From NCBI GenBank assembly GCA_964439145.1, contig CAYTNL010000017.1, positions 13,102 through 77,101 of the forward strand: 64,000 bases of DNA, read 5' to 3'. Within the stretch, counting starts at the first letter, position 1. Every line of letters begins with the position of its first letter. The notes beneath the pieces were generated by a model. The model was not told where the DNA came from, did no database searches, and saw nothing but the letters and a program-made list of their open reading frames with translations. The translations under genes were made by a program, and so were the position numbers. Positions 1 through 64,000 of the stretch are shown piece by piece. Source of the DNA: an uncultured Verrucomicrobiales bacterium. GTDB lineage: Bacteria; Verrucomicrobiota; Verrucomicrobiia; Verrucomicrobiales; DEV007.

Positions 1-638
1 CGCATGCCCACATGATCGAGGCCGATCCCTCGGGTCGCTTCGTGATCCATGTCGATCTCGGTCTGGACCGAATCTACGTCTCCCGCTTCGATGCGGACAA
101 GGGTCGGCTCCAGCCGAACGATCCGCCCCACATCTCCCTGCCGCCCGGCGACGGGCCCCGGCATTTCGCGTTCCATCCCAACGGCCGCTGGTTCTACTCG
201 ATTCAGGAAGAAGGCTCCACAGTGGCGCTGTTCGATTGGGATGGAAACACCGGGCGCCTGTCCGCCCGCCAGACCGTCTCCAGCCTTCCGCCGGGCTATG
301 CCGGCAGCAATTTCTGCTCCGAGATTCTGGTGTCGGCCGACGGACGCTTCGTCTACGCCGGCAACCGGCTCCACGACAGCATCGGAGTCTTTGTGATCGA
401 CCAGGCGAGCGGCGAACTCAGTCACCTCGCCAACGAGTGGACGCGGGGAGACTATCCCCGCAGTTTCCAGTTCGATCCCTCGGGTCGCTTCCTCTACTCC
501 TGCAACCAGCGGGCCGACCATCTCGCCGTCTTCCGGGTGGATGGGGACCGGGGTACCCTCGAGTTCACCGGCCATTACGTTCCGGTGGGAAATCCATCCA
601 TCATCGTGTTTCACGATCTCGCCGCGGAGACACCCTGA
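1..638 (+). CDS. 7-bladed beta-propeller lactonase (6-phosphogluconolactonase-like), C-terminal part; 5' end outside window
   Basis: Frame of ORF 12..638 is open to the window edge. Repeated blade signatures (PNGRWFYSIQEEGSTVALF, SADGRFVYAGNRLHDSIGVF, PSGRFLYSCNQRADHLAVF) are typical of the YbhE/Pgl lactonase family. Confidence 0.65.
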   Translation, partial: HAHMIEADPSGRFVIHVDLGLDRIYVSRFDADKGRLQPNDPPHISLPPGDGPRHFAFHPNGRWFYSIQEEGSTVALFDWDGNTGRLSARQTVSSLPPGYAGSNFCSEILVSADGRFVYAGNRLHDSIGVFVIDQASGELSHLANEWTRGDYPRSFQFDPSGRFLYSCNQRADHLAVFRVDGDRGTLEFTGHYVPVGNPSIIVFHDLAAETP

Positions 639-716
639 GTGATCACTTCCGCGTACGCGCCCGACGTTTCCCCGCTTCGGCGCCCGGCGCGGGTGTATGT
701 TTCCGCCCCGCCGCCG

Positions 717-1427
717 ATGCATCACCACCGCCATCCCCGAGTATTTGCCTGGGCCCTCGCCCTGCCGCTCCTGATCGCGGGAGCGGTCATCAGCGAGGAA
801 AACGACGGCGCGGTGCCGGTATGGGGCAACGAGTATCCCGAGGGGCTCGAGCCCCTGAGACCGACGAACTTCGAGGCCCTGCTGACGAATTCCCCATTTC
901 TCAGATCCATCGATCTGTCGGATTCCCTCATCCTCACCGGCATCGCCCGCATCGAGGGAAATGTGATGGTGACCCTGCTGAAACGCGACACCAAGGAAAC
1001 CCACATCGTGTCCGATGTCGCCAACGCCCAGGGTTGGCGGCTGGTGGCGGTCGAGGGCGACCAGAGCGAACTTGAGAAAGTCACCGCCCAGATCGCACTC
1101 TCGGGAGGCGAGGTGTTCTCCGTCCGATTCGACGAGCGCCAGCTCAAGCCCGGCGAGGGCAAACCGGGCGGCGGCACGAGCGGGGGCTCCGGCGGGAGCG
1201 GGCGCCCGTCCTCGTCCCCGTCGGACTATCGCCAGGGCGTCTCCGGCGACGGGTTTCGCGGTCCGCCGCCTCCGGAGTTGGTGAAAAAGCTCTCCCAGCT
1301 CGATGAGGACACCCGCAACCGCTTGATCCGGGAAATCGGGCAGGCGCGGGAGCGGGGCGTCAGCAGCGAGGAGCGGCAAGTACTCTTCCAGCGCATGGTG
1401 GATCGCGCCCTCAGCCAGCGGCGTTGA
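717..1427 (+). CDS. Hypothetical secreted/membrane-anchored protein with Gly/Ser/Pro-rich linker
   Basis: ORF 639..1427. An in-frame ATG at 717 precedes the hydrophobic segment FAWALALPLLIAGAVI. Low-complexity GGGTSGGSGGSGRPSSSP, then a helical basic C-terminus. No recognisable family. Confidence 0.5.
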   Translation: MHHHRHPRVFAWALALPLLIAGAVISEENDGAVPVWGNEYPEGLEPLRPTNFEALLTNSPFLRSIDLSDSLILTGIARIEGNVMVTLLKRDTKETHIVSDVANAQGWRLVAVEGDQSELEKVTAQIALSGGEVFSVRFDERQLKPGEGKPGGGTSGGSGGSGRPSSSPSDYRQGVSGDGFRGPPPPELVKKLSQLDEDTRNRLIREIGQARERGVSSEERQVLFQRMVDRALSQRR

Positions 1428-1435
1428 GGGGCGGC

Positions 1436-2062
1436 TCAGTCTAGCAGGTAGGCCTCCAGGTCCCCGTCCGCCAGATACATCAGCAGCACCGCGCCGTCGG
1501 TGGCGACAGCCTCGAACAGATCCATCATCAGTTGTTCCTGTCCCGGCCAGGGATAGACGAAAAAGAGATCCACCTCCGCGGGATCCAGCCCGTCGTAGAG
1601 CGGAGTGACCAGCGCCTGGCCCGGCGCGGTGGTGGCCAGCGGCGGGATCAGGTCGGCGCCGCCCACGCCTTCCCCGACCTCGAACCCGTCCGGCAGATAG
1701 CTGATGGGCAGGATCTCCGCCGGGATGTCGAGATCCTCCAGCAGCGAGGCCGCCCGGCGCGCGAGTTCCGTCTCGATTTCAATGCCCACGGCGTCGAAGC
1801 CCAGCAGTGCGGCGATGCCGGTGGCGACACCGAAGCCGCAACCCCATTCGCAGAAGACCTCGCCACGCAGCGCGTCATCGCGGAGCAGCGAGGCCAGGGC
1901 GGCGTGGACCTTGGCCGGATCGCTCGGCAGATAGCGCGGGTAGCGTCGACCCAACCCATCGGCGAAAAAGTCGTCCACCCGACGATCCGCCTCCGCGATG
2001 AGCCTCGCCACCGCCTCGGGCGGGGACTCGGTGGACAAGGAGAGCGGGAGATCCTGGAGCAT
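1436..2062 (-). CDS. Putative class I SAM-dependent methyltransferase
   Basis: 208-aa ORF with a Gly-rich motif I-like segment (VFCEWGCGFGVATGIAA) followed by an acidic motif II-like GIEIE. Good coding-style composition. Confidence 0.5.
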   Translation of the reverse strand: MLQDLPLSLSTESPPEAVARLIAEADRRVDDFFADGLGRRYPRYLPSDPAKVHAALASLLRDDALRGEVFCEWGCGFGVATGIAALLGFDAVGIEIETELARRAASLLEDLDIPAEILPISYLPDGFEVGEGVGGADLIPPLATTAPGQALVTPLYDGLDPAEVDLFFVYPWPGQEQLMMDLFEAVATDGAVLLMYLADGDLEAYLLD

Positions 2063-2092
2063 GGGGGAGCGGCGGGAACGCGCGGCGCGGTC

Positions 2093-2134
2093 GGACTCAA
2101 CCCTGTTGACCCGCGGACCCGACCCTGTTTAGTC
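2093..2134 (+). repeat. Recurrent ACCCTsT-hexamer motif, tandem dimer (TTGACC-N16-TTTAGT)
   Basis: ggactcaaccctgTTGACCcgcggacccgaccctgTTTAGTc. Hexamers at 2106-2111 and 2128-2133, exactly 16 nt apart. Lies between divergent genes (starts 2062 minus, 2176 plus). Confidence 0.6.
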
Positions 2135-2175
2135 TGCGATGGGTCGATCTTCAACGAAGACCCTGAGCAGGCGCC

Positions 2176-2886
2176 GTGAAAACCTCCGGAAACCAGCCCG
2201 AACCTTCCTCCCGTTCCGCCGACGAACGGCCGGTGGTCCATGTCGCCTTTCGCGAACTGCGCTGCGTGGAATGCGGTGGCGACATTCATGACGGGGAATT
2301 TTTTCTCTACGAACAGTCGGGCGACCACTCACTCTGCCTGGCGTGCGCGGGGCTGGATCGGCTGGTCTTTCTCCCCAGCGGCGACACGGCTCTGACACGG
2401 CGATCCACCAAGTATTCTCGCGTCTCCGCCGTGGTGGTGAAATTCAGCCGCCGCCGCCGTCGGCACGAGCGCCAGGGCACCCTGGTGGAGGCCGCCGCGC
2501 TGGAAAAGGCCGAGGCGGAATGCCTCAACGACGAGGACGCCCGCGCGCGGGCCCGGGAGAGGGCGGCGGAGCGGCGCGCGGTGATGGACGCGGCCTACCT
2601 GGCGGAGTTTGCCGAAAGGCTGAGGGCGATCTACCCCGGCTGTCCCGAGGATGAAGCCAGGGCCATCGCCGAGCATGCCTGCGAGAAACACAGCGGTCGG
2701 GTGGGACGCACGGCTTCGGCGAAAAGCCTCGACGAGGGCGCCATCACCCTCGCGGTGCGGGCCCACATTCGGCATGTGCACACGCCCTATGATCGACTAT
2801 TCGCCAAGGGATGGGACCGCCAATCGGCCCGGCGAGAGGTGGCGGACCGCATCGATGAGGTGGCCCGGCGATGGCGACAGGCATGA
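2176..2886 (+). CDS. DUF2293-like protein with N-terminal CxxC...CxxC zinc-ribbon-like segment
   Basis: 236-aa ORF. RCVECGG...CLACAG N-terminal Cys pairs. The C-terminal half (HACEKHSGRVGRTA...AVRAHIRHVHTPYD) resembles the DUF2293 family as I recall it. Confidence 0.5.
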   Translation: MKTSGNQPEPSSRSADERPVVHVAFRELRCVECGGDIHDGEFFLYEQSGDHSLCLACAGLDRLVFLPSGDTALTRRSTKYSRVSAVVVKFSRRRRRHERQGTLVEAAALEKAEAECLNDEDARARARERAAERRAVMDAAYLAEFAERLRAIYPGCPEDEARAIAEHACEKHSGRVGRTASAKSLDEGAITLAVRAHIRHVHTPYDRLFAKGWDRQSARREVADRIDEVARRWRQA

Positions 2887-2968
2887 AAAATGCGCCGCAA
2901 AAAAACCGCTTCGCAAAGGGCCTTGTGTCTCAGGAAAATGGGGCGAACTTTATGACGATTCTGGCACT

Positions 2969-3862
2969 ATGACTGACTCCAGACTTTTTCACATCCTGTT
3001 CCGATCGGCGAGTCCGCTGACGGCTCTCGCCCTCGCCACCGGATGCACCGCGCCAGTGGTTTCCGATACCGCCATCGCCCATGCCAAGCAACGCGTGGCG
3101 GCCGAGGTGGGGGCCAAGCCGAAGGAGGGCAGCCTCATCATTGTCGATTATTCCAAGCCCTCGTCGGAGAAGCGGATGACGGTGGTGGACCTGAAAAGTG
3201 GCCGGGCGAGGATGAACAGTCTGGTGGCGCACGGGGTGAACTCCGGTCTGCTTTACGCGACGGACTTTTCCGACCGGGTGGGATCGGAAAAATCGTCGCT
3301 GGGTCTTTTCCGGGTCGCCGAGCCCTATTACGGCAAGCACGGCCGTTCGCTCCGGCTCGACGGACTGGATCCCGGATTCAACATCAACGCGCGCCGACGG
3401 GCCATCGTGGTTCACGCCGCCGACTACGTGTCAAAGGAGACCATGCGGGAGAATCGCGACGAGTACGGTCGGCTCGGTCGTAGCGCGGGCTGTTTTTCCC
3501 TCTCGGACAAGGACATGGCCAAGCTGGACCGGAAGCTCAAAGGAGGACCGGCCTACATTTTCGCCTACGCGCCGACCATGACGGCGGAGCTGGGCTACGA
3601 CATCCCCGGACTGCCGGATCCGATGGCGCCCCAACCGATGCCGGCGGCGCCGCCAATGCCCGAAACGCCGCGTCCGATGTTGGCCTCCGCCCCCGAGCCG
3701 GCCGCGATGCCGCGCCCGGTGACGGCGGATTACCAGATGGCTGCCCCGGCGCCGGCCCAGCCGACTCCGGTACCGCCCGCGCAGGTGACGGCGGCGGCGG
3801 AGCGTGGCACCCGCAACTGGACGCCGCTGCTCACGCTGAGCAACGCGCAGGCGGCCCGCTGA
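2969..3862 (+). CDS. L,D-transpeptidase catalytic-domain family lipoprotein (YkuD_2-like) with Pro-rich C-terminal tail
   Basis: In-frame ATG at 2969 inside ORF 2651..3862. Lipobox LATGC. VAHGVNSG...SLGLFRV...HGRSLRLDGL...AIVVHAADYV...GRSAGCF matches the murein L,D-transpeptidase-like family, including the catalytic Cys context. The tail is a PxP-rich repeat. Confidence 0.7.
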   Translation: MTDSRLFHILFRSASPLTALALATGCTAPVVSDTAIAHAKQRVAAEVGAKPKEGSLIIVDYSKPSSEKRMTVVDLKSGRARMNSLVAHGVNSGLLYATDFSDRVGSEKSSLGLFRVAEPYYGKHGRSLRLDGLDPGFNINARRRAIVVHAADYVSKETMRENRDEYGRLGRSAGCFSLSDKDMAKLDRKLKGGPAYIFAYAPTMTAELGYDIPGLPDPMAPQPMPAAPPMPETPRPMLASAPEPAAMPRPVTADYQMAAPAPAQPTPVPPAQVTAAAERGTRNWTPLLTLSNAQAAR

Positions 3863-4921
3863 TCAGAGATAGCTGGAAAGCAGACGCAGCGCGGCGCCGA
3901 CCGAGCGGAGGGTGGCGGTCTCGCTGGCGGTATGGTAGCCGGTGGTGGGTATCTGCAAAGTGGTGCCGTTGAGATGGCCTCCGGTGGCGGCGACGAGACG
4001 GCCCAGCTCGGTCCGTCCCAGGGAGAGCGGCTTGGCGCGACCGACATTCTGTTGCTCGATCCAGAGATCCTTGTGGGAGTAGGTCAGGCCGAGCCGATCA
4101 CAGAGCGACTGGATCTCTGCGGTGAATGCCACGTCGAATGGGGCGGTGGCGTCGCGGTGTCGCAGCACCAGATCCTGGGCGGCCGCGGCTTCGGCGTCCG
4201 GGTAGGGACTGGTGTCCAGCACCAGCAGCCGACGGGTGTTCCATCGCTCGCGCTGGAACCATGAGAGCGCGTGGCGCCAACTGCGTCCGGCCTCCTCCTG
4301 GGCGGTGAACAGGGCGGTGCCCTGAAATCCGAGGCGGAACAGGTGAATGATGAGCGCCACCGAGAGCACATTGTCGAGCTGGGCCGAGAGGGCACCGTCG
4401 GCGACGCGCAGCCGATCAAGAAAGGCCACCGGAGTGCCGGGGTGGAGATATTCGAGCCCCTCGATTTCGAAAATGAGATTCCTCCGGTAGGGACACATGC
4501 GACCGGAGGAGATGACGCCCTGTCCCAGATAGGTGCCGGTGAAGGGCAGGTGGGCCTGGACACGTTGTCCGGTGAAACGATCCGCGATGGTCGCCATGGT
4601 TTGCTCGGAAACCGAGTCGCCATCGAGCTCGCCGCGGTTCCCGGCGATGAAGGCGGCGTACTGGAATTCGTTCGGCCCGGTGCAGAGCAACCCGTGACGG
4701 TCGATGTGCGCCGAAAGCACGAGGATATCCGGTTCCCTGCCCTGTGCCACCAGCACGCCGAGATGACGCTCCACCCTGATGTCGAATTCCTCCAGCTCCC
4801 GGCGCAACACCCGAAAAAAGGAATCCTCCACCCCTACGACCGAGGGTTCTCGGACCAGTTGCTGGAGGATTTCCAGAAAACCCGACAAGTCCGGGATAGG
4901 ATCGGGGGTGGTGTGCATCAT
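3863..4921 (-). CDS. M42/M20-like metallopeptidase family protein
   Basis: ORF 3863..4963, likely start MMHTT at 4921. Motifs SAHIDRHG, TAQEEAGRSW (QEExG-like), LLVLDTSP and TTGYHTASE resemble the M42 aminopeptidase metal-ligand blocks. Confidence 0.55.
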   Translation of the reverse strand: MMHTTPDPIPDLSGFLEILQQLVREPSVVGVEDSFFRVLRRELEEFDIRVERHLGVLVAQGREPDILVLSAHIDRHGLLCTGPNEFQYAAFIAGNRGELDGDSVSEQTMATIADRFTGQRVQAHLPFTGTYLGQGVISSGRMCPYRRNLIFEIEGLEYLHPGTPVAFLDRLRVADGALSAQLDNVLSVALIIHLFRLGFQGTALFTAQEEAGRSWRHALSWFQRERWNTRRLLVLDTSPYPDAEAAAAQDLVLRHRDATAPFDVAFTAEIQSLCDRLGLTYSHKDLWIEQQNVGRAKPLSLGRTELGRLVAATGGHLNGTTLQIPTTGYHTASETATLRSVGAALRLLSSYL

Positions 4922-4966
4922 GTGTCTCCGAGGCGCTGAGCAGAAAGCGTGCCCTGTTCCCATGGG

Positions 4967-7186
4967 TCACTCCTCCTCGTGAATCGTGATGATCTGGTTG
5001 GCGTCGACATCGGAGAGCACCTGGGTCTTTCCGGTGACCGGCCAGTGGACCTCCACCCGCTCGGCTCTGTTCGCCTCGCCCAAGCCGAAGTGCAGCCGGA
5101 GGGGGTTGGCCCCGAAACTGCCGCCGCTGTCCATCCATTGATGCACCTGGCGTCGACCGCGTCCGGGCTCGTCGAGGGTGACGGAGACGCGGCATCCCAC
5201 GCCCCGGTTGTTCGACCGCGTGCCGACCAGGCGCACGCCGAGCCAGGCGCGACCAAAGCCGGGATTCTCGAAAAGCACATCGTAGAATTTGTCGCCCGGC
5301 AGGGCGCCGCTCATCTGCTCGAACAGGTCCAGATCCCCGTCGCCATCGAAATCCGCGAAGGTCACGGCGTGGCCTTTCTGCAGGTGACCCATGCGGCTGG
5401 TGAGGGTGAGATCGTGATACTTTTTCCCGTCGTGTATCAGGAGCAGATTCGGCACCAGAGCGTCGAAGTCGGGCGTGCCCGAACCGAGGTAGAAGTCGGG
5501 AAACCCGTTGTTGGTGAGGTCCGCGAAATTGCTTCCCATCGGCAGCATGGGCCGGTCGAGCCCGACTTCGCGGGCGATGTCGCGGAAGCCTTTGCCCTGT
5601 TGGTTGTGAAACAGCGACGCGACGATGGAGGCATCCGGCGGTCCGCCCCTATAGTAGTTCACGTAGTCGATGGGGAGCGAGGTGTAGTTGCTGACGAAAA
5701 GATCGAGCCAGCCGTCGTTGTCGTGATCGAGGAACCAGGCGGGGAAACTGCGGATCGGTCCGGCGGTCGGCCCGAGGAGCGCGGAAACGTCTTCGAAGGT
5801 GCCGTCGCCCCGGTTGCGAAAGAGCCGGTTGGGCGCGCCCATGCAGGAGAGAAAAAGGTCGGGATAGTGATCCCCGTCGTAGTCGCCCCAGCTGGCGCCT
5901 TTCACGAAAGCCCGCAGATCCAGTCCCGCCGCGGCGGCGACATCGGTGAAGGCCTTGCCACCCTCGTTGCGGAACAACTGGCAGCGGGCGTCACCATCCT
6001 CGAGGCTCTCGTTCCCGATGAACAGATCGAGATCACCGTCGAGGTCGTAGTCCGCCCACTCGCCGGTCTGGGTCGGGCGCGCCGGCTCGGCCAGGCCGAC
6101 GGCATGGGTCACGTCGATGAAGCGCCCGCGCCCGTCGTTTCTCAGCAGCGAATTCGGATGACGACCGCTTTTCCCGAGCCAGGCGCCGCGGAGCACCAGG
6201 ATGTCGAGGTGACCATCGTTGTCGTAGTCGGCCTGGGTCAGGTTGAGGCCGCCACCGATGCCCTCCAGGCCGGCATCGGCTTCGGTGAAGGTGCCGTCGC
6301 CATCGTTGAGATGGAGCTTCACCGACACCGCCGGATCCCAGGAGGAGGTCACCAGATCGATCCAGCCGTCGCCGTTGAAGTCGTCGGCGATGGCGCCTCC
6401 GGAGAGGCTGAAATCGTTGACTCCGGCCTCGGCGGCGATGTTCCTGAATGCCGGAAACGGGGGCGGATTGCCCGGCTCGCCGCCGCCTAGCCACGGCGCG
6501 GGTTCCCGGGGAACCGGCACCAGCCAGGGGGCGGGCACCCCATCGGGATGGTTACCGAGGGTCATGGCGGCGATGTTCAGCAGCCAGATGGCCCGGGCGG
6601 TGTCGGCGTCATCCATCGGCATGCCGGTGAGCATCTGCGTCAGGTGGGAGACGGCCTGCTCCGATCCCTCGCGTCGATGGTGGCGGGCGGCTTCGCTGAT
6701 CGGGTAGATGCAGCTCTCCGGGTGGTTGGCGGCGCAGCAGTTCTCCGTCTCCGCCAGTCGCAGCTTGGCGATGATGAGGAAATGCAGCGCGTCGCGGACG
6801 AGTTCCCGGGGGAAATCCGCGGCGACGCTCTGATCGCGGATCACGGCGAGGGCGGACTCCAGATGGGCGATGGAGTCGCGCTCGAGGCCGTGGTTGAGCT
6901 CGGCGATCCCGAGTCGCATCAGGGTATCGAAGCGATCCCCGGGGGGTGTTTCCTCCGACAGCCCGGCGAGTCGCTCCCGCAACATCTCCAGTTCCCGCGT
7001 GCCGAGGAATGGGTGGGTCGCGGCGGTCTGCTCTCTGAGCTGTGACATTACCTCGAGCATGCGTCGGTGGGAGTCGAGCTCTTCGGCGGTGAAGGGCGCG
7101 GCCTCTTCGGCGCCGGTGAGGGGGAATATGGCGAGCGTCCCGGCCAACGCCAGCAGCAGCGGGAATATCGGTCGCCTTTGAGCCAT
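4967..7186 (-). CDS. CRTAC1-family protein: TPR-like N-terminus, FG-GAP/VCBS repeats, ASPIC/UnbV C-terminal domain
   Basis: ORF 4967..7261. ATG at 7186 precedes the signal peptide MAQRRPIFPLLLALAGTLAIFPLTGA. Multiple D-x-[DN]-x-DG-x-x-D repeats (DFNGDGWIDL, DYDNDGHLDI, DYDLDGDLDL, DYDGDHYPDL, DHDNDGWLDL, DFDGDGDLDL). C-terminus RVEVHWPVTGKTQVL is typical of UnbV_ASPIC. Confidence 0.8.
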   Translation of the reverse strand: MAQRRPIFPLLLALAGTLAIFPLTGAEEAAPFTAEELDSHRRMLEVMSQLREQTAATHPFLGTRELEMLRERLAGLSEETPPGDRFDTLMRLGIAELNHGLERDSIAHLESALAVIRDQSVAADFPRELVRDALHFLIIAKLRLAETENCCAANHPESCIYPISEAARHHRREGSEQAVSHLTQMLTGMPMDDADTARAIWLLNIAAMTLGNHPDGVPAPWLVPVPREPAPWLGGGEPGNPPPFPAFRNIAAEAGVNDFSLSGGAIADDFNGDGWIDLVTSSWDPAVSVKLHLNDGDGTFTEADAGLEGIGGGLNLTQADYDNDGHLDILVLRGAWLGKSGRHPNSLLRNDGRGRFIDVTHAVGLAEPARPTQTGEWADYDLDGDLDLFIGNESLEDGDARCQLFRNEGGKAFTDVAAAAGLDLRAFVKGASWGDYDGDHYPDLFLSCMGAPNRLFRNRGDGTFEDVSALLGPTAGPIRSFPAWFLDHDNDGWLDLFVSNYTSLPIDYVNYYRGGPPDASIVASLFHNQQGKGFRDIAREVGLDRPMLPMGSNFADLTNNGFPDFYLGSGTPDFDALVPNLLLIHDGKKYHDLTLTSRMGHLQKGHAVTFADFDGDGDLDLFEQMSGALPGDKFYDVLFENPGFGRAWLGVRLVGTRSNNRGVGCRVSVTLDEPGRGRRQVHQWMDSGGSFGANPLRLHFGLGEANRAERVEVHWPVTGKTQVLSDVDANQIITIHEEE

Positions 7187-7339
7187 CCCCGGCAGCATAG
7201 GCGGTCGCGCGATTCCGGTCCAGAGAGGAAAGCGGCGACCCGACAAGTTGGCGATTGTCACTCACGGGCCCCTGAAGGATAATTGGTCATTTGTCCAGGA
7301 TCGGCGCGGGCGATCACCGGCTTTCCCCCACATTCCATC

Positions 7340-8818
7340 ATGTCCAGACTAGCCGTCCCCCTCGCCGGAGTCATCGCGATCACGAGTCAGGCGGTCTGTC
7401 CCGGGGCCGAGGGCGACCGCGACGAGCACACCATCACCCCGCTGGCGGCGCGCTATTGCAGTTCGTGCCATCTGCCTCCCCGTCCGGGTGCGATCATACG
7501 CGAGCATTGGCCGGAGATATTCGGTTTCATGGGCGACTGGATCCAGGAGCGGAAGCTGCCCTATGACGCGGCGGAGTTTCAGGAGCTGCTGGATTACTAC
7601 GTCGCCAACAGCCCGGAGGAGTTTCCCCCGCCCCCCAACGACCTGCCCGAGAGTCCCCTACCGTTTCAGCGGGCCACCCTGGGGCGCCCCTCCCCGGTGC
7701 CCCGGCCCAAGATCACGCATGTGAATGTCACCGACCTCGACCGGAACGGCCGCGACGATGTCCTCATCTGTGACGATGTCGCCGGTCGGGTGACCTGGCT
7801 GGAGATCGCGGGCGGGAAATGGAACGAGACTTCGCTGGCGAAAATCGACACCCCGGTGAAGACCCATGTCTTCGACTTCGATGGCGATGGTCACCAGGAC
7901 ATCGTGGTCGCCGCGCTGGGATTTCTCAGTCCCACCGACGACCTCATCGGCACCGCATGGCTCTTGCGCAACCGGGGCGACCAGACCTTCGAGTCCCTCA
8001 ATCTCCTGCGCAACACCGCCCGGGTGGCCGACATCAAGCCCGGCGACTTCAACGGCGACGGGAAGACCGACTTCGCCGTGGCCCAGTTCGGCTGGCGGGA
8101 AACCGGGGTCATTTCCCTCCTCGAGCAGCAGACGCCCAACACCTTCCTCCGCCGCGAGATCCTCCAGATTCATGGCGCCATGCAGCTGGAGGTCGTCGAT
8201 TTTGATAGGGATGGGAGACTGGACTTCGTGGTCCTCTTCGCCCAGGAGCACGAGAGCGTGGTCCTGTTTCGCAACGAGGGGAACGGCGAGTTCACCGACC
8301 GCATCCTGGTGCGCGCCCTCCATCCCGCATTCGGCTCCTCGGGGTTCGAGCTCGTCGATCTCGATCAGGACGGCGACCTCGACATTCTCCACACCAACGG
8401 CGACATGATGGATGAGATTTCCCTGCCCAAGCCCTACCACGGGCTGCGCTGGTTTGAGAATGTGGAGGGCGAATTCCAGATCCGCGAACTCCTCCGCATG
8501 ACCGGCTGCTATCACGCCACCGCCCGCGACATGGATGGCGACGGCGACCTCGACATCGTGGCTTCCAGCCTGAATTTCTATTGGAGCGACCATGACGAGC
8601 CCAGCCTGATCTGGCTGCGCAACGATGGGCGGCAGAATTTCACCCCCTACCGCATCGCCTATGCCCCGACAAATCTTGTCACCATGGACATTGGCGATCT
8701 GAACGCCGACGGCCTGCCCGACATCATCGCCGGAGGCATGCACGTCCCCGGTCCCCTCGGTCGCGAGGCCCGCGTGACCGGCTTCTTTCAGAAAGCGGTC
8801 GAGTCCGGGGGGCGCTAG
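7340..8818 (+). CDS. FG-GAP/VCBS repeat protein with N-terminal CxxCH (heme c) motif
   Basis: ORF 7283..8818. ATG at 7340 gives the signal-like MSRLAVPLAGVIAITSQAV. CSSCH motif. FG-GAP repeats (DLDRNGRDDV, DFDGDGHQDI, DFNGDGKTDF, DFDRDGRLDF, DLDQDGDLDI, DMDGDGDLDI, DLNADGLPDI). Confidence 0.75.
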   Translation: MSRLAVPLAGVIAITSQAVCPGAEGDRDEHTITPLAARYCSSCHLPPRPGAIIREHWPEIFGFMGDWIQERKLPYDAAEFQELLDYYVANSPEEFPPPPNDLPESPLPFQRATLGRPSPVPRPKITHVNVTDLDRNGRDDVLICDDVAGRVTWLEIAGGKWNETSLAKIDTPVKTHVFDFDGDGHQDIVVAALGFLSPTDDLIGTAWLLRNRGDQTFESLNLLRNTARVADIKPGDFNGDGKTDFAVAQFGWRETGVISLLEQQTPNTFLRREILQIHGAMQLEVVDFDRDGRLDFVVLFAQEHESVVLFRNEGNGEFTDRILVRALHPAFGSSGFELVDLDQDGDLDILHTNGDMMDEISLPKPYHGLRWFENVEGEFQIRELLRMTGCYHATARDMDGDGDLDIVASSLNFYWSDHDEPSLIWLRNDGRQNFTPYRIAYAPTNLVTMDIGDLNADGLPDIIAGGMHVPGPLGREARVTGFFQKAVESGGR

Positions 8819-8886
8819 GTGAATGAGGCGCGATGCGGGGTTTACCTGGCGTTCGATACCTGATTATGCTTTGGAATTTAACGCCG

Positions 8887-10188
8887 ATGAAACCGCGCCC
8901 CTATTCCCCATTCCCGTGTTCCCTGGTATCCGCGGTCCTCCTCATCCTCGCCGTTTGTCCCGGATTCGCCTCTGATTGGCCCGGCTTTCGCGGCCCCACG
9001 GGTGATGGAGTCGTCCCGGCAAGTGAGACACCGCCTCCGCTCACGTGGAGCGAGTCCGAGAATATCGTCTGGCGAACCGAACTCCCCGGCCCGGGCTCTT
9101 CCAGTCCCATTGTGGTGGGTGACCGCGTATACCTGAGTTGCTACAGCGGCTACGGCCTCGACAAGACCGATCCCGGCGATATCCGCCAGTTGCGCCGACA
9201 TGCCCTATGTCTCGACCGGGCCAGTGGGGAGATATTGTGGGATCACGTTATCGATTCGGGAGACGGTGAGAAGCCCTATCAAGGTGAGTACATCACCACT
9301 CACGGATACGCCTCCGGGACACCCGTTTCAGATGGGGCGGGCGTGTTCTTCTTCTTCGCTCACGCCGGGGTGCACGCTTTCAGTCTCGATGGACGAAAAG
9401 TCTGGGAGACCAGTGTCGGATCCAACGCCCACGCCTGGGGTTCGGGGTCGTCACCGGTACTCCATGGGAATCTCCTGATCGTGAACGCGGCCCTGGAGAG
9501 CGACACTCTCCTGGCGCTTGATCGACGCACGGGTGAGGTGGTGTGGCGGGTGGAGGGCTTTCCCAACTCTTGGAACACGCCAACGATTGCCACCGTGAAC
9601 GGCAGGCCTGAGTTGATCGTGAACGCCAGCGGCAAAGTGCGCGCCTTCGATCCCGAGACCGGACAGGAGCTGTGGTTTTGCTCTGGCATTCGTGCCGCGG
9701 AATTGTGTCCGAGCGTTCTCGCGCACGATGGCGTCGCCTACGTCATCGGGCATCCCGGCGGGGAGGCCATGGCAGTCCGCATGGGCGGTGATGGAGATGT
9801 CACCGGCACCCACATACTGTGGCGGATCAAAAAAGGGTCGAACGTGGGCTCTCCGGTCTGGCACGACGGCCATTTATACTTCGCCAACGATTCCCGCGGC
9901 ATCGCCTACTGTCTCAAGGCCGAGACCGGAGAGGTGGAATATGAAGAGAAACTGCTACCCGCGCGCGTCCGGGACCGTTTCTACGCCTCGCCCATCCTGA
10001 GTGAGGGACGCCTTTACTACGTGGCCCGGACCACCGGAACCATGGTGCTGGCTGCCAGTCCCAATTATGAAGTGTTGGCCACCAATGTGATCGGCGATGA
10101 TCAGAGTGTCGCCAATGCCAGCCCGGCGGTGTCGGATGGGCGGATTTACCTGCGGTCAGACCGATTTGTCTACTGTTTCGGGAAATGA
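8887..10188 (+). CDS. PQQ-like beta-propeller repeat protein (BamB-like fold), secreted
   Basis: ORF 8833..10188. ATG at 8887 precedes a signal peptide. DWPGFRGPTGDG plus repeated W-containing blades (ILWDHV, KVWETS, VVWRVE, ELWF, ILWRI) are typical of outer-membrane PQQ-like propellers. Confidence 0.75.
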   Translation: MKPRPYSPFPCSLVSAVLLILAVCPGFASDWPGFRGPTGDGVVPASETPPPLTWSESENIVWRTELPGPGSSSPIVVGDRVYLSCYSGYGLDKTDPGDIRQLRRHALCLDRASGEILWDHVIDSGDGEKPYQGEYITTHGYASGTPVSDGAGVFFFFAHAGVHAFSLDGRKVWETSVGSNAHAWGSGSSPVLHGNLLIVNAALESDTLLALDRRTGEVVWRVEGFPNSWNTPTIATVNGRPELIVNASGKVRAFDPETGQELWFCSGIRAAELCPSVLAHDGVAYVIGHPGGEAMAVRMGGDGDVTGTHILWRIKKGSNVGSPVWHDGHLYFANDSRGIAYCLKAETGEVEYEEKLLPARVRDRFYASPILSEGRLYYVARTTGTMVLAASPNYEVLATNVIGDDQSVANASPAVSDGRIYLRSDRFVYCFGK

Positions 10189-11079
10189 CAAGGTCGATTT
10201 CAGCCGGGCTTTGTGCAGATCCCATGCGGTCTGGACATGAACTGAACGGGTTTTCCACAACTCACGGTCATCCGGCACCCACTGGTAGCTCATCACCGAG
10301 TAGATCCGGTCCTTGAGCAGGTCGAACTCCACCGTGGTGCCGTTCTCGTCCTTGCCAGAGACCACGATCTTTTTCACGATCTCGTTCTCCTCGTCGGAAA
10401 AGTCGCGGTGAATGCTCAGCCACGATTCGAGCATCTCCAGCACCAGGGCCTGGTTCAGCGAGGCTCCCTTCTCGCGGGGAGATTTCATCACCAGCTCGAC
10501 ACCACCCGCCTCGGCCTGGGCGGCGTGCTGGATGAGGCGCTTGGTGTTGTCATCGAGTTTCTCCAGCGTCGGCATGACATCGATGAGGGACGAGACGATG
10601 TGGAGCTTTCGGATCACGGGCAGCACCTTCACCTTCATCAGATCGGTGGGATGGAGCACGGGCCGGATCTCGACATCCGTGTCGAGGTCGCCGATCTGTT
10701 TGAGATAGCCGGCGAAGGCCCGGCTGGAGACGCCCTTGCTGTTGCGCTGGAGCGCGAGCAGAGAGGACTCGAAGTCGAAGTAGAACGCCGAGCAGTCGGC
10801 CATGCCCTCGTCCTTGTTGAGATTCACCGGAGTGATCTCGCCGGCGAGATTGGCCCGGAAGCCCGCCGGAGCCATGGAGATGCGCATGAGATCGCCGAGA
10901 TAGCCCGCGTCCGTGAGCGTGCCCCGAGCGAGGCGGACCCAGTCGTCATTGATCTCCACATTTCGCTTCTGGCTGTCGGGCGGCATCTGATGCACCTTCC
11001 GTAGTAGGCTCTCGACATCAGCGGCGGAGGCGTCGGCCATCTCGACGCGGAAGAAATCAATTTTCGCGGTTTTGTGCAT
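10156..11079 (-). CDS. Orphan hypothetical protein (307 aa), no family recognised
   Basis: Clean 307-aa ORF, no signal peptide or TM. Visibly lower GC than its neighbours. Its 3' end overlaps the convergent PQQ-propeller gene by 33 nt. It has its own upstream copy of the recurrent motif (11148-11188). Confidence 0.6.
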   Translation of the reverse strand: MHKTAKIDFFRVEMADASAADVESLLRKVHQMPPDSQKRNVEINDDWVRLARGTLTDAGYLGDLMRISMAPAGFRANLAGEITPVNLNKDEGMADCSAFYFDFESSLLALQRNSKGVSSRAFAGYLKQIGDLDTDVEIRPVLHPTDLMKVKVLPVIRKLHIVSSLIDVMPTLEKLDDNTKRLIQHAAQAEAGGVELVMKSPREKGASLNQALVLEMLESWLSIHRDFSDEENEIVKKIVVSGKDENGTTVEFDLLKDRIYSVMSYQWVPDDRELWKTRSVHVQTAWDLHKARLKSTLSFPETVDKSV

Positions 11080-11147
11080 GAGCGGCCCCTCCTAGGCGCG
11101 AAGCGCGTCCGGGTCAACTGCTTCTGATCCGCGGATGATCCCCGCGA

Positions 11148-11188
11148 GAGTCAACAGGGTTGGGTTCTCCACCATACCCTGTCAGGTC
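11148..11188. repeat. Recurrent ACCCTsT-hexamer motif, divergent (back-to-back) pair
   Basis: gAGTCAAcagggttgggttctccaccataccctgTCAGGTc. The left unit reads on the minus strand (aacccaaccctgTTGACT), the right unit on the plus strand. Confidence 0.55.
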
Positions 11189-11197
11189 GTCGAGAAT

Positions 11198-12421
11198 TCA
11201 GGCGGTATCAAAGGAGCGCAACCAGGCGTAGAGGGCGTCGCCGAGCTGGCGATAGCCCTCGGCGGAGGGATGGACACCGTTGGACTGACGCTCGATCTCG
11301 GTCTCGGTGCGGGCGTGGGCTTTCTCGACCCTGGCGGGGAAACCGTGGACGGGATCGAGATTCAACCACGCGGGCACGAGGTGGAGATTTTCGGCCTCCC
11401 GATCGCCGAAGGCTTCGATCATGCGTTCGATGACCCGATGCTGATTGCGCCGGTATTGCCAGCGCGTCTGACCACTCCCGTAGTTGGCGCCGAAGGCGTC
11501 CTGACTGGCGGCGGGCGGCATGGGCAGGATGGCTCCGACGCGGGTCGCGGGGTGGTGGTCGCGAATCATTTTCAACAGCGTCTCGTAGTGGGCGAACATG
11601 GTGTCGATCCGCTCCTCGATGGTATCGTCCGTGGCGTTGAAAGTGTCGTTGCAGCCGAGCAATATGGTCACGAAATCCGGCGCCTCGCCCTCGTTGAACT
11701 CGGCGCAGTAGCGCGCGAAATCGAGCCGGGGCGCATCATCGGAGTCGTTCTGGTAGAGAAACGGGCTGCCGCATTCCTTGTAGGGACCGCCGCGGGCGAT
11801 GCCGGCGTTGTAATGGGTGGCGAAACGCTGGGCGGTCCAGCCTCCATAGCCTTCGTGGCGATTGCCCGAGCCGTCGCCGCCGTTCGGCTGGGCCTCCGCG
11901 CCGGGACCGCGCGTGCCGATGAGACGAAGGGGCAGCGCGTCTTCGTTCGCCAGTTCGAGCACACGACCCGAGTAGATCGACGCATTGGTCAGGCTGTCGC
12001 CGATGATCAACAGCGTGAACGGCTTTTTCGGTGGCGTGATTACTATCCGATCACGAACGCGAAGGACGGTTTCCGCCGTGGCGACAATGTGGTTTTCCGC
12101 GTCGCGCAGTTCGATCACTAACGGGAATTCGCCGAGGTCCTTCTTTTCCGGGTCGGCGGAGGGCGTCCACGTCCAGCGCTCGCTCTGTTGCGCGCCCCGG
12201 GCGCAGGTGACATCGACGGCGTAGTTGGCGGGGTTGAGGGCGAGGTAGGCGTTGTCGAAGTAGAGATTCGTTTCCAGTCCGGAGAGCGCGTGGATCGCGG
12301 GTGGGAGAACGAGCCGGAGTGGACTTGGCGGAGACGCCGGCGTGGTGTCCGCGGAGGCGCCGACACTGATCATGGTGGCGAGAACGGCGAAGACGAGGAC
12401 GCAAGGCGCGGGAATTTTCAT
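11198..12421 (-). CDS. SGNH/GDSL-family hydrolase, secreted
   Basis: Signal peptide MKIPAPCVLVFAVLATMISVGASA. Block I LLIIGDSLTN, block III-like ILLGCNDTF, and a C-terminal DPVHGFP...NGVHPS (D-x-x-H-like). Confidence 0.75.
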   Translation of the reverse strand: MKIPAPCVLVFAVLATMISVGASADTTPASPPSPLRLVLPPAIHALSGLETNLYFDNAYLALNPANYAVDVTCARGAQQSERWTWTPSADPEKKDLGEFPLVIELRDAENHIVATAETVLRVRDRIVITPPKKPFTLLIIGDSLTNASIYSGRVLELANEDALPLRLIGTRGPGAEAQPNGGDGSGNRHEGYGGWTAQRFATHYNAGIARGGPYKECGSPFLYQNDSDDAPRLDFARYCAEFNEGEAPDFVTILLGCNDTFNATDDTIEERIDTMFAHYETLLKMIRDHHPATRVGAILPMPPAASQDAFGANYGSGQTRWQYRRNQHRVIERMIEAFGDREAENLHLVPAWLNLDPVHGFPARVEKAHARTETEIERQSNGVHPSAEGYRQLGDALYAWLRSFDTA

Positions 12422-12612
12422 CCAACGAGGATGGTTACGAAAACCGACCTCGGCAAGAACCGTGATCAGTGAGATGGGGGGTGGAGAAACGAAAAGTGAC
12501 CGCGTATGGGAGTACTTCCACCGGGAGTGCGGGCGTCTCGCCCGCCGCGTCGGTCATGCCTGAGCGCAAGCATCCATGCTCGCCCCGGATGGCAGCGCCC
12601 AGGCCAAGCGAC

Positions 12613-12699
12613 GGACGCCTCGGCGAGGCGTCCCTACCGAAAATATTAGGCATACCTTCAATGGGAATACCCGGTAGGGACGCACCGCCGGGGCGTCCG
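12613..12699. repeat. Composite palindromic (REP/MITE-like) element
   Basis: Two inverted copies of a ~27-nt self-complementary unit: ggacgccTCGGCGAGgcgtccctaccg at 12613-12639, and its reverse complement cggtagggacgcACCGCCGGggcgtcc at 12672-12697. They flank an AT-rich 32-nt spacer. A related hairpin gggtaggcgcgatgcgtccctacc lies at 36623-36646. Confidence 0.6.
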
Positions 12700-12713
12700 C
12701 CTCTTCGCTGCCC

Positions 12714-13634
12714 TCAATAATCCCGATCCAACAAATAATCCGCGATCTCGCGCAGTCGCTCGGCGCTGGTGCCGAAGACTTGCAGGGATTCGCGGGCGCG
12801 GGCGGTGAGCCTGGCGGCTTCGGCGCGGGATTTTTCCAATCCGAACAGCGCCGGGTAGGTCGCCTTCCCAACCGCCTGATCCTTGCCGGCGCTCTTGCCG
12901 AGTTTTTCGGTGGTCTGGGTGACGTCGAGGATGTCGTCGATGACCTGGAAAGCCAAGCCGAGCGAGTGACCGAAGACGGTGAGCGCATCCAACTGTTTCG
13001 GCGTGGCGTTTGCGGCCATGCCGCCGAACCGGATGGCGGTGGTGAGCAGGGCCGCGGTCTTGCTCTCGTGGATGTAGCGCAACTGGGAGGGCGTGATTTC
13101 CGCGCCCTGACCCTCGCCTTCGAGGTCCATGACCTGACCGCCGATGAGCTTGCGGCTCCCGCCGGTGTCGGCGAGTTCGCGGACGAAATCGGCCAGGGGA
13201 TAGCGCTTCGGGGGATGAATGGACGCCACGATCTCAAAGGCCAGCGTGAGCAGGGCGTCTCCGGCGAGGACGGCGACGCCTTCGCCGTAGACCTTGTGGC
13301 AGGTCGGATTGCCGCGCCGGAAATCGTCGTCGTCCATGCAGGGCAGATCGTCGTGAATGAGCGTGTAGGTATGCAGGATCTCCACCGCCGCGCCGAGGGT
13401 GAGCGCGTTGGCAAACCCGGGATCAGTCGCCTTGGACTCCGCCCCGCAGGCTTCGGCGGCGGCGAGCCCGAGCACGGGTCGCAGTCGTTTGCCGCCGGCG
13501 AAAACGGAATACCGCATCGCCTCGTGGATGGTCGCGGGCCGGGTCTTCGCGCTCGGCAGTCGGCGTCGCAGCTCGGCATCGACCAGCTTCTGGCGAGCCT
13601 TCAGGTAGGCCTTCAAGCTTGGGGCATGGGGCAT
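12714..13634 (-). CDS. Polyprenyl diphosphate synthase (farnesyl/geranylgeranyl diphosphate synthase type)
   Basis: First Asp-rich motif LIHDDLPCMDDDDFRRG and second motif FQVIDDILD. Length 306 aa. Confidence 0.85.
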   Translation of the reverse strand: MPHAPSLKAYLKARQKLVDAELRRRLPSAKTRPATIHEAMRYSVFAGGKRLRPVLGLAAAEACGAESKATDPGFANALTLGAAVEILHTYTLIHDDLPCMDDDDFRRGNPTCHKVYGEGVAVLAGDALLTLAFEIVASIHPPKRYPLADFVRELADTGGSRKLIGGQVMDLEGEGQGAEITPSQLRYIHESKTAALLTTAIRFGGMAANATPKQLDALTVFGHSLGLAFQVIDDILDVTQTTEKLGKSAGKDQAVGKATYPALFGLEKSRAEAARLTARARESLQVFGTSAERLREIADYLLDRDY

Positions 13635-13656
13635 GGAGTCTGGGGCTGACTGAAAC

Positions 13657-14670
13657 TCAGAGCAACTCCGCGATCTGCACCGCGTTGAGTGCCGCGCCCT
13701 TGCGGACCTGGTCGCCGACGACCCAGAAGGTGAGACCCTTTTCGGCGAAGACGAGGTCGCGTCGGATGCGCCCGACGAGGCAGTCGTCGGCGTTGGTGAC
13801 GTCGAGCGGAGTCGGGTATTGCGGCGGGGTGGCCTTGATGTCGTCCAGCACCCGGACGCCGGGCGCGGACTCGATGGCGAGGCGTGCGGCCTCGACCGAG
13901 GGCTCGTTGTGAAACTCGGCCGTCACCGCCACGGCGTGGGATCGATATACCGGCACCCGCACGCAGGTGACGGAGGCGACGAGATCGGGCGCGTGGAGGA
14001 TTTTCCGGCCCTCGTGGTGCATTTTCATCTCCTCCTTGGTGTAGCCGTTCTCGAGGAAGACATCGACCTGGGGGATGACGTTCGAGGCGATCTGGTGCGG
14101 GTAGACTTTGCGTTCTGGAATCGGCTCGCCGAGCGCGAGCGCCTTGTTCTGGGCTTCCAGTTCGAGGATGCCCTGGGCGCCGCTGCCGGAGACGGCCTGG
14201 TAGCTGGAGGCGATGATCTTGGTCACGCCACCGAAGGCCTGATGCAGGGGATTGAGCCCCATGAGGGTGATGATGGTGGTGCAGTTCGGATTGGCGATGA
14301 TGCCGGCGTGGCCTTTGACATCGCCGCCGTTGACTTCGGGCACCACGAGCGGCACTTCGGGTTCCATGCGGAAGGCGGAGGAGTTGTCGATGACCACCGC
14401 ATTCGACGCCACCGCGTGGGGACCGAACTCCTTGGAAATGCCCGATCCGGCGCTGAAGAGGGCGATGTCGACGTGCTTGAACGAATCAGCCGTCAGCTCC
14501 CGCACCGGGATCTCTTCCCCGCGAAACGTCATCGTCTTCCCGGCCGAGCGTGCGGAGGCGAGAAGAGTCAATTGGCCGACGGGAAAGTCGCGTTGCTCGA
14601 GACACTTCAGCATCTCGACCCCAACGGCTCCGGTCGCGCCAGCGATGGCGACATGTTTGAGTTCGCTCAT
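13657..14670 (-). CDS. asd: Aspartate-semialdehyde dehydrogenase
   Basis: N-terminal Rossmann VAIAGATGAVG, active-site context IANPNCTTI, SYQAVSGSG; 337 aa. Confidence 0.9.
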   Translation of the reverse strand: MSELKHVAIAGATGAVGVEMLKCLEQRDFPVGQLTLLASARSAGKTMTFRGEEIPVRELTADSFKHVDIALFSAGSGISKEFGPHAVASNAVVIDNSSAFRMEPEVPLVVPEVNGGDVKGHAGIIANPNCTTIITLMGLNPLHQAFGGVTKIIASSYQAVSGSGAQGILELEAQNKALALGEPIPERKVYPHQIASNVIPQVDVFLENGYTKEEMKMHHEGRKILHAPDLVASVTCVRVPVYRSHAVAVTAEFHNEPSVEAARLAIESAPGVRVLDDIKATPPQYPTPLDVTNADDCLVGRIRRDLVFAEKGLTFWVVGDQVRKGAALNAVQIAELL

Positions 14671-14942
14671 GGAGAGGGTGATATCAGGTGAAAAAAGGGC
14701 GGGAAAATACGGGTTCCTGTCCGCTTTGCAATGGGGGAAGAGGAGGCCGATATGGCGCGAAAAATATTTTAGTAAACTTAAATTAGTGCGGAAATTCTAT
14801 GAAAAGATCGTATCATGGGTTTTGGGTTCGGGAAAGAACCGTGAATGGTCTGTCGTCTTGCGACGTCTGAACGGCTTGAGCGGTTTTTCGTTTCCGCCAC
14901 TCAATCAACCTCAACAACCACATCACCCAACCTGTCCACAAG

Positions 14943-15089
14943 ATGAAGAAACTGCTCCTTACCCTGTCCGCCATTGCCCTTGTCGTGGGCTTCTCGAGCT
15001 GCGCCTCCACCCAGAGCTGCGATTCCAAGAAAGCTTGCTGCCCCAGCAAGAGCAGCTCCTGCTGCCCCGAAGTGACCTGCTCGAAGTAA
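14943..15089 (+). CDS. Small Cys-rich lipoprotein (48 aa), not in the ORF track
   Basis: Read directly from the DNA: MKKLLLTLSAIALVVGFSSCASTQSCDSKKACCPSKSSSCCPEVTCSK*. Classical signal peptide plus lipobox (GFSS|C). The mature 29-aa peptide has 8 Cys including two CC pairs. Preceded by an AT-rich promoter-like stretch (~14760-14810). Confidence 0.55.
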   Translation: MKKLLLTLSAIALVVGFSSCASTQSCDSKKACCPSKSSSCCPEVTCSK

Positions 15090-15191
15090 GTCACCGGACA
15101 ACATCGGTGGACGGCCTGTCCGTCCCCGCATCTTTCACAGCCGCCCGGGTGATCGTGTTCGCCTCGGCGGCTGTTTTCTTATCGGCTCCGT

Positions 15192-16163
15192 TCAGCTACC
15201 CAGTCCCGTAGCCGCGCGGACGCGGTCGAGGACTTGGCGCGCCTGTTCCCGCGCAGTCTTCGCGCCAGCCGCGAGCACGTCGGAGACGTAGCCGGTATCG
15301 GCGGCGATGGCGTCACGTTTTTCGCGCAGGGGAGCGAAGTGGTCGCGGATTTTCTCGAACAACTGCTGTTTGTAGTGTCCGTAGCCTTGCCCGCCGGCTC
15401 GGTAGCTGGCTTTCATTTCCCCGACCTCCTCCGGGGTGGCGAAGAGCGAGTACAACTCGACCAAGTAACTGCCCTCGGGATCCTTGGCATCCTCGACCGG
15501 GGTGGAGTCCGTCACGATCCTCATGATCTTCTTGCGGAGCGCCTTTTCGGTTTCCTCGAAAATGAGGATCGTGTTGTCGTAGCTCTTGCTCATCTTGCGC
15601 CCGTCGAGTCCGGGCACGGTGGCTGTCTCCTCGCGGATGCGCGGCTCGGGGACTTTGAGTAGATTCTCGCCGTAGCGATCATTGAATTTCATCGCGATGT
15701 CACGGGTGACCTCGATGTGCTGCTTCTGGTCCTTGCCGACCGGGACGACGTCCGAGTCGAAAATGACGATGTCCGCCGCCTGCAGAACCGGGTAGGCGAA
15801 GAGACCGTGCGAGGACGTGATACCTTGGGCGATCTTGTCCTTGTAGGAGACACAGCGCTCCAGCAGACCCATGGGAGTGACGCAGCTGAGGATCCAGGTC
15901 AGTTCGGTGACTTCGGGCACGTCCGACTGCACCCAGAACGTGGCCTTTTCCGGGTCGAGACCGCAGGCGAGAAAATCGATCGCCAGATTCCGCACATGAC
16001 CGCGCAGGGAGTCGGCGTTGTGGGTGGAGGTGAGCGCGTGATAGTCGGCGATGAAATAGAAGGCGTCGCCCTCCTCCTGGAGCCGGATGGCGGGTTCCAT
16101 CATGCCGAGGTAGTTGCCGATGTGCGGGCTGCCGCTGGGCTGGATGCCGGATAGGATGCGCAT
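15192..16163 (-). CDS. trpS: Tryptophan--tRNA ligase
   Basis: ORF 15192..16226. ATG at 16163 gives MRILSGIQPSGSPHIGNYLG (HIGH-type motif). KMSKS present (GRKMSKSY). Confidence 0.9.
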   Translation of the reverse strand: MRILSGIQPSGSPHIGNYLGMMEPAIRLQEEGDAFYFIADYHALTSTHNADSLRGHVRNLAIDFLACGLDPEKATFWVQSDVPEVTELTWILSCVTPMGLLERCVSYKDKIAQGITSSHGLFAYPVLQAADIVIFDSDVVPVGKDQKQHIEVTRDIAMKFNDRYGENLLKVPEPRIREETATVPGLDGRKMSKSYDNTILIFEETEKALRKKIMRIVTDSTPVEDAKDPEGSYLVELYSLFATPEEVGEMKASYRAGGQGYGHYKQQLFEKIRDHFAPLREKRDAIAADTGYVSDVLAAGAKTAREQARQVLDRVRAATGLGS

Positions 16164-16244
16164 GGGTGGGAGGGGAAAGGTGGCGAAAGAGAGGGGAACT
16201 TTGCCGCTCAGACAAGCGCGAATCAAGACACGACGCCGTTTCGG

Positions 16245-16269
16245 GGAAAAACGGGTTGGAAAATCGCGG
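16245..16269 (-). repeat. Degenerate single copy of the recurrent motif (upstream of trpS)
   Basis: Minus-strand reading is ccgcgattttccaacccgTTTTTCC; compare cgcggacccaaccctcTTTGCT. Lies between divergent trpS and argS. Confidence 0.35.
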
Positions 16270-16305
16270 TTGTGGGGCTTTTTGGCGGTGCCGAATCATA
16301 CGCCC

Positions 16306-18036
16306 ATGGCCCAGACGTTCCCCGCCCAACTCCAGGAAAAACTCCGCTCCGCGCTCGCCGCCACCAGCGTGGCCTCCGCTCTGCCCGAGGATTTCGAACC
16401 CGACGTGGCCCCGTCGACCAATCCGCAGTTCGGCGACTACCAGAGCAATGCCGCCATGGTGCTCGCCAAACGGGTGGGGACCAACCCGCGCGCGCTGGCC
16501 GCCGAGATCGTGGCCGCTCTCGATGCGGGCGACCTCTGCGAGCCGCCGGAGATCGCCGGTCCCGGCTTCATCAACTTCCGGATCACCCCGGCCAGGCTCG
16601 CCCGCGTGGTCACCGATCTGGTCGCCGATCCCGAACAGCTCGGCGTGCCGCGCACCGACGCGCCACGCACCATCGTGGTGGATTTCTCCGCGCCCAATGT
16701 GGCCAAGCCCATGCACGTGGGCCACATCCGCAGCACCATCATCGGCGACAGCCTCGCGCGGGTGGGTCGATTTCTGGGACACCGGGTCATCACCGACAAC
16801 CACATCGGCGACTGGGGCACCCAGTTCGGCATGATACTCTGGGGATGGAAACACCTCCTCGACGAGTCCGCTCTGGAAAGCGATCCTGTCGGCGAACTGC
16901 TCCGCATCTATCGCGAGGTCAACGCGAGGCAAAAGGAGGATGAAACCCTGCGGGACATCTGCAAGGCCGAGCTGGTGAAGCTGCAGGCCGGCGACAAGGA
17001 GAATCTCGCCATCTGGGAGCGCTGCGTGACCTTGTCGAAGCGGGGGCTGCAAAAGATCTACGAGGTGCTCGAGGTCGAGTTCGATCACTGGCTTGGGGAG
17101 AGTTTTTACAACGATGCCCTGGCCCCGCTGGTGGATGATCTGCTGGAGAAAGGCGTCGCCGAGGAATCCGAGGGCGCCATCTGCGTCTTTCTTCGCGACG
17201 ACGAAAAGCTGGCCGACAAGCCCTGCCTGATCCGAAAATCCGACGGCGGATTCCTCTACGCGACCACCGACCTGGCGACCATCGACTACCGGGTCGGGAC
17301 ACTCGGCGCGGACGCCATCTGGTATGTGGTCGGCGCGCCGCAGCAGCTGCATTTCGATCAGATCTTCGGGGTGGCGCGGCGGCGCGGTATCACCGCCGAC
17401 CTCCAGTTCATTCCCTTCGGCAGCATTCTGGGCGGGGATCGCAAGATGCTCCGCACCCGCTCCGGAGACACCGTGCAACTGGCCGATGTGCTCGCCGAGG
17501 CGGTGGAGCGCGCCCGGGTCATCATCGAGGAAAAAAATCCCGAGCTGCCCGACAGCGAGAAAGCCGACATCGCGCGTGTCATCGGCATCGGATCGGTGAA
17601 ATACGCCGAGCTGAGCCAGTTTCGGATGACCGATTACATCTTCGACTGGGACACCATGCTGGCGCTGAAAGGCAATACCGCCCCGTATCTCATCAACGCC
17701 TATGTGCGGACAAGGGCGATTTTCCGCAAGCTGGGCGAGGATTTCTCCGGCGTGGAAACGGTCGCGCTCGCCGAGCCCGCCGAAAAGGCCCTGGTGTTGA
17801 AACTGGCGCAATTCGCCGAGATCGTGCCCGGTATCCTCAACGACTTCCGTCCCAACGCGCTGGCTGCCTACCTGTATGAGCTGGCCACGACCTACCACGC
17901 CTTCTACGAGCACTGCCCCATCCTGAGTTCCGAAGGCGCGGTGCGCGAGACCCGGCTGGCCCTGTGCGAACTGACCGGCCGCGTCCTTGCCAAAGGCCTG
18001 GGCCTGTTGGGCATCGCTACGACGGAGCGGATGTGA
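16306..18036 (+). CDS. argS: Arginine--tRNA ligase
   Basis: ORF 16114..18036. ATG at 16306 gives MAQTFPAQLQ. SAPNVAKPMHVGHIRST (HIGH region) and the anticodon-binding C-terminus ending in M, typical of ArgRS. Confidence 0.9.
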   Translation: MAQTFPAQLQEKLRSALAATSVASALPEDFEPDVAPSTNPQFGDYQSNAAMVLAKRVGTNPRALAAEIVAALDAGDLCEPPEIAGPGFINFRITPARLARVVTDLVADPEQLGVPRTDAPRTIVVDFSAPNVAKPMHVGHIRSTIIGDSLARVGRFLGHRVITDNHIGDWGTQFGMILWGWKHLLDESALESDPVGELLRIYREVNARQKEDETLRDICKAELVKLQAGDKENLAIWERCVTLSKRGLQKIYEVLEVEFDHWLGESFYNDALAPLVDDLLEKGVAEESEGAICVFLRDDEKLADKPCLIRKSDGGFLYATTDLATIDYRVGTLGADAIWYVVGAPQQLHFDQIFGVARRRGITADLQFIPFGSILGGDRKMLRTRSGDTVQLADVLAEAVERARVIIEEKNPELPDSEKADIARVIGIGSVKYAELSQFRMTDYIFDWDTMLALKGNTAPYLINAYVRTRAIFRKLGEDFSGVETVALAEPAEKALVLKLAQFAEIVPGILNDFRPNALAAYLYELATTYHAFYEHCPILSSEGAVRETRLALCELTGRVLAKGLGLLGIATTERM

Positions 18037-18044
18037 CCGCCGCT

Positions 18045-20609
18045 TCAGTTGGCCACGATATTCACCAGGCGGCCCGGGACCACGATGACTTTGCGCACCG
18101 TGAGCCCTTGCAGAAAGGGCTGAACTTTTTCGCGCTCCAGAGCGAGTTTTTCCACCTCCTCCTTGGCCGCGTCTTTGCCGACCGTCACCTTGTCCCGGAC
18201 CTTGCCGTTGACCTGGATGACAATATCGATCTCGTCCTCGATCAGGCGGGACTCGTCGTATGCTGGCCATGCCTGACCGGCCAGCTCACCGCCGTCGATG
18301 GCCTCGGGAAACTTCTCCGCGAGGCGGGCGTGCAACTCTTCGCTGAGGTGCGGGGCGAAGGGGTTGAGCACCCGCAGCAGCAGATCGACGGCGCGCACCG
18401 GCACCCGCTCGAGGCCGGTGAGTTCGTTGGTGCAGACCATCATCTGCGCGATGGCGGTGTTGAAACTCATCGACTCGATGTCCTCGCCGACTTTCTTGAT
18501 CGTGGCGTGAACGACCTTGTCGGTGGCCTTGGTCGGCTCGATGTCGGCGACGGCTTCGCGCATCACCCAGTCTCCTTCCTGGTCGGTTTCATAGACCAGA
18601 CGCCACACCCGCGCGAGGAAGCGGAAAACGCCCTCGACGCCCTTCATCGACCACGGCTTCACCTGCTCCAGCGGTCCCATGAACATTTCGTAGAGCCGGA
18701 GCGCGTCGGCACCGTATTCCTCGACCACATCGTCGGGATTGACGACGTTGCCGCGCGACTTCGACATCTTCTGGCCGTCCTCCCCGAGGATGAGTCCCTG
18801 GTTCACCAGCTTCTGAAAAGGCTCGGGGGTGGAGACGTGGCCGAGATCGTGGAGGACCTTGTGCCAGAAACGCGCATACAGGAGGTGGAGCACGGCGTGC
18901 TCGGTGCCGCCTACGTAGAGATCGACGCCGCCGGGTTTTCCGTTCTTCGCGAGCCAGTAGTTCTCGGCTTCCTCACTGATGAAACGATCACCGTTCCCCG
19001 CGTCACAATAGCGGAGGTAATACCAGCACGATCCCGCCCACTGGGGCATGGTGTTGGTCTCGCGAGTGATGCCGTCGCCAAGTTCGTTCACCCAATCGGT
19101 CGCCTTGGAGAGAATCGGATCGGGCGTGCCGCTGGGTTTGTAGTCTTCGAGTTCGGGCGCGAGGAGCGGGAGATCATCCTCGGGAATGGCCTCGTGATTT
19201 CCGTCTTTCCAGATGATCGGGAACGGTTCGCCCCAGTAGCGCTGGCGGGAGAATAGCCAGTCGCGGAGCTTGAAGTTCACCGTCTTCTTGCCCAGTCCTT
19301 TCTCCTCGAGCCAGGCGATGATCTTCGCCTTCGCTTCGGGAGTGGAAAGGCCATCGAGGAAGCCGGAATTGATGGCGGTGCCGTTGCCGGTGAAGCAAGT
19401 GTCCTCGTTCCCTTCCGGCGCCTGGACGACTTCGATGATGGGAATCCCGAACTGGGTCGCGAATTCGTAGTCCCGTTCGTCATGCGCCGGCACCGCCATG
19501 ATGGCGCCGGTGCCGTAGCTCATCATCACGTAGTCGGCGATCCATACGGGGATCTCTTCACCGTTGACGGGATTGGTCGCGGTGCCGCCGGTGAAGACGC
19601 CCGTCTTTTCCTTGGCCAACTCGGTGCGTTCGAGGTCGGACTTACCGGCGCAGGCCTTACGGTAGGCCTCGACGGCGTCTTTCTGCCCGGCGGTGGTGAT
19701 CGTGTCCACCAGCGGATGCTCGGGCGCGAGCACCATGTAGGTGGCGCCGAAAAGAGTGTCGGGCCGGGTGGTGAACACGGTCACGGTTTCGCCGCCGATC
19801 CGGAAATCGACCTCGGCGCCTTCGCTGCGACCGATCCAGTTTTTCTGAAGCAACTTGATGCCCTCTGGCCAGTCGAGGCCTTCGAGTTCGTCGATGAGCC
19901 GCTGGGCGTAGGCGGTGATGCGAAGCATCCACTGCTTGAGTGGCCGGCGCTCGACGGTGTGGCCCTTCGAACGCCACTCCTCGACCTCCTCGTTGGCGAG
20001 CACGGTGCCGAGATCCGGGCACCAGTTGACCGGCGCCTCGGCCACGTAGGCGAGGCGCTTGGCGTCAATTTCCGCGCGGCTGAGACCCTTGGCTTCGAGT
20101 TCGCTGATCGGCCGGGCCTTCTGTGTTTCTTCGTCGAAATACGAGTGATAGAGCTGGAGGAAGATCCACTGGGTCCAGCGGACGTAGCCGGGATCGGTGG
20201 TGTTGACCTCGCGGTCCCAGTCGTAGGCGAACCCGAGCCGCTTCAGTTGGCGGCGGAAGTTGTTGATGTTGTTCTCCGTGTTGAGACGCGGGTGTTCGCC
20301 GGTCTTGCGGGCATGCTCCTCCGCAGGCAAGCCGAAGGCGTCCCAGCCCATGGGGTGAAGCACGTTGCAACCCCGCATCCGCTGGTAGCGTGTGATGATG
20401 TCGGTGGCGGTGTAGCCCTCCGGGTGTCCCACGTGCAGGCCCGCGCCGCTCGGGTAGGGAAACATGTCGAGTACGTAGTATTTGGGCTTCGAGGGATCGA
20501 AGCCCGGGTCGCCGGGATTGGGAACGGAGAAGGTTTTTTCCGTCTCCCAATGCGCCTGCCATTTCGGCTCGAACTCGTCGAAGGGGAATTGCTTGCGTCG
20601 CTGGGCCAT
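18045..20609 (-). CDS. leuS: Leucine--tRNA ligase
   Basis: ORF 18045..20939. ATG at 20609 gives [38 protein letters not shown] (HIGH) and QKMSKSRGN (KMSKS). Confidence 0.92.
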
Positions 20610-20649
20610 GGTGGCGGGGAAATTACGGCGAAAGCCGGGTGCCGCAACC

Positions 20650-20698
20650 AGTGAAGAGGGTTGGGTCCGCGACCCAACAGGGTTGACCCAAACCGCGG
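20650..20698 (-). repeat. Recurrent ACCCTsT-hexamer motif, tandem dimer (TTGGGT-N16-TTCACT), 41 nt upstream of the leuS ATG
   Basis: Minus-strand reading is ccgcggtttgggtcaaccctgTTGGGTcgcggacccaaccctcTTCACT. Hexamers at 20672-20677 and 20650-20655; the spacer is exactly 16 nt. Confidence 0.6.
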
Positions 20699-20704
20699 GG
20701 ACTC

Positions 20705-21229
20705 TCAGGGCGTCTTGATCTCCCGCATCAGCTTCAGCACCATGATGAGCTGTCCGGAGTCGCCCCACTTGGGTCCGGCGATGAAGACGGGTTGGCGACG
20801 GAGGATGGCGTCGGATTTCAGGAGCACGTGGTCCTGCTGCCAGAGCTGCAGATGCACATGGACGCCGCCGGTCTTGTCGGGCTGGTTGCCGAGGGAGTCG
20901 ATCTTCAGGAAGAGCTGTTTCGAGGGCACGATCCAGCATTCGTATTCCTTGAAGATGGACTCGTGATTTTCCCCGATGAGACGGAAACTCGTGTGATCGG
21001 GAAAGGCTTTGCCGAGTTGGGAGAGCAGGTGTTTTTGAAACTCATCGGCGTCCTCGTCGCCGGGTCCCGATCCTTTCGCGAGATAGAGTCCGCACCAGAC
21101 ATCGCCGTCGCAGGGATGGGCGGCCGCGGCCGCTGGCTTCCCGGTCTCCGCGTCGTCGGCGCGGGTGCCGCCGACGGGAAGAAGCGCGACCGCGAGGGTG
21201 AGGGTGAGGAATCTGGGAAGTGCTTTCAA
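20705..21229 (-). CDS. Hypothetical secreted protein downstream of the ECF sigma/anti-sigma pair (probable TTG start)
   Basis: Only the C-terminal ~174 codons of ORF 20705..21814 look protein-like (signal-like [21 protein letters not shown], then a mixed-composition domain). Upstream of that the ORF is Arg/Pro-rich junk. The only in-frame start candidate before the signal is TTG at 21229. Confidence 0.45.
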
Positions 21230-21267
21230 ACGCGAGAGAGGTATGGGGAAGGTGGTGGCGCGGTCGG

Positions 21268-21909
21268 TCAGGAGCCCACGAGGACCGCGCCGGGCATCTG
21301 GTCGCTTTCGCCGGAGAGGACGGACACGGGGAGGCCGAGTTCGCGGGAATCGATCTGGAAAAGCACCCGGTCCAGGGTCTGAGGAAGGCTGAGCGCGGGG
21401 GCGTTCGCCGGGAGGTCCGGCGCCCCGATGAGCTGGATGATGGTGGCTTCGGCGCCGGGATGGTAGGAGGTGACGACGGAGACTTCGGGATTGGGCGTGT
21501 AGGTGCTGACGACTTCGGAGCGGTCGGCGGGACTCTGGTTCAGGACAAAGGCGACGAGGGCGCCGAAGGTGACGACGAATCCGGCCGCGGATAGCCAGCG
21601 GAGGCGTTGAAACAGGGGCGCGCGGTAGGCGCCCTCCTCCTCGACGACGACGGGCGGGTGGCGCTCCGGGGCCTCGTCGCTGAAGATGTCGCCCTCGATC
21701 CGGCGACGGATCTGGTGATGGAAAAAGTCGACGTAGGGCAGCTCGCGCTCCAGGGTCACGGCGTCGCGCAACTGCTCGCCGAGGGCGAGGGCGGTGTCGC
21801 GTTGGTCCCGCCATTCCGGATGCTCGGCGAGCAGACGAGCGGCTTGCTCCTCGGAGAGTTCGCCGTCGATCCAGCGGGTCAGGTCGGATTCCTCGTTCGT
21901 CAGGTTCAT
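21268..21909 (-). CDS. Putative anti-sigma factor (single-pass membrane protein)
   Basis: ATG at 21909 within ORF 21268..22425. N-terminal MNLTNEESDLTRWIDGELSEEQAARLLAE resembles anti-sigma N-terminal helices. One TM (WLSAAGFVVTFGALVAFVL). Located directly downstream of the ECF sigma gene. Confidence 0.5.
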   Translation of the reverse strand: MNLTNEESDLTRWIDGELSEEQAARLLAEHPEWRDQRDTALALGEQLRDAVTLERELPYVDFFHHQIRRRIEGDIFSDEAPERHPPVVVEEEGAYRAPLFQRLRWLSAAGFVVTFGALVAFVLNQSPADRSEVVSTYTPNPEVSVVTSYHPGAEATIIQLIGAPDLPANAPALSLPQTLDRVLFQIDSRELGLPVSVLSGESDQMPGAVLVGS

Positions 21910-21998
21910 GTCTTCGTCGGGTTTCGGAGAGAGGGGGATGGAAGGGAAGGAAACACGTCCGCGAGTGGGGCTCAGGGACGGATGTTCGTACTGGCGAT

Positions 21999-22667
21999 TC
22001 AGGCGCGGGTGCGCTCTCGGGTGTTTTCCAGCAGTTGTTGGAGGTTTTTGCGGGCGTAGAACAGGCGGGACATCACCGTGCCGGTGGAGCAGTCCATGCG
22101 CTCGGCGATTTCCTCGTATTTGAGGCCTTCCACTTCGCGCAGCAGGATGGTTTCGCGGTGCTCGGGCGAGAGTTTTTCCAGGGCGGCCTGGATTTCGAGG
22201 CGGAGATCGTGGCGCTCGGCCTGTTCGTCGGGTGTCTCGCTGGCCCTGGGCACGGTGGGGGCGTTCTCCGCGGTGGGATCGCCGCCGAGGAAGGTTTCGT
22301 CGAACTCGCGGGTATCGACCACGTTGGCCTTTTTGCGCAACCAGTCGTAGACGACGTTGTGCGAGATGCGGTAGAGCCAGGTGTAGAAGGCGCTTTTCCC
22401 TTTGAATTTCGGCAGCGCTCGCCATGCCTTCACGAAGGCGTCCTGGGCGAGATCCCAGGCGTCGGCTTCGTTCTGAACGAGGTGATAGATCATGGCGAAT
22501 ATCTTTCCGCGATAGCGAGTGACCAACTGGTCAAAGGCTTGCGAGTCTCCTTGTTGCGCCCGTGCCACCAGGGCGGCGTCATCCGGCCCTTCATCCGACT
22601 CCGGAGCGGGCGACGCCGGGCGCGACGATGCTTCGGAGGGCTTGGACGTTGTCTCTTCGGATTTCAT
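21999..22667 (-). CDS. RNA polymerase sigma factor, ECF (sigma-70 group 4) family
   Basis: Region 2 (AFDQLVTRYRGKIFAMIYHLVQNEADAWDLAQDAFVKAW) and region 4 (REVEGLKYEEIAERMDCSTGTVMSRLFYARKNL). Confidence 0.85.
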   Translation of the reverse strand: MKSEETTSKPSEASSRPASPAPESDEGPDDAALVARAQQGDSQAFDQLVTRYRGKIFAMIYHLVQNEADAWDLAQDAFVKAWRALPKFKGKSAFYTWLYRISHNVVYDWLRKKANVVDTREFDETFLGGDPTAENAPTVPRASETPDEQAERHDLRLEIQAALEKLSPEHRETILLREVEGLKYEEIAERMDCSTGTVMSRLFYARKNLQQLLENTRERTRA

Positions 22668-22748
22668 TCAGCACTGGTGGGGAGAAAGTGGCGCCTCGGC
22701 GGGAACCCGTCGACCGCGTGGCTCCCCGATACGGCCGCGGGTGCCGAT

Positions 22749-23819
22749 TCACGCTTTGCGGATCACGATTTCCACCCGCCGGTTGAGCGCCTGATCCTCG
22801 ACGGTACCGGCGGGATCGACGAGGGGCTTTTTTTTGCCGAGACCCATGACCTTGATGTTGTCGGTCTCGATCTGGAGACGCTCCACCAGCCAGTTCCTGA
22901 CGGCGACCGCGCGTTTCATGCTCAGGTCGAGGTTGTATTCGTCGTCGCCGAAGCTGTCGGTGTGGCCTTCGATGATGAATTGGGCCTCGGGGTTGGTCTG
23001 GACGATGAATGCCAGCTTCATCATGCTGAGCCGGGCACCTTCCTTGAGGGTGTGTTCGTTGTAGTCGAACAGGATGTCGGTGGGCATGAGGATTTTTTCT
23101 TCACCGGGGGGGAGATCGCCACCGGTGGCGCCGATGAGGCCGTCGAGCGAGCTGTAGCCCTCCATGAATTTCTCCGCGCCAGTGCCAAAGGCCTTGGAGG
23201 CGGCGTCGCGAAAAAAGGAATCGGTGTCGACTCCGGTGGTGAGGTCGTCCTGATTGAGCGCCATCACGGTCTGGTCGCTGGCGGCGACGGAGGACTCGAG
23301 GAGTTTTTCGCGCATGTCCTTGAGATCGCCGCGGAGGACTTCGCCGGCGGAGATGTCGATACTGGTCGCGATGCTCTCGAGCGCCTGTTTCGGCACCTGG
23401 GGACGCTCGTTGGTAAACAGCTTGGCGGTGTCGACCTCGGGGGTCAGTTTTACTTCCTTGTCCAGGGCCCGCTCCATGAGGTCGAACTCGTCGAGCGACT
23501 GATCCACCAGCGGCAGATCGCTCATTTTCGCCGGCTCCACGGGTTCGGGCTTGGCGACGGGTTCGGGCTTGGCGAGCAGGGCGTCGAGTTTTTCGCGATC
23601 GATCGTCATCTGCTTGCGCTGGTTGCGCCAGGCGATGGCGTCTGCTTCCTCGGGTCCCTCGAGCCATTCCACCTTGCCGAGCGCCATGTAGAGGGCGACA
23701 TGGAGGATCACCGAGATGAGCAGGGCGAGCAGGATCCACCAGCCGAGATTCCGGGTCGTCTCGATCTTGAAACTTGGCGGCTGACTCGAGATCGATTGCC
23801 AGTTGTAGGAGGGTTCCAT
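22749..23819 (-). CDS. OmpA/MotB-family peptidoglycan-binding protein with N-terminal TM
   Basis: C-terminal OmpA-like domain (IEGHTDSFGDDEYNLDLSMKRAVAVRNWL...NRRVEIVI). TM WWILLALLISVILHVALYMAL. The start is uncertain: ATG 23819 or 23882. Confidence 0.75.
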   Translation of the reverse strand: MEPSYNWQSISSQPPSFKIETTRNLGWWILLALLISVILHVALYMALGKVEWLEGPEEADAIAWRNQRKQMTIDREKLDALLAKPEPVAKPEPVEPAKMSDLPLVDQSLDEFDLMERALDKEVKLTPEVDTAKLFTNERPQVPKQALESIATSIDISAGEVLRGDLKDMREKLLESSVAASDQTVMALNQDDLTTGVDTDSFFRDAASKAFGTGAEKFMEGYSSLDGLIGATGGDLPPGEEKILMPTDILFDYNEHTLKEGARLSMMKLAFIVQTNPEAQFIIEGHTDSFGDDEYNLDLSMKRAVAVRNWLVERLQIETDNIKVMGLGKKKPLVDPAGTVEDQALNRRVEIVIRKA

Positions 23820-23859
23820 GGTGGCGGACGGGGTGGACTGACCGGGACGGCAGAGTTTA

Positions 23860-25119
23860 TCACGGATTTCCCGAGTGGGCAAAGTCCGCGATGGCTTCGC
23901 CGGCGAGGCGACCGGTGGTCCAGGCGGCCTGGAAATTGAATCCTCCGGTGACGCCGTCGATGTCGAGCACTTCCCCGGCGAACCACAGTCCCGGCGCGAG
24001 CCGACTCTCCATGGTGCGAAAGTCGACTTCCCTCAGATTCACGCCCCCGCAGGTGACGAATTCGTCCTTGTGGGTGCTCTTGCCGGTGACGCGGAACACC
24101 GAACCCGCGAGCGATTCGGCCAGCGCCTGGATTTCCTCTCGGGTCAGGTTCGCCCAGCGCCGGTCGTCCTCGATACCGGCATGCGCCACCAGTCGCTGCC
24201 ACAGACGCGCGGGGATACCGAATCCCGGCCTGCCCGACACCGTGGCGCGCGCTTTTTCCTCCCGGCCGTCCCGCAGCACGGCGGAGACGTCGGACACCGA
24301 TCCCAGGCCGGTCCAGTCCACCGACGCCTCGAAGCGGTAGTCCCGTGCTTGCAGATCCCGCGCGCCCCAGGCGGAGATTTTGAGAATGCCCGGGCCGCTC
24401 AGTCCCCAATGCGTGATCAGTACCGGGCCGCGCTCGCGCAGTCGGGTGCCCGGCACTGAGACGATGGCGTCGGCCACCGAGACACCGGCCAGATCGGTCA
24501 GACGGGCGTCACCAGGTATCTTGAAAGTGAAGAGCGACGGCGCCGCGGCCTCGATCCGATGACCCGCCGCCGCCGCGATCCGGGCACCGATGCCCGAGCG
24601 GATGCCGCCCGTCGCCACCAGCAGCGCCCGCGTAGTCAAGGCCGTGGCGTCCGCCAGCTCCACCCGCCAGTTCGGGCCATCGGGAGCCGCCCCGCTCACC
24701 TCTCTCCGCGTCCACACCCGCACCCCGGCGTTCCGGGCCGCTTCGAGGAGGCAATCGACGATGCTCCGCGAGTCATCCGTCACCGGGAACATGCGGCCGT
24801 CGTCCTCCGTTTTCAGCCGCACGCCCCGGCTCTCGAACCAGTCCACCGTTTCCCCCGGTCCCCAGCGATGGAAGGCGCCGATGAGGCTCTTCCCGCCGCG
24901 CGGGTAACGTGTCACCAGTTCCCGGGGATCGTGGCAGGCATGCGTCACGTTGCAGCGTCCCCCGCCGGAGATCCGCACCTTGGCCAGCACCTCGGGAGCT
25001 TTTTCCAGGATCACCACCCGCAGCCCGGGCGCGGCCTCCGCCGCCGTGATGGCGCCGAAAAATCCCGCCGCGCCGCCACCGATGACGACGAGGTCGAATG
25101 ATGACTCATCTCCCGGCAT
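23860..25119 (-). CDS. FAD-dependent oxidoreductase, HI0933/BaiN-like (aminoacetone oxidase family)
   Basis: N-terminal dinucleotide motif DLVVIGGGAAGFFGA. RISGGGRCNVTH and C-terminal FAGEVLDIDGVTGGFNFQAAWTTG are characteristic of the HI0933-like family. Confidence 0.8.
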   Translation of the reverse strand: MPGDESSFDLVVIGGGAAGFFGAITAAEAAPGLRVVILEKAPEVLAKVRISGGGRCNVTHACHDPRELVTRYPRGGKSLIGAFHRWGPGETVDWFESRGVRLKTEDDGRMFPVTDDSRSIVDCLLEAARNAGVRVWTRREVSGAAPDGPNWRVELADATALTTRALLVATGGIRSGIGARIAAAAGHRIEAAAPSLFTFKIPGDARLTDLAGVSVADAIVSVPGTRLRERGPVLITHWGLSGPGILKISAWGARDLQARDYRFEASVDWTGLGSVSDVSAVLRDGREEKARATVSGRPGFGIPARLWQRLVAHAGIEDDRRWANLTREEIQALAESLAGSVFRVTGKSTHKDEFVTCGGVNLREVDFRTMESRLAPGLWFAGEVLDIDGVTGGFNFQAAWTTGRLAGEAIADFAHSGNP

Positions 25120-26158
25120 GCGCTGGCCCCTTTCCAGTTTGGAAACGCCATTCGCACCAGGCGAAAAAAGCCAGCCACAGCCCCGCGACCACCCCCATCA
25201 CCGCCACCAGGACCGTGGTCGAGTCGCTCATCAGCCGCGCGCCGAGCACCAGCAAGCCGCCAGCCACCTGAATCGTCAGCTCGCTGGCCGTGACCCGGAG
25301 ATGTGACCATCCCGAGCGGATCGCCCGATGAAAGAAAAACTCCCGGTGCCGGTCGTAGATCCGTTTCCCCCCCCACAGCCGTCGCGCCAGGGTGAGGCCG
25401 GTGTCGAGTACCGGGCCGAGGTGGAGGGACGCGAGGCAGAGCCCCGTGGTCAGGTCGATCTCCAGGGCGGCGATGACCGCGATGGCCGCCATGAGGAAGC
25501 CTGTCGCGATGCTGCCGACATCCCCCAGGAACAGCCGGGCGCGGGGCAGATTGTGCCCGAGGAATCCCAGCATCGCTCCCCCGAGCGTCAGTTGCAGAGA
25601 GATCAGGCCCTCCGGCTCCGGCGTTCCCAGCGCGCAGAAAGCCGCTCCGAATCCCAGCGCGGTGACGGCCTGGGTTCCGGCCAGCCCGTCGATGCCATCG
25701 ATGAAATTGAAGGCGTTCGCGTAACCCGCCACCCAGAGCCAGAGCAGAAAAGCCACCAGCCAGGCCGGCGCCCAAGCGGGCACGGCGTCGATCCGGAACA
25801 ACTGCCAGACAAAGGCTGCCGCCGCGACGGTGTAAACCACAAACCTCAGCCGGCGCGAACGCGAGCGGATGTCGTCGAGAAAGGACACGATCGCCACCGC
25901 CGCCACCCCCACCGCTAGGAAGTCGAGACCCGGCGCCGCCGCGTGCGATCCGCAAAAATACCAGCCGAAAAAAGCGATCACCACCAGCAGCCCGCCTCCC
26001 CGGGGCACCGGCCGGGCGTGGCTGGAGTGGGCGCGCGGCCTGTCCATCACCCCCGCCGTCACCAGCGCGCGCCGCAGCCCGAAGCCCGCCAGCCAGGCGG
26101 CCAGCGCGATCACGACGAAGAGGGATACGGCATCAAAGAGGGTCAAGTCCGGGAGCAA
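25106..26158 (-). CDS. Polyprenyl-phosphate hexosamine-1-phosphate transferase (WecA/MraY superfamily)
   Basis: Polytopic membrane protein with NAFNFIDGIDGLAG and VMDRPRAHSSHARPVPRGGG motifs. The listed start is TTG 26158, which lies inside a copy of the recurrent motif. GTG 26113 is an alternative start. Confidence 0.8.
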   Translation of the reverse strand: MLPDLTLFDAVSLFVVIALAAWLAGFGLRRALVTAGVMDRPRAHSSHARPVPRGGGLLVVIAFFGWYFCGSHAAAPGLDFLAVGVAAVAIVSFLDDIRSRSRRLRFVVYTVAAAAFVWQLFRIDAVPAWAPAWLVAFLLWLWVAGYANAFNFIDGIDGLAGTQAVTALGFGAAFCALGTPEPEGLISLQLTLGGAMLGFLGHNLPRARLFLGDVGSIATGFLMAAIAVIAALEIDLTTGLCLASLHLGPVLDTGLTLARRLWGGKRIYDRHREFFFHRAIRSGWSHLRVTASELTIQVAGGLLVLGARLMSDSTTVLVAVMGVVAGLWLAFFAWCEWRFQTGKGPAHAGR

Positions 26159-26174
26159 AGAGGGTTGGGTCTCC
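26131..26174 (-). repeat. Recurrent ACCCTsT-hexamer motif, tandem dimer (TTTGCT-N16-TTTGAT) between the GT2 stop and the wecA-like 5' end
   Basis: Minus-strand reading is ggagacccaaccctcTTTGCTcccggacttgaccctcTTTGATg. Hexamers at 26154-26159 and 26132-26137, spacer 16 nt. Confidence 0.6.
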
Positions 26175-26185
26175 GCATCCGTCCC

Positions 26186-26950
26186 TCAATTTTCCCGCCC
26201 CCGCCACCGAAACTGGCTCAGGCGATGCCGGGCCTTGCGGAAGGGAAAGCTCCATCCGGCGCGGTGACCGTGTTTGCGGAAGGCGTGGAGACACTCCCGA
26301 TGATTGGCGAGGATGTTGCGCAGGCTCCGGTTGGTCTCGCCCCCGAGCCGCATGATGACCCACAGACGCGGCACATAGACCACGGGCAGCCGCGCGATTT
26401 CAAAGAACCGGAAGAGCAGCTCCCAGTCCGCGCCGAAGCGATACCGGGTGTCGAATCCGCCCCATTTTTCATAAGCCTCGCGCCTCGCGTGGAAGGTCGG
26501 ATGCGGCGGCATCCAGCCGTGGAAAAAGGCGCCGGGAGAGAACGCTCCCGCGGTCCATCGGCGGACGACATGCCGGGGATCGTCCCGTTTCACATACCGC
26601 AGGTCCGCGTAGCAGCCCGCGACATCGGGATCGGCGAAGGCGGCGGCGACCTCGGCAAGCACGGTGTCGGAGGCGTAGTAATCGTCGGCGTTGAGGAAAC
26701 CGATCACCTCGCCGGTGGCGCGGGCGAGGCCCTTGTTCATGGCGTCGTAGAGTCCGGCGTCGGGTTCGGACACGTAGTGAAAGCCGAATTCACTCCGCCA
26801 GGCGGCCAGTTTTTCCGCGGTGCCGTCGGTCGAGGCGCCATCGATGATCCAATGCTCCACGTCATCGTGCGTCTGCGCGGCGACCGAGGCGACACAATCG
26901 CGAATCGTGTCGGCGGCGTTGTGACAGACGGTGATGACGGTGATTTTCAC
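26186..26950 (-). CDS. Family 2 glycosyltransferase
   Basis: GTG at 26950 gives VKITVITVCHNAADTIRDCVASV...IIDGASTDGT...LNADD. Start overlaps the stop of the upstream sulfotransferase (GTGA). The longer ORF 26186..27277 upstream of this is out-of-frame shadow over the sulfotransferase. Confidence 0.8.
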   Translation of the reverse strand: MKITVITVCHNAADTIRDCVASVAAQTHDDVEHWIIDGASTDGTAEKLAAWRSEFGFHYVSEPDAGLYDAMNKGLARATGEVIGFLNADDYYASDTVLAEVAAAFADPDVAGCYADLRYVKRDDPRHVVRRWTAGAFSPGAFFHGWMPPHPTFHARREAYEKWGGFDTRYRFGADWELLFRFFEIARLPVVYVPRLWVIMRLGGETNRSLRNILANHRECLHAFRKHGHRAGWSFPFRKARHRLSQFRWRGREN

Positions 26951-27786
26951 GGGTCGATTTCTTGCTCGATCAGGGAAATGGTCTCGGAATCGAGTTCGTC
27001 CCGCCAGGTTTCGGCGTGTTCCGGTTTCACCGCCGCAATCATGGTCTCCATCAAGTCGGCGGAAAACGTAAGGCCGGTCGTTCCCCCGATCTGTTCGAGC
27101 GCGATCCTCGGATCGGCGATCAGGGCCTCGTAGCGGAGTTCGACCCATTGCGTCGCGGGGAAATGCTCGGTCAGATCCTCGCGGGCCGTGGTAACCAGCG
27201 TGCGCCATTGGCGGGCCAGCATGACGGGCGGGGGCAGGTCGAGCCAGTCGCGCCAACCGGTGGGGCGGGGCCCCCACCAGGGTTTCCTCTTTTTGCCCGA
27301 TATTCGCGGGTAGATGACGTCGCGAAAAAGCAGCGGCGCCAACGCGGGCAGGTCGCGGAAAGGTGTTTCCTTCAGGCGGGCAATCAAGCGCCCCCGATCC
27401 GGCGGTGTTTTCAACATGCGAAGCATCGACGCGACGACGGCGCGTCCGTCGCGGACAAGGTGAATGATGCGCGCATCCGGATAGAGCGCCTGGATGAACG
27501 GTAATCGCAGGGTGTTGCTCGGCGTCTTTTCCGCGAAACGAGAGCGACCGGTGGCCGCCAGGAATTTCGCGAAGCGATGGTCGATCCCGCTCGCAATCCC
27601 GGGTGTCAGGTCAGACGCGACCAGCCGGTCGTGATCGCGCCAGGCGTGTCCCTGGCACCAGATAGATCGGGGCTCTTCCCAGTAGGCGACGTCCGGGTGA
27701 CGCGAGAGGAGGTCTCCCAACATCGTGGTTCCCGAGCGAGGGCCGCCGATGATGAGGATCGGCTCGCGAATTCTGCGATCACTCAT
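26947..27786 (-). CDS. Sulfotransferase family protein
   Basis: 5'-PSB-like loop ILIIGGPRSGTTMLGDLL near the N-terminus and a 3'-PB-like IIHLVRDGRAVVAS. 279 aa. Confidence 0.7.
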   Translation of the reverse strand: MSDRRIREPILIIGGPRSGTTMLGDLLSRHPDVAYWEEPRSIWCQGHAWRDHDRLVASDLTPGIASGIDHRFAKFLAATGRSRFAEKTPSNTLRLPFIQALYPDARIIHLVRDGRAVVASMLRMLKTPPDRGRLIARLKETPFRDLPALAPLLFRDVIYPRISGKKRKPWWGPRPTGWRDWLDLPPPVMLARQWRTLVTTAREDLTEHFPATQWVELRYEALIADPRIALEQIGGTTGLTFSADLMETMIAAVKPEHAETWRDELDSETISLIEQEIDP

Positions 27787-27789
27787 GGT

Positions 27790-28353
27790 TCAGGCGGAAA
27801 TCACCCGGATGCCGACGCGTTGAGCGGGATTGCCTTCGTAGATGCCGAACGCTTCGAGTCTGCCTTTGCCAACCGCGCCGGCGGTGAGCATGGCGTGACC
27901 GCCGACATGGGTGCCGGGACAGATGATCGATTTCGCGGCGAGCCAGGCGCCGTTTTCGATGATGACGGGTTCGAGCCGTAGATCGAAGGACACCGAATTT
28001 CGGTCATGATTGCCGGTGAATATGCAGGCGCCTTGGGATAGGCAGGCGTGATCACCGATCAGGACCGGAGCGACATTGTCGATCCAGACGTTTTCCCCGA
28101 TCCAGGCGTGATCGCCAATCTGGAGAAACCATGGATACTTAATTCTCAGTCGAGGTTTCAACACCACGCCACTTCCGACGTTCCCGCCGAAAAAACGGAG
28201 AATTGCCGATTTCATCGAGCTCGGCCAAGGGATCTCGATCTCGAAAACGAACATGCTGACCACATACCAAAGCGCTCGAAGCCACGACGGGCCAGGGTCA
28301 TAGTCGCTGTTGTCGTAGCGCGACAGGTCGATTTGGGGCGATGAAGAAGCCAT
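27790..28353 (-). CDS. Hexapeptide-repeat acetyltransferase (WcaF-like)
   Basis: N-terminus IDLSRYDNSDYDPGPSWLRALWY resembles colanic-acid WcaF. Left-handed beta-helix repeats (IGDHAWIGENVWI, IGDHACLSQGACI, IENGAWLAAKSII). Confidence 0.75.
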   Translation of the reverse strand: MASSSPQIDLSRYDNSDYDPGPSWLRALWYVVSMFVFEIEIPWPSSMKSAILRFFGGNVGSGVVLKPRLRIKYPWFLQIGDHAWIGENVWIDNVAPVLIGDHACLSQGACIFTGNHDRNSVSFDLRLEPVIIENGAWLAAKSIICPGTHVGGHAMLTAGAVGKGRLEAFGIYEGNPAQRVGIRVISA

Positions 28354-29481
28354 CTAATGAAGTTTGATCGAATTGGGCGGAGGCGGAGATCCGGCTTTCA
28401 GGAGCCAATCATACACCGCCGAGAAGCGAGCCGCGATGGCGGGCCAGCGGTAGTCGCGATCTACGATGGAACGTCCGCGAGCCCCCATGGCGGCGCGTTC
28501 GGCATCGGAGAGCGCGATGGCTTCGGAGAGCGCGGCGGCGATATCGGAAGGCGACGGTGCCACACGCCAGCCGCAGTGTTCGCGCGTGAGGACATCCCAC
28601 GGGGTGCCGGTGGTGGTGATGACCGGGAGGCCGTATTGCATGGCCTCCGGGACGACGAAGCCGAAATTTTCCGAATGTGACGGGAGGACGAACAAGTCGG
28701 CGCGGCGAAAGGCGGTGTCTTTTCGATCCCCGAAGAGGGGACCGGAAAAGCGGAGGCGATCCGAATCGAGTCCGAGTTTGCCGGCCAGAGTTTCCAGGGC
28801 GGATCGATGTCCGCCGTCGTCGGGGCCGGCGATGATCAGTTTCCAATCCGGCGCGTCGAGATTGGCCCATGCTTCCAGCAGCAGGTCGACGCCTTTCTTC
28901 GGGTGAACGCGCGAGAGGAAAAGCACTTCGCGATTCGATTTCGGCGCGGCGACGGCTTCGGGATCGAGCGGCTCTGGTGGAACGGGATCGATCCCGAGTG
29001 GTATCTCGGCGATTGGCTGGCGGAGGCCGAATTCGCGAAGCCGCGCGGTTTCCGCCGGTGAAGTGGCGTGCAACACGTCGGCGGATTCCAGGTTGCGTCT
29101 CTGGTAGAGCCCCAGGGCGAGCCGTTTTCGCCAGGCGTGATGCCCGAGCGCCCAAGACTCGAGCATGCCGTGAGTGGACAGGACGAGAGGTAGTCCGGAG
29201 CGCGTGGCGAGCCACCCCGCGGCGACGGGTAGCCTGGCCCAGATACCATGCTGGTGAACGAGATCGAAGGCGTCTGTCGCATGAAAACCCCGGACGATTG
29301 TCGTGCGGTGGATCGGAATCGCATCGTCGACCGTGACGGGATTCGCGGTTTTCGGTGAGACCAATTCGTATTGGAATTCGCTTCGGTCCGAATGCGCCAA
29401 CGCGTTCACCAGTCCGGCCACCGCCACCGGCAAACCGCCGGCGTTGTGATCGAGCGTTTCGACGGCGTGGAGGATGCGCAT
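28354..29481 (-). CDS. GT-B fold glycosyltransferase (family 4-like)
   Basis: MRILHAVETLDHNAGGLPVAV...; C-terminal E-x7-E-like SHSENFGFVVPEAMQYGLPVITT. Abuts the acetyltransferase gene with no gap. Its ATG overlaps the recG stop (TGATG). Confidence 0.8.
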   Translation of the reverse strand: MRILHAVETLDHNAGGLPVAVAGLVNALAHSDRSEFQYELVSPKTANPVTVDDAIPIHRTTIVRGFHATDAFDLVHQHGIWARLPVAAGWLATRSGLPLVLSTHGMLESWALGHHAWRKRLALGLYQRRNLESADVLHATSPAETARLREFGLRQPIAEIPLGIDPVPPEPLDPEAVAAPKSNREVLFLSRVHPKKGVDLLLEAWANLDAPDWKLIIAGPDDGGHRSALETLAGKLGLDSDRLRFSGPLFGDRKDTAFRRADLFVLPSHSENFGFVVPEAMQYGLPVITTTGTPWDVLTREHCGWRVAPSPSDIAAALSEAIALSDAERAAMGARGRSIVDRDYRWPAIAARFSAVYDWLLKAGSPPPPNSIKLH

Positions 29482-31544
29482 CAGGCGTCGGTCTGGTTTT
29501 CCAACATCCCTCTCGCAATCTCCCGGGCCCGCTGAACGAGCGCGGTGTCAGTGAGAAACTCTGCGAATGCCAGGTCCGGCAGTCCGCTCTGGGCGGTGCC
29601 GAGCACTTCGCCGGGACCGCGGATTTTCAGATCGGCCTCGGCGATGCGGAAGCCGTCGCGGGTTTCCTCCAGCACGGACAGCCGTTGGCGGGCTTCGATG
29701 TTTTCGGGTTCGATCATGAGCACGCAGTAACTCTTATGCTCGCCGCGTCCGATGCGGCCGCGCAACTGGTGGAGTTGGGCGAGTCCGAATCTCTCCGCGT
29801 TGAAGATCAGCATGAGGTTGGCGTTGGGCACGTCAACGCCCACTTCGATGACTGTGGTGGAGACCAGCACCCGGATTTCCCCGGCGCGAAAGGCGGTCAT
29901 GACCGAGTCCTTTTCCTCCGGCGTCAGGCGTCCGTGGAGCAGGCCGCAGCGCCAGCCCTGGAAGCGTTTTTCCCAGGCCTCGAACTCCGCGGTGGCGGCG
30001 GCGGACTTGATCTTCTCCGATTCCTCGATCAGTGGGTAGACCAGATAGGCTTGTCGCCCCTCGCCCAGCTGGTCGCGGACGAAATCCGCCGCCGCCTCCA
30101 GCTTGGAGGTGTCGCGGATACCGGTGATGATCCGGCCGCGTCCCCGGGGGAGTTCGTCGATGATGGACACGTCGAGATCGCCGTAGATCGACAGCGTCAG
30201 GGTGCGCGGGATGGGCGTGGCCGTCATGATGAGCACATCCGGGCGCGAACCCCGGGCGGCGAGGGCTTCGCGCTGGGCGACGCCGAATTTGTGCTGCTCG
30301 TCGATGACCACCACGCCGAGAGGTCGGTCGAAGTCGTCGCCATCGCCATGGATGAGCGCGTGGGTGCCCACCACGATGGAGCCGTGGTGGGAAAAAAGCG
30401 GCAAGGCCCCGCCGTCTTCCTTTCGGGAGCCGGTCTTCAATTTCACCGTCACGCCCAGCGGCGCCAGCGAGGCGCTGAGATGGCGAAAGTGCTGCTCGGC
30501 GAGGATCTGGGTCGGCGCCATGAGAGCGGCGTCGAATCCCGCCTCCACCCCGAGCAGCATGGTGGCGGTGGCGACGAGCGTTTTTCCCGAGCCGACATCG
30601 CCCTGCAGCAGGCGGTGCATGGGACGCGGCGCGGCCAGGTCGGCGCGGATCTCGGCGATGGCCCGGGTCTGGGCGCCGGTGGGGGAAAAGGGGAGGGCAG
30701 CGATCCAGCGATCCAGCAGCGCGCCATCGCCCGCGTGGGGGCTGCCGCCGCCCGATTCCCAGGCCTCGCGCCGACGCAGCAGGGCGAGCTGGAGCAGGGA
30801 AAACTCCTCCAGGGCCAGGTAGCGCCGGGCGACCGCGAGGGTGTCGAAGCTCTTGGGAAAATGCAGCTCGCGGATGGCGCGGGCGCGGAACCAGCCCGCG
30901 TCGTCAAAGGCCCCGTCCGGCAGCAGATCGGGGAGATCGTCATCGGTGATGGCCTCGAGCGTCCGATGGATGAGAGTCCGCAGCGCTTTCTGCTGAAGTC
31001 CGGCGGTGAGCGCGTAGACCGGGGTGATGCGGCCCATGTGGATCTCCGCCGCCTCGGTGTCGCCCTCTTCGTCGATGATTTCAAAGTCCGGGTGATCCAT
31101 CACCAGGCGTCGTCCCTTTTCCTTGGGTAGGCCGTAGAGGATGAGGGTCTGTCCGGTGGCGATGAGCTTGCCGATGTGCGGCATGTTGAACCAGCGCAGA
31201 GCGAGCCGCCCGCTCATCACATCGCCGCCCGGATCCTCGACCGTGGCCTCGAAGTAGCGCCGTTTGTGGCCGGGCACGAACTTGGACTGGGTGTCAGTGA
31301 CCTCGCCGCGAAGGCAGAGAGGCTGGTCGGTCCCGTGATGGGGGAAGCGGTCGAAGCGGGTCCTGTCCTCGTAGCGGCGCGGGTGGTGGCGCAGCAGGTC
31401 GCCCACCGTCCGCAGCCCGAGCGCGTCGAGGCCGTCGCGCAGTTTCCGGTCGGCCGCCTTCGTCCCGCCGCCGAAGAATGGCAGCGCCTCGACCGGGGTG
31501 TCGGTCGAGATCACGGAGGGTCGGTCGGTGGCGGAGGACGTCAC
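29481..31544 (-). CDS. recG: ATP-dependent DNA helicase RecG
   Basis: Walker A GDVGSGKT, DEQHKFGV, MTATPIPRTL, LHGRL, QLHQLRGRIGRG. The start is uncertain: GTG 31544 is chosen because longer versions of ORF 29481..31922 would overlap the divergent DoxX gene and are Arg/Ser-rich. Confidence 0.85.
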   Translation of the reverse strand: MTSSATDRPSVISTDTPVEALPFFGGGTKAADRKLRDGLDALGLRTVGDLLRHHPRRYEDRTRFDRFPHHGTDQPLCLRGEVTDTQSKFVPGHKRRYFEATVEDPGGDVMSGRLALRWFNMPHIGKLIATGQTLILYGLPKEKGRRLVMDHPDFEIIDEEGDTEAAEIHMGRITPVYALTAGLQQKALRTLIHRTLEAITDDDLPDLLPDGAFDDAGWFRARAIRELHFPKSFDTLAVARRYLALEEFSLLQLALLRRREAWESGGGSPHAGDGALLDRWIAALPFSPTGAQTRAIAEIRADLAAPRPMHRLLQGDVGSGKTLVATATMLLGVEAGFDAALMAPTQILAEQHFRHLSASLAPLGVTVKLKTGSRKEDGGALPLFSHHGSIVVGTHALIHGDGDDFDRPLGVVVIDEQHKFGVAQREALAARGSRPDVLIMTATPIPRTLTLSIYGDLDVSIIDELPRGRGRIITGIRDTSKLEAAADFVRDQLGEGRQAYLVYPLIEESEKIKSAAATAEFEAWEKRFQGWRCGLLHGRLTPEEKDSVMTAFRAGEIRVLVSTTVIEVGVDVPNANLMLIFNAERFGLAQLHQLRGRIGRGEHKSYCVLMIEPENIEARQRLSVLEETRDGFRIAEADLKIRGPGEVLGTAQSGLPDLAFAEFLTDTALVQRAREIARGMLENQTDA

Positions 31545-31603
31545 GGGCGAAACCTGACACCGGGGATCAGACGGATGCCAATGAAATCCTGTCCCCGCCC
31601 TCC

Positions 31604-31643
31604 GAGCAGAGAGGGTTGGGTCTCCGGGTCTACCCTCTCGGGT
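31604..31643. repeat. Recurrent ACCCTsT-hexamer motif, divergent pair between recG and the DoxX gene
   Basis: gAGCAGAgagggttgggtctccgggtctaccctcTCGGGT. The left unit reads on minus (ggagacccaaccctcTCTGCT), the right unit on plus. Confidence 0.55.
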
Positions 31644-31695
31644 GGACGACGAATTTCTGTAAAGCCGGCGGCGGCTTCGGCGACCAATCCGGACG

Positions 31696-32115
31696 ATGAA
31701 AGATGCCACGGTCCTCTCCCGCCCGCTCACCCGTCTCAGTTGGTCGCTCCGCGTCGTGGTCGCGGTGATTCTGCTCCAGACACTGTTCTTCAAGTTCACC
31801 GGCGCCCCGGAATCGGTCCACATTTTCGAGACCCTGGGCCAGGAACCGGTCGGGCGCATCGGGTCGGGCGTGGTGGAGCTGGTGGCGGCGATCCTGCTGT
31901 TCGTGCCCGGTCTCACCGCCATTGGCGCGGCCTTGTCGCTGGGGGTGATCTCGGGTGCGATATTCTTTCACCTCACCAAGCTGGGCATCGGAGTGCGGGG
32001 TGACGGTGGTCTGCTCTTCGCCCTGGCGGTGGTGGTGTGGATCGGGAGCGCCCTGCTGCTGTGGCTGCACCGGGCGGGATTGCCGGTGGTGGGGAGGTTA
32101 TTTGGGAGAGCGTGA
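31696..32115 (+). CDS. DoxX-family membrane protein
   Basis: 139 aa with four hydrophobic segments. FFKFTGAPESVHIFETLG and GVVELVAAILLFVP are typical of DoxX-like proteins. Confidence 0.65.
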   Translation: MKDATVLSRPLTRLSWSLRVVVAVILLQTLFFKFTGAPESVHIFETLGQEPVGRIGSGVVELVAAILLFVPGLTAIGAALSLGVISGAIFFHLTKLGIGVRGDGGLLFALAVVVWIGSALLLWLHRAGLPVVGRLFGRA

Positions 32116-32128
32116 ACGCATGAAGGAA

Positions 32129-32413
32129 TCAATTCCCGGCGGATGCTGTTGATTCAAACTCTCCCAGCGCGCGGTAGAAATCTTCGGAATCGGGTTGAGT
32201 CAACTCCATAGCGAGGTTCGCAACCGCTCGAAGCGACTCTGAGCATTCCGGTCCGGAATCTTCAGCCATGTCATGGAGCGCAACGGAGAGATAACGAACC
32301 CTGCTATGGATGTTGGAGGTGGCCATCGACTCTCCGAAATGGAATCCAGCGTAGGTCCCGAAAAAACCTAGCGTCAGACTAAATCCCACCCAAAACGCTC
32401 GTTCCAATTTCAT
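32129..32413 (-). CDS. Small hypothetical membrane-anchored protein (94 aa) in a low-GC patch
   Basis: N-terminal TM (FWVGFSLTLGFFGTYAGF), acidic helical C-terminus. Local GC is clearly below the window average. Confidence 0.4.
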   Translation of the reverse strand: MKLERAFWVGFSLTLGFFGTYAGFHFGESMATSNIHSRVRYLSVALHDMAEDSGPECSESLRAVANLAMELTQPDSEDFYRALGEFESTASAGN

Positions 32414-32600
32414 GACATAGAACTGTGATGTTTCGTCGATTCCAATGTCGCAATCATGCCTCGCTTTCAGGTCGAGGTTGATGAGGTAATTGCCCGGGCT
32501 TTGTGCGCAAGGCCTAACGACGATTGTTTCTTTTCCTCGGCGCGATCTGGCTCACGGCTTTGGGAAAAGGTCTTCGTCAGTCACCGAGTGGGCGGTCGGG

Positions 32601-34412
32601 TCAGAGTTTCGAGTCGTCGGGCGGCGCGGCTTCGTCGTCGTCGTCCTCCGGCTGGTCGATGGAGAGGCGATCAATCATGGCGTAGAGTTTCGAATCGCCG
32701 ATGCCGGGTACGTTCGACACATCGTCGAAAGTGGCATAGGGACGGCTTTCGATGAGGCGCTTGGCCAGCGCGGGTCCGATGCCGGGGAGGGTGAGCAATT
32801 CCTCCTCGGTGGCGGAGTTGAGGTTTACCACGGGGCCGTCGGGTTCGCAGACCTCATGATCGTGGGCGAAATCGGCGCCGGAATCGTCGGCGGGTGTCTC
32901 GGTGTCTTTGCCGGCGACGTGATCGCTTTCGGCGATGCCGTCGATCTCCTCGTGGTCGGGCCAATCCTGGACGGGTTCGTGGCCAGTCTCGTCTGCGTGG
33001 TAGTCGTGGTGGAAAGGGTCGTGGCCGGGATCGTACTCATCGTGCCAACTCTCGTCGTGATCCGGATCGTAGGGGTGGCCCCACTGGTCGTGGTGCTCGT
33101 CCCGGGGCGCGTGGGGATCGTGGGGAATGTGACCGGATTCCTCCTCGTAGAGGTGGGCGTGTTCCTTCTCGTATTGTTCGATCTCGTGGCGATGGAGTTC
33201 TTGTTTCTCCTCCTCGGAGAGGTCGTCGTGGGATTTCGAGTAGAGGGAGGCGAGCCGCTGCTGGCGCTCCTGTTCCTCGGCCTGCCGGTCTTTCTCCCGT
33301 CGTTGCTCCATGAAGTAGGCGATCCAGATGCAGATCTCGTAGAGCAGGATGAGCGGTCCGCCGAGCAGACCGAGGGTGAAGACATCCGGCGGGGTGAAGA
33401 TGGCGGCGGCGATGAGGATGACGACCCAGGCGTAGGAGCGGGTGTTCCGCATCACGCGCGCGGTGAGGAGCTCCAGCTTCACGAGGATGACGACGACGAC
33501 GGGGAGCTGGAAGCTGATGCCGAAGACGAGGGTGAGCCGGGTGATGAAGTTGATGTATTCGCCGATCTGATAGCTGACGGTCTGGGTGGGTCGGCTGGAG
33601 ATGACGAGTTTTTCGTTGTCGGGATCGAAAAACAGGGACACTTCCGAGCCTTTTTCGACCACTAGCAGATCCCGGAGATAGTCGCGGACAGCCGCGCGAG
33701 TGTCGGGATCGAGAGCCGACCCGGTCTCGGCGGCGGGGGTGTCGGGCAAGTCGTCGGTTTCGGGGCTCGGGCCGACCTCGGGGGCGGGGAGTTCGGCGGG
33801 CGCTCCCAGCACTTGGACGGGAAGATACTCTTTCAGCACCTGCTCGCTGGCGGGCGGGGTCATGAGGCCGAAGCGCTCCAGGGAGAAGGTGTAGAAGAAT
33901 TTCAGGGCGATGGGCGAGGCCAGGAAGAAGGCGAAGCAGGCGCCGATGAGAAAGAGGATGAACCCGATGCCGACGCCGGGGACGACATAGCGTTTCTCGT
34001 TCTGTTTGAGTCCCGGCATGATGAACTCGCCCGCGAACCAGACGAGGAACGGGAAGGAGACGATGAGGGCCGCGAAGAAGGAGGTCTTGATCGAGAGCAT
34101 CAGGATCTCCTGAGGCTTCAGGGTGAAGAGGCTGATCTTGTCGAAGAGTGTGGTGCCATCCTCGAAGACCGCGAGTTTGGCGGGCACCTGGATGAATTCG
34201 AAGATCTGAAGGTTGAAGATGAAGGCCAGCATCGTGGTGACGATGATGAGCACGAGCATCTTGCCGAGGGTCTTGCGGAGATCCTCGAGGTGATCGAGAA
34301 AGGGTTTCTCGTAGGGATCGAAGCCCTCGTCGGCGCCGGGCCGGGATCGCCGCGCGCGGTTGGCGGCCTCGCGAGCTTTGAAGAGCTTCTCAAAGGCGAA
34401 TCGGAGAATCAT
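32601..34412 (-). CDS. tatC: TatC-family translocase subunit with a loop insertion and a C-terminal His/Asp-rich + ComEA-like HhH extension
   Basis: TatC core: PFLDHLEDLRKTL, six hydrophobic helices, FGISFQLPVVVVILV, IFTPPDVFT. About 105 extra residues lie between helices 3 and 4. The tail (residues ~369-603) contains NLNSATEEELLTLPGIGPALAKRLIESRPYATFDDVSNVPGIGDSKL, a ComEA-type (HhH)2 signature. Confidence 0.75.
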   Translation of the reverse strand: MILRFAFEKLFKAREAANRARRSRPGADEGFDPYEKPFLDHLEDLRKTLGKMLVLIIVTTMLAFIFNLQIFEFIQVPAKLAVFEDGTTLFDKISLFTLKPQEILMLSIKTSFFAALIVSFPFLVWFAGEFIMPGLKQNEKRYVVPGVGIGFILFLIGACFAFFLASPIALKFFYTFSLERFGLMTPPASEQVLKEYLPVQVLGAPAELPAPEVGPSPETDDLPDTPAAETGSALDPDTRAAVRDYLRDLLVVEKGSEVSLFFDPDNEKLVISSRPTQTVSYQIGEYINFITRLTLVFGISFQLPVVVVILVKLELLTARVMRNTRSYAWVVILIAAAIFTPPDVFTLGLLGGPLILLYEICIWIAYFMEQRREKDRQAEEQERQQRLASLYSKSHDDLSEEEKQELHRHEIEQYEKEHAHLYEEESGHIPHDPHAPRDEHHDQWGHPYDPDHDESWHDEYDPGHDPFHHDYHADETGHEPVQDWPDHEEIDGIAESDHVAGKDTETPADDSGADFAHDHEVCEPDGPVVNLNSATEEELLTLPGIGPALAKRLIESRPYATFDDVSNVPGIGDSKLYAMIDRLSIDQPEDDDDEAAPPDDSKL

Positions 34413-34551
34413 GGGATGACGTGGGAGGGGGCTGTCGGGTTCGGAAAGGGGCGGAATCTAGCGCCAAATCGCGCGACGGCAAAGAACGGGAAAGGGCGTC
34501 CGCGATGGAGCTGGCATGATCGAGGCCAGACCCCGGGGGCGGGGATTTCCG

Positions 34552-35931
34552 TCACCATTCCGGCGCGGATTTCAGGCGGCGCTCCCAGCGGGCCAGCTGG
34601 CGCCCGACATTGGCCGGCGACGGCGCCCCGATGCCTCCGCGCGCTTTGAGAGCGGTCTCCACATCGAGCACCCGGTGGACATCGGGGCCGAAGGCGTCGG
34701 AAAAGCGGCGATAGTCCTCCAGGGTCATCTCCGGAAAAGGGGTGCCGGTTTCCAGGGAATGGGCGGTGAGCTTGCCGATGACCTCGTGGGCCTGGCGGAA
34801 GGGGACGCCTTTTAGGACCAGATAGTCGGCCAGATCGGTGGCGAGGAGGAAAGGGTCGCTGGCGGCGGCCCGGGTGCGATCGGTCCGCACCCTGGCGGCG
34901 GCCATCATCTCGGCGAATACGTCGAGCGCCAGGGTCACGGTGTCGATGGAGTCGAAGAGCGGCTCCTTGTCCTCCTGCAGGTCGCGGTTGTAGGTCATGG
35001 GCAGACCCTTGAGCGTGGTCAACAGGGAGACGAGATTTCCGGTGAGGCGTCCGGTTTTTCCCCGGGTGAGTTCGGCGACATCGGGATTCTTTTTCTGGGG
35101 CATCAGGCTGGAGCCGGTGGTGTGGGCGTCGCTCAGCTCGATGAAGCCGAACTCCGCGGTGGCCCAGAGGATGACGTCCTCGCTCAGCCGCGAGAGGTGG
35201 GTGCCGACGAGGGCGAGCACAAAGAGTAGCTCGGCGATGAAATCCCGGTCGCTGACCGCGTCCATGCTGTTCCGCGTCACGTCGGGAAATCCCAGGATCT
35301 CCGCGACCAGTTTCCGATCCAGCACGATGGTGGATCCGGCCAGAGCGCCGGAGCCCAGCGGCATCACATTGACCCGTTTGTGGCAATCCCGGAGGCGGTC
35401 CAGGTCGCGGTCCAGCATCTCCAGGTAGGCGCAGAGGTGGTGGGCGAAGAGGACGGGCTGCCCGCGTTGCAGGTGCGTGTAGCCGGGGATGACGGCGCCG
35501 GGATGGGCCTTGGCGCAGGTGAGCAGGGCGGACTGGAGCCGATGTACGCCCCCGGCGATGCGACGGATCTCGGCGCGGCAGTAGAGGCGCACATCGAGCG
35601 CCACCTGATCGTTCCGGCTGCGGGCGGTGTGCAGTTTCGCGCCGGGGGCGCCGATTTTGGCGGTCAGAGCCGCCTCGATGTTCATGTGGATGTCCTCAAG
35701 GCTGGTCCGGAACTGGAACTGTCCCGACTCGATCTCGGCCCGGATTTCGCGGAGGCCCCGATTGATGGCGCGTTGCTCGGCCTTGGTCAGGATGCCGGCG
35801 GCCTGGAGGGCGGCGGCGTGCGCCAGGGAGCCCTCGATGTCGTGGGGATAGAGTCGCCAATCGTAGGAGATCGACTCCCCGTAGCGCTGGACGAGATTGG
35901 AGGTTTCGGTCTGGAAGCGGCCTTTCCACAT
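34552..35931 (-). CDS. argH: Argininosuccinate lyase
   Basis: ORF 34552..35970, ATG at 35931 (MWKGRF). Fumarate-lyase signature GSSLMPQKKNPD and TSLEDIHMNIE. Confidence 0.9.
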   Translation of the reverse strand: MWKGRFQTETSNLVQRYGESISYDWRLYPHDIEGSLAHAAALQAAGILTKAEQRAINRGLREIRAEIESGQFQFRTSLEDIHMNIEAALTAKIGAPGAKLHTARSRNDQVALDVRLYCRAEIRRIAGGVHRLQSALLTCAKAHPGAVIPGYTHLQRGQPVLFAHHLCAYLEMLDRDLDRLRDCHKRVNVMPLGSGALAGSTIVLDRKLVAEILGFPDVTRNSMDAVSDRDFIAELLFVLALVGTHLSRLSEDVILWATAEFGFIELSDAHTTGSSLMPQKKNPDVAELTRGKTGRLTGNLVSLLTTLKGLPMTYNRDLQEDKEPLFDSIDTVTLALDVFAEMMAAARVRTDRTRAAASDPFLLATDLADYLVLKGVPFRQAHEVIGKLTAHSLETGTPFPEMTLEDYRRFSDAFGPDVHRVLDVETALKARGGIGAPSPANVGRQLARWERRLKSAPEW

Positions 35932-36000
35932 GGTGGCGGCAAAGAGACAGGGATTTCCCGCGTTTGACAAGCGGGAGGTGTGGCGGCGGGCGCGACCGCC

Positions 36001-36531
36001 TCAGGCGGGCAGTTTTCTGGCCGGGCCTTTGCCGCGCTTGCCCAGGCGCATCTCGAGGAGATTCTCGCAAATGCCATCCTTGCGCAGTTGGTCGCAGCAG
36101 GCCTCGATGCGCATGGATTTCTTCGTCGGACGAAAGCCCAGCCGCCGGGTGATGCAGTCGAAGAGGGTCTCGATGTGCTCATCCTCGAACTCGATCACCT
36201 TTCCACAGTCCACGCAGATGAGGTGGTTGTGGTGGGGATGGTCGAGGAAATTCGGATCGTAATATTTCTGGTCACGCCCGAGATCGATCTCCCGGAGCAG
36301 GCCGCTCTCCACCAGCAGCGAGAGAGTGCGATAGAGCGTGGCGCGCGAGGTGGCTGGGTCGAGGCGCCGCGCCATGTCCCAGAGCTGCTCCGCGGTGAAG
36401 TGCTCCTCGGTGCCGAACGCCGCCTCGACGATCACATCCCGTTGACTGGTGCGCCGCAGGCCCTTGTCGCGGATGTAGTTGTCGAAGCGTTTTTTGATCT
36501 CCGGATCGATCATGATCCGCCCAGTCTCCAC
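36001..36531 (-). CDS. Fur-family transcriptional regulator with a Cys-rich/basic C-terminal extension
   Basis: RRTSQRDVIVEA...RATLYRTLSLLVESGLL (wHTH) and HHNHLICVDCGKVIEF (metal site). About 40 extra C-terminal residues contain CC...C and KRGKGPARK. Confidence 0.75.
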   Translation of the reverse strand: METGRIMIDPEIKKRFDNYIRDKGLRRTSQRDVIVEAAFGTEEHFTAEQLWDMARRLDPATSRATLYRTLSLLVESGLLREIDLGRDQKYYDPNFLDHPHHNHLICVDCGKVIEFEDEHIETLFDCITRRLGFRPTKKSMRIEACCDQLRKDGICENLLEMRLGKRGKGPARKLPA

Positions 36532-36693
36532 GGGTGAGGGGGAATCGTCAATTCATCGGTGCGGCTATCGGAGGAAGATTGCCCCTCCCCGTCGGCTTGA
36601 CCCCGTCCCGAAGCGGGCGGAAGGGTAGGCGCGATGCGTCCCTACCGCTCCCAGCCAGAAACGCCCTTCGATCTCGGACGACATCTCGGGGAG

Positions 36694-37506
36694 ATGAGGC
36701 GCTTTTTTTTCCCCATTCTCGCCCTGGTGCTGGCCGCGGGGGTGGTGGCCTGGGCGCTCTGGTTTCCGGGGAGCGACACCTACCGGGCCGATCCCGACTT
36801 CGCGCCGCCGCGGGTCGGACTGCTGCCGGTCGAGAGGGCGGGTGGCGAGGGAGAAGCGTTGCCGTTCGATCCCGCCTTCGTCCCACCGCGTCCACTCGAG
36901 TTGGCCCGGGCGCCGCGCTCGGCCCGGTTCGACGCGCCCATGGGCAGTCCGCTCGGCGCCCTCACTTATAATGCGCAGCCTTTCATGACGACCCGGCATC
37001 TCGGGGACGATCTCAACGGCATTGGCGGCTGGGATTCCGATCTCGGGGATCCGGTGTATGCTATTGGCGACGGCGAGATCATCTACTCGGGGTGGGCTTC
37101 GGACGGCTGGGGAAATGTCATCACCATCCTGCATCGGCTGCCGGATGGCGGGGCCGTGACCAGCTACTACGGCCACCTCGACACCCTGGGACTCCCTGCC
37201 GGCGTGCCCGTGCGCCGGGGGGACCGTATCGGCACCGTGGGCAAGGCGGACGGTCGTTACCTGGCTCACCTGCATTTCGAGATTCGTCCCCCGGCTTCGC
37301 TGGATCCCGGGGCCGGCTATGGCGACCAAGCGCTCGGGCGACAGTCCGGCGAGCTGTTTCTGCTGAAAAACCGGGGCGCCCCCGAAGATCGGCAAAATCC
37401 CGCGCTCGGCCCCGCCTACGAGACCGATCCGCGACGCGGCGTGCGACAGCCGCCCGGAGAGCGTGGCCTGAAAATCCAGACCGAGGGCGCCGATCCGGCT
37501 CGCTGA
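36694..37506 (+). CDS. M23-family metallopeptidase (peptidoglycan endopeptidase)
   Basis: ATG at 36694 gives the signal/TM MRRFFFPILALVLAAGVVAWAL. HLGDDL...GDGEIIYSG...YYGHL...GRYLAHLHFEIR (HxxxD and HxH motifs). Confidence 0.8.
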   Translation: MRRFFFPILALVLAAGVVAWALWFPGSDTYRADPDFAPPRVGLLPVERAGGEGEALPFDPAFVPPRPLELARAPRSARFDAPMGSPLGALTYNAQPFMTTRHLGDDLNGIGGWDSDLGDPVYAIGDGEIIYSGWASDGWGNVITILHRLPDGGAVTSYYGHLDTLGLPAGVPVRRGDRIGTVGKADGRYLAHLHFEIRPPASLDPGAGYGDQALGRQSGELFLLKNRGAPEDRQNPALGPAYETDPRRGVRQPPGERGLKIQTEGADPAR

Positions 37507-37511
37507 GCCGG

Positions 37512-37618
37512 TGGGGGGGACCAGAGAACTGCGGCAATCCCGGACAGGCTACCGTTGCTGCCTTCCGGCCCTGGCGGGGTTCGCAAGCCGGTATTCCGCA
37601 GCCTCTGGAAGGGCGAAT
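37512..37618 (-). ncRNA. ffs: Signal recognition particle RNA (small 4.5S type)
   Basis: The minus strand reads ...CCAGAGGCUGCGGAAUACCGG...CCGCCAGGGCC-GGAA-GGCAGCAACGG...CCGGGAUUGCCGCAGUUCUCUGG. The apical CAGGGCCGGAAGGCAGCA closely matches the conserved domain IV of E. coli 4.5S RNA (CAGGUCCGGAAGGAAGCAGC), with a GGAA tetraloop and an AGCA loop. Flanking arms pair (CCAGAG/CUCUGG, CUGCGG/CCGCAG, CCGG/CCGG). The ends are approximate. Confidence 0.75.
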
Positions 37619-37819
37619 ATACCGGGCAATCGCCAATGCGCCAGCCCCGATCATGGAGAGAGTTGCGACGGCCGATAAAAGTTTTTAAAAGAAAAGAAAG
37701 CCTCGCATTTTTGTGTTGTGTTCGCGAAAGCTTCTCGCTAGGGTGCGAGTCGGTGTCCTCCCCAGACGGGCGGTGGACAGACGCGCGAATTCATTTTCAA
37801 AACAGACGGAGATACAGCC

Positions 37820-38965
37820 ATGTGGAAAGTGTTGCTAGTCATTTCGGCCATGGTACTGGCCGGTTCGGGGGTGATCAGCTGGAACAACCAGCAGAAACTC
37901 GACGACCTGCGGACCGAGCGGAAAAACAACGAGGCGCAGGCGGAGCAGCTTGCCAAGCAGTTGGCCGACACCAAGGAGGAGCTGGGGACGACGGTGACCG
38001 AGGTCGCCGCGCTCAAGGATGAGGCCCAGAAGCTCCAGGTCGAGGTGGATACCGCCAAGGCGAAGGTTTCCGAGAACGATCTTCAGGTGAACAACCTCGG
38101 CACCCAGCTCGAGGCCAAGCGCGCCGAGTTGACCGAGGCCAAGAAATTCCTCGCCGAAATGGGAGACGCCAAGCGGGTTCAGGAAGAGATGGCCATGGTG
38201 CGCTCGCAGGTCGAAAAAGCCCAGATCGAAGTCGCCGCCGTCGAGCAGAGCATCCAGGCCGCCAATGCCCAGAAAGAACAACTCACCCGCATCGCCGCTG
38301 AACTGGCCGCCTTGAAAAAGGATCAGGAAGAAGGCCGGATCCGGCCCGAATTCAACAGCTCCATCAAGCGCGCCTACAACCAGTGGGGCTTCGTGGTGGT
38401 GGAGGGTGGCAACGATCAGGGCGTGGTGAAGCGTGCCCAGCTCGATGTCTCCCGTCGCGGCCAACCCATCTGCAAACTCATCGTCACCTCCGTCGAGCCC
38501 CAGGAGTCCATCGCGGAAGTCATACCCGGTTCACTCGTGCCGGGCCAGACCATACAGGAGGGTGACACCGTGGTGAAAAGCTCGGCCCCCATGCCCATCC
38601 CCGGTAGCACCACGCCTCCCGCCCCGCCCACCTCGGCCCCGCCGGCTGGCGACGCGGAAGCGCCCGCTCCCGCGATGCCCGAGTCGTCTCCCGCCCCCGC
38701 GACGGACGATCCCTTTGGTGGCGGAGGCATGAACGGTGGTGCCCCGGCCGCGCCTCCGGCGGATGATCCCTTCGGGGGTGGTGGCATGAGCGGTGGCGCC
38801 CCGGCTGCGCCCGCCGCGCCGCCTGCCGACGATCCCTTTGGCGCCGCGCCTGCGGCCCCCGCCGCCCCGGCTGAAGGCGGCGCGATGGAGAACGACCCCT
38901 TCGGTGGAGGCGCCCCCGCTGGCGGGACCACCCCTCCCAAGCCGGAGAACGACCCTTTTCAGTGA
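37820..38965 (+). CDS. TM-anchored coiled-coil protein with small beta-barrel-like domain and a DPF-repeat tail (paralog 1)
   Basis: N-terminal TM (VLLVISAMVLAGSGVI), ~170 aa of heptad-like Q/E/K/A/L-rich sequence, the domain NQWGFVVVEGGNDQGV...IQEGDTVV, then a Pro/Ala-rich tail with five DPF motifs. Confidence 0.7.
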   Translation: MWKVLLVISAMVLAGSGVISWNNQQKLDDLRTERKNNEAQAEQLAKQLADTKEELGTTVTEVAALKDEAQKLQVEVDTAKAKVSENDLQVNNLGTQLEAKRAELTEAKKFLAEMGDAKRVQEEMAMVRSQVEKAQIEVAAVEQSIQAANAQKEQLTRIAAELAALKKDQEEGRIRPEFNSSIKRAYNQWGFVVVEGGNDQGVVKRAQLDVSRRGQPICKLIVTSVEPQESIAEVIPGSLVPGQTIQEGDTVVKSSAPMPIPGSTTPPAPPTSAPPAGDAEAPAPAMPESSPAPATDDPFGGGGMNGGAPAAPPADDPFGGGGMSGGAPAAPAAPPADDPFGAAPAAPAAPAEGGAMENDPFGGGAPAGGTTPPKPENDPFQ

Positions 38966-39051
38966 TCTGATCTACAGAGGCGAATCAGTTCCCTTCGCGG
39001 ACATCTCATATTCCTTTGAAATTTTAGACATCGAGGCACGGAGTAGACGAA

Positions 39052-39846
39052 ATGAAAAAATTCATCATGGCCCTTTCGATCCTCGCCATGGGCGGGGGCG
39101 CGTTTCTGGGAGTTCTCAACAAACAGACGCTCGTCGATGAGCAGTCGGAGTTGAAGCGATTCCAGGGAATCGTGGCCGAAACCAAGAGCGAGTTGAATCA
39201 GGTCGAGGACGATCTCACCAAGGCGAAGGAAGAGAAGGTGCAGGCCCAGGATGGCCGCGACCAGATCAGCGCCACACTTTCCGAGACCCAGCAGCAGATC
39301 AAACGCCAGGAGGCGCAGATCATGACCACCCAGCAGGAGCTGGAAAAAATCCGCATCGAGAAAGAAGAGATCGACCTCGCCATCCGGCAAGTCTTCCCTC
39401 CCGGCAGCCAGATCCAGAACATCGAGCAACTGCGCCAGGCGCAGCAGGCGCTCAAGGACCAGCTCACCGAGCAGGAAAACAAGAAGACCGATCTCATGTC
39501 CCAGCTTCAGGCCATCCAGACCGAGATGGTTTCATCCGAGAAACAGGTCCGTGAGCTGGAGGCCGCCCAGATCGACCGCGCCAAGCAGATCGCGCTCAAC
39601 GGGCTGGAAGCCACCGTCATCGCCGTGAACCGGAATTTTGGTTTCGTGATGGTGAACGCCGGTCAGAATCTCGGGGTCAAGCCCGAGTCCTCGCTGCTCG
39701 TGAAGCGCGGCGCGGATCGCATCGCCCGTCTCCAGATCCGCGAACTCGAGCCGAATGTGCTGGTGGCCGATGTGGTGCCGGATTCCATCGCCCAGGGAGC
39801 CAAGGTGCTGCCGGGTGACAAGGTGATCTTCGAGAACACCAAATGA
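39052..39846 (+). CDS. TM-anchored coiled-coil protein with small beta-barrel-like domain (paralog 2)
   Basis: Same architecture as 37820..38965. The C-terminal domain aligns: NRNFGFVMVNAGQNLGV...LPGDKVI versus NQWGFVVVEGGNDQGV...QEGDTVV. Confidence 0.7.
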   Translation: MKKFIMALSILAMGGGAFLGVLNKQTLVDEQSELKRFQGIVAETKSELNQVEDDLTKAKEEKVQAQDGRDQISATLSETQQQIKRQEAQIMTTQQELEKIRIEKEEIDLAIRQVFPPGSQIQNIEQLRQAQQALKDQLTEQENKKTDLMSQLQAIQTEMVSSEKQVRELEAAQIDRAKQIALNGLEATVIAVNRNFGFVMVNAGQNLGVKPESSLLVKRGADRIARLQIRELEPNVLVADVVPDSIAQGAKVLPGDKVIFENTK

Positions 39847-39910
39847 GCGGGTGGTCGCCGACCCTCGCCCCCCTCGAAGCGCGATTTTTCCCGTAGCCCG
39901 CTATCCAGAC

Positions 39911-40090
39911 ATGATTATCCGTGGATTCCTCGCTCTGCTCGCCGTCGGTGGCATTCTGCTGACGAACATCGGTTGCGTCACCAACGAAGGCCCCAAACCG
40001 CCGCGCGAACGCATCAGCAGCCTGCCGCAGAATCTCCCCCAGTCTTGGGAAGGTCAGTCGCAGATGGGCGGCATGCCCACCTCCTACTGA
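39911..40090 (+). CDS. Small lipoprotein (59 aa)
   Basis: ATG at 39911 within ORF 39851..40090. MIIRGFLALLAVGGILLTNIGC has a signal peptide plus lipobox. Directly follows the two coiled-coil genes. Confidence 0.5.
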   Translation: MIIRGFLALLAVGGILLTNIGCVTNEGPKPPRERISSLPQNLPQSWEGQSQMGGMPTSY

Positions 40091-40737
40091 TCGGCGCTTG
40101 CCGCGGGCCGCGAGAGATGCGGATTCCCTTCGGCGAGAAATCGCCAGCGCAGTTCCCGGGATCGTGAGATGCCGACGCGGCGGTCTGATATGATCTGAAA
40201 ACGGATTTCGCGCGCGACGAAACCGGGACCGTCCGGCGGTCCGACCAGGCTGGCGCCGTGGTGATCTCCGACGATGCCGAAAGCCCCGCTCAGCTTGCCC
40301 GGGCCGGAGCAGAGATCGGTGCATCGTTCCCGGTTCCGGCGAACGCGCATTTCGTCAATGCCGGAGAGCGGTTCCAGCGCCCGCAGCAGCACAAAGCCCC
40401 GGTTACCGTCCACGGGATTCTTGACGAGGATATTGGTCAGCCAGTGCACTCCGTAATTGAGGTAGATGTAAGCGGTGCCCGCAGGATGATTCTCGACAAA
40501 GGCCCGCGCGCTGGGGCGGAAAAACGTGTGGCAGGCCTCGTCCCCGATCTCCGCGTAGGCTTCCGTCTCCACCACAAGACCGGCGCAGCGACCCCAGCGG
40601 AATTCCGCGCCGATGAGATCGCGCGCGCAGAGGACCGGATCGCGCTCGAAAAAGGCGCGGGTCAGCCGCCCCGACACCGGATCGACCATACCCTGTCGGG
40701 TCTTGGACCCAACCCTCTTTGGTCCGGGGGCTTTCAC
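40084..40737 (-). CDS. mpg: DNA-3-methyladenine glycosylase (Mpg/AAG family)
   Basis: FFERDPVLCARDLIG, VVETEAYAEIGDEACH, AYIYLNYGVHWLTN. Start is either GTG 40737 (overlapping the NIF3 stop) or, more likely, ATG 40689, because 40689-40725 is occupied by a copy of the recurrent non-coding motif. Confidence 0.8.
   Translation of the reverse strand: MKAPGPKRVGSKTRQGMVDPVSGRLTRAFFERDPVLCARDLIGAEFRWGRCAGLVVETEAYAEIGDEACHTFFRPSARAFVENHPAGTAYIYLNYGVHWLTNILVKNPVDGNRGFVLLRALEPLSGIDEMRVRRNRERCTDLCSGPGKLSGAFGIVGDHHGASLVGPPDGPGFVAREIRFQIISDRRVGISRSRELRWRFLAEGNPHLSRPAASADQ
40689..40725 (+). repeat. Recurrent ACCCTsT-hexamer motif, tandem dimer (TCGGGT-N16-TTTGGT), antisense to the local genes
   Basis: taccctgTCGGGTcttggacccaaccctcTTTGGTcc. 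Hexamers at 40696-40701 and 40718-40723, spacer 16 nt. Sits between the NIF3 stop (40734) and the mpg ATG (40689). Confidence 0.55.
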
Positions 40738-41531
40738 AGGCCGGTGGGATGGTCGATGAACTCCCAGGGCAGGCCGAACCTATCCTCGAGCCAGCCCGCC
40801 AGCGCCTTGACACCAAAGGTCTCGGTGGCGTAGTGGCCGCCATAGATGAGGTTGAGTCCGAGTTCTTCGGCGGCGGTGTAGCTCCAGTGCGGGCCTTCGC
40901 CGGTGAGGAAGGTGTCGATCCCGGTCTCGGCCAGCGATAGGATCTCGCCACCCGCGCCGCCGGTGATGATGCCGACCGAGCGGACGCGTTCTGGACCGCC
41001 GGGACAGAGATGGGCCCGGGCCCCGGTGGCGGCGGCGACATGGGCCAGGAGGTCATCGCGGTGGAGATCCACGCGCGTCCGCACGCCGAGTTGGATGCCT
41101 TTCCAATCGAAGAACGGCTCTGTCGCCGTGAAACCCAGAGCCGCCGCGAGCCGGGCGTTGTTTCCCAGCACCGGATGCACATCGAGCGGGATGTGGGCGC
41201 TGTAGATGGCGAGGCCGCCATCCATCGCCCGTCTCAGTTTTTCAAAATACGCGCCCGTGATGGCCTGGGCACCCGACCAGAACATGCCGTGGTGCACGAT
41301 GAGCAGGTCCGCGCCGCGTTCGACCGCCGCCATGACGACCGGCAGGCAGGCGTCGACGGCGACGGCGACTCGGGAGACTTCGCCGGACGCGTTCGCCAGT
41401 TGGAGCCCGTTGAGCGCGGCTGGATAGTCGGGGATCTCGGTGAGTCGCAGTTCGCGGGAGGCGGCTTCGATGACGGTGGAGAGTGGGACGGGCATGGGGG
41501 TATCAAAAGCCGGATTGGGGGTGGTTTCCAA
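40734..41531 (-). CDS. NIF3-family dinuclear metal centre protein (GTP cyclohydrolase 1 type 2 homolog)
   Basis: NGLQLANASGEVSRVAVAVDA, ERGADLLIVHHGMFW, IYSAHIPLDVHP and C-terminal YGGHYATETFG are typical NIF3/YbgI blocks. Confidence 0.85.
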   Translation of the reverse strand: METTPNPAFDTPMPVPLSTVIEAASRELRLTEIPDYPAALNGLQLANASGEVSRVAVAVDACLPVVMAAVERGADLLIVHHGMFWSGAQAITGAYFEKLRRAMDGGLAIYSAHIPLDVHPVLGNNARLAAALGFTATEPFFDWKGIQLGVRTRVDLHRDDLLAHVAAATGARAHLCPGGPERVRSVGIITGGAGGEILSLAETGIDTFLTGEGPHWSYTAAEELGLNLIYGGHYATETFGVKALAGWLEDRFGLPWEFIDHPTGL

Positions 41532-41584
41532 GCGGGAAAAAATCAGTGTTCATCGTCGGCGATCTGTGGTTGTTTCCCGGCCTT

Positions 41585-42700
41585 ATGCTCCAGGCAGGTA
41601 TCGTCGGACTTCCCAATGTCGGCAAATCGACACTCTTCAACGCGGTCACCCGCACCCGCAAGGCGGAGGCGGCGAACTATCCGTTCTGCACCATCGATCC
41701 CAATGTCGGGGTGGTGATCGTGCCGGATGAGCGGCTGGAGGTGTTGGGGAAGATCTCGAAGACGCAGAAGATCGTGCCCACGGCGATCGAGTTCGTCGAC
41801 ATCGCCGGACTGGTGAAGGGCGCCAGCGAGGGAGCCGGTCTGGGCAATCAGTTCCTCGCCACCATCCGGGAGGTCAACGCCATCGTCCAAGTGGTGCGTT
41901 GTTTTGAGAATGACGACATCATCCACGAGTTGGGTTCGGTGGATCCTCTGCGCGACATCGAGATCATCAACGCCGAGCTGATGCTGGCTGATCTGGCCAC
42001 GCTCGAGAAGCGCAAGGCGTCGCGGGAAAAGAAGGCCAAGACAGGTGACGCCGAATCGAAGCGGGAAGTGGCGGTGATGGAAAAGCTCATCCCCCATCTC
42101 GATCAGGGCAAGCCGGCGCTGACCTGCGATCTGTCGAAAGAGGAGCGGGAGGTAATGCGCGATTTTTTCCTGCTGACATCCAAGCCGACGATTTTCGCCT
42201 GCAATGTCTCGGAGGAGGAGTTGGCCGACGCGCTGGATGATCCCGACGGCCACGCCATGGTGTCGAAGGTGCGGCAATACGCCGCCGATACCCACGGCGC
42301 CGAGGCGGTGGTGATTTCCGCCCGCATCGAGGAGGAGATGATCGACCTCGAACCGGCGGAAGCCGCGGAATTCCTCGCCGACATGGGGGTGAAGGACAGT
42401 GGGGTGTCGGCGTTGATCCGCGCGGTCTACCACCTGCTCGGTCTGCGCACCTACCTCACGACGGGGGAAAAGGAAACGCGCGCCTGGACCATCCCGGCGG
42501 GGGCGAAGGCGCCGCAGGCGGCGGGAGTGATTCATTCCGATTTCGAGCGCGGGTTCATCGCGGCGGAGGTGGTCGCCTACGAGGTGCTCAAGGAGTTGGG
42601 TTCCTACCAGGCGGCGAAAGAGGCTGGAAAACTGCGGATCGAGGGCAAGGAATACGAGGTCAAGGACGGGGACGTGGTCGAGTTCCGATTCAACGTCTGA
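41585..42700 (+). CDS. ychF: Redox-regulated ATPase YchF
   Basis: ATG at 41585 gives [35 protein letters not shown]-terminal [33 protein letters not shown] ... [11 protein letters not shown]. Confidence 0.92.
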
Positions 42701-42825
42701 GTCGGGCTGGTGACTGCGGGCGCCCCGGTGGCGGCGTTGACTTTCAAAGGCCACCTCTTACACTTACGGCTCGCTTCGTGACGCCGGTGGACTCTGTCGC
42801 CGTCACCGGCGTCGTAACCTGCCCG

Positions 42826-42854
42826 GCCACCCCGATGAAGCGGGGTGGCTTTTA
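42826..42854 (+). terminator. Probable rho-independent terminator after ychF
   Basis: Perfect 9-bp stem gccaccccg / cggggtggc (42826-42834 and 42841-42849), 6-nt loop, followed by TTTTA. A second perfect 10-bp inverted repeat gacgccggtg/caccggcgtc lies at 42780-42813. Confidence 0.6.
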
Positions 42855-42889
42855 CTCCCCCATCTCCCGCCCACGCCCCCATTGATCGT

Positions 42890-44554
42890 ATGAGAAACTC
42901 CCGCCTTGTCCTGAACCTTACCGCGCTGGCCTCATCGGTCCTGCTGGTGTCCCCGGCGCCGAGAGCGCTGGCTCAGCAATCGTCCGACGCGGAGGTCGAT
43001 ATCCCGCCGCCGCCCTCGGTGCAGGCGGATGTGTCGGAGATCCAGTTCGAATCCATCATCCGCGTGGAGGTGGACACGAAGCAGCCGAACTACCGGGTGC
43101 CGTGGAATATCGGCGGCATGGGCAACGGGGTGGGCACGGGATTTCTGGTGGGCGAGAACCAGTTCCTGACCAACGCGCATGTGGTCAGCAACAACCGCCT
43201 GATCTACATCAAGAAAACCAACGATCCCCGGCCCTACAAGGCGCGGGTGCTGCATGTGGCGCACGACTGCGATCTGGCGATGATCGAGATCGAAAGTGCC
43301 GAGGAATTCGGGACCGCGTTCAAAGGTGTGGAGCCGCTGGTCATCGGGGACATTCCCAAACTGAACACCACGGTAATCGCGGTCGGCTATCCCATCGGGG
43401 GCGAGCGCATCTCGGTGACCCGGGGTGTGGTTTCGCGGGTCGATTTCCGTCCCTACAGCCATTCGGGGGTCGATTTTCACCTGACGATTCAGGTGGATGC
43501 CGCCATCAATCCCGGCAACTCCGGTGGTCCGGTGCTGCAGGACAACAAGGTAGTCGGGGTGGCCTTTCAGGGTTACTCCGGCGCGGTGGCGCAGAACACC
43601 GGCTACATGATCCCGGTGCCGGTGGTGTCCCGTTTTCTCAATGATGTGAAGGATGGTCACTACGATCACTACGTGGATCTCGCCACGCAGACACTCAACG
43701 TGCTGAATCCCGCCCAACGTGTGGCGCTGGGCCTGCCGCAGGATGAAATCGGTGTCATGGTGACCGAGGCCGATCCGGCCGGATCCGCCGGGGGAGTGCT
43801 GAAAACCGAAGATGTGCTGCTCTCCATCGACGGCCACGAGATCGCCAGCGACGGTTTCATCGAGATCGAGGGCGAGCGGGTGAATCTCAACGAGATCATC
43901 GAGCGCAAGTATGCGGGTGACACCGTGAAACTGGAAATCTGGAGGGATCAGGCGCGTCAGGAGATCGAGATCAAACTCGATCGATTCATCCCCTACCTGA
44001 TCCAGGCGAACACCTATGATGAGCAGCCGAATTTCGTGCTGTTCGCCGGTCTCCAGTTCCAGCCGCTGGATCGCAACCTGATGGCGGCGCATAATATCAG
44101 CGACCTCCAGGTCCGTTATTTCTACAGCTACTTTTCGAACGAGGCGCTCTATCGCGAGCGGCCACAAGTCATCGTGTTGACGGCGGTGTTGCCGGACTCG
44201 GCCAACACCCATCTCCAGAATTATGTGCCCAAGGTCATCGACACCATCAACGGCAAGAAGATTCGATTGCTGCAGGATGTCTGGGACGCCCTCCATGGGG
44301 ATTTCTCCGAGGAGGGCCACGAGGATTTCCACGTCATCCGCTGCCTGGGCGAAGGGCGCCCGCTGGTAATGGAACGGGCGACGGCGCGGGAGGCGCATGA
44401 TCGCATCATGGCGAAATACAATGTCGGTTTCGACAATCATATCGAGGAGCCGGAAATCCTCCGCGTGAAAGCCATTTTTGCCGATGACGAGGAGGAAACA
44501 AAGAAGGGTGACGAGAAGGCTGCGCCCAAGGAAAAGACCGCTTCCGCCCAATGA
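42890..44554 (+). CDS. Trypsin-like serine protease of the Deg/HtrA (S1C) type with C-terminal PDZ-like region, secreted
   Basis: ATG at 42890 gives the signal peptide MRNSRLVLNLTALASSVLLVSPAPRALA. Catalytic triad contexts TNAHVV, DCDLAMIEI and NPGNSGGPV. Confidence 0.8.
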   Translation: MRNSRLVLNLTALASSVLLVSPAPRALAQQSSDAEVDIPPPPSVQADVSEIQFESIIRVEVDTKQPNYRVPWNIGGMGNGVGTGFLVGENQFLTNAHVVSNNRLIYIKKTNDPRPYKARVLHVAHDCDLAMIEIESAEEFGTAFKGVEPLVIGDIPKLNTTVIAVGYPIGGERISVTRGVVSRVDFRPYSHSGVDFHLTIQVDAAINPGNSGGPVLQDNKVVGVAFQGYSGAVAQNTGYMIPVPVVSRFLNDVKDGHYDHYVDLATQTLNVLNPAQRVALGLPQDEIGVMVTEADPAGSAGGVLKTEDVLLSIDGHEIASDGFIEIEGERVNLNEIIERKYAGDTVKLEIWRDQARQEIEIKLDRFIPYLIQANTYDEQPNFVLFAGLQFQPLDRNLMAAHNISDLQVRYFYSYFSNEALYRERPQVIVLTAVLPDSANTHLQNYVPKVIDTINGKKIRLLQDVWDALHGDFSEEGHEDFHVIRCLGEGRPLVMERATAREAHDRIMAKYNVGFDNHIEEPEILRVKAIFADDEEETKKGDEKAAPKEKTASAQ

Positions 44555-44604
44555 GATCCCTCCCGGTGAGAAACCGCTAATCAGAATCCATTCCCATTTT
44601 CTTC

Positions 44605-46107
44605 ATGAAGTCTTTCCTCAAATCCCCGACTCTCCCGCTCCTGGTCGTAATCGGCGGGTTCTGGCTGTCCGGTTCCGCGTCACGCGCCCAGGAAAAGCCC
44701 AGTCCCGAGAAATCGCTGGTCCGGGTGAACGCCACGCTCCAGAGCTACAACTTCCTACGACCCTGGGAAAAGAGCGCTCCCACCCCGCGTCGCGGACTGG
44801 GCGCGGTGCTCAGTGGCAAGCGGGTGCTGGTCACGGGCGAACTCATCGTCAACTCGACCTACATCGAGCTGGAACATCCCTCGACGGGCGAGAAAACCCC
44901 GGCCCGCATCCTGGGTCATGATTATGAGGCCAACCTGGCTCTGCTCGGTCCCATCGATGAAACCTCCACGGTGATGGATGGGCTGGTACCGCTGGAGCTG
45001 GACACCTCCGTCCAGCCCAAGGAGAGCGTCGAAGTCTGGCAGATCGAGGACAATGGCGACGGTGTCACCACCACGGTGGATGTGTTGCGGGCCTCGGTGA
45101 GCCGGTACTTCATCGACAGCGCGGTTTTCCTCGTCTATCAGACAGTCGGTTCGCTCCAGGCGCGCGCGAACAGCTTCACCCTGCCCGTGATCAAGGACGG
45201 CAAGCTCGGTGGGATGCTCTTGAGCTACAACGCCAAGGAACAGACCAGCCAGGTGCTGGCCGGCCCCATCATCGAGGCATTTCTCAAGGATCTGGAGGAT
45301 GGGGACTACCAGGGATTTCCCACCCTGGGCGTCGGCTTCGAGCAGACACTGGACGATCAGCTGCGCCGCTTCGCGAAGATCGATGACCGGGAAGGCGGTA
45401 TCCTGGTAACCAGCGTGTTGAAGGACAGTTCCGCGGGTAACTCCGGGCTCGAGACGGGCGATGTCATCCTCTCCATCGGCGGCAACGCCATCGATTCCCG
45501 GGGGAACTATGTGCATCCGGTTTATGGAAAGCTCAATTTCAGCCATCTCGTGCGCGGGGACGCCAAAGTGGGCGACACCGTGAAGATGGACATCATCCGC
45601 AAGGGCGAGCCCATGGTGGTCGACGTGAAGCTGGAGCGAAAGGCTCCCCAGGATTACCTGATCGACGCCTACATGTTTGATCGCGGCCCCCGCTATCTCA
45701 TTCTCGGCGGCCTCCTGTTTCAGGAGCTGACCCTACCCTACCTCGAAAGCTGGGGGGAGAACTGGGAGACCCGCGCGCCTTTCAAGCTCGTGCACGCCAA
45801 TGCCCATCCGGAGAAGTACGAGGAGGAGGGGCGGGAAAAGCTCGTGTTTCTCAGTCAGGTGATTCGCACGCCCAGCACTTTGGGTTATGAGGAGTTGAAC
45901 TCGGTCATCGTCACCCAGGTCAATGGTCAACCGATCAAAAATCTCAGGGATCTGGCGGACGCTTTCCAGAAGCCGGATGAAAAGGGGATCCACAAGATCG
46001 AGTTTTCCGACTTTCCCAAAGTGATCTATGTCGACGACCGTCTGTCGCAGGTGGTCAATCAGCAGCTCATCCAGTACGGCATCAGCCAGATGGAAAAGCT
46101 GGACTAA
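44605..46107 (+). CDS. Deg-like protease paralog lacking the catalytic His and Asp (probable pseudo-protease) with PDZ-like region
   Basis: Signal peptide. Aligns with the upstream gene, but TNAHVV becomes VTGELIV, DCDLAMI becomes YEANLALL and GNSGGPV becomes ANSFTLPV. PDZ-like SAGNSGLETGDVILSIGGNAI is retained. Confidence 0.65.
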   Translation: MKSFLKSPTLPLLVVIGGFWLSGSASRAQEKPSPEKSLVRVNATLQSYNFLRPWEKSAPTPRRGLGAVLSGKRVLVTGELIVNSTYIELEHPSTGEKTPARILGHDYEANLALLGPIDETSTVMDGLVPLELDTSVQPKESVEVWQIEDNGDGVTTTVDVLRASVSRYFIDSAVFLVYQTVGSLQARANSFTLPVIKDGKLGGMLLSYNAKEQTSQVLAGPIIEAFLKDLEDGDYQGFPTLGVGFEQTLDDQLRRFAKIDDREGGILVTSVLKDSSAGNSGLETGDVILSIGGNAIDSRGNYVHPVYGKLNFSHLVRGDAKVGDTVKMDIIRKGEPMVVDVKLERKAPQDYLIDAYMFDRGPRYLILGGLLFQELTLPYLESWGENWETRAPFKLVHANAHPEKYEEEGREKLVFLSQVIRTPSTLGYEELNSVIVTQVNGQPIKNLRDLADAFQKPDEKGIHKIEFSDFPKVIYVDDRLSQVVNQQLIQYGISQMEKLD

Positions 46108-46133
46108 GCCCCCGGCGACGGACCGACTCCCCG

Positions 46134-46814
46134 ATGACACCTGTTGGCGCGGTATTCGACCTCGACGGGGTGCTGATCGATTCCCACGATCAGCATCAGC
46201 GCAGTTGGTTTCTCCTCGCGGAGGAGCTGGGTCAGCCCCTGACGGAGGCTCAGTTCAAGGAAAGTTTCGGGATGAGGAACGAGCGTGTCATCCCCCATGT
46301 GTTTCACTGGACAGCTCCGGAGGACGGCGAGCGGATCCGCGCACTGGGTGATCGGAAGGAAGCGCTCTACCGGGAACTCTTGCGCGCGGAGGGGATCGAA
46401 CCCCTGCCGGGAGTGGTCGAATTTCTCCGCGATCTGCGGGAAGCGGGCATACCGAGGGTGGTGGGTTCCTCCACATCGCGGCTCAATATCGAAGTGTGTC
46501 TCGAAATGACCGGCCTCACCGCCTGGTTCGGCGGCCTGTTCGTCGGGGCCGAGGATGTCTCGAAAGGTAAGCCCGAGCCCGATGTCTTTCTGGAGGCGGG
46601 GCGTCGTATCGACCGTCCGCCGTCCGCGTGCTTTGTGGTCGAGGATGCACACGTGGGCGTGTTGGCGGCGCGGCGCGCGGGGATGAGAGTGGTTGCCGTG
46701 ACGACCACCCACGCGGCCGGGACTTTCGCCGGGGAGTACGCGCCGGATCTCATCTGCGATTCACTGTCGGAGCTTTCCGTGTCGCGACTCGCCCCGTGGT
46801 TCGGGGAGCTTTGA
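46134..46814 (+). CDS. HAD-superfamily hydrolase (beta-phosphoglucomutase-like subfamily IA)
   Basis: Motif I VFDLDGVLIDS, motif II GSSTS, motif III-IV KGKPEPDVF...VVEDAHVGVLAARRAGM. Confidence 0.8.
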   Translation: MTPVGAVFDLDGVLIDSHDQHQRSWFLLAEELGQPLTEAQFKESFGMRNERVIPHVFHWTAPEDGERIRALGDRKEALYRELLRAEGIEPLPGVVEFLRDLREAGIPRVVGSSTSRLNIEVCLEMTGLTAWFGGLFVGAEDVSKGKPEPDVFLEAGRRIDRPPSACFVVEDAHVGVLAARRAGMRVVAVTTTHAAGTFAGEYAPDLICDSLSELSVSRLAPWFGEL

Positions 46815-46824
46815 AGAAGGGTTC

Positions 46825-47490
46825 TCACCAGCGCCGTAATCGGCTGTCGAGCTGGAATACCTGGCCGGAGACCGCGCCGAGGCGTCCGTCGAGAAAGTCG
46901 ATGAAAGCGGCGGCATCTTCCGGTGAATTGAATCGTCCCAGGGTGTGATCGTGACGCGCGCGTTCGATGACCTCCGGCGGTAGACCGCGCGTCATGCCCG
47001 TGTCTTCGAGGAAACCCGGCAGCACGCAATTGACCCGCACCCCGCGTTTTCCGACCTCCTCCGCGAGCGCCTGGGTGAGACCGATGAGCCCGGCCTTGGC
47101 GGCGGCGTAGGCCGCCTGACCCGGAGGCGGGCGCAGGGCGGAGAAGGAGCCGACATTCACGATATGGCCCGTCCGGGCGCGGAACATCAGGCGGATGGCT
47201 TCCCGCGAGCAGAGAAAGGCCCCGCGGAGATTGGTGGACTGGACGACTTCCCAGTCCCCTTCCGAGAGCTTCAGCAGAGGAGAGTCGCGCAGCGTGCCGG
47301 CATTGTTGATGAGGAGATCCAGCCCGTCGATGCCGGAGAAGTAGTCGCGTATCTCCTCCGCGCGGGTCACGTCCAGTTCCGCCCTACCGGGCGCGAGCAC
47401 CTCATCGAAACGCCCCGATGCCAGCAGCGTCTCGCGCAGGCTGCGGGCGAGGCGGCCCTCCCCTCCGGTGATCAAAGCGCGTCGCGGCAC
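46825..47490 (-). CDS. Short-chain dehydrogenase/reductase (SDR) family protein
   Basis: ALITGGEGRLA (TGxxxG-like), NNAG, and the catalytic YAAAK context (AAYAAAKAGLIGL). 221 aa, short for an SDR. Confidence 0.7.
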   Translation of the reverse strand: MPRRALITGGEGRLARSLRETLLASGRFDEVLAPGRAELDVTRAEEIRDYFSGIDGLDLLINNAGTLRDSPLLKLSEGDWEVVQSTNLRGAFLCSREAIRLMFRARTGHIVNVGSFSALRPPPGQAAYAAAKAGLIGLTQALAEEVGKRGVRVNCVLPGFLEDTGMTRGLPPEVIERARHDHTLGRFNSPEDAAAFIDFLDGRLGAVSGQVFQLDSRLRRW

Positions 47491-47514
47491 GGATGGGAGA
47501 GGAGAGGCGAATCC

Positions 47515-48207
47515 TCAGCGTCGATTGTTGAAGGGATCGTTATTGGCCGGCGGGATCGGGCTCAGGGTGGAGGTGCCGGTGTCGTTCGAGTCGAATTTGG
47601 ACTCCAAGGAGGCGCTCTCCGTGGTGGCCGCTCCGGTGACTTGGGCGTTCGTCGCCCCGACGGGCGTGCCCACCACGGCGAATTCCTCGTAGGTAAAGGC
47701 CGTTCCCGAGAGTTGACCCACATACTTCACCACATCGGTGAAAGGCGCGTTCCTGAGTTTCAGGCTGATGGTGGTCCGTTTCTTCAAGTCGTCGCTGCCC
47801 TTGTAAATGAAATTGGCGACCACCTTGCCCCCCGAGAGTTCCTCCGACTTCTGGGTAAGGAACTCGAAGACCAGTCCGAGGTCGGTGTTGTTGAACTCCA
47901 CCGAGGGAATCACGATGGAGGCCAGTTCAGCCTCCAGATCACGCTTCGGTTTGATGCCCTGCTGGATCTTTTGCCGACATTGGGCCGCGTAGTTGCGGGC
48001 GTAGGGATAGTTCGGCTGATGCTTGAGAAAAGTCTCGAAGTCCTCCAGAGCGGCGACGTAGTCCCCCGATTCGAAATGCTTCACTCCCTCGTCGTAGACT
48101 TCCTTGAGCGTGCGTTTTTTCTCGGCCTGGGCCTCCGAGCTTGCGGGGATGCCCAGGAGAACAAGCGGGGCGGTGAGGGTGAGGAGGCGAGTGATGAGCC
48201 GGTGCAT
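47515..48207 (-). CDS. Hypothetical secreted protein (TPR-like N-terminus, C-terminal NDPF motif)
   Basis: Signal peptide MHRLITRLLTLTAPLVLLGIPASSEA. One TPR-like unit (YDEGVKHFESGDYVAALEDFETFLKHQPNYPYA). The block IVIPSVEFNNTDLGLVFEFL is seen in secretion-associated PVC proteins. Ends PPANNDPFNNRR. Confidence 0.55.
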   Translation of the reverse strand: MHRLITRLLTLTAPLVLLGIPASSEAQAEKKRTLKEVYDEGVKHFESGDYVAALEDFETFLKHQPNYPYARNYAAQCRQKIQQGIKPKRDLEAELASIVIPSVEFNNTDLGLVFEFLTQKSEELSGGKVVANFIYKGSDDLKKRTTISLKLRNAPFTDVVKYVGQLSGTAFTYEEFAVVGTPVGATNAQVTGAATTESASLESKFDSNDTGTSTLSPIPPANNDPFNNRR

Positions 48208-48294
48208 GGTGGGGTCCTTTCCGGTGATGCGTTGGGGGTTTGGATCATGGGAGGACTCCGTCGAGGAGCCCGATGTCCCCCTCAGACTATCAAA

Positions 48295-48323
48295 ACGGTG
48301 GGTTGGTGTAAACCCTCATCTGG
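48295..48323. repeat. Degenerate divergent copy of the recurrent motif
   Basis: aacggtgggttggtgtaaaccctcATCTGG. The minus reading is caccaacccaccGTTTTG. Lies ~88 nt upstream of the 47515..48207 gene. Confidence 0.3.
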
Positions 48324-48360
48324 CGTGATGACGCCACAACTTGCCGGAAAATCGGAGGGT

Positions 48361-48678
48361 TCAGGAATACTTGACGTTCTTCCCCGGCTCGGTCTCGTAG
48401 ATGAGTTCCATGGCGTCGGTGGTCGATTTCTCCAGGTATTCGCGTTGGAATTTCACCCAGAGGGGATCCTCGCGAAACATGGCCAGCTTGTCCAGGCTCT
48501 CGAAATCGATGGCCACGCAGAAGGGGTAGGCATTACCGGCCTCGGTGCGTTTGCCGGAGCGCACGTTGTGTACTTCCTGGATCCGGAGCAACAGGCTGCG
48601 GCTGGATCGCATCATCTCATCCACCACGGACTCATCGACCCCGGGGGCCAGTTTATAGAGCGCGATGAAGTGGATCAT
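48361..48678 (-). CDS. Dabb (stress-responsive alpha/beta barrel) family protein
   Basis: ATG at 48678 within ORF 48361..48774. MIHFIALYKLAPGVDESVVDEMM...HNVRSGK...FCVAIDFESLDKLAMFREDPLWVKF fits the ~100-aa Dabb fold pattern. Confidence 0.65.
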   Translation of the reverse strand: MIHFIALYKLAPGVDESVVDEMMRSSRSLLLRIQEVHNVRSGKRTEAGNAYPFCVAIDFESLDKLAMFREDPLWVKFQREYLEKSTTDAMELIYETEPGKNVKYS

Positions 48679-48761
48679 AGCCGGAGCGATGGTCGCCACG
48701 CGGGCGGAGGGGTGGGAGCACGGATGCGCTGGTGCCTCGGCGTCCCGGCGCTCGGGGGTTC

Positions 48762-49139
48762 TCAGTTGCGCCACTCGAGAGCGCCCTTCTTCAGCGCGTA
48801 GAGATAGGCGATAAACAGGATCCCGATGAAGCTCATGGCGCTCCAGAAGACCACCACCAGACCCTGCTCGACGGCCAATTCCCGAAAAGCGACCGCCCAG
48901 GGAAAAAGGAAGACCACCTCGATGTCGAAGATCACGAAAAGCATCGCCACGAGATAGAATTTCACGCTGAAACGGGCCTGGCCGTCACCCACCGGGTTCA
49001 TCCCGCACTCATAGGCGGAGTCCTTGGTGCGGTTGCCGAGCGCCCGTTTACCGAGCAACACGGAAGCGACCAGAGTGGCCACCGCGAAGCCGGTCGCGAT
49101 GAGGATCTGGAGTAGGACGGGGATGAATTCCTGAAGCAT
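48762..49139 (-). CDS. nuoA: NADH-quinone oxidoreductase subunit A
   Basis: ATG at 49139. SAYECGMNPVGDGQARFSVKFYLVAMLFVIFDIEVVFLFPWA is the conserved NuoA/ND3 core. 125 aa. Confidence 0.85.
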   Translation of the reverse strand: MLQEFIPVLLQILIATGFAVATLVASVLLGKRALGNRTKDSAYECGMNPVGDGQARFSVKFYLVAMLFVIFDIEVVFLFPWAVAFRELAVEQGLVVVFWSAMSFIGILFIAYLYALKKGALEWRN

Positions 49140-49149
49140 GAAACTGGGA

Positions 49150-49194
49150 AAGCAAAACCGGTGTGCCGTGATCCTTGGACCACGGTCACACCGG
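49150..49194 (-). other. Strong hairpin + T-tract immediately upstream of nuoA (terminator of the upstream gene or 5'-UTR element)
   Basis: 13/14-nt stem ccggtgtgccgtg / cacggtcacaccgg (49158-49170, 49181-49194) with a 10-nt loop. On the minus strand it is followed by TTTTGCTTTCCC and ends ~11 nt before the nuoA ATG. Confidence 0.45.
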
Positions 49195-49314
49195 GAATGT
49201 AGAGAGTTTCGTTGGTTCGTCCAGGCGAAATCTCGGAGTGCTTCGGCGGAAATACCGCCCATTCACACGCCGTGAGCCGCCCTTGTCAGGATGGGTGGGC
49301 CGGAGCCGACACGC

Positions 49315-49611
49315 TCACGCCTTGGCGGCGTTGGCGCTGGAGGCGTCCTGGATATTTTCCAGGCCGCGATACTCCTTGCCGTTCTTCTCCACCAATCCCC
49401 GCGTTACGAGATTTTGAAGTTTCTCGTAAGCGCGGAGACGAAGCATTTCCTCTCCTCCGCTGACTGCGTTGCGAGCTTTCAGATTTTCGTATACTACCTC
49501 AAACAACTCGTTGAACCCGAAGGTTTGTTTGTTTGAAAGAACAGTGACCAGCTCATCGGTCACATGATCAGGCACCCGTCTTGAGAATCGTGTTCTACGT
49601 GTGGTTGACAT
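49315..49611 (-). CDS. Small hypothetical protein, possibly winged-helix (98 aa), lower-GC patch
   Basis: Basic N-terminus, then FNELFEVVYENLK...LRLRAYEKLQNLVTRGLVEKNGKEYRG, which looks like a recognition helix plus wing. No family recognised. Confidence 0.45.
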   Translation of the reverse strand: MSTTRRTRFSRRVPDHVTDELVTVLSNKQTFGFNELFEVVYENLKARNAVSGGEEMLRLRAYEKLQNLVTRGLVEKNGKEYRGLENIQDASSANAAKA

Positions 49612-49724
49612 AGGTGGCAGAGACTACCACACCTGTCAATGGGTGGCCAACTTTTTCGTCACTGAAGCGCACTTTAGATGATATTCGCAGGAATGACCGA
49701 TTTCAGGGGGAAAATGCCTGGAAA

Positions 49725-50372
49725 TCAGTCCTCAATCGACCCGATCACCCGGATGCCGGAGTCATCCACCAGGAAAATCTCCAGACTCACCGGGTGGCGG
49801 ATCACCGATTCATCGTGATAGAGATCGGCCAGAGCCGGCGCGTAGGCGTCCAGCTTGCCCCCATCGGCGGGAAACACGTAGAGTTGGTGACGATCCAGCA
49901 CGATCACATGCAGCCGTTCGCCGAATTCCCGCTCGAAGCGGGGCAGGAACCGGCGCGAAAGCAGCACGCTGGAGAGCCAGGGACTCTCGTGCCGGAGTAC
50001 GGCGTAGTCCAGCACTCCGCGGGGATCTCGTTTGAACTCCGGTTCCAGCGTGTCCACCAGGGCGTCCGCGCGCTTGATGGCGGCTGCTTGGAAGCCCTCC
50101 CATGCGAGCCCGTCGGTCTGCCATTTTTCCAGGGAATAGAGCTGGATGCTGTATTTCCCCACGTATGCCGGTGCCAGGACCGTCTCCTTGGCACCGGTGA
50201 CGGGCGCGTAGACTTTGGGAAGTGATGCCTTGGAGACGAGCAGGAGACCGGCATCCCCCTCCTTCGCCGTCGGAGTGGTCTCGGCGTCGGTCTCCTGTCC
50301 GGAAACACTCCCCACGCCGATTGCGAACAGAGCGGCCAGCAGGGGGAAACACGGGAGGAGGCGGGGCGGCAT
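49725..50372 (-). CDS. Hypothetical secreted protein
   Basis: Signal peptide MPPRLLPCFPLLAALFAIGVGSVSG. 215 aa, protein-like composition, no family recognised. Confidence 0.5.
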   Translation of the reverse strand: MPPRLLPCFPLLAALFAIGVGSVSGQETDAETTPTAKEGDAGLLLVSKASLPKVYAPVTGAKETVLAPAYVGKYSIQLYSLEKWQTDGLAWEGFQAAAIKRADALVDTLEPEFKRDPRGVLDYAVLRHESPWLSSVLLSRRFLPRFEREFGERLHVIVLDRHQLYVFPADGGKLDAYAPALADLYHDESVIRHPVSLEIFLVDDSGIRVIGSIED

Positions 50373-50498
50373 CTCGGCGGGCGCGGGTGGGTGGTATTAC
50401 AGGTTGACCCCATCGGGGCCGCAAGGAAAGTCATTCTACATGCGGTCCGCCAATACGAAAACGGCGGTTCCAGCCGCCCAGCCCCATTCGACGCCTCC

Positions 50499-51104
50499 AT
50501 GATCACCTTCCTTCGCGGCATCCTCATCGAAAGCTGGCCGCACCGTCTCGTCATCGATGTTCACGGGGTCGGCTACGAGGTCATCGTGCCTCTGACCGCA
50601 GGCGACGTGTTTTCCCGGACCGGCGCCGAGATCACCGTCCTCACCCACCTCCATATCCGCGAGCAGGAGCACACCCTCTACGGCTTCGGCAACGCGGACG
50701 AGCGCGATCTTTTCCGACTGCTCATCGACCGGGTCTCGGGTGTGGGTCCCAAAGTCGCCATGTCCATCCTCAGCGGCATGAGCGCCAATGATTTCAAGGC
50801 CGCCGTGGTGGCCGGCGATCTCGGCGCCATCGCCAGCATCAAGGGACTCGGGAAAAAGACCGCCGAGCGCATCGTGCTCGAACTCAAAGACAAAGTCGGG
50901 GTGACCGAGGCCTGGGAAGTCCAGAGCCGCGGCGGTGAGATCGCCCCCGAGAAGACCATACGCAACGACGCCGTGCTTGCCCTGATTTCCCTCGGCTACA
51001 AACAGGCCGACGCCCAGAAAGCCATCACCCGCGCCGCCGAATCCGAACCTCCCGGCACCAGCGTGGATGGTCTGCTCCGCGCCGCCCTGCGCCAGTTGCA
51101 GTAA
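50499..51104 (+). CDS. ruvA: Holliday junction branch migration complex subunit RuvA
   Basis: ATG at 50499 gives MITFLRGILIE...VIDVHGVGYEV. HhH motifs LLIDRVSGVGPKVAMSIL and IKGLGKKTAERIVLELK. C-terminal domain III ALISLGYKQADAQKA. Confidence 0.9.
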   Translation: MITFLRGILIESWPHRLVIDVHGVGYEVIVPLTAGDVFSRTGAEITVLTHLHIREQEHTLYGFGNADERDLFRLLIDRVSGVGPKVAMSILSGMSANDFKAAVVAGDLGAIASIKGLGKKTAERIVLELKDKVGVTEAWEVQSRGGEIAPEKTIRNDAVLALISLGYKQADAQKAITRAAESEPPGTSVDGLLRAALRQLQ

Positions 51105-51157
51105 GCGCCGAGGCGCCCGGGCGTCTCAGTTCACTGGCCCTGCGCCCCCCAATTTCC

Positions 51158-52501
51158 GTGATCCCGAAAGTCTCCAGTCTCCCGGACACCGACGCCGCCC
51201 GCATCGAGGCCCTGCGCGCCGCCATGCCCGCCGAGGGCATGTTCGCCGAGAAGACCTGGCGCTGGTCGCCCCGGCCTTTTCCCCTGGCCCCGGCCACCGT
51301 GAAGCGTCTCGAGAGGCTGGGGCACCGCCTGGCCCGCTTCCAACGCGCCGCCGATGGCCTCTATCACCGCAGCCAAAAGGGCACCCTCCCCGGCTGGATC
51401 GCCGACATCCTGGATCGGGGAAAGCCCGCGGATCTGCTACGGATCGCCCACGATCCCGGTTTGCGCCAAGCCCTGCCGCGAGTCATCCGGCCGGATCTCA
51501 TCCTCACCGAAGACGGTTTCGCCCTCACCGAGCTCGACAGCGTGCCCGGCGGTATCGGACTCACCGCGTGGCTCGCGGAAGCCTACGCCGGGATTGGATC
51601 GCCCGGACTCGTGGGCGGGGCCGACGGCATGCTTTCCGGATTTCGCGCCCAGTTTCGCGGGGAAAGAGGCGTCGATATCGTCGTGTCGCGCGAGTCCTCC
51701 GACTACCGTCCCGAGATGGACTGGCTGGCGGAGCGGCTGGGTGCCGGATGGGAAGTCGTCTCCGCCGAGGGCTATCGGACCCGCGGTAGGGATCTCTATC
51801 GCTTCTTCGAATTGTTCGATTTGCCGAACCTGCCCGGCTCGCTCGACTGGGCGCGGACTCAGGCGCGGGGAGAGCTGGATCTGACCTCGCCCTACAAGCC
51901 CTGGCTGGAGGAGAAAGCCTGGTCGGCCCTGTTCTGGCTGAGACCTCTGCGGGAGATCTGGCGCCGCGAGTTGCGCGACAGCCACTGGCGTCAGCTCCAG
52001 GAGATCATCCCCCACAGCTGGCTGGTGAATCCCGAGCCGCTCCCGGCCCACGCCGTGATTCCCCGGCTGGAGATTCAGGATTTCTCCGAGCTGAAACAGT
52101 TCAGCCAGACCGAGCGCGATCTGGTGCTGAAAATCAGCGGTTTCTCCGAGCTGGCCTGGGGCAGCCGCAGCGTGAACATCGGCTCCGACCAGTCGCAGGA
52201 GGAGTGGTCGGCCGCCGTCGATGGCGCGCTCGCCGGCTGGGACCTCGCGCCCTGGGTGCTGCAGGAATTCCGCAAAGGCCGGCTCGTGCGACATCCCTAT
52301 TGGAACGAGGCCCGGGGAGCCATGGAGGTCATGGAGGGCCGGGTGCGTCTCTGTCCCTACTACTTCCTCGACATCGCCAACGCGGGGCGGGCGCGTCTCG
52401 GCGGGGTGCTGGCCACCCTCTGTCCGGCGGACAAAAAGATCCTCCACGGCATGAGCGACGCCATCCTGGCGCCTTGCGCGATGGATCCCGACGGTTACTG
52501 A
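51158..52501 (+). CDS. Glutathionylspermidine-synthase-like / circularly permuted ATP-grasp-like protein, function unknown
   Basis: 447-aa ORF (GTG 51158; alternative ATG 51224). RPDLILTEDGFALTELDSVPGGIG and PWLEEKAWSALFW...IIPHSW resemble the pre-ATP-grasp/ATP-grasp blocks of the GspS-like family. This is a weak, memory-based assignment. Confidence 0.4.
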   Translation: MIPKVSSLPDTDAARIEALRAAMPAEGMFAEKTWRWSPRPFPLAPATVKRLERLGHRLARFQRAADGLYHRSQKGTLPGWIADILDRGKPADLLRIAHDPGLRQALPRVIRPDLILTEDGFALTELDSVPGGIGLTAWLAEAYAGIGSPGLVGGADGMLSGFRAQFRGERGVDIVVSRESSDYRPEMDWLAERLGAGWEVVSAEGYRTRGRDLYRFFELFDLPNLPGSLDWARTQARGELDLTSPYKPWLEEKAWSALFWLRPLREIWRRELRDSHWRQLQEIIPHSWLVNPEPLPAHAVIPRLEIQDFSELKQFSQTERDLVLKISGFSELAWGSRSVNIGSDQSQEEWSAAVDGALAGWDLAPWVLQEFRKGRLVRHPYWNEARGAMEVMEGRVRLCPYYFLDIANAGRARLGGVLATLCPADKKILHGMSDAILAPCAMDPDGY

Positions 52502-52524
52502 TAGCGCGAGATAGAGAATGTGCC

Positions 52525-52565
52525 GACTCTACCCTGTCGAGTCCGCGACCCTACCCTGTTGAGTC
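52525..52565 (+). repeat. Recurrent ACCCTsT-hexamer motif, tandem dimer (TCGAGT-N16-TTGAGT) ending 6 nt before an ATG
   Basis: gactctaccctgTCGAGTccgcgaccctaccctgTTGAGTcagcccATG. Hexamers at 52537-52542 and 52559-52564, spacer 16 nt. The ATG at 52571 starts the membrane-protein gene. Confidence 0.6.
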
Positions 52566-52570
52566 AGCCC

Positions 52571-53440
52571 ATGAAAGACGCATCCGCACCCGTATCCGCG
52601 CCCGGCTCGAGGGCACCCTGGTGGCTGTGGCCGAATCTGGTCGGACTCGACGCCCCGGTGGTGGCGGTGGCGTGGCTGGGCGCCTTCACGGTGGCTTTTT
52701 CCGCGCCGGTGAAATTGCCGCACTACCTGGTGCTCTTCTTTTGTGTGTGGTGCCTCTACACCGCGGATCGTCTGCTCGACGCCGCCAAACTGCGGGCGGG
52801 GGACCCGGCTCCCGGCTTGCGCACCCATCGTCACGCATTCATGCGTCGACACGCCCGCTTGTTCGCGGTGCTGTGGTTTTTCGTCGCCTTCATCGGGGGA
52901 CTCCTGGCACTGAATCAACTGGAGAGACCGGTCGTCGGCGCGGGGTTGATCGTGGCGGTGGGCGCGGTCGCCTATTTCCTCACCTTTGTCGCCCCGCTCG
53001 GGGGGAAACGCCCGCTGCCGGGCAAGGAGCTGGCGGGCGGCATCCTGTTCGCCGCCGGGACTACGGTGCCGGTGTTCGCCGATTACGCGGGCGAGCTGCC
53101 GGTGGTGCCGCCCTTCGCGATCTTCGCCGGGCTCTGCGCGTTGAATCTGCTGATGATCGCTTCCCACGAGGGTGATCTGCCGGGGGGACGCGGATTTTCC
53201 CGCCTGCTCGTGGCACTGGGGGTGGGCGTGGCCCTGATGGCGGCGGGGTTGGCGCTGTTCGGCACCACGGTAGAGTCTGCGCCTTCTCTGCGACCACTCT
53301 ATTTCGTGCAAGCCCTGGCGGCGGCGGCGCTGGTGATTTTGCAGAGTGCCCGCTCCGCGACCAGTCGAGAGGCATTCCGCCTGCTGGCCGATGTGGCGCT
53401 GCTGACGCCGTTGCTACCGGTGGCCGCGCTGCTCACTTGA
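52571..53440 (+). CDS. Polytopic membrane protein, weakly UbiA-prenyltransferase-like
   Basis: ATG at 52571 within ORF 52520..53440. About 8 hydrophobic helices. LYTADRLLD is a possible Asp-rich motif after helix 2. The assignment is tentative. Confidence 0.45.
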   Translation: MKDASAPVSAPGSRAPWWLWPNLVGLDAPVVAVAWLGAFTVAFSAPVKLPHYLVLFFCVWCLYTADRLLDAAKLRAGDPAPGLRTHRHAFMRRHARLFAVLWFFVAFIGGLLALNQLERPVVGAGLIVAVGAVAYFLTFVAPLGGKRPLPGKELAGGILFAAGTTVPVFADYAGELPVVPPFAIFAGLCALNLLMIASHEGDLPGGRGFSRLLVALGVGVALMAAGLALFGTTVESAPSLRPLYFVQALAAAALVILQSARSATSREAFRLLADVALLTPLLPVAALLT

Positions 53441-54857
53441 GCGGCCCGATCTCATGCACCGCGCCCACGATGGTCTCCTCGATGCTCTCGTCCCACAAGG
53501 CGGGGAGGCCGTAGTAGACGTTGGAGCCGCCACCCTCGTAGCCGCCTTCCCGGAGGACGCGGAGTGACGGGATGTAGGCCATGACGTCGTTGGCGTAGCC
53601 CGCCACCCAGGTGCGGCTGCCGTGGCGCTCGCGCTTCAGGCGGAGCGCGTAGTCGACGACCACCTCACCGCCGAGCCAGACAAAGTCCACGCCCGTTTGC
53701 GGATCGCCGAGCGTCCAGACGCCCACCGGATAGGGGAAACTGCCATCGAGGCCGACGTCGGCGCCTTCGTTCTTCGTGCGCTCGTGCAGCAGAAAGCGGG
53801 CGCGCCCGCCCTCGTAACTGTCGGGAACTTCGGCCGCGGTTTTTTCCAGGGACTCCGTGGTGGGAACTTCCGCGAGAGGGGCGTCGATTTCCCGAAAGCG
53901 GGTATCCAATGCCGGAGCCAGCGCCGCCATGGGGGCGTCGAGAGTCTCCCGCACCGCGGCGGCGAGGCGCTGTCCGTAGCTCTCGGCGAGTTCGACCTGC
54001 TGCCGGGGCAGGGGATTCTGATCGGCCCCGCAGCCGGCCCAGAAAAGGGCGACGCAACCGGGGTGAGCCTTTTCGATCTCGATCTGTGCATAACCGGGAT
54101 AATCACCGCACCACTCCTGCCCGCCCAGCACGGTGGCGTGGCAGGCGTAGCCGAAAAGCACGGCCCGGAGGGAGCGGGTCTCGGGATCGCGCACGCTGAG
54201 TACGGGCACGTCGTGGTCGACGGGGCCTTTCAGCTCGCCGCGGGCGCGCCACTCGGGCACCTGGTCGTAGGGTTTGTTCTCCCGACGGTTGACGGCGAAG
54301 GTGGTCTCGCCGCTGCCCTGCTGGACTTCGGCCGGGGCCAGCCGGGCGATGGCCTCGTCGGCGACGGTGACGACTTTTTCCACGAGGATGGCGGCGTAGG
54401 CGTCGACTTTGGCCTGTTGCTCCGCGTCGATCCGCCACCAGTGCAGGGGTCCCAGATTGCGCCGACCCACCACCGGTCCGCTATGGGTGTGGGAGGTGGC
54501 GATGGCGATCTGCTCGCGGGCGAGACCGTGTTTCGCGCCGACGCGTTCGCAGATGAGCCGGGACATCTCGCGGTCGATCCCGACGAGATCGAGACTGATG
54601 ACAAGGCCGCGGCGGCCGGAGGCGTCCTCCAGCGCGAGCGCCTTGGCCCAGAGTTCGGTGAGTTTTCCCTCGGCGGGGGCTTTGCGTCCGCCGTAGCCGG
54701 CCATCCAGGTGGGTTCGTCGGGGGTGATGACCACGGAGGCGGCGCCCGCTTTCCAGCCCGATACCTGGTCGGAATCGGCGGCGGAGACCAGCAGCAGACA
54801 GGCGCCCCCGGTCAGGGCGAGCAGCAAGGGGGCGAACAGGGGAAGGAGGCGTTTCAT
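53433..54857 (-). CDS. Neutral/alkaline ceramidase-like hydrolase (N-terminal domain family), secreted
   Basis: Signal peptide, then GWKAGAASVVITPDEPTWMAGYGGR...LWAKALALED...IATSHTHSGP, typical of the non-lysosomal ceramidase N-terminal domain family. Confidence 0.65.
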   Translation of the reverse strand: MKRLLPLFAPLLLALTGGACLLLVSAADSDQVSGWKAGAASVVITPDEPTWMAGYGGRKAPAEGKLTELWAKALALEDASGRRGLVISLDLVGIDREMSRLICERVGAKHGLAREQIAIATSHTHSGPVVGRRNLGPLHWWRIDAEQQAKVDAYAAILVEKVVTVADEAIARLAPAEVQQGSGETTFAVNRRENKPYDQVPEWRARGELKGPVDHDVPVLSVRDPETRSLRAVLFGYACHATVLGGQEWCGDYPGYAQIEIEKAHPGCVALFWAGCGADQNPLPRQQVELAESYGQRLAAAVRETLDAPMAALAPALDTRFREIDAPLAEVPTTESLEKTAAEVPDSYEGGRARFLLHERTKNEGADVGLDGSFPYPVGVWTLGDPQTGVDFVWLGGEVVVDYALRLKRERHGSRTWVAGYANDVMAYIPSLRVLREGGYEGGGSNVYYGLPALWDESIEETIVGAVHEIGPLK

Positions 54858-54872
54858 GGATGCGTGGTGACT

Positions 54873-57179
54873 TTACTTGGCCAGGAAATCCAGTGCCGAA
54901 TTCTGATCGCCGCCGAGGGTCAGGTTCCCGGCGGCTCCGGCGGTGGAGTAGGTGGTCTGGAGCGCTGCGGCGAGAGTGGCGTCGCCATCGATCAAGAGCG
55001 TGGCGTGGGGCGCGGAGAGTGTGAGCAGACCGCCGAGGTCGCCGTATTTTTCCGCGCCGGGCAGGAAGTCGGCGTCCCAGTCGGAGGCGAGCTTGCCGAA
55101 GCGGAATCCGGCGGTGTCGATCACGGCGCGGTCGATGTCGCCCCCGGCGACGGCGCGGGCGGCGGCGATCCAGTGTCCGGTGCCGGGTTCGCCGGCCAGG
55201 CCCACGGTCTTGACCTCCCAGGTCTCGTGGTTGCGGATGAAGGTCAGGGCGGTGAGCACATCGTGCACCCGGCGGGCGAAGAGGCCGTGGTTGTAGCCGT
55301 AGTAATAGACGGCGGAGCGTTGCCAACTGTCGGCGGGCAGTTCGTCGCCTTTGTTCGAGTAGGTGGTGCGGGGATTTTCGGAAGCTTTTTCCCCGGGGTT
55401 GAGAAATTCGCCCTGTTTGAAAAGATCCAATCCGACCACCGCCACCCCGCGATCCACCAGTTTTCGCACCGGCTCGCGGAGGTTGCCGGCGCCGCCGTCG
55501 AAGAGTCCGGCCTTGCCCTCGGGTGACAGCCAGATCACGACCGCGCCTTTCCAGACATCGCGTCCGGGAAAGGCGAAGGCGGCGGGGATCTCCTCGCCGT
55601 GCGTTTCATTGGCGATGAGACCGGTCATTTCCACATGGCCGGATCGCTCCTCTTTTCCGATGAGCCCGAAGTTCACCTCGTCCGCGGTCGGCACGGCGCG
55701 GCCGATGAGGATCTCCGCGGCGCGACCGAGTACGGCCCGGCTTTCCGCCAGGGTGTCGGCATCCTTCGGCGTCAGCAGCGGGGCGATGAGCGCGTCGGAG
55801 TCGTCGGCCCAGTGGCGGTTCACCGCCCGCTCGTGGGCATCGCCCACCTGATCGCCCGAGGGCGCGGGATGTTCCGCGGTCCAGACGGTGAGCTCGGTTT
55901 TACCCAACGGCTCGTAGTCACGCTCGAGGACGGGGGATTTCAGACCGAGCCCGAAATGCCGGTTCACGAATTGATACAGGTGGGTCCGGGAGACATGATT
56001 GTAGTTATGCTTGAAGTGGATGTCGAAGTGGGCCTCGTAGTTCTTCGGAGCGCCGACCATCTCGTAGAGGTTCTTCAGGTCGGGATAGCCCTTCGTCTCC
56101 AGCTCGATGGTCCAGTCGTCCGCGGCCGTCATGCCCTGGGGACGCGGGGCTACCGCGGCGGCGATGTCGATGTTGCCCTGGCCGATGCGGAGCAGGTGGG
56201 TGTTTTCGCAGGTGCAGCCACCCTGCATGGCGGTGGAGGGCATCACGCAGGGAAAGGACGCCGTGATCCGGTCGTCGATCGCGGACAGCATCTGAGTTTG
56301 GGTGCCCCCGCCGCTGGCGCCGGTGACGAGGACGCGTCCGGCATCGACGTCTTCGAGAGCGAGGACGAAATCGAGCGCCCGGATGCTGTTCCACGTCTGG
56401 AGGCCGAAGTTGGTCTGCAATCGGCCGGTGGAGCGGGGACTGACGAATCCCCATTCCCCGGGCGTGTCGGAGATCATGTGTTCGCGCGGGCCGCGGCGGT
56501 GTTCGGGGAACTGGACCGAGTCCGCGTAGCCGATCATGTCGTAGGCGAACACCACGCAGCCCATCCGCGCCAGTTGGACGCAGCGGGCGATGATGGGATT
56601 GTGGGCGGCGGTGAGGAAACGCTCCGCGCCCTGGGCGATCTGGGCGAGGGCCTGGGCTTCACCGGCGTCGTAGAAGCGGCCGTTGTTCCAGTGGCCGTGG
56701 GGACAGAGCACGGCTGGGCGTTTCCCGTCCTTCTCCCCGATGGCGAGGGACTCACCGGTCGGTCGGAAAAGGCTGCCGGTGACGAAATGACCGGGGAAAC
56801 TTTCGATGATGATACGCTCCACCGAGAAGCCGTCGCCCTCGACCGCACCGTGAACGACGGGATTCAGCGGCGTCTTCGTCGGCATGGGCCAGAGGCCGCA
56901 GGCGATCTGGACACGGTCGCGGATGTCGCGCTGGCGCGTTTCCCATTCCCCCTTCGAGGCCACGGGGCGGAAAGGATGGTAGTCGTGCAGCGTCACCGGA
57001 GCCGCGAGCCGGGCGTCATTGGGCAGCTCACCGGTTTTCTGGACTCGGGGACCATTCGCCGGGGCAGTCGACGCGAGGAACAGCACGGCGAGACCGGCGG
57101 TGGCGGCGGAAACAGGGGAAAAGAAGCGGGCTTTCACGAAAGGATGGGCGAGTGGAGTTCGTAATGGGTGGGCGACCAT
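54873..57179 (-). CDS. Large alpha/beta-hydrolase (acetylxylan-esterase/dienelactone-hydrolase-like), secreted
   Basis: 768 aa. PAVLCPHGHW, nucleophile-elbow-like VLVTGASGGGTQT, plus a second hydrolase-like half (VIWLSPEGKAG...VAVVGLDLF). Confidence 0.6.
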   Translation of the reverse strand: MVAHPLRTPLAHPFVKARFFSPVSAATAGLAVLFLASTAPANGPRVQKTGELPNDARLAAPVTLHDYHPFRPVASKGEWETRQRDIRDRVQIACGLWPMPTKTPLNPVVHGAVEGDGFSVERIIIESFPGHFVTGSLFRPTGESLAIGEKDGKRPAVLCPHGHWNNGRFYDAGEAQALAQIAQGAERFLTAAHNPIIARCVQLARMGCVVFAYDMIGYADSVQFPEHRRGPREHMISDTPGEWGFVSPRSTGRLQTNFGLQTWNSIRALDFVLALEDVDAGRVLVTGASGGGTQTQMLSAIDDRITASFPCVMPSTAMQGGCTCENTHLLRIGQGNIDIAAAVAPRPQGMTAADDWTIELETKGYPDLKNLYEMVGAPKNYEAHFDIHFKHNYNHVSRTHLYQFVNRHFGLGLKSPVLERDYEPLGKTELTVWTAEHPAPSGDQVGDAHERAVNRHWADDSDALIAPLLTPKDADTLAESRAVLGRAAEILIGRAVPTADEVNFGLIGKEERSGHVEMTGLIANETHGEEIPAAFAFPGRDVWKGAVVIWLSPEGKAGLFDGGAGNLREPVRKLVDRGVAVVGLDLFKQGEFLNPGEKASENPRTTYSNKGDELPADSWQRSAVYYYGYNHGLFARRVHDVLTALTFIRNHETWEVKTVGLAGEPGTGHWIAAARAVAGGDIDRAVIDTAGFRFGKLASDWDADFLPGAEKYGDLGGLLTLSAPHATLLIDGDATLAAALQTTYSTAGAAGNLTLGGDQNSALDFLAK

Positions 57180-57310
57180 GATCGTCCATGAGTCGAGGCT
57201 ATCCCGGCGCCCGCTTCGCCTCCAAGCCGAAAGCTCCGCGCAATCAGGGACTGCAAAGCGGACACAGTTGATTTATCCTTCCCCACCACAGAACCGGAGC
57301 CCGAACCGCC

Positions 57311-58141
57311 GTGATCCAGATTCCCCAAATTATCGCCGTCAATGCCGCTCTCCTCCTGAGCGCTTTCCTTTTCACCTCCTGCGCCTCCAGCAGCGGGCGA
57401 GGCCTCTCCTGGGAAGCCCAGCTGGGTCCGGTGCCGACCACACCCGTCACCCCGCAGCAGCTCCAGCAGTATGTGAAGGTGAAAAGCGATCCCATCAGCA
57501 AGGGCAGCTATGGCCGCCGCCTGCACCGGCCCATGGAGCCGCGCTACATCACCATTCACAGCACGCAGAACTACACCGGCGACGCTTACGCCCACGCCAA
57601 AGCCCTCAAGCGCGGCGCCCTGCGCGGCGGCGTCTGCGGCTACCTCTGCTGGCACTTCACCGTGCAGGACGACGTCGTCGTGCAGCACATCCCCACCAAC
57701 GAGCGCGGAGAGCACGCCGATTTCGACGGCCCCGGCAACCGCTACTCCATCGGGATCGAAATGTGCGAGCACAAAGGCAACGACCTCGCCAAGACCATCG
57801 ACCGCACCGCCCAGCTGACCGCCTCGTTGATGTATTACCACAACATCCCGCTCTCCAACGTGGTGCCGCACTATCATTGGCCGCGTCCGAGGACTTCCAC
57901 GCCGCACAAGAACTGCCCCCATTTCCTCCTCGAGGATGGCAAACCGGGCGCGACCTGGAAATGGTTCCTCACCCGGGTGGAGCGCCACTACCGCCGCATC
58001 CAGGCGCCGCGGGGCAACGCGCCGCAGATGGCGACAGCTCCCGCGCCGATGCCGGCGCCCCAGGGCTCCGGTTCATCGGCCATCATCCCCGTGGCCTACG
58101 TCGGCGATGGCGGAGGCAGGCGCGGATTGCTGGATCGGTGA
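57311..58141 (+). CDS. N-acetylmuramoyl-L-alanine amidase (amidase_2/PGRP type) lipoprotein
   Basis: GTG start, lipobox LFTSC. ITIHSTQN...WHFTVQDD...HADFDGPGNRYSIGIEMCEH...VVPHYHW...KNCPH (Zn ligand pattern H...H...C). Confidence 0.8.
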   Translation: MIQIPQIIAVNAALLLSAFLFTSCASSSGRGLSWEAQLGPVPTTPVTPQQLQQYVKVKSDPISKGSYGRRLHRPMEPRYITIHSTQNYTGDAYAHAKALKRGALRGGVCGYLCWHFTVQDDVVVQHIPTNERGEHADFDGPGNRYSIGIEMCEHKGNDLAKTIDRTAQLTASLMYYHNIPLSNVVPHYHWPRPRTSTPHKNCPHFLLEDGKPGATWKWFLTRVERHYRRIQAPRGNAPQMATAPAPMPAPQGSGSSAIIPVAYVGDGGGRRGLLDR

Positions 58142-58222
58142 GCGGGAGTTCATGTCGGGCGTTATTCCGGCGTCCGCCGATAGGGATTGCTCCTTCTTAG
58201 GTGTCATGGTATCTAGGACACC

Positions 58223-59419
58223 ATGAAGGTAGCCATCATCCGCCTGATTCAGGGGATCGCTATTCTCCACCTCGGGGGATTCGTTTCCGTCGCCCAGACC
58301 GAGAACCCGATGCGCACCTGGACGGATGAGTCCGGACGCCAGGTGCGGGCAGTGTTGGAAAAGTTTCAGGATGGCGGCACCCTGATCCTGCGACTCGAAG
58401 ACGGGCGCAGCGTTCCCTTTCCGGTCAGTAAGCTCAGCAAAGCCGATCAGGACTACGCGTTGGAAATGTACGCCGCGCGCCCGACGATCACCGAAGTCGA
58501 TTGGTCCGCCCCGAAACAGTCCGAAGACTATGTGGTGCGCGGCGTGCGACGCGAAAACTGTCCCGGCTTCGTCTCCACCAAATCAGGATGGGAATACAAG
58601 ATCAAGTGCATCGAGGCGCGCCTCGAATACAAAGGGGAAGAAGCCTCCGCACCCGGTTACGTCTCCGCCTATTTTTATGATCGCGAAGGCAGGCTGCTGG
58701 AAAAATTTGACAAACCTCCCCGCCGTCAGAACGAGGACCGGACTTATGTCGAACTTCCTGCCCGATTCGAGAAGGGCAAATCTGTGGAGGTATATTACCC
58801 CCTGACGGAGTTCCTCGAAGCCAGCGACTGGGCCACCGTGCTGATTGTTTTCGGATCGGGAAATGAGTTCACGGCCCAGACCATGCCCGGCACCAGTCTG
58901 GAAAAGCTGGATTTCGCAGAGAAGAAGCACCTTTTCCCCGGCTGGGATCCCGATGCCGCCGTTGGATCGCAGCCCAAGCAAATGAGTCAGGCCGAACTGG
59001 AAATCCGGCGGGTCAAGCAAGTCGACCATCCCTACGCGGTCGTCTTCAATGGAGGCTACTCGTCCAACGTGCCGTGCGTGACCGCGGAAGTGCGGTCGAA
59101 AGGGAGCGCGCCTCCGGGGCAGGGATCCGTCAAACTCTACGTCTTCGACGCCTCCGGCAGGCAGGTCGCCTCCCGCGGGGGACCTTCCAGTGCCATCGCC
59201 GAGGGAGGCACCAGCCAGTATGTCGCGAATCCCAAGATCGCGGACGACTCCTGGCATCCTGTCGTCTTCGCGCTCGACCGTGAACTCGAAGACAAGAAAC
59301 ACCCGACCTACGTCGTCGTGTTCACATTTGCCGGCGCCACGACCGCGTACGTGGAGAGTTCCGTGGGGGCGACCCTGGAAAAGCTGGAATTCCCCGAGAA
59401 GAAGGATCTGCCGAAATGA
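58223..59419 (+). CDS. Secreted protein with N-terminal SHD1-like domain and two repeated beta-rich modules
   Basis: Signal peptide. RTWTDESGRQVRAVLEKFQDGGTLILRLEDGRSVPFPVSKLSKADQDY matches the SLA1-homology-domain-1 pattern common in PVC bacteria. Two modules each end in LEKL[DE]F[AP]EKK. Confidence 0.6.
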   Translation: MKVAIIRLIQGIAILHLGGFVSVAQTENPMRTWTDESGRQVRAVLEKFQDGGTLILRLEDGRSVPFPVSKLSKADQDYALEMYAARPTITEVDWSAPKQSEDYVVRGVRRENCPGFVSTKSGWEYKIKCIEARLEYKGEEASAPGYVSAYFYDREGRLLEKFDKPPRRQNEDRTYVELPARFEKGKSVEVYYPLTEFLEASDWATVLIVFGSGNEFTAQTMPGTSLEKLDFAEKKHLFPGWDPDAAVGSQPKQMSQAELEIRRVKQVDHPYAVVFNGGYSSNVPCVTAEVRSKGSAPPGQGSVKLYVFDASGRQVASRGGPSSAIAEGGTSQYVANPKIADDSWHPVVFALDRELEDKKHPTYVVVFTFAGATTAYVESSVGATLEKLEFPEKKDLPK

Positions 59420-59456
59420 TCCCACTTCGCTAGGGCGCGACCTCTGGAACAGCGTC

Positions 59457-59975
59457 CTACCTACCCAGCACGCCCAGCAGGCTCTCCACCAGTTCCTCAG
59501 CGGATCGCTCGATGCCCAGCGCTATCGCGCCTTCCTCGGGCACCGGTTTCTCCAACGCGGCGAACTGACTCTCCAGCAGCGACGCCGGCATGTACTCGTG
59601 CTCGCGACTCACCATCCGACCGTGGATGAGAGCGAAATCGCCGTCGAGAAACACCAGTCGCGCCCGGCCCTCGTGGCCGCGCAGCAGATACTCCCGGTAG
59701 CTCCTCTTCAGCGCCGAACACGACACCACCACCGGGCGGCGATCCGACTCCGCGAGGGCGCGCTCGATTTCCCGCCGCAGATTGTCGAACCACGGCCAGC
59801 GCTCCTTGTCGGTGAGGGGAACTCCCGCGCCCATCAACATCTTGTTTTCCGGCGGATGAAAATCATCGCCCTCCAGGAAAGTTCCACCGAGCCGCTCGGC
59901 CAGCAGCGCGCCCACCGTCGACTTCCCGCAGCCGGACACGCCCATGATCAGGATGAGATCGATTTCCCGCTTCAC
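59457..59975 (-). CDS. gntK: Gluconokinase
   Basis: LIMGVSGCGKSTVGALLAERLGGTFLEGDDFHPPENKMLMGAGVPLTDKERWPW is the GntK/IdnK signature region. 172 aa. Confidence 0.85.
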   Translation of the reverse strand: MKREIDLILIMGVSGCGKSTVGALLAERLGGTFLEGDDFHPPENKMLMGAGVPLTDKERWPWFDNLRREIERALAESDRRPVVVSCSALKRSYREYLLRGHEGRARLVFLDGDFALIHGRMVSREHEYMPASLLESQFAALEKPVPEEGAIALGIERSAEELVESLLGVLGR

Positions 59976-59981
59976 GTCGCG

Positions 59982-61430
59982 TCAGTTTCCAAAACTCGCC
60001 ACCGGTTCCGGCAGCTCCCGATCAATCTCGCTGACCCGGTAGCCGAAGCCCTGATCAGACAGGGTTGACCCGTCGAGGATACCCTGTTGCCTCCGGAAAA
60101 GGCCCGGGTGGATCTCCTGCTCCGGCAGACTCGCCTCCGGATAGAACTGCATCCCGTTGCTCTCCACCCCCATGATCGTCCCCGCATGCGCGGCGAGGAG
60201 GAAATGCGGCACCTGCGCCAGCATCGGATTCGTCAGGTCCTGCACCATCAGCGTCATCCCGTGCGCCTTCGCCCAGCACAGACTCAGTAGCGCGCCCGTC
60301 TGGGTCTTGCAGGTCTTCAGCGCCACCCCCGTCCAGCCCAGTTCGCGCCCCATCCTGACATAACGCCAATCATGGGCACTCTCGTCCATGAACAGCGGCT
60401 TGCGGGCGCTCACGCTGTGCACATCGATCCGGTGCGCCTCCAGATCGTAGGGAAACGGCTGCTCCACGTAGAGGATCTTCTGATGGCAGGCGGGGAAATC
60501 GTCCCTCAGCTGATCGAGGATGCCGTTCACATAGCCCGGCTCCGTGACCGTGCAGTTGAAGTCCGTCGTCAGCCAGTCGACATCCTCCTCCCGCGCGATC
60601 TGCCCGATCGCCTCCAGCCGGGCGTAGTCCCAGTCGCGGTCGTTGCCGCGCAGTTTGATCTTCAGACAATTCAGCCCGTCCCGGCGTATCCAGTCCCGCA
60701 GCAGCACCGGGTAGCCATCGTCCGGTTCCGCGCCAGTGAGATCGTCGAGACAGATGGGATCCAGTCCGCCCACCAGGTGCCAGACCGGCAACTTCTTCGG
60801 CGCGTCCTTCAGCAGGAAATCCGCCGGATATTTCCCCGAAAAATCCACCTGATCCGCCCCCGCCGCCGGCTCCAGATAGTGGCTCAGGTCGCGCGACAGA
60901 TACTCCGGCCCGTAAGTCGCGTAAGTGGGTCGATCATGCAGCTTTCCGAAGGCGTCGTGCGCCGCGATGTCGAACAGTGAAAAACACACCAGCGCCGCCA
61001 AGTGCGGCAGATGGGCCTCCGCCGCGCGATCCGCGTTGAATTCGGTCCGCAGCTCCTCCAGCCGTCCCTCGATGAACGCGTGCCCGATCTCGAAAGCGTG
61101 CCCGCGTTCCTCGAACGTCGCGTAGGCCTCCGCGACCTTGACCGTGAAATCCTTCATCGCCAGGTGGCGCAGTTCGTAGTCGATGGACGCCGGCCACACC
61201 CAGCCCACCGACAGCGGCGTCTCCCCCCAGCCATCGCGCGAGGTCCCCGAACCGTCCTCCACCCGCACCCGTGCCCGCGCGCAGGTCACCGAATCCAGCA
61301 CCTGATTGCCGAATTTGAGTGGGACCCGCATTTCCACTGGCAGGAAGAATAGTTCGACTCCGCGAATGCGGACGGCGTGATCGGCGGCGGTGGCGGGCAT
61401 GGCAGGGGCGGGTGGGAGAAGCAGGGACAC
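59982..61430 (-). CDS. Enolase-superfamily enzyme (mandelate racemase/muconate-lactonizing family)
   Basis: LKIKLRG (KxK), TTDFNC (Asp ligand), YVEQPFP (Glu ligand), FMDESAH (Asp/Glu ligand). Unusually long at 482 aa. Confidence 0.65.
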   Translation of the reverse strand: MSLLLPPAPAMPATAADHAVRIRGVELFFLPVEMRVPLKFGNQVLDSVTCARARVRVEDGSGTSRDGWGETPLSVGWVWPASIDYELRHLAMKDFTVKVAEAYATFEERGHAFEIGHAFIEGRLEELRTEFNADRAAEAHLPHLAALVCFSLFDIAAHDAFGKLHDRPTYATYGPEYLSRDLSHYLEPAAGADQVDFSGKYPADFLLKDAPKKLPVWHLVGGLDPICLDDLTGAEPDDGYPVLLRDWIRRDGLNCLKIKLRGNDRDWDYARLEAIGQIAREEDVDWLTTDFNCTVTEPGYVNGILDQLRDDFPACHQKILYVEQPFPYDLEAHRIDVHSVSARKPLFMDESAHDWRYVRMGRELGWTGVALKTCKTQTGALLSLCWAKAHGMTLMVQDLTNPMLAQVPHFLLAAHAGTIMGVESNGMQFYPEASLPEQEIHPGLFRRQQGILDGSTLSDQGFGYRVSEIDRELPEPVASFGN

Positions 61431-61572
61431 GAACCGGGGCGAATCCGGTCCCCGTCAGATAACCGTCCCCCGCCCCGGCGTCAAACGCCCGGGCTCCGTA
61501 TCCGGTTGTGCATGGAGATCGGGCGCTGATCCATCGCTTGCGGTTTTTCGGGGATGACCGCATGATCGGCGG

Positions 61573-62529
61573 ATGATGAATCGACGACAACTGTTCAACA
61601 CCTCCCTGCGGGCAGGTATTCTCGTCGGCCTCGGCGGTCCCGCGTTCGTGGCGGCTCAGGATGCCGGGAAACGAAAATTCGCCATCGACCTGACACCCGG
61701 GGCAATCGGGGTGAAGGCGGATCCGCGGGCATTGCTCGATCTCGCCGCCGAGAACGGATTCGAGTCGGTGCAGCCGAATTCCGGATTTCTCGCCTCGCTC
61801 GACACCGCCGCGCGGAAGGAATACGTCGCCGCGCTCGGGGAAAAGGGACTGCGCTGGGGAGCCGCCGGATTGCCGGTCGATTTCCGCCAGGACGAGGAGA
61901 CCTTTCGCGCCGGCTTGTCCGATCTGCCGAAGCACGCCGCCGCTCTGCGCGACGCCGGCGCCACCCGGGTCGGCACCTGGCTCAAACCGTATCACGATTC
62001 CCTGACCTACCGGGCAAACTTCGACCAGCATGTCTCGCGACTGGAAGAGGTGACGAAGGTACTCGGCGACCACGGGCTGCGTTTCGGTCTGGAATACGTG
62101 GGAACGAAAACGCTCTGGACCAGCTCGCGGCATTCCTTCATTCACTCGATGGCAGAGGCGAAGGAACTCATCGCGGCGATCGATCAGCCGACGCTGGGTT
62201 TCGTGCTCGACAGTTGGCACTGGTTCACCGCCGGCGAGACCGCCGACGACATTCTCACCCTCACCAATGATGACGTGGTCGCCTGCGATCTCAACGACGC
62301 CCCGTCCGGCATCCCAGTCGAGGAGCAGCTCGACAATCAACGTGAACTTCCCGCCGCCACCGGAGTCATCGACGTGGCGGCCTTCCTCCAGTCTCTGGCG
62401 AAGATTGGCTACGATGGCCCGGTGCGGGCCGAGCCGTTCAACAAACCGCTGAATCAGCTCGAGGACGGCCCTGCTGCTGAGGCGACAGCGAACGCGATCC
62501 GGAAAGCGGTTGCCCAGGCCGGGCTGTGA
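61573..62529 (+). CDS. Xylose-isomerase-like TIM-barrel protein (sugar phosphate isomerase/epimerase) with Tat-type signal
   Basis: MMNRRQLFNTSLRAGILVGLGGPAFVAAQ (twin-arginine-like RRQLF). LEYVG...VLDSWHW...RAEPFN are typical AP_endonuc_2 blocks. Confidence 0.75.
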   Translation: MMNRRQLFNTSLRAGILVGLGGPAFVAAQDAGKRKFAIDLTPGAIGVKADPRALLDLAAENGFESVQPNSGFLASLDTAARKEYVAALGEKGLRWGAAGLPVDFRQDEETFRAGLSDLPKHAAALRDAGATRVGTWLKPYHDSLTYRANFDQHVSRLEEVTKVLGDHGLRFGLEYVGTKTLWTSSRHSFIHSMAEAKELIAAIDQPTLGFVLDSWHWFTAGETADDILTLTNDDVVACDLNDAPSGIPVEEQLDNQRELPAATGVIDVAAFLQSLAKIGYDGPVRAEPFNKPLNQLEDGPAAEATANAIRKAVAQAGL

Positions 62530-62570
62530 CGGAAAAGGGGAAATGGACCGTGACCGAAGAGGCTTGATTC

Positions 62571-62593
62571 GCCGACCCAACCCTCTTGAGTCC
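62571..62593 (+). repeat. Single copy of the recurrent motif
   Basis: gccgacccaaccctcTTGAGTcc, abutting the stop of the response-regulator remnant. Confidence 0.45.
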
Positions 62594-62596
62594 GGC

Positions 62597-62698
62597 TCAG
62601 CGAAACCGATAGCCGACTCCACGCACGGTCTCGATGATCGCGGGTTCGGCGGGGTCGTCCTCGATCTTTTTGCGCGACTTGGCGATGTATTGGAATCG
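62597..62698 (-). pseudogene. 3' remnant of an OmpR-family response regulator (winged-helix tail only)
   Basis: The minus-strand frame ending at TGA 62597-62599 reads RFQYIAKSRKKIEDDPAEPAIIETVRGVGYRFR*. The last ~25 aa match the canonical OmpR/PhoB C-terminus (LRKKIEDDP..P..I.TVRGVGYRF). Upstream in that frame there is no receiver or remaining wHTH sequence, and a stop follows after ~60 codons. Confidence 0.6.
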
Positions 62699-62869
62699 TC
62701 GTCGGCGAGTCGGAGAGAGCGCCGGAGGTGCCAGACGACGACGAGCAGGCGAGCAGACTGGCGAGGGTAGGGATGCGTGGTTTCATGGCAAACGCATCCT
62801 GCCACGACCGGGCGCGGCTTGCGTCAATCGACGGTGCGATCTTTGTAAAACTTCAGTAAAACGAAACAG

Positions 62870-63526
62870 CTACCAAGCGAAGGAGAGGCGGATACCGATC
62901 TTCGCCGCCAGCTCATTGGCTTCGTCGGATTCGGCAAACTCCCCGGAGTTCGCGAAGTGAATCCGCTCGGACAAACGGGATGGGGTTTCCCCTCCACGGT
63001 CCCACAACACGAGACAAAGCTCGTCGGTATGCCGACCGCGATAGCGGATGCCGTCGAACCTGGCGGGATGCTGGGCGATCCTCTCCGCCCACGCCCGCGG
63101 GATCGCCAGATCGGACGCGTAGAGCGCGCCCGCGTCCAGCCCCGTAGCGAGGCGGGTTTCGCTGTCGGTCAGATCGCATAGTCTCAGATCGCCGGGCAGA
63201 TTCGACACCTCTAGGTAGGCCCACCGCTCCGCCTGGGGCAGGGGAATGACATAGACCTCCCGGCCCAGATCCCGATGCGCCGCCATCCGGTCGCCCCAGA
63301 CCTCGGCCACGGTCGTGAGTCGTGAGGAGGCCAGATAGATGCAGGGAAAATCTCCGCTTTCCGGCGTCAGCCGCGAGCCGGGACTCGGGAAAAACTGGTT
63401 CGCGAATTCCTTTCGGTAGAGTCGATGCCAGGTCTCGCCCACCGTGTCCGACAGCGGCGTGACCGGGATGCTCCGCCGATCAAAGGCCGCCTGCTCCGGC
63501 GCTTGTCGGATTACCCGGTCGGCCAT
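62870..63526 (-). CDS. RES-domain protein (putative NAD+-targeting toxin)
   Basis: 218 aa. GSRLTPESGDFPCIYLASSRLTTVAEVW (Arg...Glu context) and FDGIRYRGRHTDELCLVLWD resemble the RES-domain core. Sits 23 nt downstream of an Xre/MbcA/ParS-type antitoxin gene. Confidence 0.6.
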   Translation of the reverse strand: MADRVIRQAPEQAAFDRRSIPVTPLSDTVGETWHRLYRKEFANQFFPSPGSRLTPESGDFPCIYLASSRLTTVAEVWGDRMAAHRDLGREVYVIPLPQAERWAYLEVSNLPGDLRLCDLTDSETRLATGLDAGALYASDLAIPRAWAERIAQHPARFDGIRYRGRHTDELCLVLWDRGGETPSRLSERIHFANSGEFAESDEANELAAKIGIRLSFAW

Positions 63527-63549
63527 GAGGACATCGGGAAGTGAACACC

Positions 63550-63996
63550 TCAGCGCGCGTCCGCGGCGACCGCCGCCAAGACGTCATCGACACGCCCCTC
63601 GCGCAGCGCTTCCAGTGGAGGACGACCGCCGGTGAGGGGGTGGGCCTGGAGGAGAAAGGCGAACGCGCTCAGCGGACTGGTGGCGTCCAGCTCCGCGCGG
63701 ATAGCGGCGAGCACCTCGGGCAAGCCGGCCCAGACCCCGCCCTCGGGACGAAACTGCCACACCGGCACCAGATAGTCGCCGCCGCCACTGCGATAGGCCA
63801 GCACCTTCCCGTTGCGAATCTGCAGGGCGAGCCCCTGGCGGGTGACGCCATCCGGGGGACGAAACAGCACCCGCGCCCGCTCTACATTGACGCACCCGCC
63901 CTCGGCCCGGAGCAGTTCGGCGAGCCCCTCGTCGCCGGTGGCGTAGCCCTCCACCGCCAGCTCCCCCAGCCGCGAGCGCACTGCGTCGCCCATCAT
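63550..63996 (-). CDS. MbcA/ParS/Xre-type antitoxin (DUF2384-like C-terminal toxin-binding domain)
   Basis: The C-terminus PLSAFAFLLQAHPLTGGRPPLEALREGRVDDVLAAV matches the DUF2384 pattern (...L.G.rPldll..G....V). The N-terminal half looks like a wHTH (ALQIRNGKVLAYRSGGGDYLVPVWQF). Confidence 0.6.
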   Translation of the reverse strand: MMGDAVRSRLGELAVEGYATGDEGLAELLRAEGGCVNVERARVLFRPPDGVTRQGLALQIRNGKVLAYRSGGGDYLVPVWQFRPEGGVWAGLPEVLAAIRAELDATSPLSAFAFLLQAHPLTGGRPPLEALREGRVDDVLAAVAADAR

Positions 63997-64000
63997 CCGC

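Follow-up and report, generated by a model that had tools for sequence, protein, structure and literature searches.

The gene at 32601..34412 on the minus strand of the window, i.e., the whole 64,000-nucleotide (64-kb) stretch of DNA analysed here, codes for a lineage-specific long form of TatC, the membrane receptor for signal peptides in the twin-arginine translocase (Tat); the host is an uncultured Verrucomicrobiales bacterium. The open reading frame (ORF) has 603 codons, with an ATG start and the stop codon at 32601-32603, compared with about 230-260 residues in canonical TatC proteins; relative to E. coli TatC, it adds an N-terminal amphipathic helix, ~96 residues in periplasmic loop P2, and ~218 residues past the C-terminus. 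We propose, with moderate confidence, that the protein functions as TatC normally does, that its tail serves as an accessory arm with a metal-binding linker and an HhH docking tip, and that the P2 insert is a decoration of the periplasmic cap. The features of the gene are as follows, with the basis of each assignment in brackets.

32601..34412, minus strand: complete tatC, "long-form" TatC (ORF list, Pfam, TIGR00945)
34308..34412, minus strand: N-terminal extension, putatively cytoplasmic, residues 1-35 (conserved columns, AF2)
33882..34307, minus strand: TatC core part 1, residues 36-177, with TM1, P1 cap, TM2, cytoplasmic loop 1, and TM3 (Pfam, BLASTP, invariant columns, AF2)
33708..33881, minus strand: P2 insert, variable part, residues 178-235 (composition, lengths, AF2, dN/dS)
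33567..33707, minus strand: P2 insert, conserved part, residues 236-282 (AF2, conserved columns)
33309..33566, minus strand: TatC core part 2, residues 283-368, with TM4, TM5, and TM6 (Pfam/NCBIfam, hydrophobic segments, BLASTP)
33135..33308, minus strand: predicted cytoplasmic helical stalk, residues 369-426 (AF2, near-invariant residues, dN/dS)
32850..33134, minus strand: polyanionic His/Asp-rich linker, residues 427-521 (composition, conserved motifs, AF2, dN/dS)
32658..32849, minus strand: HhH domain of the HHH_3 (ComEA/PsbU) class, residues 522-585 (Pfam, PDB match, AF2, Foldseek, dN/dS)
32604..32657, minus strand: acidic C-terminal end, residues 586-603 (...PPDDSKL; composition, alignment)

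The Pfam family PF00902 matches the protein with 186.7 bits (E 6e-55; cut-off 25.1) in two stretches, residues 40-177 and about 278-368, and the score for TIGR00945, the tatC equivalog of NCBIfam, is 156.7 bits, above the cut-off of 132.7. A hydrophobicity scan gives six hydrophobic segments, core part 2 aligns with residues 147-258 of E. coli TatC in BLASTP, and the core of the AF2 model (pLDDT >90) superimposes in Foldseek on the TatC structures 9e01, 9e02, 4b4a, and 4hts with target-normalised TM-scores of 0.73-0.87. D44, L135, and E139 align in BLASTP with E15, L99, and E103, the signal-peptide-binding positions of E. coli TatC; all three are invariant across 118 relatives, D44 being a conservative E to D replacement. 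By curated cut-offs, six-TM glove fold, and signal-peptide-binding residues, the protein is a member of the TatC family, alongside the canonical proteins of E. coli and Aquifex aeolicus (PDB codes 4B4A and 4HTS) and those in the TatBC cryo-EM structures (9DZZ and 9E01), and the six-helix core that had been predicted from the DNA alone is upheld. From the solved TatC structures we infer an N-in/C-in orientation. The start codon is supported because the N-terminus (MILRFAFEKLFK...) aligns with homologues from residue 1 onward. The extension formed by residues 1-35 consists of an amphipathic helix (EKLFK.RE) and a GAD.G.D loop with conserved columns K9, L10, F11, R14, E15, G26, A27, D28, and G30, and AF2 predicts the helix at residues 2-22 (pLDDT about 75).

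TatC and HHH_3 occur together in one ORF in >120 protein clusters, 809 further matches, and 276 species genomes; all of these genomes belong to Verrucomicrobiota, and they include one complete 5.26-Mb chromosome and one isolate. Both domain assignments of the original prediction were upheld by the profile searches, and its sub-coordinates all convert correctly to residue ranges. In three pairwise comparisons, dN/dS is 0.02-0.07 for the HhH domain, the lowest in the whole protein, 0.07-0.10 for the stalk, 0.08-0.18 for the linker, and 0.04-0.14 for the core; purifying selection is as strong on stalk, linker, and HhH domain as on the TatC core. The concern that a frameshift or misassembly had fused tatC to a separate comEA-like gene is refuted by the recurrence of the uninterrupted ORF in independent assemblies from many studies, and by an identical protein on an independent Logan contig. 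Purifying selection also spans the junctions, and the probability of an artefact is negligible. When a representative library was searched with the tail, the whole tail was present, among the matches listed, only in TatC-length proteins and one fragment. The top matches of that search were dominated by multi-HhH repeat proteins.

In the BLASTP alignment, residues 172-279 stand opposite residues 136-147 of E. coli TatC, and the P2 loop comprises about 106 residues here against about 10 in E. coli. Alignment and hydrophobic segments agree in placing the insert, predicted at ~105 residues, between hydrophobic segments 3 and 4. It is conserved across the long-form family, and a Pfam search of it gave no credible match. 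The variable part is acidic and Pro-rich (net charge -9, 10 Pro), ranges from 48 to 155 residues among relatives, and has a dN/dS of 0.20-0.24 in the pairwise comparisons; residues 188-231 are predicted by AF2 to be disordered (pLDDT <50). The conserved part is fixed at 48-53 residues across relatives, with conserved R243, D263, K268, and Y281, and is modelled as a helix (236-249) and a three-stranded sheet (259-263, 268-272, and 279-282) with pLDDT 73-85. Because predicted disorder is followed by one helix and three strands, the earlier description of the insert as acidic and Pro-rich and then beta-rich stands.

Myxococcus xanthus TatC (PDB code 9E03) and Nitratifractor salsuginis TatC (9E02) likewise carry a large periplasmic-loop insert in an otherwise normal TatC; in M. 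xanthus this insert folds and forms a trimer on top of (TatBC)3 (PMC13323110). With these published precedents, a large periplasmic-loop insert is less unusual than originally described. The original view that the architecture of the tail had not been described stands: our literature searches returned no published description, databases label the long-form proteins plainly as "TatC", and the tail architecture appears to be undescribed so far. In N. salsuginis the insert sits in P1 rather than P2. Sequence similarity between the inserts is not detectable, since phmmer aligns only the core with 9e03 and 9e02, and set against the two precedents the long-form insert is mostly disordered, with a roughly 47-residue alpha/beta module; the Foldseek TM-score of our model against 9e03 is 0.51. 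The M. xanthus insert is ordered and trimeric, and by analogy the P2 insert may likewise be a decoration of the periplasmic cap. The alignments with 9e03 and 9e02 end by about query residue 386, with no comparable cytoplasmic tail evident in either protein.

The tail (residues 369-603, ~235 residues) contains 68 D+E, 18 K+R, 22 His, 3 Trp, and 1 Cys, and has a net charge of -50. No hydrophobic segment was found after residue 370, where the best 19-residue Kyte-Doolittle mean is 0.56, and besides the folded HhH domain the AF2 model shows nothing but soluble helices and disordered stretches there, with no extra TM helix. An Arg/Lys cluster lies immediately past TM6, and the C-terminus is cytoplasmic in every solved TatC structure matched in Foldseek. 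Since a seventh hydrophobic segment is absent, the tail is predicted by TatC topology to be cytoplasmic, in agreement with what had been proposed for the extension after helix 6. An extra TM helix that would place it outside is ruled out by the hydrophobicity scan and the AF2 model. ComEA and PsbU are both extracytoplasmic, and among the 141 closest relatives of the HhH unit, 127 have an N-terminal hydrophobic segment and appear to be exported, which would fit a periplasmic tail whose HhH domain receives DNA outside the cytoplasm in the usual ComEA manner. Set against the topological features above and the missing ComEA lysines (see below), such an arrangement is highly improbable.

In the AF2 model the TM6 helix runs on into the stalk to about residue 392, followed by helices 400-417 and 419-426 (pLDDT about 95). 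The stalk carries the motif LSEEEK.ELHR.EIEQYEKEHAHLY, in which L398, E400, E402, K403, E405, H407, E410, Q413, Y414, E415, E417, and H418 are near-invariant. The linker that follows is as His/Asp-rich as had been claimed, with 17 His, 30 D+E, and a net charge of -28, and is predicted to be disordered (pLDDT <50). Across the family it measures 60-146 residues with a median of 15 His and a net charge of -33, and the tails of 118 relatives contain 10-29 His each, with net charges of -26 to -78 (median -45). The short motifs HDESWH, DWPD, and ESDH are conserved within the linker, where H428, D432, H452, D453, W456, H464, D470, S496, D497, and H498 are near-invariant, and a DP[HY]HDWH-like motif returns in distant subfamilies. 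A search of the PDB sequences with stalk and linker found no match, even at E=10, and a Pfam search of the linker gave nothing credible. The C-terminal end is acidic, as noted originally, with D+E at 9 of 18 positions in residues 586-603; it occurs only in the closest relatives (P0004, P0006, L084, L002, and L003) and is missing from most of the family.

Amid this length-variable sequence, H428, H452, H464, H498, C522, D432, D453, D470, and D497 are near-invariant, and among the functions originally proposed for the tail (nucleoid tether, metal sensing, or a platform for cofactor loading), metal binding appears best compatible with these conserved His, Asp, and Cys positions. Composition and conserved ligand-type residues are the entire basis for this proposal. 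His-rich metal-binding tails or loops occur in SlyD and HypB (tails), ZnuA (loop), and the CDF and ZIP transporters (cytoplasmic loops). These stretches are likewise disordered and rich in His, Asp, and Glu, but the PDB search gave no sequence homology to them, and unlike them, the linker has fixed Trp-containing motifs and sits on a protein translocase. Most likely, it would bind a divalent metal through the conserved positions and also provide a flexible tether. The negative charge of the tail, extreme and conserved among relatives, the predicted disorder, and the variable linker length would also suit a tail without any partner, i.e., an "entropic bristle" or electrostatic antenna of polyanionic character that fends off ribosomes and nucleic acids from the receptor or raises the local concentration of the basic n-regions of twin-arginine signal peptides, with the HhH domain as a mere folded cap. 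This is consistent with two relatives (L079 and L081) that have charged ELKADLK repeats instead of the HhH domain. Such a role would not explain why dN/dS reaches its minimum in the HhH domain, and the conservation of the point motifs HDESWH and ESDH and of C522 argues for specific contacts beyond bulk charge; we judge a partnerless tail quite improbable.

The tip of the tail matches HHH_3 (PF12836) at residues 528-581 with 42.5 bits (E 7e-11; cut-off 27), is directly preceded by the near-invariant C522 (CEP.GP), and is modelled with pLDDT 96. Its closest solved relative is 2DUY, a T. thermophilus protein related to ComEA (phmmer against the PDB, E 1.4e-11), with 28 of 50 residues identical in phmmer and 49% identity over 57 columns in Foldseek (rmsd 0.9 Å); the rmsd to Geobacillus ComEA (PDB code 8dss) is 1.7 Å. 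The domain has two HhH motifs in a compact ComEA-type fold, and shares with ComEA, 2DUY, and 8DSS the same HhH fold without connector helix; across 50-57 residues, it is about 50% identical to 2DUY. The earlier designation as a canonical ComEA-type (HhH)2 module is therefore borne out for the fold by HHH_3 and 2DUY, but ComEA identity is contradicted by family cut-offs, lysine pair, and charge. The comEA model TIGR01259 gives 36.6 bits against a cut-off of 152.35, and TIGR00426 gives 25.7 against 53.1. Unlike ComEA, the domain is predicted to be cytoplasmic, following TM6 of a polytopic membrane protein without a further hydrophobic segment. PsbU, the extrinsic 12-kDa subunit of photosystem II, has the same HhH fold class, but is lumenal instead of cytoplasmic, and provides a precedent for HhH domains in protein-protein contacts, not DNA binding. 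PsbU membership was considered and rejected: PF06514 passes its cut-off (28.9 against 24.5), yet overlaps the stronger HHH_3 match, the NCBIfam model NF002708 fails (25.1 against 85), and the host lineage is non-photosynthetic.

In V. cholerae ComEA, K62 and K63 (corresponding to Geobacillus K166) are essential for DNA binding, as shown by EMSA, and K164 is the counterpart DNA-contact lysine in B. subtilis ComEA (PMC3879209, PMC9747964). The equivalent residues here are A548-L549. Among 118 relatives, the position of K63 is hydrophobic in every case (L 77, M 37, I 3, V 1), and that of K62 is Lys in only 59. Since the key residue of 2DUY is Leu as well, the missing lysine does not prove that DNA binding is lost. 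The invariant R557 corresponds to the structural Arg R71 of V. cholerae ComEA (PMC3879209). Net charge of the HhH domain ranges from 0 to -14 in the family (median -5, never positive), and the closest HhH units outside TatC have a median of -1, a comparison that is only suggestive as a test of DNA binding, given that solved ComEA-type fragments are mildly acidic too and the distributions overlap. Some family members have degenerate hairpins, and in 23 of the 118 relatives Asp replaces the hairpin Gly that corresponds to V. cholerae G60. In V. cholerae ComEA, an analogous substitution, G60E, abolishes function.

These features bear on the nucleoid tether suggested originally, in which the HhH domain would bind non-specifically to chromosomal dsDNA from the cytoplasmic side and anchor or position Tat translocases relative to the nucleoid, with avidity from three tails per trimer. 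Apart from the HHH_3 match and the ComEA-type DNA binders as nearest solved relatives, a tether would be consistent with the window protein itself, in which the first hairpin (LPGIGP) is intact and K551, R552, and K575 near the hairpins are kept, as in its closest relatives, and with a distant subfamily (L073-L075) that has a basic helix (RARKARELA) just ahead of the HhH domain. In the family as a whole, however, K551 and R552 are not conserved, and a domain that lacks the lysine pair and is never net positive, with substituted hairpin glycines in some members, on a tail whose charge should repel DNA, makes a poor candidate, and we regard a nucleoid tether as unlikely. ComEA-style DNA capture is probably not the job of this domain.

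In the reading that we prefer, long-form TatC would carry out the usual TatC function, and the tail would form an accessory arm below the trimeric Tat core complex. The HhH tip would most likely dock on a cytoplasmic partner, either a protein or, weakly, nucleic acid, rather than act as a ComEA-like high-affinity dsDNA receptor. A more elaborate version, which we consider doubtful, makes the tail a regulatory or targeting arm, a kind of feature that no Tat system is known to have: divalent metal bound by the linker would alter the reach or compaction of the tether, and the HhH domain would engage a specific cytoplasmic partner, coupling export of folded (metallo)proteins to metal status or cellular location. 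Candidate partners would then include nucleic acid, the amphipathic helices of TatA/TatB, and a chaperone or a factor for cofactor insertion.

Regarding the genomic context, neither tatA nor tatB was found in the 64-kb window or, at 82 related loci, within 6-10 kb. The methods were a regex, phmmer searches of every ORF in the window and at 81 loci that used TatA, TatB, and TatE of E. coli and TatAd of B. subtilis as queries, and Pfam-annotated gene lists. The original remark that neither gene is adjacent is true but ordinary for the phylum: Verrucomicrobia have tatC and tatA at separate loci (PMC3827258), and the absence of tatA and tatB nearby is therefore uninformative. Verrucomicrobia also generally have one tatC (PMC3827258), which would favour a housekeeping role for the long form, and neither a second tatC nor another HhH gene is present in the window. 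The neighbourhoods of tatC fall into two unrelated housekeeping contexts, yicC-gmk-coaBC (46 loci) and fur-argH (19 loci), with varying downstream genes, and no linked partner gene that could serve as a functional clue was found in the neighbourhoods of related loci. A simple pattern detected no twin-arginine signal peptides in the window, a result that is uninformative.

To our knowledge, TatC is usually a minimal membrane receptor with almost nothing beyond the bilayer, and we know of no regulatory domain in it. Here, an order-level lineage of abundant environmental bacteria retains a ~235-residue cytoplasmic appendage under core-strength selection, and the tip of this appendage belongs to a domain class that is normally extracellular. 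Should the tail be dispensable, it would merely be a lineage-specific decoration. The large soluble modules could in any case aid structural work on Tat complexes, as the inserts of M. xanthus and N. salsuginis did. A tail that binds metal or a partner would make this the first Tat translocase with a control or docking element built into it, and would exemplify the re-use of an extracytoplasmic DNA-receptor fold for another purpose in the cytoplasm.

The tatC gene of the window is, as originally predicted, an intact ORF (32601..34412, minus strand, ATG start) encoding 603 residues, and the nucleotide sub-ranges proposed within it all convert to the correct residue ranges. Pfam matches the protein to TatC (PF00902, E 6e-55) in two stretches ~100 residues apart, and to the ComEA/PsbU-class helix-hairpin-helix (HhH) family HHH_3 (PF12836, E 7e-11) at residues 528–581, where weaker HhH-class matches including PsbU overlap; both predicted domains are thereby recovered. 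The core is that of a functional-looking TatC, scoring above the cut-off of the NCBIfam tatC equivalog TIGR00945 (156.7 vs 132.7 bits) and with solved TatC structures as top Foldseek matches (TM-scores 0.73–0.87, normalised to target). D44, L135, and E139, invariant in the alignment of 118 relatives, correspond to E. coli E15, L99, and E103, which hold the twin-arginine signal peptide. In BLASTP, E. coli TatC residues 7–136 correspond to residues 36–172 and residues 147–258 to 279–385, and therefore the second periplasmic loop (P2, between TM3 and TM4) comprises ~106 residues compared with ~10 in E. coli, in agreement with the large insertion that had been proposed. A further ~218 residues extend past the end of E. 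coli TatC. A Kyte–Doolittle scan of the window protein gave six hydrophobic segments (residues 47–76, 102–135, 141–178, 289–322, 326–351, and 343–368) and no seventh past residue 370, where the highest 19-residue mean is 0.56. This places the tail following TM6 on the cytoplasmic side, as predicted, and with nothing hydrophobic after residue 370 we assign very little probability to a periplasmic tail.

Full-length relatives (47–92% identity) occur in more than 120 protein clusters in the protein database, originating from MAGs of Verrucomicrobiales, Akkermansiaceae or Verrucomicrobiota and from a single isolate, BCK34, and named, where a name is given, only "twin-arginine translocase subunit TatC". 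The precomputed Pfam list includes both TatC and HHH_3 for 118 of the 120 listed clusters, and TatC only for the remaining two (P0060 and P0088). Scanning a single genome for each species gave 276 stretches with relatives; the top 80 of these are nearly all titled Verrucomicrobiota, two being titled only "uncultured bacterium", and include a complete 5.26-Mb chromosome. An independent short-read assembly encodes an identical protein, and a 90%-identical relative sits in the same fur-argH-tatC context. Because relatives recur across clusters, species genomes and an independent assembly, a frameshift or misassembly joining tatC to a comEA-like gene is excluded, leaving very little room for an assembly artefact and establishing a single genuine ORF.

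The anatomy of the protein was derived from alignments of 25 and 118 relatives, together with an AlphaFold2 model for which the larger alignment served as input (mean pLDDT 76.7).

Modules of the long-form TatC, with dN/dS (Nei–Gojobori) for the window gene against three relatives
N-terminal extension: ~35 residues; amphipathic helix EKLFK.RE (helix 2–22) and conserved GAD.G.D loop
TatC core: pLDDT >90; dN/dS 0.04–0.14
P2 insert: dN/dS 0.18–0.24; first part acidic, Pro-rich, predicted disordered, 48–155 aa among relatives; second part of fixed length, one helix and three strands, pLDDT 73–85
Stalk: TM6 helix prolonged to ~392 and two further helices to 426; pLDDT ~95; dN/dS 0.07–0.10
His/Asp linker: 60–146 residues in the family, predicted disordered, net charge -18 to -55, 4–23 His; dN/dS 0.08–0.18
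HhH domain: follows near-invariant C522 (CEP.GP); pLDDT 96; dN/dS 0.02–0.07

Each added module is under purifying selection, which is strongest on the HhH domain. The usual TatC start, PFLDHLEDLR, comes after the GAD.G.D loop, and the stalk carries a strongly conserved motif, LSEEEK.ELHR.EIEQYEKEHAHLY. Residues 368–603 contain 68 Asp+Glu, 18 Lys+Arg, 22 His, 3 Trp, and 1 Cys (net charge -50), and the description of the tail as His/Asp-rich is thus accurate. We regard it as unlikely that the tail is a non-specific polyanionic bristle or antenna. Near-invariant linker positions are H428, D432, H452, D453, W456, H464, D470, S496, D497, and H498, with the motifs HDESWH, DWPD, and ESDH.

The HhH domain had been described as a canonical ComEA-type module, and its fold class is borne out by superposition on the Thermus thermophilus ComEA-related protein 2DUY (0.9 Å, 49% identity) and on Geobacillus ComEA (8DSS, 1.7 Å). 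The domain falls far short, however, of the NCBIfam ComEA models (TIGR01259, 36.6 vs 152.35; TIGR00426, 25.7 vs 53.1). In Vibrio cholerae ComEA, transformation and the binding of DNA in EMSA both depend on K62 and the dominant K63, located after the first GIG hairpin, function is lost in the hairpin mutants G60E or G60V, and R71 is structural (PMC3879209). The lysine at Geobacillus K166 and B. subtilis K164 is conserved at least as well as the HhH signature residues, and DNA binding is abolished in Geobacillus K166A (PMC9747964). Both V. cholerae lysines are missing in the window TatC because the corresponding residues are G546-P547-A548-L549-A550. Among the 118 relatives, the K63-equivalent is Leu in 77, Met in 37, Ile in 3, and Val in 1, the K62-equivalent is Lys in 59, the G60-equivalent is Asp in 23, and 8 lack the Pro-Gly of the second hairpin; all retain the structural Arg, R557. 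The net charge of the HhH domain in the TatC family ranges from 0 to -14 (median -5), and the median is -1 over 475 HhH units from the non-TatC proteins nearest in sequence to the unit. These proteins carry 3–16 HhH units in tandem (P0121–P0266, e.g., P0125 of 2806 aa), and most of them, 127 of 141, have a hydrophobic segment at the N-terminus, which makes export probable.

True nucleoid tethering through the HhH domain appears unlikely, since although the window domain keeps K551, R552, and K575, basic residues that the family as a whole does not conserve, both DNA-contact lysines are absent and the K63-equivalent is basic in none of the 118 relatives. Weak or metal-assisted nucleic-acid binding is conceivable, because 2DUY also has Leu at the key K63 position and these three basic residues are present. 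Judged from sequence, the TatC HhH belongs to the ComEA fold class with the ComEA DNA-binding determinants absent, and our own reading is that selection keeps its fold and a surface for another, putative ligand. PsbU is a precedent for the HhH fold serving another ligand.

When 1.8 billion representative proteins were searched with the tail, the stalk–linker–HhH combination was found only in TatC-length proteins and one fragment, the remaining matches covering the HhH unit alone. Verrucomicrobial TatCs outside the immediate family form a modular series.

Variant TatCs at related loci
L073 5989–7398, L074 2758–4197, L075 405–1871: 469–488 aa, without P2 insert; acidic His-rich tail, basic helix, HhH
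L076 5678–7204, L077 5908–7485, L078 6001–7962, L080 2802–4448: large insert in the first periplasmic loop (P1), not P2
L079 5962–7479, L081 599–1936: acidic His-containing tail without HhH, ending in charged ELKADLK-type (ELKADLKEDLK) helical repeats

In the L073–L075 proteins the HhH is immediately preceded by a Cys and then a strongly basic helix (CPEDR..RARKARELA), at a place where the window protein is acidic. The P1 insert of the second group is YajC-like (GDWVVTRGGFVGRV...), with two copies in L078, which scores just below the Pfam YajC cut-off (25.4 vs 28.2 bits), and YajC is among the precomputed Pfam families of the proteins P0310 and P0315, which belong to this group too; a DPHHDWH-type His motif, the His-rich tail and the HhH are kept. 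It is curious to find a Sec-accessory-like domain facing the periplasm on a Tat receptor. The L079 sequence includes a run of N. It follows from this modular series that the acidic His-rich tail with its HhH tip is older and more widely distributed than the P2 insert, and that the inserts in the periplasmic loops are independent acquisitions.

Large inserts in TatC periplasmic loops were exploited in a 2026 cryo-EM study of Tat core complexes, where that of Myxococcus xanthus is folded and homotrimeric atop (TatBC)3, and that of N. salsuginis is unrelated and in a different loop (PMC13323110), P1 by our alignment. The P2 insert described here is a further example of such inserts, but unlike them in sequence, with no homology to either detectable by alignment. 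We found no mention in the literature of a His-rich tail or an HhH domain on TatC; a large TatC diversity survey (PMC3827258) is without the words "fusion", "extension", and "C-terminal", and its lone "insertion" refers to insertion sequences.

Genes flanking tatC in the window
36001–36531, minus strand: fur, upstream
34552–35970, minus strand: argH, upstream
32129–32413, minus strand: 94-aa ORF with N-terminal hydrophobic segment, directly downstream

The 94-aa ORF, for which neither a match in Pfam nor a relative at 80 related loci was found, is followed by a DoxX-like gene and recG. Across the 80 loci, tatC is found in two unrelated arrangements (divergent yicC-gmk-coaBC in 46, fur-argH in 19) with variable 3' genes, thioredoxin and mutS among them, and therefore synteny offers no functional partner. 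The absence of an adjacent tatA or tatB was correctly noted, as none occurs within 6–10 kb at any related locus or in the whole 64-kb window, but this is ordinary for Verrucomicrobia, since tatC and two tatA lie at separate loci in the published survey, without tatB and with one tatC per genome (PMC3827258).

Other features were noted in the window and at the related loci. At ~18 of the 80 loci, in yicC-type context, tatC has a divergent 80-aa gene ~100–200 bp upstream that matches Pfam PurA (PF04845; e.g., 9548–9790, minus strand, in both L082 and L083); the 64-kb window contains no copy. A small bacterial SRP RNA (37516–37610, minus strand; RF00169, 62.6 bits vs gathering score 40, Rfam) is found ~3 kb upstream of tatC, in the gap separating an M23-peptidase-like ORF from the gene next to it; the whole 64-kb window is devoid of tRNA genes. 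A 381-aa ORF (37820–38965, plus strand), with relatives at 11 of the 80 loci, has a hydrophobic segment at its N-terminus, contains a long stretch rich in Glu/Lys/Gln that resembles a coiled coil, and ends in a Pro/Ala-rich part in which DDPFGGGGM.GGAPAAP units recur. The longest recG ORF (29481–31922, minus strand) encodes 813 aa, compared with 687 aa called on the identical public contig (L001 3435–5498), and its first ~126 codons, rich in Arg/Ser/Thr, are probably not translated.

Overall, the predicted architecture and cytoplasmic placement stand, but the label of canonical ComEA DNA binder is not borne out. The long-form TatC would be the Tat receptor of this lineage. TatA and TatB bind near TM5/TM6 of TatC in the Tat core complex, and three tails would be located under the trimeric core complex, near these helices. 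The linker may behave as a flexible polyanion in which the conserved His, Asp, and Cys positions bind a divalent metal, and the HhH tip may dock onto a putative cytoplasmic partner. We give this general picture of a Tat receptor with three hanging tails, a metal-binding linker and a docking HhH an even chance of being correct. The finding would gain weight should the tail serve Tat export as a regulatory or targeting element.
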